Of a DNA stretch of 20,000 nt, positions 1-20,000 are shown piece after piece. How positions within the stretch are numbered: position 1 is the first letter of the stretch; every line of letters begins with the position of its first letter. The notes beneath the pieces are model-generated. The model worked only from the letters and a program-made list of their open reading frames with translations, made no database searches and had not been told where the DNA came from. Where the stretch lies: the IMG/VR virus record IMGVR_UViG_3300026250_000004. One strand, 5' to 3'. This stretch comes from an uncultured virus (IMG/VR IMGVR_UViG_3300026250_000004). Taxonomy: Duplodnaviria; Heunggongvirae; Uroviricota; Caudoviricetes. The position numbers and the translations under genes are program-made.

Positions 1-431
1 TGTTGAGGTTCAATGGGTGGGTATCTCCACTCAAGGTTACGCCCTTCAAATTTACCAGTTGAATAATGCGTTTCACCATCAAGGTCAACATAGTCACCTT
101 TTGGTCTACCACGAATGGTATGTCTGCCGGGGTCACGAGCAGGATTCCAATACTTTGAACGGGTATAGTCGTCCCATGCTGAATTGCTTGTATCAGCCAG
201 CGAACCAGAACCCCATTCAGTTACTAAAGCCATCATTCCACCAGCAGATACAGTACCGATTACCTGTCCAGCAATAGTCACCACTTCTTTATGGATTCTA
301 CTTCTATCTACTTCCGGTGGAGCTTTGCTTTGAACCTGCGACCAAAGCCAATCAGTCAAGATTTCACATTCAGCTAAAAGCATAATTTCCAACCCTTTAG
401 CCATTGCCTGACTGTCAATTCTTAATCCCAT
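1..431 (-). CDS. Head-completion/neck protein, HK97 gp10-like (partial, runs off the window)
   Basis: Not in the ORF track. Manual translation from ATG at 431 (RBS GTGGTGAT) stays open to base 1: MGLRIDSQAMAKGLE...ALVTEWGSGSLAD...YWNPARDPGRHTIRGRPKG. The EWGSG motif resembles the gp10 EFGT motif, and the gene follows the head-closure gene. Confidence 0.65.
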   Translation of the reverse strand, partial: MGLRIDSQAMAKGLEIMLLAECEILTDWLWSQVQSKAPPEVDRSRIHKEVVTIAGQVIGTVSAGGMMALVTEWGSGSLADTSNSAWDDYTRSKYWNPARDPGRHTIRGRPKGDYVDLDGETHYSTGKFEGRNLEWRYPPIEPQ

Positions 432-443
432 AACATCACCACA

Positions 444-1034
444 CTAACCAGTAGTCCATACGCTTAACTGAATAACCATTGCCCCAGGTATGCTAAAACG
501 GTCTATATCATCTACCCGATAATTGCGACCTGCTACCGTTGCTTTGTCATTTTGTTGCAGACTGTCATCATTGGGACAAGTTACTCTCATAACGGTTGTG
601 TCTAACAGTCCGGTATCAAGTTCACTCATTTTACCGTTAATCTGGTCAGCACGACAGGCAAGCGCATCTATGACAGTTGAAGGAGTTTCGCCCGTTGGAT
701 TACCGTCATCGTCATAAGCAGTCTCCGTCCTCGTTACTGTCAAGGTAGTATTGCAAATCAATCCGTAAGCAATTATTGCGACTTCCTGCCCTTGTATTAT
801 TTCCCTGCGTGATACTACAGCTATAAACTGCTCATCACCACAAGTTATTAACTCACCCGTAGTTAAGTTAGATTCCAATAGGCAGTTAATCATTCGCTTG
901 TTTTGCACCGAATAATCAGCTAAAGTTTTACCTATTTTGCCGATTATTGCCTTGCCTGTATAGTTCGTAGGAGTGCGGGTAATAGTAATTGATAAGCCTT
1001 CATCCTGTATGTGCTTAGATTTCGAGTCTATCAT
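444..1034 (-). CDS. Head-closure / head-tail joining protein (SPP1 gp16-like, beta-rich)
   Basis: 196 aa. C-terminal LQQNDKATVAGRNYRVDDIDRF..AMVIQL pattern is typical of head-closure proteins; lies directly after the adaptor gene. Confidence 0.6.
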   Translation of the reverse strand: MIDSKSKHIQDEGLSITITRTPTNYTGKAIIGKIGKTLADYSVQNKRMINCLLESNLTTGELITCGDEQFIAVVSRREIIQGQEVAIIAYGLICNTTLTVTRTETAYDDDGNPTGETPSTVIDALACRADQINGKMSELDTGLLDTTVMRVTCPNDDSLQQNDKATVAGRNYRVDDIDRFSIPGAMVIQLSVWTTG

Positions 1035-1428
1035 TATAGACCACCCCCACAGGACTGATGATTACATCCTCTTGTCCAGTTGCCAAACAGATATACCCTC
1101 TTACTAACCCTTCAAATTCTCGCTTCTTCTTATCCCAATTAGTCGCTTGAATCTTAAAGGAATAAAGAGTTTCGTCCTGTTGAGCTACCTTCACCCTTTG
1201 TGCCATACCAGTACAAAGCAGAGCGCATACTTGAGCGATTACAGCAGATTCCAGAAAGGTTAAATCATCACCCACCAAATTGGCATAGTCGGGAACAGAT
1301 TTAATTATCAATGCTTCTGCTATTGTTGCTTTAGATTGAATGTCTGCATCGGGAAGTATGCTAGTTGTTACTCCCATGTCAACGCGAACCCTATTCTCAT
1401 ATCCTGTTGGTAAAATTTTGTCAGCGAT
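1015..1428 (-). CDS. Head-tail connector/adaptor protein (probable non-canonical ATC/ATT start at 1428/1431; first ATG at 1377)
   Basis: Helical protein just after the major capsid gene. RBS GGGGGTGAT at 1432-1440 precedes in-frame ATT ATC. The 17-codon extension aligns with the N-terminus of the paralog at 14076-14423. Confidence 0.65.
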   Translation of the reverse strand: MADKILPTGYENRVRVDMGVTTSILPDADIQSKATIAEALIIKSVPDYANLVGDDLTFLESAVIAQVCALLCTGMAQRVKVAQQDETLYSFKIQATNWDKKKREFEGLVRGYICLATGQEDVIISPVGVVYNDRLEI

Positions 1429-1451
1429 AATATCACCCCCTTAAATTGGGG

Positions 1452-1480
1452 AAAGGGGGGTTAAATTGACCCCCCTTTAA
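1452..1480 (-). terminator. Hairpin/terminator after the major capsid gene
   Basis: Minus strand AAAGGGGGGTC-AATT-TAACCCCCCTTT inverted repeat directly after the stop codon; the U-tract is short. Confidence 0.55.
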
Positions 1481-1481
1481 G

Positions 1482-2621
1482 TTAGGCATTAGTTGTCAGA
1501 GTCTTTACTACATCGGGGAACAGAGTAGCAAAACCAGTTACCTGCGACAGTACGATAGTCTCAAATTGGGACTTAATCATCTTGTCAGTTTCTACAATGT
1601 CTGCACCGATTTCAGTTACCTGCTCTAAAGCATATTTCGGGTCGATAACCAGCACTCTATTGGCAATGGTACTGGAAGCCAGATATACATAGCGCATCGG
1701 ACCAGAGAATACATTCTGAGCCAGATTAGCACCACCACCAATGGAAGTTCCACCGTTCATAGCTGCCATCAAGGTCAAGGGGTCAATAACAGGGGGCTGA
1801 ATACCCAATACCTTAATCAGTTGGGTTTCATCCACAATGGCAGTTATGCCTTTGTACGGATAGAATTTCAGCCGGAATTTCAGCCAGCTTTCCCAGTCAA
1901 TACCATTAGCAACTACACCACCTAAAGCAGTTAGATTGAAGTTGGTTGCGGCGGTAGATGCGTTGCCGTCACCGTTTATCAATACGCTTACTGCATCATC
2001 GGCAAGGTCAAGTCCAGTCTGCTGAAGAATACCATCAATCAACAGAGCCAGCATGTCAATACGCATACGGCGAACATATTCATAGGACATATCAATAGCG
2101 CGACCCTTTTTATTTAAGGTCACAGAATGTTCGTGTCCGGTGATAGTGGTTGTCGGAATTTCTGCACCTTCTGCTACACGCTTTTTCTGTTTAGCAGCAG
2201 TAGACAGGTCTACATAGAAGGTCTTATAAGCGTTACCAGTTATCGGGGTCTTGATTGCTACCAGCTCATTTAAAATGTCGGGAGCTTCCATAGCCTGACG
2301 AGCAGTACGGTTGATAAATTCGGGGAACAGTACATCAGAGCTTGAAGTACCGAGGAAGAATTTTTCCACCGTATCAGCATAAATGCCCTTTGCAGGGTCA
2401 CTCTTGGTACGAATACCGTTAGCCAGCATCTGGCGTTCAAAAGCGTCCAGTTGTCCAAGCCAAGCATCTGCACCTACATACTGATTGGAAGGGTCAAGTA
2501 TCTCCAAGTGCTGTGATAGACTCCGGCCTTCTTTGTATGCTTCTTTATAAACATTAGTTCCAGTTCCAGACAGTTGTTCTGCTAATCCCATATAACCGTT
2601 AACTTTAGTTTCGGTAGGCAT
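1482..2621 (-). CDS. Major capsid protein (HK97 fold)
   Basis: 379 aa with VLFPEFINR, KRVAEGAEIP and LNKKGRAIDMSYE motifs typical of HK97-type capsids; strong RBS GAAAGGAAGTG; synteny. Confidence 0.9.
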   Translation of the reverse strand: MPTETKVNGYMGLAEQLSGTGTNVYKEAYKEGRSLSQHLEILDPSNQYVGADAWLGQLDAFERQMLANGIRTKSDPAKGIYADTVEKFFLGTSSSDVLFPEFINRTARQAMEAPDILNELVAIKTPITGNAYKTFYVDLSTAAKQKKRVAEGAEIPTTTITGHEHSVTLNKKGRAIDMSYEYVRRMRIDMLALLIDGILQQTGLDLADDAVSVLINGDGNASTAATNFNLTALGGVVANGIDWESWLKFRLKFYPYKGITAIVDETQLIKVLGIQPPVIDPLTLMAAMNGGTSIGGGANLAQNVFSGPMRYVYLASSTIANRVLVIDPKYALEQVTEIGADIVETDKMIKSQFETIVLSQVTGFATLFPDVVKTLTTNA

Positions 2622-2655
2622 TAAACTTCACTTCCTTTCAAATTTTTCAGAAAAC

Positions 2656-2682
2656 AAAAAACCCACCATATTTAGCGGGTTA
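2656..2682 (-). terminator. Intrinsic terminator-like hairpin upstream of the major capsid gene
   Basis: Minus strand AACCCGCT-AAATA-TGGTGGGTTTTT: stem followed by a T-run. Confidence 0.45.
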
Positions 2683-2705
2683 CAGTTATTAATTTGGTTA
2701 TTTAT

Positions 2706-3092
2706 TTAGCCAAGTTTTACAATAGCTTTGTGATTGGTTGCATCAACAGCTACAGCACGAACACCAGTAGCGGCAGCGGCCAATGCCCCTTTACCGGCAC
2801 CATCCAATTCAACCCAAGAGCCGTTAGTTACTTCGTTGGCAGCCTGCGCAGCATGTTCAATATCAATTTCGGCATAACCTCCATCCTGAACACCAACAGC
2901 ATCGGTTTCAAATCTGATTAGCACCCCAAAAGGAACGCCTGCATCAGCACCTAAGCTCCATTCTCCAATGCCAGAGATAGTGCCAAGTTTGCCAATATCG
3001 GTTGCGGCAATTCCGTTAGCGGGAACAAGGGTAATTTCGTGATAGTCAATATTCAAAAGTCTCTCTTTAGCTTCTGCATAAGTCATAGCCAT
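2706..3092 (-). CDS. Capsid decoration/cement-like protein
   Basis: 128 aa, Gly/Ala/Val-rich beta protein between scaffold and capsid genes (PFGVLIRFETDAVGVQDGG; VELDGAGKG); RBS GAAAGGAAGTG. Confidence 0.6.
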   Translation of the reverse strand: MAMTYAEAKERLLNIDYHEITLVPANGIAATDIGKLGTISGIGEWSLGADAGVPFGVLIRFETDAVGVQDGGYAEIDIEHAAQAANEVTNGSWVELDGAGKGALAAAATGVRAVAVDATNHKAIVKLG

Positions 3093-3113
3093 TATTTAAC
3101 ACTTCCTTTCAAA

Positions 3114-3566
3114 TTAAAGTACACGGTAGTAAATTTCGTAACTACCTTTTAAGCCAGCACTTGCACCACCAGTTACTACGGAACCAGTTACCCATTTACC
3201 AGCAGCAAGTCTTTGAGCAGCTTTGCCATTAGTCCCACCATTAGCAGTATTGGTAAATGTACCAGCAGCGGTTTTTATATCCTGACCGTCAATCAAGTTG
3301 TCGCTTGAAGTAGTCGCATCAGCGGCAGTCGTGCCAACATCAACGGTACAGGCATCAGTCGTCTTAGTGGTTACTACAAGGGCTACATGCTCAATCAGAA
3401 TTTCGCTGGTTTCGGGATTAGCCCATGCAAACACACCGCCGCCAGTGTCTACGGCAGCCAGCGCACCAGTAACCTTCTTGAGCGCACCACGGTTAAGGTC
3501 ATCGGCACTTGCAGTTACTTCTTTTCCCTTGATTTTAAGTCCATTAATTTTTATGCCAGTTTTCAA
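3114..3566 (-). CDS. Putative head decoration/fibre structural protein
   Basis: 150 aa, Thr/Gly/Ala-rich beta-sandwich-like sequence; TTG start with RBS AAGGGGGTG; inside the head module. Confidence 0.5.
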   Translation of the reverse strand: MKTGIKINGLKIKGKEVTASADDLNRGALKKVTGALAAVDTGGGVFAWANPETSEILIEHVALVVTTKTTDACTVDVGTTAADATTSSDNLIDGQDIKTAAGTFTNTANGGTNGKAAQRLAAGKWVTGSVVTGGASAGLKGSYEIYYRVL

Positions 3567-3578
3567 TCTTACACCCCC

Positions 3579-3995
3579 TTACCTTCCAACTTTATACAGG
3601 CTCGGGTCAACAACTTGCTTAAATCCTTCTTCTGGTAAGCCTATTTCCTCACCTTTGGTTTTGGATTCAGGAACACCTAATTTTTCCAGAGCAGATGCTT
3701 CCCATTTTTCGCCCATTTCTTTGATTTCTTCAATGGACAAAGCAGCAAACATTTTCTTGTAGGTTTCCTCTACAAATTCGTTGCCCATATCACGAACACC
3801 AGATGCTAAAGCAACCCCAATAACATCTTCGCGATACTGCTTGCCAAGTTCTGCCTGTGGATTTAATTCGTCTACTTTAGCCTTGAGTTCTGCTATTTCG
3901 CTATCTTTGGCAGTTAAAGCAGTTTCTTTATCGGCCAATTCAGTTTTTAATTCATCAATCTGCTTCTCAAATGCCAGTTTTTCTTTTTCGTCCAC
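3579..3995 (-). CDS. Nested in-frame scaffolding protein (internal GTG start)
   Basis: The RBS GAAAGGAAGTG (4001-4011), identical to that of the capsid and decoration genes, precedes an in-frame GTG at 3995 at the start of the coiled coil (VDEKEKLAFEKQ...). 138 aa. Confidence 0.6.
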   Translation of the reverse strand: MDEKEKLAFEKQIDELKTELADKETALTAKDSEIAELKAKVDELNPQAELGKQYREDVIGVALASGVRDMGNEFVEETYKKMFAALSIEEIKEMGEKWEASALEKLGVPESKTKGEEIGLPEEGFKQVVDPSLYKVGR

Positions 3996-4982
3996 ATTGT
4001 CACTTCCTTTCGTTGATTTCGCCTTTAGAGCGTCATTTAAAGCCCCATCGAGTGCGTCCACCATGAAGTGTTCGTGTCCTTCGTCTAAAAGTGCTTGTAC
4101 GACCTTCTTGTGTTCTGCGTTCAAACGGGCTTTCGTCCAACCTTCGGGCAATTCCGCTTCTGAGTACATTTGGTGGTAAATCTGATGCAACTCACTTGCA
4201 TCGCGTAGGTTCTCGCTTTCAATTTGGAATGTCGCTGAGGTTGAGGATAAACAACAAAAAACTGGTGCGTCTTTTTTCACCAGTTTTAGGTCTGCTATGT
4301 TGTTGAGCTTTACCATCTTTTCAGTGTTCGGCGGTTTTTCACCACTTGCTGAAAGTCCCAATACCCCTGCATCGGGATAAGCCCCAGCGCAGACGATTGA
4401 GTTTTCTATCATGCAACTGTTATCTGGACGTGGCGGAGGCGCAGGTTTTGCTATTACAGTGCATAACACTTCTTCGCCATCATCCTTATAAACTCTACCG
4501 GGATAATGCCTACAGTTCTCATAGTCCCTTATATCGTTATGGCAAATAGAACATTCAGAAAAACCCCATGATACTGATACAGAGCTATCATGCAGTATGC
4601 CTGCATCTATCTGTTGACTTATATCATCGGTTGTAAAATCTTGTATGTAGGTCTTTGCTCCTTTTGGCATGAACATATTGCCATCTAACTGTACCTTGTC
4701 GCCATCACTTACAAGTTCACCTTCAAAGAACCGGCCAAAAGGTAAAGTAACTTTATCAACCCATGTATTACCGAATGTATGGTCTGCTATCTGCACTACA
4801 TCTCCATTGTTGACATTCGCTAGGTATCTGTCCAACAGCGAAGAGTCAAACTGCAAATATCGGGACGGTATGTAGCCAGTGCCAAGCAGTCTAAACTTGT
4901 GAACATGCACATCGTCAGCACTTAGCGGAGTCTTTGCGAATCGGTTAATTTTCGCTAACTGCGCTTCAGTCGGTTTTGCCAA
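3579..4982 (-). CDS. Prohead maturation protease-scaffold fusion
   Basis: 467 aa. N-terminal protease-like region (DH..PFGRFF; DSSVS..SECSICHND..C.HYPG..Y; ENSIV..GAYPDAG) and C-terminal coiled coil; lies between portal and capsid genes. Confidence 0.8.
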   Translation of the reverse strand: MAKPTEAQLAKINRFAKTPLSADDVHVHKFRLLGTGYIPSRYLQFDSSLLDRYLANVNNGDVVQIADHTFGNTWVDKVTLPFGRFFEGELVSDGDKVQLDGNMFMPKGAKTYIQDFTTDDISQQIDAGILHDSSVSVSWGFSECSICHNDIRDYENCRHYPGRVYKDDGEEVLCTVIAKPAPPPRPDNSCMIENSIVCAGAYPDAGVLGLSASGEKPPNTEKMVKLNNIADLKLVKKDAPVFCCLSSTSATFQIESENLRDASELHQIYHQMYSEAELPEGWTKARLNAEHKKVVQALLDEGHEHFMVDALDGALNDALKAKSTKGSDNVDEKEKLAFEKQIDELKTELADKETALTAKDSEIAELKAKVDELNPQAELGKQYREDVIGVALASGVRDMGNEFVEETYKKMFAALSIEEIKEMGEKWEASALEKLGVPESKTKGEEIGLPEEGFKQVVDPSLYKVGR

Positions 4983-5128
4983 TCTCTTTCACCACCTTTC
5001 AAACTCATATCAACAGGCTTGCCGCCATAACTGCACTTCTTCAAAACGTCCATAATTTCATCATCACGAAGTTTTTTCTTTGCTTCTATGACTGCTTTGT
5101 CAATCTCGCTTTGTGTTGCTAAACCCAT
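4955..5128 (-). CDS. Small hypothetical protein (57 aa)
   Basis: Manual translation MGLATQSEIDKAVIEAKKKLRDDEIMDVLKKCSYGGKPVDMSLKGGERDWQNRLKRS; RBS AGGTGA; fills the gap and overlaps the protease start. Confidence 0.5.
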   Translation of the reverse strand: MGLATQSEIDKAVIEAKKKLRDDEIMDVLKKCSYGGKPVDMSLKGGERDWQNRLKRS

Positions 5129-5136
5129 TTAATCAC

Positions 5137-5427
5137 CTACCCTAATACTTCATATGGGCAACCCGCTGTTACTGCCTTAGCTATTGTCGCAAAGGTCAAC
5201 GTGTTTCCCAAACTAGCCGTTATAGTGCAGTAATAGTCAACGCCATCAATAGTTACTTTGGCAATTTTGCCCTTGTATAAGTCAGATTCAAAGCTTTTAG
5301 TTGTATCAATTATTGTGGTAGTCGTCCCACCCGTTGCTACGCTACGCACCGATACGAGTCTAACAGAAGGAATTATCTCATCATTAAACCACTCATAAGC
5401 CTGTTGGCTGTAATCTTTAAAACTCAT
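5137..5427 (-). CDS. Hypothetical protein, possibly virion-associated
   Basis: 96 aa, Thr-rich beta protein with RBS GGAAGGTGA, directly after the portal gene. Confidence 0.55.
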   Translation of the reverse strand: MSFKDYSQQAYEWFNDEIIPSVRLVSVRSVATGGTTTTIIDTTKSFESDLYKGKIAKVTIDGVDYYCTITASLGNTLTFATIAKAVTAGCPYEVLG

Positions 5428-5442
5428 GTTTCACCTTCCTTT

Positions 5443-6891
5443 CTATTGGTTCGCTGGGGGACTGCCATGACGTGGATAATCTTCTGCTTGTCCACCGCGT
5501 TCTTCACGAGCCTTGCGTTCTTCTACGAGTGCTTCCCAATCTTGCGGTTCACCAATAAAACCCAGAAGATTGCGATGCGCTTTCATTTCTTCATAGTCGC
5601 TAATTGAGCCGCGCATACGAGCAGTTATTATAATATCCTGCCGTGTCTGCAATTCAGCTACCACTTGCAATTCAGAACGCAAGTCAACTGGTTCAAATTC
5701 TACATCTACCCAACCTCTAACCCCTTCTAGGTTTAATGCCATCGTTAAAGCGCGTTCTAGCAGGTTTTCGACTACTTGTTGCACCGATTCTATTCCACGA
5801 GAATAGAGTTTTAATTCAGCAGCATAGGATTCTTTAGAAGTGTCTGCGCTTATGCCGATAATAGAGGATAAGGTTTTAAGCGCAGCAGCAAGTGATTTGT
5901 TGATCGTGTTTATTACTGCATCAACCCTAATGGTGCTACCTGCGCCGCCCTTGCCCACTAGGTCAAGCTCTGCGCTGTCCCATAGAACAGGTATGGCATC
6001 AGGCTCCAAGTTTCGCATAGAAGTCTGAACGTCGAGTCTTATCTTGTCCATCCATTCCTTGTATTTAACAGGGTCATTCTGAATGTGGATAGGCGCGTTC
6101 TTTTTGGCTATTTCCTCAAGAAGCTTAATCCTCATACGAGGATAGCCGGTTTGATGAACCGCTGCCTGCAAGTCGTTCAAGAATCCTATCTGCCATGCCA
6201 CTATCTGAATTAGCGATATAAGCGGACTTGCGCCATAAGGGTCATCGGGCGCAGGGTCTAGCGGGTTATAAAAGATAGTCGGATAGTCAATCTTTGTATA
6301 ACCCATACTGCCAGGTATTGTCTGCTTCTGATACGGCACTAATCGCCCGTTTTCAGTCTTAAAGTAAAGTGTTGCGCTGTCAAAAACCTGTAGTCTATCC
6401 ATTCTGCCGATAGAGTTTAAAACTAATTCGCTACCAGCACCACCGCGCATCATCACATTTAAGAGCAATTGGCCGCTTATTAAGTCAATTCCTCTAGCTT
6501 CTTGAAAGTTATTGCCGTTATTAGCATGGTTGAGCTTCCATATCAAGCCGTCTAGCACCTTTTGACCGCGTTTACTATCTTCGCCTGTCACTGTTTTAGC
6601 CTTAAAGGTAAGAGTAGAATTAGCTACTCGCAGGAATTGCCAGATACTAAAGGAAGTTTCCGGATGGTTGTGTCGCAACAAGTCCAGCAGGTCATTTGTG
6701 CTATGGTTTTTGAATTGAGTTATGTCTAACTGCCTAGTTCTATCAAACTTACGGGGCATAAAAGCATATTTTAGATATGAAACCATAGAATATTGTTCTG
6801 TTTTAGCTGTACCCGAAGAGGGTGGGGTATCTGGACTTGGACTTCTAGCTTGCTCTTTTGACTTCGCAAATATCGCAAAGGGATTTTTCAA
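5443..6891 (-). CDS. Portal protein
   Basis: 482 aa directly downstream of TerL; DDPYGASPL motif; C-terminal VEFEPVDLR and GSISDYE portal-like motifs. Confidence 0.85.
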   Translation of the reverse strand: MKNPFAIFAKSKEQARSPSPDTPPSSGTAKTEQYSMVSYLKYAFMPRKFDRTRQLDITQFKNHSTNDLLDLLRHNHPETSFSIWQFLRVANSTLTFKAKTVTGEDSKRGQKVLDGLIWKLNHANNGNNFQEARGIDLISGQLLLNVMMRGGAGSELVLNSIGRMDRLQVFDSATLYFKTENGRLVPYQKQTIPGSMGYTKIDYPTIFYNPLDPAPDDPYGASPLISLIQIVAWQIGFLNDLQAAVHQTGYPRMRIKLLEEIAKKNAPIHIQNDPVKYKEWMDKIRLDVQTSMRNLEPDAIPVLWDSAELDLVGKGGAGSTIRVDAVINTINKSLAAALKTLSSIIGISADTSKESYAAELKLYSRGIESVQQVVENLLERALTMALNLEGVRGWVDVEFEPVDLRSELQVVAELQTRQDIIITARMRGSISDYEEMKAHRNLLGFIGEPQDWEALVEERKAREERGGQAEDYPRHGSPPANQ

Positions 6892-6907
6892 TATTTATCA
6901 CCTGCCT

Positions 6908-8512
6908 TTACCAATTTATTGAAACACCGCAAATATCGGGCATCATCGAGTGTTCAAAGTCTGTCTCAACCGTTGTTATCAAGCTAACTGCCATCTGTAA
7001 GGCATCAGCTTCATCATCAGTTCGCCATTTGCCCAAATAGCAAAGTTCTTGTATCAGTTCTCTTTGTGACCGATGCAAGCGCAAATAACCATTCTTTAGC
7101 AACGGCATTAAGCCCATGATTCGCAAAACCTTATCTGTTGTCGGCTTAATTTCTATGATGTTAAGATAAACTCCACGCTTTGCCGATGCTTGCCGTAAGT
7201 TATGAGCAAATAACTCTTGAAACTGTACTGTCTCACAACCAAACTGCTGAAACGGATATTGAACGGCATAACCTAAAATGTCATTAATGATTATATCTGG
7301 ATGTCGTCTTTTGCCATCTGATTCAATAACATACATATAACCTGCTTCGTCTTTAGCAATTATCGCTATAGCACTCTTGTCTGACCTTCTGGTTTTCCCC
7401 ATACTGGGGTCTACCGCGCCCACTATGGCACATTTGCTTAAATCAGGTAGTGCATCATAGTAAACTATTTCATCTTCGCGTATAGGGCAATCTGCGGGGT
7501 TAATAGGCTCATTCTGAACCTCACTATTGAATGATGCTATGCCTTCATCAATTATCATCACGCGGTAGTCATAGTAAGTTACTTTTTCAGGCCATAAGAC
7601 TTGAACGCCATTAAGCAATTCTTCTTTGTTTTGCTCATAAAAAGACCGGGCTGTTTCCACCCGGTTAATGTCGTCTAAATTGGTATATAATCGTTCCCAT
7701 TCTGCCCATAAGCCTGAATGAGACTCGCTGATTACACCTTGATATTTCTTTGTCTTAAATCCTGGTCGTCTTAATAGCTTCGATAGCAGACTGTCATAAT
7801 GTAAAATCGTTCCAATCACGATTATATCTGTCTTTTCGTCACCTGCTTTACTGATGGCTTTATCAAACCAAGACTCTAACTTTTTGCGCTGGTCCTCGCT
7901 TTCCACATTCTCATCATTTTCGGCATCGTCAATGATAAACAGGTCTGGTCTAAAATTCTTATGCTTTAATCCGCGAATAGCTTTGCCTGAGCCTTTGGCG
8001 GCTAATTTAACATCATTCTTTAGCAGTATTTCATCCATTCTCCATGTAGAACCTTGAAGTTTACCAAAGTCTTGAATTATAGCCTCATTGCCTGCTATTT
8101 CTTCTTTTATGTTGCCTAAATAACTTTCTGCTTGTCCGCTACTGTCTGAAATTAGAATTATAAACCGCTTTTTACGGTATAAGGCACACCATAAAGGGAG
8201 AATGAAGTCCCACAAAGTAGTTTTAGCACTGCCACGGGGACTAGCTATCGCAACTTTATTACCACCTTTACCGTTGACTATCGTTTCCATAAGGTCATAC
8301 ATTTCCAAGTGAAAGTCTGGAATAGCACTCGTAAAATATTGGGGGTAGTATGCTCGTGCGAAGAAGCAAATATCTATCTGCCCTAGTTCACGCCTTATGC
8401 CATTCGGACCATATAGTTTTTTATCGGCTAAAATAGTTTCTATTTCCTCTTGTGAAAAGTATTTCGGCAAATATTCAAATACTAGGTCTATTAAATACTG
8501 CTCATAATCCAT
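6908..8512 (-). CDS. terL: Terminase large subunit
   Basis: Walker A-like PRGSAKTT, IRG..RPDLFIIDD Walker B, GTILH coupling motif, nuclease domain GAVDPS..DKSA..DDEADA. Start placed at ATG 8512 (RBS GGCAGGTGA) rather than GTG 8548. Confidence 0.95.
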   Translation of the reverse strand: MDYEQYLIDLVFEYLPKYFSQEEIETILADKKLYGPNGIRRELGQIDICFFARAYYPQYFTSAIPDFHLEMYDLMETIVNGKGGNKVAIASPRGSAKTTLWDFILPLWCALYRKKRFIILISDSSGQAESYLGNIKEEIAGNEAIIQDFGKLQGSTWRMDEILLKNDVKLAAKGSGKAIRGLKHKNFRPDLFIIDDAENDENVESEDQRKKLESWFDKAISKAGDEKTDIIVIGTILHYDSLLSKLLRRPGFKTKKYQGVISESHSGLWAEWERLYTNLDDINRVETARSFYEQNKEELLNGVQVLWPEKVTYYDYRVMIIDEGIASFNSEVQNEPINPADCPIREDEIVYYDALPDLSKCAIVGAVDPSMGKTRRSDKSAIAIIAKDEAGYMYVIESDGKRRHPDIIINDILGYAVQYPFQQFGCETVQFQELFAHNLRQASAKRGVYLNIIEIKPTTDKVLRIMGLMPLLKNGYLRLHRSQRELIQELCYLGKWRTDDEADALQMAVSLITTVETDFEHSMMPDICGVSINW

Positions 8513-8616
8513 GTAATCACCTGCCAATATAACAAATAATTTACGCACAAACGCCTATATATATGGGTTTATGCCCTTGCAAGCGACATAAATGTCGGTA
8601 GCAAACCTTGCCCAAA

Positions 8617-8648
8617 CAAAAAACCACCAGCATAAAGCTGATGGCCTT
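8617..8648 (-). terminator. Intrinsic terminator upstream of terL
   Basis: Minus strand GGCCATCAGC-TTTAT-GCTGGTGGTTTTTT. Confidence 0.55.
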
Positions 8649-8672
8649 TAATTTGAGTGAGTTAAAAATTTA

Positions 8673-8945
8673 CTACAAATTCTCTAATACTTTCTGAACC
8701 TTTTGCAGTTCGTTGCCTATCATTTCGCGCAACCGTTCATCACGTTTACCAAACCATTTATCTTTAAACTTCTGAACAGTCTTACGATAATCTTCTTCTC
8801 CAATATCACATGAACGCCACCATTCTAGGTCACGCAATACCTTCACAAAATCTTTAATAAATTCGTCAAGTTCTGGGTCATGCATTTTACCATCGTAATA
8901 TTCTTCTACCCGATAACAGGTATAATCGTAACTTCCTCCACTCAT
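8673..8945 (-). CDS. Hypothetical phage protein
   Basis: 90 aa MSGGSYDY...DLEWW.SCDIGEEDY; RBS GGAGGG. Confidence 0.7.
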   Translation of the reverse strand: MSGGSYDYTCYRVEEYYDGKMHDPELDEFIKDFVKVLRDLEWWRSCDIGEEDYRKTVQKFKDKWFGKRDERLREMIGNELQKVQKVLENL

Positions 8946-8967
8946 GTTGTCCCTCCTAGTTTTGATA

Positions 8968-9044
8968 TGGAGCCGGATGCAGGACTCGAACCCGTCAACT
9001 TACCGCTTACAGGGCGGTTACTCTACCAATTGAGTTAATCCGGC
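8968..9044 (-). tRNA. tRNA-Thr(UGU), atypical (C33, irregular T-stem), encoded CCA
   Basis: Minus strand GCCGGAT TA ACTC AATTGGTA GAGT A ACCGC CCTGTAA GCGGT AAGTTG ACGGG TTCGAGT CCTGC ATCCGGC T CCA folds as a cloverleaf. Confidence 0.85.
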
Positions 9045-9047
9045 ATA

Positions 9048-9340
9048 AAAAGGTGGTTTTTAACGAGTGCTTGTCAACCAGCGACGATGCAGGCATCATC
9101 CCTGTAACCACCCCATAACAAGCACCCGCCAACCGAATAGGCAGAATACAATAACTTTCGCAAACGTAATTCTGTGCGCATCCTATCGGTTGCAATATGC
9201 AGACAACGCTTTCGCGCTGCCAGGAACCTTTTGTACGCATGGCACATAGGCAAATCGCCCTTAATACGGTGTTGCCTAATGGTCAGCACCAATATTAACA
9301 GCGATATATAGTCAAATCCCTTTCGGGTATCTGCTATCAA
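9048..9340 (-). ncRNA. Highly structured ~290-nt RNA candidate with a 3' pseudoknot, immediately 5' of the tRNA
   Basis: At least five long helices with G-U pairs, two clear GAAA tetraloops, and a 9-bp loop-to-tail pairing (9106-9114 with 9050-9058). Confidence 0.65.
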
Positions 9341-9464
9341 TGGTTTTTAAACGACTCCTCATCTGCTTTTTCCCTAACCGCTTATTTCGCTTCCGCTGTT
9401 TACCACTTTTACCGTGGTTGAAACACGAATAACATTGCTCATGTTTCATTGCAAAGGCTCGCAT
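9312..9464 (-). CDS. Small basic hypothetical protein (50 aa)
   Basis: RBS GGGGGTGAT then ATG; MRAFAMKHEQCYSCFNHGKSGKQRKRNKRLGKKQMRSRLKTIDSRYPKGI. Confidence 0.5.
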   Translation of the reverse strand: MRAFAMKHEQCYSCFNHGKSGKQRKRNKRLGKKQMRSRLKTIDSRYPKGI

Positions 9465-9511
9465 AATATCACCCCCGTTAGAAGGCGACCACCCCCTTTT
9501 ATAAACTACTA

Positions 9512-10765
9512 TTAATTAGTTATTACTGGTGTATTTATGATGTTGGTTAATCCTAATTCTTTGTCATAAATAAATGTCTGTGCTTTCCTAACTGCCCCGA
9601 CATAACCAGAAGTATAATGCCAATGGTCGGTTGCTGTCGGTGAAGCTATACGCCTAATAATTACACCGTTAATCTCAACTATGGCATGTTCGCTATGCAA
9701 GTGCGCTGTGTGCATTTCGTTGTATTTAGCTTTACCCCATAATTCTTTTGCTTCAATCGGCATTAGAGCAGATAGTCTGTTCGCTTTTTCTTTATCACCA
9801 TGAGTAAAACCAATAAGAGTGTTACCATACAACATGTATTTTCGTGCCATTGGTGAAGTGTCTATTTCTACATTGTTGTCATTTCGGAACCATGCTTCCA
9901 AGTATTTAAGAGCATGATAACCTGTCATTTCATCATGGTTACTTGCCGTGTAGAAGGTTTTAACTGGTGCAATAGCTGAAAACAAAGTGATGGCTTCTAC
10001 AAGCATTTCAACCCCTTTGTTAAATAACTTTTGCCAACGAATATCTACGCTTTGTTGCGTTCCTGCTGTAGTTGTATTGGTTATCGTATCGCAGTTAAAA
10101 AAATCATTTGCCCATACAAAGGTTATGTAATCCAAGTCTCTAGACAGTTCGCTATAAATCCTTGTGGTTATATCTCTAAATACCTGCATAGCTATTTTAT
10201 AATCAAAGTTATTGCCTGTATCGCCCACCCAGCAAAGTTTTCCCAAGTGTAAATCAGCTATGTTTATTTCTGCCATGCGATTACGCTTCGGTTGTGGTTT
10301 TGACTTGATGTTAATTGGCATAACGAATTTTCTGTCTAACTGCTCAAAATGTTTATCTATTTCTTCAAGCGATAAGCCTTGCTTTTTCGGCTTAACCGTT
10401 AGTTTTGACTGATAGAGAGTTAATGTTTTGTTCTCTTTAGTCTGGTTTTGCCAAAAGTTGTTACGGTATGATATAACTTCCCATAAATCCTTTTTAAGTC
10501 CGTGTTTCTCCATCATCAATTCAGGTGTTATTTCTTCAAGATGGCTAATTTCAATGATTCGCTCTGATATGCTGTCACCATTTGCTTTGTATTCAAAACT
10601 ACCTTTAGTGTCTGTAGGGGGTGTATCGGTTGTTGCATTTTGCTTAATGTTGCTCTTTATCCAACGCCTTAAACTTCGTTCGTTTCTGCCTGTAGCCCGT
10701 GCTATTCCTGCTACAGTACCATGTTCTTCTAGCAATCTATTGTATTCTTCAACCGTAAGGCTCAA
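9512..10765 (-). CDS. Calcineurin-like metallophosphoesterase with N-terminal HTH
   Basis: Motifs DLHLG, ANDFFN, SNHD, HGD, AHLH; N-terminal TVAGIARATGRNERSLRRW helix-turn-helix. Confidence 0.85.
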   Translation of the reverse strand: MSLTVEEYNRLLEEHGTVAGIARATGRNERSLRRWIKSNIKQNATTDTPPTDTKGSFEYKANGDSISERIIEISHLEEITPELMMEKHGLKKDLWEVISYRNNFWQNQTKENKTLTLYQSKLTVKPKKQGLSLEEIDKHFEQLDRKFVMPINIKSKPQPKRNRMAEINIADLHLGKLCWVGDTGNNFDYKIAMQVFRDITTRIYSELSRDLDYITFVWANDFFNCDTITNTTTAGTQQSVDIRWQKLFNKGVEMLVEAITLFSAIAPVKTFYTASNHDEMTGYHALKYLEAWFRNDNNVEIDTSPMARKYMLYGNTLIGFTHGDKEKANRLSALMPIEAKELWGKAKYNEMHTAHLHSEHAIVEINGVIIRRIASPTATDHWHYTSGYVGAVRKAQTFIYDKELGLTNIINTPVITN

Positions 10766-10861
10766 GCTATCTCCCCCTTAAATTCTCCACTTCGCCACAC
10801 CACCCGACGTTTACCGCTGTCCCCCCGGGACTCCCAAAAGTGGAGTGAATTTTATGCAAAA

Positions 10862-10893
10862 TAAAAACCCCGGGCCCGTAGGTCACCGGAGTA
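10862..10893 (-). terminator. Intrinsic terminator
   Basis: Minus strand CTCCGGTGACC-TAC-GGGCCCGGG-TTTTTATTTT after the 10900-11451 ORF. Confidence 0.5.
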
Positions 10894-10899
10894 TGATCG

Positions 10900-11451
10900 T
10901 TAACAGTATATGCGGATACCGTCTTCCATGCTTTTATCCTTTAATTTATAAACTACTTTCTCCCAAAACCTTTCCATAGGAGTACAACACAATTCATATT
11001 TGTTAAAACCACAAGCTACTTCCTGCTGTCGGCATATGCTATTTATTATCTTTAACGCAAATATATCGGATTTTATATCTACCATTAAGTTTTTTAAACA
11101 TATCCAGGCTTCATTCCTTAAAACAATGCTTCCCCAAGCATCGGGATAAGCAAACTTATTGCTTTTTGTCGTGTTGCAATATTTTTCAACCAAAAACCCT
11201 AATGGTTTACCTAACTCATCTGCTGGTAACTTCATAGTGTCGCTAAAATAATCTCCATGCTTAACCCAAACGTCATCGCCCTTGATAAATACGCCACACC
11301 TGCATTTTTGAGGAATATAGTCTATCGAGAAAGCATGCTTAATGTTTTTTAACTCTTTAGGTTTCTTTATTTTTGGTTCGCCATAAAAACGGATGAAATG
11401 TAAAAACTCAGTCTTAATAACCAAGCCATAATCGCCTTCCGCGCTCATCAA
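10900..11451 (-). CDS. Hypothetical protein (183 aa)
   Basis: Long ORF with RBS AGGAG; no recognised motif. Confidence 0.6.
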   Translation of the reverse strand: MMSAEGDYGLVIKTEFLHFIRFYGEPKIKKPKELKNIKHAFSIDYIPQKCRCGVFIKGDDVWVKHGDYFSDTMKLPADELGKPLGFLVEKYCNTTKSNKFAYPDAWGSIVLRNEAWICLKNLMVDIKSDIFALKIINSICRQQEVACGFNKYELCCTPMERFWEKVVYKLKDKSMEDGIRIYC

Positions 11452-11542
11452 CTCCTATTAACCAAAATCTCTTTTTAGTTCGCTTAACTTCCCAACCTTT
11501 AGCTTTATAAATGAAATATTCTCTACGATTTATTGCTTTCAT
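11414..11542 (-). CDS. Small hypothetical protein (42 aa)
   Basis: RBS GGAGG; MKAINRREYFIYKAKGWEVKRTKKRFWLIGVDERGRRLWLGY. Confidence 0.4.
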   Translation of the reverse strand: MKAINRREYFIYKAKGWEVKRTKKRFWLIGVDERGRRLWLGY

Positions 11543-11544
11543 GG

Positions 11545-11700
11545 TTAGTCCTCCAATTCTGCCTTAATTCTTCTAGTTAATTCCTTCGCGGAAGGCTCAT
11601 AAATAGCCAACAGTGAGGGTTTTCCCTGACAATCTTGCTGTAATTTAGCTAAGTTTTTCTCTGCTTTTTGCAATAAGCAAATCCATTCTTCTTTAGTCAT
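11545..11700 (-). CDS. Small hypothetical protein (51 aa)
   Basis: RBS GGAGG; MTKEEWICLLQKAEKNLAKLQQDCQGKPSLLAIYEPSAKELTRRIKAELED; tightly packed between neighbours. Confidence 0.5.
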   Translation of the reverse strand: MTKEEWICLLQKAEKNLAKLQQDCQGKPSLLAIYEPSAKELTRRIKAELED

Positions 11701-11701
11701 G

Positions 11702-12343
11702 TTATCCTCCCACAATCGCCTTCAACTGCCTCAAGCTCTCATCCAACTCCTTGTTGACTATGCAGTAATCAGCTATCCCCAAGTTATCAAATTCACCCGA
11801 ACGAAAAGCATGTCTTACCCTATCCGCTATATTGTCCTCACTGTCACCCCTTGCCCTCATTCGCTCTACCGCTAGTTTGACAGGTACATAGACATAGATA
11901 ACTTTAACCTGTTCGCTGCCGTAAAGAGCCTTGAATTGCTCTACCCCGTGCCTGTCCACTATCGCATAAGCAGAACCATTAGAAGATAAGACTCGCTCGA
12001 CCTCGGCTTTAGATGTGCCATAGCTATTATCGTTATAAACAGTTGACTCAATCATAGGTATTGATCCAAACTGTTCTTTAGTTACAAAGTAATAGGTCAG
12101 TCCTTCAACTTCGCCTTTACGCATCGGTCGAGTTGTTGTGCTAATCAACTCTGGTATTCCCAACTCTTTTAGATAGCAACCGAGCGTTGATTTGCCTGCG
12201 CCGGATGGACCCAATAAAAGGTATAATGTTCTGCTTTTAGGCGGTGGATTAATCCTGCGCCCTAATTCTGCCCATGTGTTTGGCACTGTTCCTGCTGTTA
12301 ATTGCGGTTGCGGCAATGTAAATGTAATTTTACACATAATCAC
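11702..12343 (-). CDS. gmk: Guanylate kinase-like nucleotide monophosphate kinase
   Basis: P-loop GPSGAGKST; guanylate kinase signature STTTRPMRKGEVEGLTYYFV; YGT motif. Confidence 0.88.
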   Translation of the reverse strand: MIMCKITFTLPQPQLTAGTVPNTWAELGRRINPPPKSRTLYLLLGPSGAGKSTLGCYLKELGIPELISTTTRPMRKGEVEGLTYYFVTKEQFGSIPMIESTVYNDNSYGTSKAEVERVLSSNGSAYAIVDRHGVEQFKALYGSEQVKVIYVYVPVKLAVERMRARGDSEDNIADRVRHAFRSGEFDNLGIADYCIVNKELDESLRQLKAIVGG

Positions 12344-12684
12344 TCACCCACTTTCGGCACTTCTTCCATCGAATAAAATATCTGCAAGCCAAACTCTTTA
12401 GCCCGTTCCAATTCAATGCAAGCACCCCTTGATTCACCGATAAAGAAAAGTGCATCACATTTCGTGAGCCAAACATCGTCATATTCCATCCAAAATTCCC
12501 ACGGCAGCTCTATTCCCTTTTCCTGTGCGTGAGTATCTAAAAAATGCGATAAATGCGGGGCATATGGATAATATCCCCTATTAATCAATTCAAGTGCAAC
12601 GTCCATAGCCCTCTTGGTATTTTCCAATCTGCCTTGTTCTGTATCTGCCGAATAAGGTCCGGCACAATAGATTAATGGTTTCAT
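12340..12684 (-). CDS. DUF4406/DUF1937-like nucleoside 2-deoxyribosyltransferase-fold protein
   Basis: IYCAGPYS, PYAPH, WLTKCDAL and ESRGACIELERAKEFG motifs. Confidence 0.75.
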   Translation of the reverse strand: MKPLIYCAGPYSADTEQGRLENTKRAMDVALELINRGYYPYAPHLSHFLDTHAQEKGIELPWEFWMEYDDVWLTKCDALFFIGESRGACIELERAKEFGLQIFYSMEEVPKVGE

Positions 12685-12695
12685 TTAGACCCTCC

Positions 12696-13325
12696 TTAAC
12701 CAAATAAACTCATTTGCTCTCCATAAAAATAACCCGGCACGTTTGTACCGGATTGTAAGCTTCCCCATTGTTGCGCCATAGCATCGGCTATACCTTGAAA
12801 TGTTCTTGAGCGTTCCTTCCATCTGTCGGGGCCGGGCGGCGTTTTGTGTATTCTTTGCTCTCTACCCTCAACAATATTGGTTGACTCCAATTTAGGCAGG
12901 TTTTTTAACCACAAACAGGTCGCTTTGGTTTCCCCATGCCCGTATTGCCATGGTTGAACCACCTGCGTTTGTTGTGTCCCGATGATTTTTTTTGCATACT
13001 TGTGCATTATCGGGTTTTCAATAGCTATTCTGGGAATATCGGCATTGTATAGTATCTTAAAAAACTCTGCCCCTTCTCGCATTGCATCCCATCGCCCCTC
13101 TTGCGCACTAAGCCAACGCACTCCACTATTGCAAAGATAAGTGCATGGAGGGTGAGCTATCATTAAATCCCAACCGTCGTCCAATATTTCTAACACATCG
13201 CCTTGAATGTGCCATCTGGGGTCTGCTTCTGTTGGCAAAATATCGCAACTCCAAGCCTCATGCCCCCCCCGCCTAAAAGCATCGCGGACCACGCCGCTAT
13301 ATTCACAAGCAACTAAAACCCTCAT
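12696..13325 (-). CDS. Phage DNA cytosine-5 methyltransferase-like protein (short, variant motif I)
   Basis: VLVACEYSG, WSCD, IAHPPCT (catalytic PC), IENP, Q..QYGH..K.T.LW, RSRTFQGIADAMAQQWG. Start placed at ATG 13325 (track uses 13334). Confidence 0.7.
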   Translation of the reverse strand: MRVLVACEYSGVVRDAFRRGGHEAWSCDILPTEADPRWHIQGDVLEILDDGWDLMIAHPPCTYLCNSGVRWLSAQEGRWDAMREGAEFFKILYNADIPRIAIENPIMHKYAKKIIGTQQTQVVQPWQYGHGETKATCLWLKNLPKLESTNIVEGREQRIHKTPPGPDRWKERSRTFQGIADAMAQQWGSLQSGTNVPGYFYGEQMSLFG

Positions 13326-13350
13326 CACTAGCACCCGCCTTTCAATGCCC

Positions 13351-13425
13351 TGCCTACAAATAACAAAGGGCTTATATCAGGCAGTAGGCATCTGCTTTTC
13401 GGGAGCTACCCTAGATATAAGCCCT
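13351..13425 (-). ncRNA. C4/c4-2-like structured RNA element (copy 1) with downstream complementary target
   Basis: AGGGCTTATATC TAGGGTAGCTCC CGAAAA GCAGATGCCTACTGC CT GATATAAGCCCT three-way junction; loop TGCCTAC is complementary to GTAGGCA at 13351-13357. Confidence 0.6.
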
Positions 13426-13442
13426 GTATTAACTTGCTTAAC

Positions 13443-13643
13443 TTAAAAACCTAACTTCCGTTTAATCCTTTTCCAAAAGGAAACATTCTTCTCGATTATC
13501 ACGACAATCGGCTCTCCTGCCATCACCTTAGCTTCGATGAACTCCTGCAAGTCTGAAAGCAACTGCTCATAGTCTTTCTCTTCTCGCTTTACCGAAAGGG
13601 GAATTATTTTACATCGCTGATTCAATCCATCTGCCTTCTTCAT
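13443..13643 (-). CDS. Hypothetical protein (66 aa)
   Basis: ORF with RBS GGTGGAG, overlapping the end of the GGQ gene. Confidence 0.5.
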   Translation of the reverse strand: MKKADGLNQRCKIIPLSVKREEKDYEQLLSDLQEFIEAKVMAGEPIVVIIEKNVSFWKRIKRKLGF

Positions 13644-13971
13644 CTCGCATCTCCACCTTTAAATTCTCTGGTTGCATAGAACTCTCTACTTCCTGCTTTA
13701 TATCTGCTAATCTGCCCAACCTTTTAGCAACCTCTAGCTTGTACCACTTCTGGAATATCTCTGTTTCGACGCAACGCTTAAAAGCTGTCTGCTGATTATG
13801 CAACCTAGAACGACCTTCTTCGCTTTTGCCAACTGCACCGGATTCAACATGTGTTATACGGCAACAATTTTCAGTTTTGTTTCTCTTTTGGCCTCCCTTG
13901 CCTGTACCACGATAATAGTCAATCCTAAAATCCTTTTTTGTTACCGAAAATAATGGTTGCTTGTTTTCCAT
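13609..13971 (-). CDS. Peptide chain release factor-like GGQ domain protein (ArfB/YaeJ-like peptidyl-tRNA hydrolase domain)
   Basis: DFRIDYYRGTGKGGQKRNKTENCCRITHVESG...GRSRLHNQQTAFKR matches RF domain 3. Confidence 0.85.
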   Translation of the reverse strand: MENKQPLFSVTKKDFRIDYYRGTGKGGQKRNKTENCCRITHVESGAVGKSEEGRSRLHNQQTAFKRCVETEIFQKWYKLEVAKRLGRLADIKQEVESSMQPENLKVEMRDEEGRWIESAM

Positions 13972-13985
13972 AAAATCAACTCCAA

Positions 13986-14010
13986 TAAAAAAAACACTCC
14001 CAAAGAGTGC
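13986..14010 (-). terminator. Intrinsic terminator-like hairpin
   Basis: Minus strand GCACTC-TTTGG-GAGTGT-TTTTTTT. Confidence 0.5.
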
Positions 14011-14075
14011 TAAAATTTTTCTAAAAATATTTTCTGAACCTCAATTCTAAAACATACCCCCACCCATTCGTGGAT

Positions 14076-14423
14076 TTACTTAAATAGCTTGAACATTATC
14101 TTATTAGCCTTATCCATGTTCTTCTGACGATGATATTCCCAGTCTCTACGATACTTTAGAAATGGCTCAACTTTGGTTCTGCTTGTCAACATAACACACA
14201 ACACGCCACATAAATAAAACTTCGCTGCCTTGTTCACACGCTCTCTGCGCCTGTCACTGTTAATGGCTACACAGCTTTCTAGCATGTCTTGAAGGATTAT
14301 GTTAGCTGCACCAATGTTAAGCTCTGCATCTATTATCCTGTCGGACAGTAAAATATCATCTGCTTTTAACATCTCGCGAATTTCATCATGGTAGTTTTCT
14401 CCTAGATAGTTTTTGATGAGCAT
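14076..14423 (-). CDS. Paralog of the head-tail connector protein
   Basis: LLSDRII..AAKFYLCGVLCVMLTSRTKV..RDWEYHRQK aligns with ILPDADI..AVIAQVCALLCTGMAQRVKV..TNWDKKKRE of 1015-1428. Confidence 0.6.
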   Translation of the reverse strand: MLIKNYLGENYHDEIREMLKADDILLSDRIIDAELNIGAANIILQDMLESCVAINSDRRRERVNKAAKFYLCGVLCVMLTSRTKVEPFLKYRRDWEYHRQKNMDKANKIMFKLFK

Positions 14424-14424
14424 T

Positions 14425-14655
14425 TTAAACCTCCATTGAATTTATTAGCTTGGCATATCGCTTATCGGTTAAATAGTCAAGCTCATGCAATATCTCTATC
14501 TGCTCTCTATTTAATCCCTTTATGTGATACCAAAAGAATAAGAAAACAGGGGCATATAATCTTCTGTAGCACCATTGACGATAATACCAGTTTGGAAAGT
14601 TGTATATTGCATCATCTATTGACCTGCCTATAGACCTCCCCACGTCCTCGAACAT
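14425..14655 (-). CDS. Hypothetical protein (76 aa)
   Basis: Strong RBS AAGGAGGTGG; aromatic-rich central segment. Confidence 0.6.
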   Translation of the reverse strand: MFEDVGRSIGRSIDDAIYNFPNWYYRQWCYRRLYAPVFLFFWYHIKGLNREQIEILHELDYLTDKRYAKLINSMEV

Positions 14656-14958
14656 AAAACCACCTCCTTAATAGAGTTTTTGTCGAAAGTCAAAAAACTG
14701 TTGCGAACTGGGAGCGCGCCCTTTGCCGCCGCGCTGACCCCCCTGGCATGTATGGAGTATACCCCCTCCCTCCCCCGCGCTGGCTCTGTCCCTTGCCAAA
14801 AAGGATAGGCTTACCTGCTCGCCGGTCTAATCCTGCCTCTAAAACAAAAACGGTATTATTATCAAATCGCTGAAAAGCCGGTATAATGGGCAGCGCAAAG
14901 AATAGTACCGAAAATAGCTGAAAGCGGTATTAATATTGGAGGTCTGGGCAAGCTAATA

Positions 14959-15378
14959 CTAATCAGCTTGTCGGCTGTCTAATAGTTCTCTGAGTGATGG
15001 GCCTGCATCTATCGTCTGGTTGATGTTTACAGTGGCTGTAGGCACATGTAGCCCGCTCATCTGAAGTATAGTCTGAGCCGCTTGTATATCGCCTGCTATG
15101 GCTCTGGCTGCCACTGACTGCATAGTGGGCATAGCTGCTGATATAGCTGTGACCTTGCAAGCGTCCAGATATGCGGCAACGAAGCGCGGATCCTTGAAAA
15201 GCCGATAGTAGCTATCCCGGCTAATACCTGCCTTTTGGCATATCTGAGAGACGTTGAGCTCCCTTGCTGTTGGCTCTACCAGGACAGCCAGTAGCGCATC
15301 ACCAGCAGGTGTCAAGGTTTCGGCCTTGTCAGTAAGAACCGGAGTGCTAACTAATTTTTCTAATATTTCCTCTTGCAT
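14959..15378 (-). CDS. HTH protein, phBC6A51-like / probable terminase small subunit
   Basis: LNVSQICQKAGISRDSYYRLFKDPRF HTH, then AIAGDIQAAQTILQMSG oligomerisation-type helices typical of TerS-like proteins. Confidence 0.65.
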   Translation of the reverse strand: MQEEILEKLVSTPVLTDKAETLTPAGDALLAVLVEPTARELNVSQICQKAGISRDSYYRLFKDPRFVAAYLDACKVTAISAAMPTMQSVAARAIAGDIQAAQTILQMSGLHVPTATVNINQTIDAGPSLRELLDSRQAD

Positions 15379-15419
15379 AATTATTCACCTACTTGCATAT
15401 TTATTCTACATTATTTTGT

Positions 15420-15520
15420 TCCTTTAGCGCATTAAAGCGTTAAAGCGTTAAAGTTGCTTATCCGGCTTTTATCTATCTTCATCTTACACTATATCCTTTA
15501 GTACACTAAAGCGTTAAAGC
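15420..15520. repeat. Two 27-bp direct repeats with internal palindrome (operator-like)
   Basis: TCCTTTAGCGCATTAAAGCGTTAAAGC (15420-15446) versus TCCTTTAGTACACTAAAGCGTTAAAGC (15494-15520), 3 mismatches. Confidence 0.65.
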
Positions 15521-15564
15521 AAATAGTCTTTTGCTCTGCCAGTTGAATTTTACATAAAGGAAAA

Positions 15565-16551
15565 CTATCTGGTGCAAACACGCTCTAGTAATTCATCTAA
15601 TTCAAACTCGCTTGCATCCTTCAATGTATCCATATATACACTCAAATCCTCAAAAATATGCAATATCGCATCATCTGGATATTTGAGTTCATATTTTTTC
15701 ATAGCAGTAATAATGTCCTGTTCTTCTTGCCCGGTAAATTCTATAGTTTGCTCGAATTTTTCTTTATAGCATCCGATAATGGCGTTAATGTAGCAGAGAT
15801 AGTCTAATCGTTCATTATTCACCTGTGGGTGTTCCGTTTTCTTTTTCTCTTGTTCCTCTTTTGCTATGCGTTCTTTTCGTGCCATTGCAAGTACTTCTTC
15901 TGCATATTTATCGGCATCGGTTATTTTCCCTAAAGGAATAAGTCCGGTTTGTAATTCGGATTCTTCAAAAGAGGATTCTTTTTCTTCTTTGTAACTATAG
16001 GAAACCATAGAGTAACTATTTGAAACTATAGGTAACGTTGTAGTCAAATTGTCTAACTCGATTTGGTCAGATTGACTAAGGTCTGTAGTCAGATTGTCCA
16101 CATCGTTATGGTCAACTTGACTAAATGTCTCTTGCTTATCTTCTGTATTATTCTCCGTATCTGTAGTCAAATTGACTATAGGTATAGTCAAACTGTCCAT
16201 AGTAATTTCTTTTAATCTTTCGTAATCAATCCGATACCATAGCGTCTGGTCGTTCTGGCGGCGGTTGTACTCGTTGGATGTGATTAATATTTTTTGTCCC
16301 CTGAGTTTTTCCAATACTCGTTGGGTCGTTTTTTTGCTCCAAAAAGGAAATTGCCTTGACCAATCTTCAAGACTGTTAAAAGTCCAGTAATGATCGTCAT
16401 AGAAGTTCTTTTCGGCTTTTTCGTTGGCTTTTATCCAGTACTCTATCTGCTGTAACACGATTGCTTCCTGTAGCCCAATCTTACAGGCTATTTCTTCGCT
16501 AAAATACCTTAATATTGGTATTTCGGGATTGTTTCTTTTTTTCTTTGCCAT
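15565..16551 (-). CDS. Phage replication initiator (N-terminal winged HTH)
   Basis: IGLQEAIVLQQIEYW..DDHYWTFNSLEDWSRQFPFWSKKTTQRVLEKL..DQTLWYRIDY N-terminal domain; iteron array in the central linker. Confidence 0.85.
   Translation of the reverse strand: MAKKKRNNPEIPILRYFSEEIACKIGLQEAIVLQQIEYWIKANEKAEKNFYDDHYWTFNSLEDWSRQFPFWSKKTTQRVLEKLRGQKILITSNEYNRRQNDQTLWYRIDYERLKEITMDSLTIPIVNLTTDTENNTEDKQETFSQVDHNDVDNLTTDLSQSDQIELDNLTTTLPIVSNSYSMVSYSYKEEKESSFEESELQTGLIPLGKITDADKYAEEVLAMARKERIAKEEQEKKKTEHPQVNNERLDYLCYINAIIGCYKEKFEQTIEFTGQEEQDIITAMKKYELKYPDDAILHIFEDLSVYMDTLKDASEFELDELLERVCTR
16041..16199. repeat. Six 15-bp palindromic iterons (TRGTCA-N3-TGWCYA), probable replication origin
   Basis: Copies start at 16041, 16064, 16086, 16109, 16164 and 16185. 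Confidence 0.8.
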
Positions 16552-16575
16552 CTCTTTACCTGCCTTTCAAGTAAA

Positions 16576-16654
16576 CAGCCTTAAAATATTTAAACGGGCA
16601 GGCGGCAAGGCTAACCGCTTTTCGGCCCGGATGATCAGTCCAGACCTAGCCCGC
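16576..16654 (-). ncRNA. C4/c4-2-like structured RNA element (copy 2) upstream of the replication initiator
   Basis: GCGGGC TAG GTCTGGA CTGATCA TCCGGGC CGAAAA GCGGT TAGCCT TGCCGC CT GCCCGT; loop TAGCCTT is complementary to AAGGCTG at 16576-16582. Confidence 0.6.
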
Positions 16655-16665
16655 AAAAATGCATA

Positions 16666-16690
16666 TAAAAAGCCGCCCTTTCGAGCGGCT
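16666..16690 (-). terminator. Intrinsic terminator in the initiator leader
   Basis: Minus strand AGCCGCTC-GAAA-GGGCGGCT-TTTTA. Confidence 0.65.
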
Positions 16691-16897
16691 CGCTACCTCT
16701 ATGATTTTTTTCTCTCCTGACAACTCTCTCTAGTATATACTATATATGCATATTTTCTGCTTGTATAGGCGGGAAACGTGCGATAGGCGTGTAAAAAACG
16801 TGCAGTTTTTGATTTTTGACCTGGCAGAGGCGGCGGCTTGCATTTTTTGCTTCTGGTGCGTACAATATACATATATACTTTTTGGAGGTTTTTGAAA

Positions 16898-17095
16898 ATG
16901 GCCATAAAAGATGGACGTTTATTCCTGCGCTTTGACCCGGCGGAGAAGGCGCGGCTGGAAAAGCTGGCTGAAGAATTTGCAAAACTGCGGCCGGAGGGAG
17001 CTTATACCGTGTCAAGTATCTGCCGGGCTGCGATATTTGAGAAAATGGACGAGATGGAAAAGGAGCTCAAAGCCCTGAAAAAGCCCGGAAAATAG
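16898..17095 (+). CDS. Ribbon-helix-helix (CopG/Arc-like) transcriptional regulator, 65 aa
   Basis: RBS GGAGG, ATG 16898; RLFLRF strand, AEKARLEKLAEE helix, TVSSICRAAIFE helix; divergent from the initiator gene. Confidence 0.7.
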   Translation: MAIKDGRLFLRFDPAEKARLEKLAEEFAKLRPEGAYTVSSICRAAIFEKMDEMEKELKALKKPGK

Positions 17096-17125
17096 CAGTT
17101 TTGCTATGCATTGCCGCACCCTGTT

Positions 17126-17155
17126 GGCTGCCTTTTGGTGGCCTTTTTTGTTTTT
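17126..17155 (+). terminator. Intrinsic terminator after the RHH gene
   Basis: GGCTGCC-TTTT-GGTGGCC-TTTTTTGTTTTT. Confidence 0.6.
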
Positions 17156-17254
17156 GCAAGATAAATACCTTAAAAACTTTTCGACAAATTTATACAATGC
17201 CTATATATCGGGCTTTGCGAGCATCCGGAAAATAAAAATAATACCGTTTTAGTG

Positions 17255-17283
17255 TTGACAGCGTGCGCACTAGGGTATATAAT
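17255..17283 (+). promoter_or_regulatory. Consensus sigma-70/sigma-A early promoter
   Basis: TTGACA (17255-17260), 17-bp spacer, TATAAT (17278-17283), with an A/T-rich UP-like tract upstream. Confidence 0.9.
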
Positions 17284-17350
17284 ATAGTCAAGAGGTACAC
17301 AAACAGCCCGGCAGCTCTCAGGGAGCGGGGCAGGAAAGGGAGGATATGGG

Positions 17351-17737
17351 ATGGAAAAGAAATTTATTGGTATTGTTAAGGATGACATGAAAACTCTGGA
17401 TACCCAGTATACCGGCAAATTCGCAACCTATAAGGAAGCCCATGAAGCAGCCGAGAAACTCTGCAAGCGGACCTATGGCGACCGGGGCAGCATTGACGTT
17501 ATCGACATTACCCTGAATTTCGCACCAGCCGGGACCTGGTGGAACGGAGGCCAGGAACAGATTGAAAAAGACGGCAAAACCTACGCCCTGTACGGCTGGA
17601 ACGGTGAAAGCTATACGGACTCTTGGCAGGTAATTGACCGCACCGAATTTGCCGGGAAATATGACATCTGCCCGGTTTATCAGCAGACAGGCGAAGATGA
17701 ATTTGAGATCGTTGACTATGAGATCAGGGAAAGATAA
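17351..17737 (+). CDS. Acidic early protein with WW..GWNGES domain (candidate anti-defence protein)
   Basis: First gene after the promoter, RBS GGGAGG; C-terminal ~70 aa homologous to the C-terminus of 19003-19797. Confidence 0.75.
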   Translation: MEKKFIGIVKDDMKTLDTQYTGKFATYKEAHEAAEKLCKRTYGDRGSIDVIDITLNFAPAGTWWNGGQEQIEKDGKTYALYGWNGESYTDSWQVIDRTEFAGKYDICPVYQQTGEDEFEIVDYEIRER

Positions 17738-17738
17738 T

Positions 17739-17794
17739 CGCAGAGTGACGGGCCATCCGGCCCGGTAATGCGGCAAGCCGGTCACAAGCCCGGC
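17739..17794 (+). ncRNA. Twister self-cleaving ribozyme, circularly permuted (P5-type topology)
   Basis: CGCA GA GUGA CGGGCC-AUCC-GGCCCG G UAA UGCG GC AA GCCGG UCAC AA GC CCGGC: P1, P2, P4, pseudoknots T1 and T2, the conserved UAA and the catalytic GA are all present. Confidence 0.88.
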
Positions 17795-17823
17795 TAAAGC
17801 CCAAAATGAAAGGGGATAGAAGC

Positions 17824-18045
17824 ATGACTCACGAACAGATGATAGAAAAAGCATGGAGATTTATTTATGACTTACAGATCACCGACGAAAAAGAAAAACT
17901 CACAGATGAAGGTTATTTGGTGGAAAACGTTTATCAAGTTCGCGATGCTTACTACGCTGATTTGGAAAGCGGCCACGACTTTGACGGGGAAGATCTGGAA
18001 GGCTTTTTCGCCCGGCACGGCATCAAAGAGATCTGCGAGAGATAA
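17824..18045 (+). CDS. Small acidic hypothetical protein (73 aa)
   Basis: RBS AAAGGGG, ATG 17824; Asp/Glu-rich. Confidence 0.7.
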   Translation: MTHEQMIEKAWRFIYDLQITDEKEKLTDEGYLVENVYQVRDAYYADLESGHDFDGEDLEGFFARHGIKEICER

Positions 18046-18229
18046 TTTCCCGCCTTTCCTCAGCCCGCCGCATACCTGGCGGGTTGAGATAAGGGCAGGA
18101 AGCCCTTAGGTGCGCCGCTAGCCCTTACAGTTAGGACCGGCACCAGCACAAGCCGCCGCATAGTACCGTCTATGCACGCCGGGGCGGGATAAAATACCGG
18201 CTTATTATCAAATCTCAGGAGGTACGAAA

Positions 18230-18757
18230 ATGAAAATCACCAACGAGCAGCTAATCCAAATTGCCGCAGTTGACGCAGGCCTCGACCCGTTCGGCGAATA
18301 CCTAACCCGCGACGGGTGGAAGGTAAAAGGTTATAAGGTTCTCAGGGGCGAAAAGCCGGCCCTAGTGCTGGACCTCTGGTGTCCGAGAATCCGCAAATCC
18401 TCAGTAGCGAGCGAAAATGCGGAACCTCAGCAGGGAGAAGAAAAGCCCGGAATGTTCTTCCACTTTAAGACCTGTCACTTGTTCGGCAGAGAGCAGACAA
18501 ACGCACTAGAAAGGGAACGTCTTGCCCAACAAACCGCTGCGCTCCGTATCTATCACGCTTATCACCAGCACAATCCCGAAACCGGATATTTAGAAATTGT
18601 AAAGGGTGCGCCAGAAGTAGCTAAAGTAGCGGCTGAATGGATTAAAACTAGTAAATTAGGCAGTTATATATTCCCGATTGATTTTGTCCAGGCTGAAAAA
18701 GATTTAAAAGAGCAACCGGCAATCAACCAAGGCGCATTGTTTGAAATGGCGATGTAA
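18230..18757 (+). CDS. ArdC-like ssDNA-binding/anti-restriction-related protein
   Basis: YLTRDGWKVKGYKVLRGEKP..LW..FHFKTCHLFGREQT resembles the T..QW...G..V.KGEK...VF...QT core of the ArdC N-terminal domain; RBS AGGAGGT. Confidence 0.55.
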   Translation: MKITNEQLIQIAAVDAGLDPFGEYLTRDGWKVKGYKVLRGEKPALVLDLWCPRIRKSSVASENAEPQQGEEKPGMFFHFKTCHLFGREQTNALERERLAQQTAALRIYHAYHQHNPETGYLEIVKGAPEVAKVAAEWIKTSKLGSYIFPIDFVQAEKDLKEQPAINQGALFEMAM

Positions 18758-18772
18758 GGAGGGGGAAAGAGA

Positions 18773-18904
18773 ATGAAGGAAATTAAAACCTTTTGCAAAA
18801 AATGCCAGTGTTTAGGGATTGATTGCACGGGGATATCTGTTTCAACCGGATTTACGGGATGTATTTATTTTAACAAAACGGAAAAGGCTCAGCCTGCCAG
18901 CTAA
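18773..18904 (+). CDS. Small Cys-rich protein (43 aa)
   Basis: Below the track threshold; RBS AAGGAGGGGG; MKEIKTFCKKCQCLGIDCTGISVSTGFTGCIYFNKTEKAQPAS. Confidence 0.6.
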   Translation: MKEIKTFCKKCQCLGIDCTGISVSTGFTGCIYFNKTEKAQPAS

Positions 18905-19002
18905 GCCAATCCCTCAGAACCACAAGCCGGGGCGAGTGATCCATCACAAGCTCATTTTACCCCGGCTCAGTAAAAAAATCAAATTTGAAAGGGGTAATTG
19001 GA

Positions 19003-19797
19003 ATGGCATATTTTAGCAAAGAAGCATACGAAGGTAAAGAAAGATGGGCGAGAAACCGCATGAGAGAAAATAGTGAGGTTCCAACTTTGTCACCGGAACA
19101 GCATGAGACTTTAGCTTGGTTGTGTACGATCAGGCACGAAATGCATTGCAGTCCAGACAGTTTCTGGGTTGGTGAGTCGGGAGAATACTCTGAATACTGG
19201 GATTATATTGGAAACTCATATGAGGACTCTAAAATTAACGAACAATTAAACGAAGTAGGTTTAAAATCCATACCGTTAATAACTGATACCGAACATATAA
19301 TGGCAGACTATGAAGTTTTCGAGGAATGGGGAGTCGAAAACTTACAAGCATACTATGGACTGCCTGAAGATTATACTGACGAAGACATAGACGAAGCAGC
19401 AGAAAAAGCCAAAGAAGTATTATATGAATTATTGGAACAGACTGACGAAATCATCAGAAAATATCTGGCTGAAATTGATTTAGAATTCGGGACAAATTAT
19501 TGCCCTGGTGGGATGGAGGAGTATGTCTCTGTGCCTGATAGCAGTCCATTTTTCCGGGTTGTTGGTAAATGGTGGGAAGATAAGACCGTTGAGATTATCG
19601 AAAAAGACGGTATCTATTACGGACTAAAGGGTTGGAATGGCGAGTCCTTCGCTGACTCGTTCGTGTTTTATGTAGACGACTATACTCAGGAAACTGAGAT
19701 AGAAGAAGGATATATAATCACTCCTGAATATGATGATGACAATAAATTAATGGATTATATCATCAGGGATGACGAGGTAGAGGACGAGGAGGACTAA
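19003..19797 (+). CDS. acrVA1: AcrVA1-like anti-CRISPR protein fused to a C-terminal acidic WW..GWNGES domain
   Basis: FSKEAYEGKERWARNRMRENSEVPTLSPEQHETLAWLCTIRHEMH and IRKYLAEIDLEFGTNYCPGG match my recollection of AcrVA1 (MSKAMYEAKERYAKKKMQEN..TLTDEQHDALAQLCAFRHKFH ... IEKYLRRIDEEHGTQYCPTG). Start placed at ATG 19003 (RBS AAAGGGGT). Confidence 0.8.
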   Translation: MAYFSKEAYEGKERWARNRMRENSEVPTLSPEQHETLAWLCTIRHEMHCSPDSFWVGESGEYSEYWDYIGNSYEDSKINEQLNEVGLKSIPLITDTEHIMADYEVFEEWGVENLQAYYGLPEDYTDEDIDEAAEKAKEVLYELLEQTDEIIRKYLAEIDLEFGTNYCPGGMEEYVSVPDSSPFFRVVGKWWEDKTVEIIEKDGIYYGLKGWNGESFADSFVFYVDDYTQETEIEEGYIITPEYDDDNKLMDYIIRDDEVEDEED

Positions 19798-19924
19798 AAT
19801 ACCAAACCGCCCCCGGTGGGCTATAGCCCGGTATCTACAAGAGTAGAAATTAAAATCCGGAGGCGGTAAATAAATTGTATCAAGTATATTTAATATTGTC
19901 AATCACTCAGAAGGAAGGGAAACT

Positions 19925-20000
19925 ATGCAAAACAAAGCAGATATAAAGCTAGACTATGCCACAAATGAGGTTTTTGTTTTAGACAAAAAAGGCAAAGAGG
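19925..20000 (+). CDS. Start of next early gene (partial)
   Basis: RBS AGGAAGGGA then ATG 19925, open to the window end (MQNKADIKLDYATNEVFVLDKKGKE). Confidence 0.55.
   Translation, partial: MQNKADIKLDYATNEVFVLDKKGKE

Follow-up and report, generated by a model that had tools for sequence, protein, structure and literature searches.

GOLLD and ROOL are phage-encoded RNAs that lie near tRNA islands, contain pseudoknots and carry variable regions. According to the study describing them, many GOLLD RNAs exceed 800 nt, GOLLD, ROOL and OLE multimerise, and palindromic kissing loops occur in OLE and GOLLD (10.1101/2024.12.08.627333). Theta ribozymes are HDV-like, small, pseudoknotted RNAs that adjoin phage tRNAs; they are reported to cleave at the tRNA 3' end and to have their catalytic C at the first J4/2 position (PMC10879173). 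The type III antitoxins ToxI, CptI and TenpI consist of repeats between a promoter and a terminator upstream of the toxin gene (PMC12283969). Phage TE carries pseudo-ToxI, a tandem repeat of one unit, and its description reports that this non-coding RNA mimics a type III antitoxin, changes by recombination and lets the phage escape abortive infection (PMC3475682). The abiF RNA (Rfam RF03085) is a small imperfect protein-binding hairpin, and the abiF-motif RNA RCd22 is reported to bind and neutralise the AbiF toxin directly, in cis and in trans (10.1101/2025.04.15.648962). An abiF RNA is also reported from the genome of cyanophage S-CREM1, with no claim of a decoy role in the available sections of that paper (PMC9964418).

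The locus considered here is a structured stretch of ~290 nt on the minus strand (9048..9340) of 20,000 nt of phage DNA, the whole of which is referred to as the window. It adjoins a tRNA gene, with 5 nt separating the 3' strand of its pseudoknot from tRNA-Thr(UGU), and it sits in a tRNA island just ahead of the terminase gene, in the same orientation as the late genes (Table 1). Terminase, portal and major head genes lie downstream and an exonuclease-family gene lies upstream, all on the minus strand. The 50-aa ORF (9464-9312) that runs into the first hairpin has a 79% identical homolog in one related locus (L266) and was assigned to neither a Pfam nor a PHROG family. Among named relatives, the terminase comes closest to those of Clostridium, Crassaminicella, Dehalobacter and Paenibacillus (45-48% identity), which makes a Bacillota host probable. 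Of the records searched, the nearest (G001) is identical to the window over 8960-9520. The region was also found in two bioreactor RNA libraries, only as contigs that span neighbouring genes as well, and these therefore establish neither transcription nor RNA ends. A consensus scan found no promoter near H1.

Other features of the window are worth recording. A hairpin followed by a U-run was seen by eye ahead of the terminase gene (8645-8617, minus strand), with similar ones in L008, L183, L184 and L268; it is absent from the terminator-scan list. Rfam places a Type-P5 twister ribozyme at 17739-17793 (plus strand, 67.4 bits) and, at the ends of genes, two int-alpA RNA motifs that exceed the gathering score (16579-16656 and 13353-13421, both minus strand). 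A stand-alone RF-1-domain protein, possibly a ribosome-rescue factor, is encoded at 13609-13971 (minus strand).

Table 1. Modules of the structured stretch and neighbouring genes in the window
Feature	Position	Strand	Description
H1 module	9337-9308	-	Hairpin; conserved base with bulged A, variable tip
H2 module	9305-9254	-	Long hairpin; in the window only among 17 mapped loci
X module	9251-9226	-	Hairpin with 1x2 A/AA internal loop
H3	9221-9202	-	GNRA hairpin; second hairpin of X module; sequence free between copies
H4 module	9193-9130 (helix 9192-9130)	-	Long stem; 7-nt bulge 9181-9175, exchangeable 23-nt tip
H5 module	9129-9050	-	Pseudoknot; outer stem 9129-9116/9076-9063, second stem 9114-9106/9058-9050
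H5 inner hairpin	9100-9083	-	Loop CCUG
tRNA-Thr(UGU)	9044-8968	-	tRNA gene
50-aa ORF	9312..9464	-	Basic; stop codon within 3' strand of H1
Upstream gene	9512..10765	-	PHROG 704 'DNA repair exonuclease' family
Terminase large subunit	6908..8548	-	First gene of downstream packaging and head block

The initial annotation proposed an ornate RNA with five helices (H1-H5) and a terminal pseudoknot. All five helices and the pseudoknot are found in the sequence, and the proposal of structured RNA on the minus strand is upheld by folding energy, by helix covariation in homologs and by retention of the pseudoknot. For the minus strand the folding energy is -112 kcal/mol (z -5.13), equalled by 0 of 200 shuffles; the plus strand has a z of -1.50 and is equalled by 17 of 200. 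The computed fold also contains a hairpin that had not been listed, X. Folded singly against 300 shuffles each, with boundaries picked after the fact, the modules score -7.1 (H1), -5.35 (H2), -4.5 (H3), -3.8 (H5), -2.9 (H4) and -1.5 (X). H4 and the directly adjoining H5 form a unit of about 145 nt in the window and about 142-190 nt over all copies, and the H4 tip reaches up to 91 nt in relatives. No Rfam family matches the stretch at E<=1, nor 9040-9520 at E<=10.

Homolog loci were gathered by protein-anchored searches and DNA patterns, and chance rows were removed by eye. These accounted for 5/8, 1/8, 4/9, 11/14 and 5/5 rows in successive pattern scans and for 116 of 120 among the matches listed in another, several being coding look-alikes. 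The loose H1 pattern gave chance matches too, and only H1 copies read by eye were counted. The result is six distinct H4 loci: the window, L008 (near-identical to L263), L166/L268, L259, L265 and L266. In local alignment their flanks have little common sequence, the exception being the upstream ORF region, which the window and L266 have in common. H5 positions were taken from a model (R1) run over 41 sources, in which it matched only its five training elements. When the stretch was compared with named phages by BLAST, the best 20 of 243 matches included tRNA hits, and the search without the tRNA gave two weak matches; plasmids gave none.

Across the five H5 copies, 97.2% of cells are paired, with both-side changes at 9 of 29 pairs; five of these lie in the inner hairpin, and the three outer-stem pairs and one pseudoknot pair all owe their changes to L266, so that those two helices rest on one divergent sequence. 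This covariation was reached by 0 of 500 shuffles, and slid controls were at most 57% paired. The CCUG loop, which is outside the finding patterns, is invariant in 5/5 copies. A reading of the pseudoknot as a CCA-end mimic was considered unlikely: ACCA is present in 5/5 copies, but it is internal and paired. Both-side changes affect 3 of 10 pairs in H1, over nine aligned copies that leave out the L266 copy with its ~60-nt tip, and 2 of 9 pairs in X over seven phage copies, in all of which a second hairpin follows. In H4, the 5' strand and bulge look invariant mainly because the search patterns fixed them, and only L008 was found independently, via terminase. Three motifs that belong to no Rfam family, H4-H5, H1 and X-H3, are supported by covariation. 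The homologs keep no common reading frame through H4 and the pseudoknot, and the overlapping ORFs were for that reason rejected as the source of the signal.

The near-repeats at 9354-9341 and 9066-9054, which had been thought to flank the element, are present but at chance level: at 250-330 nt spacing the window contains 22 exact 9-mer pairs and 7 exact 10-mer pairs. As boundaries they were rejected, the upstream copy being coding sequence of the 50-aa ORF, whose L266 homolog lacks the repeat.

So, is this one RNA or several? A single ornate RNA of ~290 nt, as first envisaged, is not supported: the orders and combinations of the modules differ in other phages. H1 occurs without H4 in L004, L048, L051, L052 and L178; in L004 it is followed by a different module, and in L051 the order is H1, tRNA-like element, X. 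Hairpin X precedes H4 in the window, follows the pseudoknot in L259 and L268, and has neither H1 nor H4 nearby in L176 and L181. The gap between H1 and H4 is filled by other modules in L008, L268, L266 and L259; it is a 7-nt spacer in L265 and measures 79-120 nt elsewhere. A second, circularly permuted H1 with a U-run directly precedes tRNA-Thr in L048 and L052. L184 resembles L008 minus about 760 nt, with the junction inside two similar stem ends, and one wastewater contig (likeness 80) has the same ORF end, then H1 and directly the start of a tRNA-like element. The stretch is very probably an array of cassettes, small RNA modules that each fold on their own and that related phages gain, lose and reorder.

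Within this array, H4 and the H5 pseudoknot immediately behind it make up the most stable unit. It is preceded by H1, which lies upstream of H4 in 6/6 H4 loci (spacer 7 to 120 nt); H4 directly adjoins the pseudoknot in five of the six. In L008, H4 is followed by a long stem like the outer stem of H5, without the CCUG loop or a clear pseudoknot, which R1 does not match. Both H1 and H4 have fixed bases and exchangeable tips.

What follows the pseudoknot also varies. Only the window has a true tRNA there; the place is taken by a long tRNA-like element in L266, by X in L259 and L268, and by other sequence in L265. As in general tRNA processing, cleavage of the tRNA precursor by RNase P may free the 3' end of the window RNA. 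Such release was part of the initial proposal. As a defining feature it is not supported: the pseudoknot directly precedes a true tRNA in one of five copies and a tRNA-like element in one more, and release by RNase P is no family trait.

Further elements recur in these arrays. Some are long and tRNA-shaped, with ends like those of tRNA-Leu/Ser around a large middle that varies; they are found at L008 3859-3980, L004 5398-5537, L051 114-235 and L266 1192-1345, and in L268/L301, L183 and L184; none was called by ARAGORN or Rfam. A module of ~80 nt between H1 and the next element is common to L004 (5315-5395) and L266 (915-995), and by eye it has an apparent covarying pseudoknot. Another module of the H1-H4 gap is common to L008 (3560-3645) and L268, where it lies upstream of H4, and differs in inner sequence.

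The mosaic organisation also bears on the kinship with GOLLD or ROOL suggested initially. Like these RNAs, the array is phage-encoded, lies near a tRNA island and has a pseudoknot and variable regions. However, their covariance models find no match at E<=1 in the window, at E<=10 over 9040-9520 or at E<=1 in 10 homolog loci, and whereas GOLLD and ROOL are held in one fold, modules of the window type are reshuffled; kinship is not borne out. The array, at 290 nt with a stable unit of half that length, is also far smaller than many GOLLD RNAs, and multimerisation has as its counterpart here only the computed self-pairing of the H4 bulge.

In 2/6 H4 loci, the tip of H4 is occupied by abiF, once as an Rfam match and once as a variant linked by BLAST. 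The L263/L008 tip scores 38.1 bits against a gathering score of 37, barely over the cut-off. On an Exiguobacterium plasmid, the L266 tip matches an RNA situated 29 nt ahead of an Abi_2 gene, and the plasmid RNA itself scores as abiF. Rfam does not list the L266 variant, or a variant in phage phiNIT1, as abiF, and its model has 0 matches in the window and in G001. Unlike abiF RNAs in the usual position, those of the relatives sit inside a larger stem of the array, with no abiF gene directly behind them. The Abi_2 domain (PF07751) is absent from G001, G002 and G007, all of them incomplete, and was found on the control plasmid; this toxin-gene search covered one of the two abiF-bearing records, the L008 record being 37% complete. 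We infer that abiF carried in a phage array with no accompanying toxin gene would most simply be a decoy.

A 53-nt abiF-like query from the L266 tip matched 78 named phage records at E<=1, including 35 from Bacillus and 29 from Staphylococcus phages, and the best 30 of the 78 were looked at individually. Among these records are many lytic phages of Bacillus, Staphylococcus and Lactobacillus, with the abiF-like piece between genes. That of phiNIT1 (L296 2501-2538) is intergenic and within a tRNA island, and the complete phiNIT1 genome has no Abi_2 gene (PF07751). These pieces in cultured phages are candidate orphan antitoxin decoys. In Acinetobacter phage Acj61, an abiF of 58 bits lies about 1.9 kb from the tRNA cluster.

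We put at roughly 45% the probability that the array as a whole is an exchangeable set of protein-binding RNA decoys against host defences, a reading that draws largely on analogy. The array would be transcribed together with the tRNA during infection, and its modules would tie up anti-phage effectors of the host, in the manner of pseudo-ToxI in phage TE. H4 would serve as a display stem for a captured load at its tip, the window version, without abiF, presumably carrying a different load, and H1, X-H3 and the pseudoknot may be further decoys, or stabilising frames, for other systems. This extension to H1, X and the pseudoknot is a further step of inference. H1 and X resemble abiF in size and build, being short imperfect hairpins with fixed bulges and free tips. 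The array is like pseudo-ToxI in being phage non-coding RNA that changes by recombination, but pseudo-ToxI repeats one unit, whereas the array strings together and exchanges unlike modules. It also differs from the type III antitoxins, since each module is single-copy and is followed by the tRNA and phage genes. Set beside the H-type pseudoknot with an A-rich stretch of type III antitoxins, the H5 pseudoknot has a short A-rich linker, a 13-14-bp stem and an extra hairpin, and shows one compensatory change only.

The surroundings of X in L176, directly behind a Tad2-like anti-defence gene, give a weak hint of a decoy role, but X is also found after a portal-region gene and ahead of a topoisomerase gene, places without a link to defence. 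In pattern and BLAST searches, none of H1, H2, X, H4 and H5 turned up next to a toxin gene in a host. BLAST searches of plasmids with the window, L268 and L178 gave nothing useful, the exact H4 pattern, the one scan that took in Bacillota genomes, had 0 true matches among 5 rows in the genome collection, and there were 0 copies of X in 903 genomes and of H5 in 151, all from non-Bacillota phyla and thus of little power.

Two X-like copies are present on the Bacillus velezensis plasmid NZ_CP076292.1 (BLAST E 0.3). They belong to an apparent small RNA (L300 2945-3075) in which the two X-like hairpins alternate with two others that have an inner motif in common; it closes with a U-run and matches no Rfam family at gathering level. 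A weak H1-like hairpin (L299 1990-2035, BLAST E about 1) lies between two ORFs of an unannotated record that read like grpE and dnaK.

Are the modules instead processing or stability signals of the late transcript and tRNA precursor, with abiF an occasional passenger? They could provide RNase III or RNase P sites, and the pseudoknot could block 3' exonucleases. The modules do sit between same-strand genes and tRNAs, the pseudoknot has a tRNA (window) or a tRNA-like element (L266) as its neighbour, and the permuted H1 of L048 and L052 is placed directly before tRNA-Thr. However, H4-H5 is also found in two loci whose available DNA shows no tRNA, L259 and L265, several modules in a row exceed processing needs, and unpaired letters that never vary, such as those of the CCUG loop, point to specific binding. 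We regard such a role as unlikely.

The constancy of the H1-H4 order and of the H4-pseudoknot junction would also be expected if H1...H4-H5 were one integral small ornate scaffold with variable insertion domains. Such a scaffold might dimerise via the self-complementary H4 bulge, whose self-pairing is computed at -9.5 kcal/mol and which recalls the kissing loops of OLE and GOLLD. Yet H1 does without H4 in the five loci named above, the minimum-energy fold contains no helix joining H1 to the 3' part, and the invariance of the bulge was largely built in by the search patterns; we find an integral scaffold quite improbable.

A ribozyme of a new class in H4-H5, helping to cut the precursor by self-cleavage, is more improbable still. 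The stem order of H5 resembles HDV P1-P2-P3, and hence the three-stem order of the theta ribozymes beside phage tRNAs, and a twister-P5 ribozyme occurs in the same window. Against this, the H5 linker at the position of the catalytic C starts with U in 5/5 copies, H5 has longer stems and no nested second pseudoknot, the element lies 5' of the tRNA and not at its 3' end, and Rfam matched no ribozyme family in the stretch or the homolog loci. Incidental structure, from coding constraint, DNA-level repeats or chance, is largely refuted: both strands of the stretch are overlapped by ORFs of 45-88 aa and H1 covers the stop codon of a conserved ORF, but the fold is strand-biased (z -5.1), shuffles and slid controls fall short of the observed covariation and pairing (97%), and landmark spacings among the five H4-H5 copies differ by non-multiples of three.

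The decoy reading can be taken one step further, to a tRNA-island library of exchangeable RNA decoys in which H1, X-H3 and H5 would each mimic the RNA partner of an undescribed RNA-controlled defence system; this we consider doubtful. Our literature search, which covered few subscription papers, found no paper claiming orphan abiF decoys or decoy arrays. The searched files of a large catalogue of viral structured RNAs (PMC10690425) have no match to the motifs, which its alignment archives or one further table may already contain.

The non-coding DNA of phage tRNA islands is mostly without an assigned function. That one slot of the array is filled in relatives by the AbiF antitoxin RNA makes the decoy idea testable with cultured phages and laboratory strains, and should it fail, three covarying RNA motifs without an Rfam family would be left. 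If it holds, arrays of this kind would be a non-coding counterpart of anti-defence gene clusters, and their modules could be used as baits to discover RNA-regulated defence systems.

Follow-up and report, generated by a model that had tools for sequence, protein, structure and literature searches.

What does a self-cleaving ribozyme do inside a phage operon that also carries an anti-CRISPR gene? The question is raised by a 20,000-nucleotide stretch of DNA from an uncultured member of the Caudoviricetes (IMG/VR IMGVR_UViG_3300026250_000004), hereafter called the window, in which a first-pass annotation made from the letters alone had marked a complete twister ribozyme within an anti-defence operon and proposed that its cleavage tunes anti-CRISPR (Acr) expression. 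The role of most self-cleaving ribozymes of bacteria and phages is an open question according to the available part of PMC6765202, and this locus would make a clean test, since a textbook twister and an Acr homologue that can be assayed with Cas12a lie on the same predicted operon. Our literature search returned no paper that describes a twister within an anti-CRISPR operon; the gene lists of Roth 2014 and Weinberg 2015 may already record cases. Our preferred reading, to which we assign a probability of about 0.7, is that the twister serves as a portable gene-boundary processing site in an anti-defence operon with a strong promoter, cutting constitutively, and is not a dedicated acr switch.

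A type-P5 twister directly follows gene 1

Scanning the whole window against Rfam with cmscan identified positions 17739-17793 (+) as Twister-P5 (RF02684) over model positions 1-58 of 58, with a score of 67.4 bits (gathering score 37.6, E 2.3e-12). The full-length match bears out the claim of a complete twister; the assignment to type P5, with the predicted cut at U17766/A17767, is also supported, and the coordinates given for the stems, GA, UAA, T2 and the stop codon were all correct when checked on the sequence. The twister class is said to go back to Roth et al. 2014. The elements are as follows:

17735-37, + strand: TAA stop codon of gene 1, ending 1 nt before the ribozyme
17739..17794, + strand: type-P5 twister (P2, L1, P1 hairpin, UAA, T2, P4, T1), from the full RF02684 model and the stems
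17739-42/17769-72, + strand: P2 (sequence check)
17743-44 and 17766-68, + strand: GA and UAA (sequence check)
17745-47/17783-85, + strand: T1 pseudoknot, three Watson-Crick pairs, plus a non-canonical A-A pair (reported for twisters in the available part of PMC5408937)
17749-54/17759-64, + strand: P1 (sequence check)
U17766/A17767, + strand: predicted scissile bond, within the twister
17773-74/17788-89, + strand: T2 pseudoknot (sequence check)
17777-81/17790-94, + strand: P4 (sequence check)

The termini lie at the P5 position, with the RNA beginning in the 3' strand of P2 and finishing at P4, as placed by Rfam. The T1 and T2 strands are complementary in the window, and the Rfam consensus is matched at the conserved nucleotides of L1 and L4, among them the U-A site and the G that follows P2. 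We take G17743 to be the general base, by our own mapping onto a numbering listed in PMC5408937. A degenerate pattern for the 3' half of the twister occurs once in the window and in none of 200 dinucleotide shuffles, and Rfam placed no second ribozyme in 16500-20000, even at E<=10. In fold predictions without pseudoknots, all three stems of the isolated twister (P1, P2 and P4) pair with probabilities of 0.94-1.0; from promoter to gene 2, P1 and P4 stay at or above 0.97 and P2 drops to about 0.62-0.66, and across the long contexts P2 ranges over 0.59-0.72. Because P2 is predicted to be only about 0.6-0.7 formed in the long transcript, cleavage may be partial or context-dependent. By sequence and fold potential, 17739-17793 is confirmed as a genuine type-P5 twister.

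The first-pass annotation had found no clear P5 stem. We looked for one and rejected it, with pairing of at most 3 bp in the window and homologue flanks that pair no better than controls. The P5 stem is described as optional in type-P5 twisters (PMC5408937, available part), and the Rfam Twister-P5 model itself stops at P4.

Many homologues share the stop-twister-ribosome site layout

To place this copy among its relatives we used the window and loci L017-L138, in which at least 93 pattern matches gave 55 dereplicated P5 twisters; from the 93, we excluded five in which no P5-type 5' half could be recognised and collapsed 33 on the basis of flank identity. Counts given for these homologues hold among the matches listed. 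The three-pair T1 can form in 55/55, in nine sequence types, its outer G-C pair being fixed by the search filters and hence not independent. The first-pass annotation had drawn T1 with four pairs (GUGA/UCAC); its three pairs are upheld, and the fourth, A17748-U17782, is impossible in 11/55, the U of this pair being fixed by the search pattern. Duplexes between the two flanks have a mean energy of -3.6 kcal/mol in the 55 homologues, compared to -3.4 for mismatched flank pairs, and twisters of this type normally lack a P5 stem.

Just over half of the homologues (28/55, the window included) begin 0-1 nt past a stop triplet, compared to 0-6 of the 55 at each of 28 other offsets examined as a control, and a Shine-Dalgarno-like run lies within 35 nt in 45/55. 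The succession of stop codon, twister and ribosome site is thus the rule for P5 twisters, a generic layout. Furthermore, in nine related loci one twister is retained and the genes on either side of it have been swapped.

Several further features were seen in the set. A second CGCA, the sequence of the P2 strand, lies no more than 30 nt downstream of P4 in 28 of the 55 twisters listed (dinucleotide shuffles, mean 5.9 and maximum 14; before other starts, 71/363), and after the predicted cleavage it could re-pair with the freed 5' end. The window has no such second CGCA, only a 4-bp GCAU overlapping the start of gene 2. Twisters also occur in clusters by Rfam, with six in 5.5 kb in L021, five in L069 and three each in L025 and L001. 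A natural twister at L052:2976-3028, on the same contig as L002, has an A replacing the conserved G after P2 and is possibly inactive.

The twister lies in an anti-defence operon of a tailed phage

By PHROG, the window is part of a tailed phage with genes for a major head protein, a portal and the terminase large subunit. The best matches of its DnaD-like replication initiator are from Bacillus, Listeria and Staphylococcus phages (less than 50% identity over 28-48% of the protein), and these weak matches suggest that the host is probably one of the Firmicutes. The structural and replication genes are oriented leftward; a rightward run of small genes, most of them acidic, follows the promoter at 17255. 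In a near-identical sister element, L178, the run extends past DUF3560 and DarA_C genes and reaches a tyrosine integrase, which makes a temperate phage probable. The leftward part of the window also holds two int-alpA RNA motifs (RF02996) at 16579-16656 (-) and 13353-13421 (-), with 41.5 and 40.4 bits against a cut-off of 35.8, one of them ahead of the replication-initiator gene; a phage tRNA gene at 8971-9044 (-), by Rfam; and, both below the NCBIfam cut-off, a guanylate-kinase-like gene at 11702-12343 (-) and a stand-alone release-factor-like gene with a peptidyl-tRNA hydrolase domain at 13609-13971 (-). The rightward run reads:

16898..17095, + strand: small 65-aa gene upstream of the promoter, near-identical in L178; PHROG match to an Arc-like repressor at E 0.098 only
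17126-17143, + strand: terminator-like hairpin after the 65-aa gene (terminator scan)
17255..17283, + strand: consensus sigma-70/sigma-A-type promoter, TTGACA-17-TATAAT, 12/12 match, identical in L178
17305..17331, + strand: leader hairpin common to related phages, 87-95% identity in G002 and G003; fold z -0.5, weak alone
17351..17737, + strand: gene 1, 128 aa, N-terminal module plus orphan all-beta GWNGE domain (aa 48-126); no family
17809..17816, + strand: Shine-Dalgarno-like run of purines ahead of gene 2; begins 42 nt past the predicted cut
17824..18045, + strand: gene 2, 73 aa, acidic; no Pfam or PHROG match, no family
18046..18229, + strand: 184-nt structured spacer, opening with a long hairpin at about 18049-18101 (hairpin z -6.0)
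18230..18757, + strand: gene 3, 175 aa, N-terminal ArdC-N-like (anti-restriction-associated) domain (Pfam, PHROG, Atlas)
18773..18904, + strand: gene 4, 43 aa, Cys-rich; no Pfam or PHROG match, no family
19003..19797, + strand: gene 5, 264 aa, AcrVA1-like domain (aa 5-171) plus C-terminal GWNGE domain (phmmer, profile, Foldseek)

The 65-aa gene has no sequence match in the PDB and is possibly a ribbon-helix-helix regulator. An acr-aca operon would combine a strong promoter with an adjacent, autoregulating DNA-binding (Aca-like) gene; here the promoter matches 12/12, and the best that the 65-aa gene offers is the Arc-like match at E 0.098. For gene 3 the evidence is weak but concordant (Pfam ArdcN at E 0.0048, below cut-off; PHROG anti-restriction at E 1.8e-4; an Atlas feature score of 0.92 and a structure match to ArdcN), and it points to an ArdC-N-like protein. 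Because gene 5 is an AcrVA1 homologue and gene 3 is ArdC-N-like, the operon is by homology an anti-defence operon, as had been proposed, and it is headed by a perfect promoter. Gene order suggests co-transcription from gene 1 through to the acr gene. Neither the operon nor the AcrVA1 domain had a match among GenBank phages and plasmids, and the nearest virus record (G001, a 32%-complete fragment) had no match to 14000-20000.

Gene 5 is missed by Pfam, PHROG and NCBIfam. Nonetheless, it matches PDB 6nmd_B at E 1.5e-22 by phmmer and the AcrVA1 family profile at E 5.7e-50, and its model (pLDDT 93) matches 6nmc_B by Foldseek at E 2.2e-5 with a TM score of 0.72. Residues R44, H45 and H48, which we take to be the catalytic residues of AcrVA1, align with the same AcrVA1 residues and are invariant in 75 aligned relatives. 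At the Cas12a-binding residues D95/S96, the D aligns in gene 5 and the S, beside a two-residue gap, is not kept. In the parts of the papers available, AcrVA1 is reported to cleave crRNA in Cas12a (PMC7556299, PMC13131331) and its helix alpha2 to carry the RNase activity (PMC7556299). By sequence and structure model, gene 5 is an AcrVA1 homologue fused to an orphan GWNGE domain. The whole protein has 371 relatives at E<=0.001 among 50%-identity representatives, and nearly all of the best 150 of the 371 match the AcrVA1 part.

Two further observations concern gene 5 and its surroundings. AcrVA1-like sequences also occur within the very long proteins P0038, P0059 and P0168. A 47-nt repeat, 96% identical, lies at 18953-18998 of the window and at about 2764-2809 (-) of L178, where it flanks the acr gene and two small genes; a contig from RNA library X3 runs from the repeat into the gene lying behind the second copy, and represents either that second copy itself or a strain that has lost the acr cassette between the repeats.

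The GWNGE domain of gene 1 recurs at the C-terminus of gene 5 (E 4e-11), and is found in gene 1, in gene 5, alone, and fused to gene-2 relatives, two of which (P0003 and P0006) carry it. The sharing between genes 1 and 5 and the fusions to gene-2 relatives indicate that, at the level of sequence, genes 1, 2 and 5 are shuffled modules. Gene 1 itself has 26 relatives at E<=0.001, itself included, and no Pfam, PHROG or NCBIfam match; we considered and rejected its assignment to a known Acr, as it matched no family, PDB sequence or Atlas entry. The domain model (pLDDT 84) matched nothing in the PDB at E<=0.001 by Foldseek, which does not establish a new fold; a wide structure search gave at best a Z of 5.4 (rmsd 3.1, 64 aligned), and one uncharacterised viral protein matched the model at E 1.8e-3. 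We regard the GWNGE domain as a candidate anti-defence module. Seven loci encoding it contained no ribozyme.

The twister is not tied to the acr gene

The first-pass annotation had the cut specifically tuning anti-CRISPR output, with the new 5'-OH end shielding the acr-bearing message from decay, and an AcrVA1 homologue does lie within this operon. However, the distance from the ribozyme to the downstream acr gene is 1.2 kb, with three ORFs and two further long hairpins in between. L178 agrees with the window in the upstream gene and the promoter and is 99.6% identical to it over the region of genes 4 and 5, and so retains the acr gene; in place of gene 1, twister and gene 2 it has other ORFs, and Rfam found no ribozyme in it. 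We also scanned 39 of 63 profile-positive AcrVA1-like loci with Rfam (33 of them distinct, with 1.3 kb or more of upstream sequence in 26 of the 33) and found a ribozyme in none, compared to detection of the twister in 18/18 control loci. None of the twister loci that we fetched contained an AcrVA1-like gene.

The co-occurrence survey suggested by the first-pass annotation came back empty for AcrVA1 in these loci, and it did turn up a different Acr family. Among the 142 ORFs flanking twisters in 38 loci, 19 had a Pfam family at E<=1e-5, and one was a Pfam Acr family, AcrIC5, in L031; this count is a lower bound, since Pfam also overlooks the AcrVA1 homologue of the window itself. In L031 and its close relative L091 (2775-3028 in both), the AcrIC5-family gene ends directly before a Twister-P5, and twisters in anti-defence operons do recur. 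An HTH gene lies further downstream of the L091 twister, and likewise in several relatives. From the sister element without a ribozyme, the 0/39 loci, the 1.2-kb distance and the generic layout, we conclude that ribozyme and acr gene are not tied together.

In B. subtilis, RNase J1 is reported to degrade the 5'-OH product of the glmS ribozyme, the product is trimmed by 2 nt to a 5'-monophosphate, and a blocked 5' end or a strong SD stabilises Bacillus messages (PMC3997798, PMC11780869, available parts). Because RNase J1 degrades the glmS product, a 5'-OH alone is doubtful as a shield in Firmicutes, by analogy; if the message is protected, the P4 hairpin and the ribosome site are the likelier cause. 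On the other side, the 5' end of the 3' product of type-P1 twisters is reported to be buried (PMC8782182, available part). The AcrIC5 cases also speak for specific tuning of the acr gene, to which we nonetheless assign a low probability.

The boundaries of this cassette operon differ among relatives. G002, which is 97% complete, has the leader and the 184-nt spacer in common with the window; Rfam found no Twister-P5 in it (a positive control was detected), and it has no AcrVA1 match. Its operon contains two twister-sister ribozymes (65.1 and 37.8 bits, cut-off 34), one of which begins at a stop codon. In G003, a 23%-complete fragment, a gene-1 homologue is followed by a stem-loop and a U-run, read from the sequence, and Rfam found no twister. 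The 184-nt spacer is conserved in the window (18046-18229), L178:4929-5104 (-) and L205:1376-1553 (-), and stands ahead of different genes in the three related phages; L178 and L205 show compensatory changes, with 7/47 of the predicted pairs altered on both sides, and no Rfam family matches its + strand. The hairpin at about 18049-18101 is a candidate RNase III-type processing site, and the spacer may otherwise be an undescribed structured RNA. Early phage transcripts of T7 and SP82 are processed by RNase III. L178 has further long hairpins of this kind in other spacers.

Nature thus offers a swap series in these relatives, where twister-sisters or a terminator-like hairpin occur, or the ribozyme is missing altogether. 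A bolder reading of the series is that the cassette boundaries are interchangeable RNA modules (twister, twister-sister, long hairpins, terminators), and that the cut is needed to reach or to time the downstream anti-defence genes, including an AcrVA1 fused to a possible second inhibitor. We consider this rather unlikely; if true, it would give a phage twister a concrete job, ribozyme-dependent anti-CRISPR expression. The missing twister in L178, G002 and G003, with the twister-bearing cassette found in one copy only, also fits a neutral passenger, brought in by the gene 1/gene 2 cassette and either inactive or inconsequential here. However, the conserved core agrees with the Rfam consensus and the flush placement of the ribozyme, from stop codon to ribosome site, recurs in many unrelated phages, which makes such a passenger very unlikely.

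RNA contigs over the locus

We aligned assembled contigs from four bioreactor metatranscriptome runs (X1-X4; 2017, possibly one campaign) to positions 12001-20000. Among the pieces listed, those of X3 cover 17300-17653 and 17789-18050, on both flanks of the ribozyme, one of X4 covers 17785-18031 and one of X1 covers 17853-18928; bin depths indicated no further contig over the cut site in X1, X3 and X4. The contigs that start at 17785 and 17789 do so 18-22 nt downstream of the predicted cut. Further starts, at 18099, 18102 and 18104 (X3, X2 and X4), lie just past the long hairpin of the spacer, which X1 bridges. Assembled contigs cannot reveal RNA ends or prove transcription, and these breaks are at most a weak hint of cleavage, as reverse-transcription stops or assembly breaks at strong structure explain them equally well. 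Positions 19000-20000 are not covered by any contig, and the runs are silent on co-transcription of the acr gene.

A portable processing site as the proposed role

According to our preferred reading, in which the twister is a portable processing site at a gene boundary, the transcribed RNA would cut itself at U17766/A17767 by established twister chemistry, with neither protein nor ligand. Twister cleavage is reported to leave a 2',3'-cyclic phosphate and a 5'-OH (PMC5408937, PMC6765202, available parts). In the P5 permutation the predicted folds would leave P1 on the upstream product and P4 on the downstream product. The gene 1 mRNA would then extend 29 nt beyond the stop codon and finish with the P1 hairpin and a 2',3'-cyclic phosphate, gaining a terminator-like 3' end as RNA polymerase continues. 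The downstream product would begin 5'-OH-AAUGCG, followed by the P4 hairpin after 10 nt and the ribosome site after 42 nt. Gene 1 would decay and be translated independently of the remaining operon, and the ribozyme would act as generic punctuation of a cassette operon in which genes are frequently swapped. The predicted accessibility of the gene-2 ribosome site is 0.67 vs 0.68, unchanged by the cut, and therefore a translational switch is not indicated.

The cut could either stabilise or destabilise each product. One possibility is that it is an entry site for decay by RNase J, similar to glmS in B. subtilis (PMC3997798, PMC11780869, available parts), and acts as a timer or attenuator, leaving gene 1 in excess and the downstream anti-defence genes brief. 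The terminator-like hairpin of G003 at the same boundary would also lower downstream output. However, near its 5' end the downstream product would have the P4 hairpin and a strong SD, and elements of this sort stabilise Bacillus messages (PMC3997798, available part). In addition, the X3 and X4 contigs cover gene 2 right behind the ribozyme, and we judge a decay entry to have a low probability. A constitutive processing site remains our preferred role, and it has precedents. In the available part of PMC3088659, prophage hammerheads are reported to lie on either side of single genes, ardA among them, or of short gene blocks, and to cleave in vitro and in E. coli. Processing of polycistrons near phage genes is a suggested role of bacterial hammerheads and twisters (PMC6765202), and similar contexts are described for such ribozymes, with function not known, in PMC5052635 and PMC8782182, all as far as the available parts go. 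The ribozyme class and its setting are already known; the AcrVA1 fusion and the size of its family are a useful by-product.

Comparison with known systems

Compared to the RF02684 twisters of Rfam, the window copy is alike in its full-length match, P1, P2 and P4, T1 and T2, the U-A site and termini at the P5 position; we see no structural difference, and its cleavage is predicted. The prophage hammerheads (Perreault et al. 2011, PMC3088659, available part) are likewise self-cleaving RNAs at gene boundaries of phage polycistrons with changing neighbours, with an anti-defence gene and an integrase nearby and proposed gene-sized messages. Here, in contrast, the ribozyme is a twister in single copy, and the Acr homologue lies three genes downstream and does not directly flank it. 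The glmS ribozyme of Bacillus subtilis (PMC3997798, PMC11780869, available parts) also cuts within an mRNA and gives a downstream product with a 5'-OH. However, glmS is ligand-gated, sits in a 5' UTR and is destabilising, whereas the window twister lies between genes and has no evident ligand domain. Finally, gene 5 resembles AcrVA1 of Moraxella bovoculi (6NMC/6NMD) in sequence and fold over aa 5-171 and retains the R-H-x-x-H of the second helix; it differs in its 36% identity in the fold alignment, its C-terminal GWNGE fusion and its probable origin in a Firmicutes phage, and it is a putative inhibitor by homology.

Follow-up and report, generated by a model that had tools for sequence, protein, structure and literature searches.

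An AcrVA1-family domain fused in a tailed phage to a small acidic domain from a largely stand-alone family

We analyzed a stretch of 20,000 nucleotides from an uncultured virus (IMG/VR record IMGVR_UViG_3300026250_000004), hereafter the window, which belongs to a tailed phage. The minus strand carries genes for the head, portal, terminase, and replication, and small plus-strand genes run from about position 17,250. One of these encodes P0001, in which a domain related to the Cas12a inhibitor AcrVA1 is followed by a second domain that we refer to as GWNGE. The following features bear on P0001:

17255–17283, plus strand: putative sigma-70/sigma-A promoter heading the small-gene region, by consensus only (12/12 match)
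17351–17737, plus strand: second fusion in the window, a 55-aa unknown N-terminal part and a paralogous GWNGE domain (17519–17734), by similarity to the P0001 domain
18230–18757, plus strand: neighboring gene with a weak ArdC-N (anti-restriction) match (PF08401, E 0.0048, below the cut-off; phrog_7245, anti-restriction, E 1.8e-4)
18987–18994, plus strand: Shine-Dalgarno (SD) sequence of the main start, ATG 19003 (anti-SD duplex −12.4 kcal/mol)
19003–19797, plus strand: whole fused open reading frame, P0001, 264 aa (program ORF and translation)
19003–19512, plus strand: AcrVA1-family domain, residues 1–170, all-helical (sequence and fold match)
19132–19146, plus strand: R44-H45-x-x-H48, equivalent to AcrVA1 R41/H42/H45 by alignment
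19306–19311, plus strand: D102-Y103, aligned to AcrVA1 D95-S96 of the Cas12a-binding loop (D kept, S replaced by Y)
19515–19533, plus strand: internal SD sequence (19515–19521) and in-frame GTG, V177 (19531–19533; anti-SD duplex −11.3 kcal/mol)
19543–19770, plus strand: GWNGE domain, residues ~181–256, six beta strands (57 family matches; model)
19771–19794, plus strand: acidic tail of 8 residues, from the sequence (model of low confidence at 262–264)

The alternative TTG start at 18985 had an anti-SD duplex score of only −1.3, where all such scores use what we take to be the anti-SD sequence. A single contig of run X9 covered positions 18969–19860 with no differences from the window, leaving the fused frame intact, and locus L020 carries the identical 264-aa frame in a different upstream gene context. 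These two observations argue that the fused reading frame is real and not an assembly slip, although the year and habitat of X9 match possible source runs, and X9 and L020 perhaps belong to one sampling campaign. The 1,241 bases at 18760–20000 are identical between L020 and the window, such that the fused frame sits on a cassette present in two phage backbones. One contig from an RNA library (X10) covers 19554–19788 only and another (X11) covers 19546–19790; both leave out the junction, and this missing cover is uninformative. Variants among the X11 and X12 contigs affected 10 codons (4 synonymous and 6 non-synonymous), too few to weigh.

P0001 lies in a variable island of small genes, and those upstream of it are swapped in L020. 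When L020 1–4580 was compared with window 14000–18760, the segments common to both were 16661–17363 (95%) and 18760–20000 (100%). This sibling backbone differs in its early genes and in a replication-side gene, which points to cassette exchange. Downstream, L020 encodes DUF3560, DarA_C, a tyrosine recombinase, and two HTH genes. Domains of the ArdC-N and DarA types are described in the available text of PMC5512222 as early counter-defense modules. The best terminase matches were to Faecalibacterium, Clostridium, and Bacillus phages (40–46%), and by this likeness the host is probably a member of the Bacillota. Hence, the original prediction of a Firmicutes phage gains indirect backing from the head and packaging genes and from phage relatives, but not at the level of the host itself.

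Residues 5–171 of P0001 matched AcrVA1 in the PDB (6nmd_B, E 1.5e-22; 6nmc_B, E 1.1e-19), with the next match at E 1.2, and the AcrVA1 family profile matched the domain at E 8.4e-50. The match extends over the whole domain at about 36–41% identity to AcrVA1. A model based on an alignment of 78 AcrVA1-family proteins had pLDDT of 85–97 per block across residues 1–170. Searching the PDB by Foldseek at E ≤ 0.001 with the full-length model returned 6nmc_B alone (E 1.1e-5, TM 0.79 over the target, rmsd 4.3), a comparison that uses a predicted model and a structure older than the predictor. Thus, likeness to AcrVA1 along the whole domain, as originally proposed, held up by profile and by fold. The motifs on which that proposal relied are all in the translation, and P0001 keeps the catalytic triad intact as R44-H45-H48. 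In AcrVA1, mutation of the equivalent residues nearly abolishes crRNA cleavage, which requires docking on Cas12a, according to the available sections of PMC11471075. The RHxxH motif was found in 152/152 AcrVA1-family proteins examined, whose median length was 164 aa.

Beyond the TxYxPxG motif that ends the AcrVA1 family, P0001 continues for another 94 residues. This part is acidic (29 D/E versus 7 K/R; pI 4.05), and its folded core agrees with the extra acidic domain predicted from near 19550, though the AcrVA1 part is acidic too (pI 4.21). Modeled alone, the GWNGE domain is compact and all-beta with a pLDDT of 93.5. An alignment search recovered 57 relatives among 217 candidates of 39–151 aa, whereas a word search with the C-terminal domain alone returned nothing. 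Sixteen viral and five genome loci were found in addition, and all of the named ones are from Bacillota. Stand-alone relatives include Brevibacillus phage Sundance gp177 (ALA47993.1; 79 aa), which shares 37–40% with the domain and is annotated as hypothetical, and two hypothetical proteins with no recorded function on Bacillus cereus plasmids (ACJ82582.1 and WP_236802701.1). We examined 59 proteins, comprising the 57 matches of that size-limited search, one plasmid protein, and the query. In 49 of these, any N-terminal extension is shorter than 25 aa, and stand-alone members measure 64–100 aa. GWNGE therefore folds independently and belongs to a family of its own, most of whose members stand alone.

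No family in Pfam, PHROG, or NCBIfam names the GWNGE domain. Its sole clear structural match was an uncharacterized viral protein (BFVD A0A8S5VJT4; E 2.4e-4, TM 0.78). Foldseek found nothing among solved structures at E ≤ 0.001, and a wide VIA search found 0 of 48,161 chains at Z ≥ 5, its best match being a kinase N-lobe (Z 4.5, rmsd 3.4, 62 aligned); a second VIA look reached Z 3.5 at best. These fold searches establish neither a new nor a different fold. The ESM Atlas contributed unnamed clusters only, under 0.9. We rejected a Kelch-repeat identity because its profile score came from a 25-residue stretch summed across repeats.

The genes around GWNGE loci offered few names. Across 20 loci, 11 of 99 neighbors had a Pfam match, HTH_59 appeared in 3 loci, and none of the 99 was a named Acr, while a weak ArdA match and Gp111 genes lie near some loci. 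Among 401 genomes of G003's phylum, GWNGE was found in one, the seed genome. Cas12a was matched in 0/5 GWNGE-bearing genomes, a result made uninformative by an equally silent control, and Cas1 (3/5) and full Cas8c (2/3) are too few to weigh. The open-access literature yielded no mention of GWNGE accessions, and its motif had no match in three supplements, where the AcrVA1 control motif also failed wherever it was tried. The family is thus new relative to open-access literature, Pfam, PHROG, and NCBIfam, and it may equal a recently named inhibitor. The original suggestion of a second, undescribed anti-defense module stands as far as a separate folded domain with its own family is concerned, while its anti-defense part draws on context only. 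We put the chance that GWNGE is a new stand-alone anti-defense family at slightly short of even.

The junction between the two domains carries a candidate gene start. The SD sequence of V177 lies directly after the AcrVA1 end motif and is as strong as those of the region's true starts (−10.2 to −12.5). Of the 199 in-frame internal start codons in 23 window ORFs, just two, V177 among them, reached −11. The second is codon 330 of 3579–4982 (minus strand), where a strong internal SD and GTG precede a coiled-coil tail, presumably in an internally started head scaffold protein. The spacing from SD to start at V177 is ~3–5 nt longer than at true starts and the SD is predicted to be paired within a −14.6 kcal/mol hairpin, so the site may be a silent relic. 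Its case is weakened further by the fact that SD-like sites are likelier in acidic proteins owing to Glu-Glu codons. Judged by its sequence, V177 may be either a relic or a second start. Joint alignments of the AcrVA1 and GWNGE families misaligned the GWNGE rows, leaving the full-length model with depth in the N-terminal domain only, so its low confidence at 172–221 is silent on the linker. We found no long DNA repeat that would explain domain shuffling.

A strong SD and in-frame GTG at the junction suggest that neighboring genes fused by read-through. The same signature, in support of joined genes, occurs in a Siminovitchia fortis prophage (L004/L026), where the GWNGE start has an SD and ATG at −10.4 kcal/mol; it was absent from four further GWNGE fusions checked, including the window paralog. 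The prophage frame (779–1477) joins a C-terminal fragment of Cas8c (Csd1), an HTH, and GWNGE, and that fragment is the sole Csd1 match in the S. fortis genome. An Acr homologous to the C-terminal domain of Cas8b, AcrIB4, is described in the available text of PMC13131331.

The reading that we favor, with a probability of roughly 0.6, is that P0001 cleaves Cas12a crRNA in the manner of AcrVA1 and bears a small acidic passenger that acts independently and may also be produced free. Two neighboring early phage genes would have been joined when the stop and final few codons of acrVA1 were lost. That gene would then have read in frame into a downstream, once separate GWNGE gene, whose ribosome binding site and GTG survive. 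We infer this direction of fusion, and any use of the internal start, from the anatomy of the junction. An unfused acrVA1-GWNGE pair was not seen, as GWNGE was nearby in 0/5 other AcrVA1 loci and present in 0/4 other AcrVA1 virus records. Cas12a is the most likely target: the N-terminal domain would dock on crRNA-loaded Cas12a, at its PAM-binding pocket, and cut the crRNA spacer via R44/H45/H48, as AcrVA1 does. The passenger, probably anti-defense by its context, would most likely fold and act alone as a small acidic inhibitor of another host defense or early host process. A short linker would tether it, and a free 88-aa form starting at V177 is also possible.

An alternative that we judge unlikely is that a recent stop-codon loss joined the domains without selected benefit, with the nuclease hindered, the gene decaying, or only free GWNGE mattering. 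The fusion is indeed confined to one lineage: the fused-protein cluster has 2 members, and a metagenome scan found 1 full-length locus. Both domains also depart from conserved sites. In the AcrVA1 domain these are N148D, E152R, and the terminal R173E, where N, E, and R occur in 133, 136, and 137 of the best 150 family matches, and in GWNGE they are V196, G207, and F220 (I, A, and W in the family). Set against decay, P0001 keeps 8/8 invariant columns of the 78-sequence alignment, and its frame is unchanged across two phage backbones. Moreover, the same N-to-D, E-to-R, and lost-Arg set recurs elsewhere: all 8 sequences with R152 are without the terminal Arg, and 6 of the 8 form a separate clade (support 0.997). 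The set looks like compensation for a lost tail contact. Long C-terminal extensions are also tolerated by other family members. At least 40 residues outside the AcrVA1 domain were found in 8 of the best 150 matches, namely P0001, four proteins of 589–1904 aa, two of 314–557 aa, and one with an apparent frameshifted tail.

It is distinctly unlikely, in our estimation, that the AcrVA1 family has a wider role as an RNA nuclease module and that the natural target of P0001 is something other than Cas12a, a view under which the passenger would still be independent. The family comprises 371 clusters at 50% identity (E ≤ 0.001), of which details were obtained for the best 150. Four members (P0014, P0094, P0035, and P0144) place an AcrVA1 domain with intact RHxxH in polyvalent-type proteins of 589–1904 aa, where partners across the group are ART-PolyVal, DNA methylase, hemerythrin, or DUF3140; ART-PolyVal stands beside the domain in P0014 and P0094. 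Such company favors a broader role, as does the fact that invariant positions are only structural or catalytic. Speaking for Cas12a, the sole characterized member is a broad Cas12a inhibitor acting on Acidaminococcus and Lachnospiraceae Cas12a among others, according to the available text of PMC7556299. P0001 matches that member in sequence and fold over the whole domain, and stand-alone homologs adjoin HTH genes. The Cas12a-binding pair D95/S96 (same source) is kept as to D95, whose equivalent occurs in 62% of 143 aligned family rows, while that of S96 occurs in just 13%. Identity to an AcrVA1-proximal protein, P0064, is 50% over 5–50 and 47% over 141–170, but falls to 28% over 51–100 and 17% over 101–140. 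With S96 replaced and the middle divergent, the Cas12a interface may have changed. A predicted complex of residues 1–171 with AsCas12a 1–825, omitting crRNA, scored 0.00 against a mark of 0.32, which is uninformative either way. As a further arrangement, L024 5803–6612 has a ~65-aa N-terminal extension to its AcrVA1 domain and lies in a core metabolic gene setting on a 161-kb virus contig.

The partners of GWNGE elsewhere bear on what the domain does in P0001. N-terminal extensions of at least 25 aa occurred in 10/59 GWNGE proteins: three RHH regulators, two with a domain of the 17824–18045 type, the window's own 17351–17737, three with unknown leaders, and P0001. All three RHH fusions retain a Met at the domain start, and RHH proteins can serve as Acr-associated regulators, as stated in the available text of PMC13551039. 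The window paralog is 38% identical to the P0001 domain over 86 aa (E 3e-11). It lies on a different branch of the domain tree and has no internal start; P0001 GWNGE instead groups with stand-alone P0173 and P0181 (support 0.85). Positions 17824–18045 (plus strand) encode a 73-aa acidic orphan that is its own gene here and the N-terminal fusion partner of GWNGE in P0196 and P0197, with 78% identity to their leader domain.

The original prediction had offered, as one option, that the appended domain retargets the nuclease: GWNGE would serve for binding and would deliver the RHxxH nuclease to a different RNA-guided effector, such as another Cas12 subtype, Cas9, or Cascade, or to another ribonucleoprotein. 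This is very improbable despite the divergent middle of the AcrVA1 domain beside its conserved catalytic helix, the propensity of a large family to join other domains, and the one GWNGE clade fused to four different partners with the internal start absent, since the pairing occurs in 1 of the best 150 AcrVA1 matches (P0001 alone matching the GWNGE profile), elsewhere GWNGE is joined to various unrelated partners (RHH, HTH, or small domains of unknown kind), none of them a nuclease, and an internal start stands at the junction. A tether alone may also not suffice, because crRNA cleavage by AcrVA1 requires that it be docked on Cas12a. We give equally little credence to a wider version, in which the RHxxH domain is a portable, widespread guide-RNA nuclease and GWNGE a swappable aiming module that is also supplied free through the internal start. 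Should retargeting prove true, P0001 would exemplify a natural way to direct a guide-RNA nuclease against CRISPR effectors other than Cas12a.

Under the favored reading of a Cas12a nuclease with an independent passenger, P0001 resembles several known systems in part. It shares with AcrVA1 of Moraxella bovoculi (6NMD, 6NMC) the helical fold, R/H/H triad, D95 equivalent, and acidity. Unlike AcrVA1, it has a 94-residue C-terminal extension, lacks S96 and the terminal Arg, diverges in the middle, and comes from a phage of a probable Bacillota host, with nuclease activity predicted from its sequence. AcrIE4-F7, in which a flexible linker connects two independent Acrs according to the available portion of PMC8887544, is likewise built from two acidic domains of small size, both of which also occur as separate proteins, with a short linker between them. 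Both of its domains are proven Acrs, whereas P0001 has a known relative for one domain and retains an internal start. Phage and conjugative-element polyvalent proteins, as presented in the accessible text of PMC5512222, likewise string early conflict domains together, and P0001 has ArdC-N-like, DarA_C, and DUF3560 neighbors; in contrast, P0001 has two domains in 264 aa, neither of which is in a Pfam polyvalent-protein family.

AcrVA1 homologs and fused Acrs are already known. By 2019, eight AcrVA1 homologs had been counted in IMG/VR, five of them adjoining HTH genes, and gut and marine virus homologs were listed, per the available sections of PMC6739104. Given that list and the 371 clusters, the surprise first attached to AcrVA1 outside of Moraxella was overstated. 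We found no natural AcrVA1 fusion in open-access literature, relative to which the joining of AcrVA1 to GWNGE, the GWNGE family itself, and the presence of AcrVA1 domains within polyvalent-type proteins are new. AcrVA1 was found in 0/2 candidate stretches of a genome scan and 0/401 genomes of G003's phylum, and a search of plasmids gave no match. Viral scans with P0001, the window paralog, P0173, and P0024 as queries returned no matches, and neither domain is present in the closest virus record (G001), a 32% fragment.

These results give the lone characterized crRNA-cleaving Cas12a inhibitor a family of hundreds of divergent members, some of which are in polyvalent-type proteins, and supply in P0001 a natural variant from a probable Bacillota phage that is open to testing. 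The real lead from this gene is the uncharacterized GWNGE family, for which fusion to AcrVA1 is the strongest link to anti-defense so far. Fusion with AcrVA1 in P0001, and with a Cas8c fragment and HTH in the S. fortis prophage, makes GWNGE a good candidate for an inhibitor screen.

Several minor features lie in the same window. A Type-P5 twister ribozyme (17739–17793, plus strand; Rfam RF02684, 67.4 bits versus 37.6) sits between early genes, two bases beyond where the paralogous GWNGE fusion stops, and similar sequence recurs in several X11/X12 contigs. An int-alpA RNA motif (16579–16656, minus strand; RF02996, 41.5 bits versus 35.8) lies just upstream of the replication initiator gene. Finally, 13609–13971 (minus strand) encodes an RF-1-domain protein resembling peptide release or ribosome rescue factors (PF00472, E 1.7e-15), near a guanylate kinase-like gene (11702–12343).
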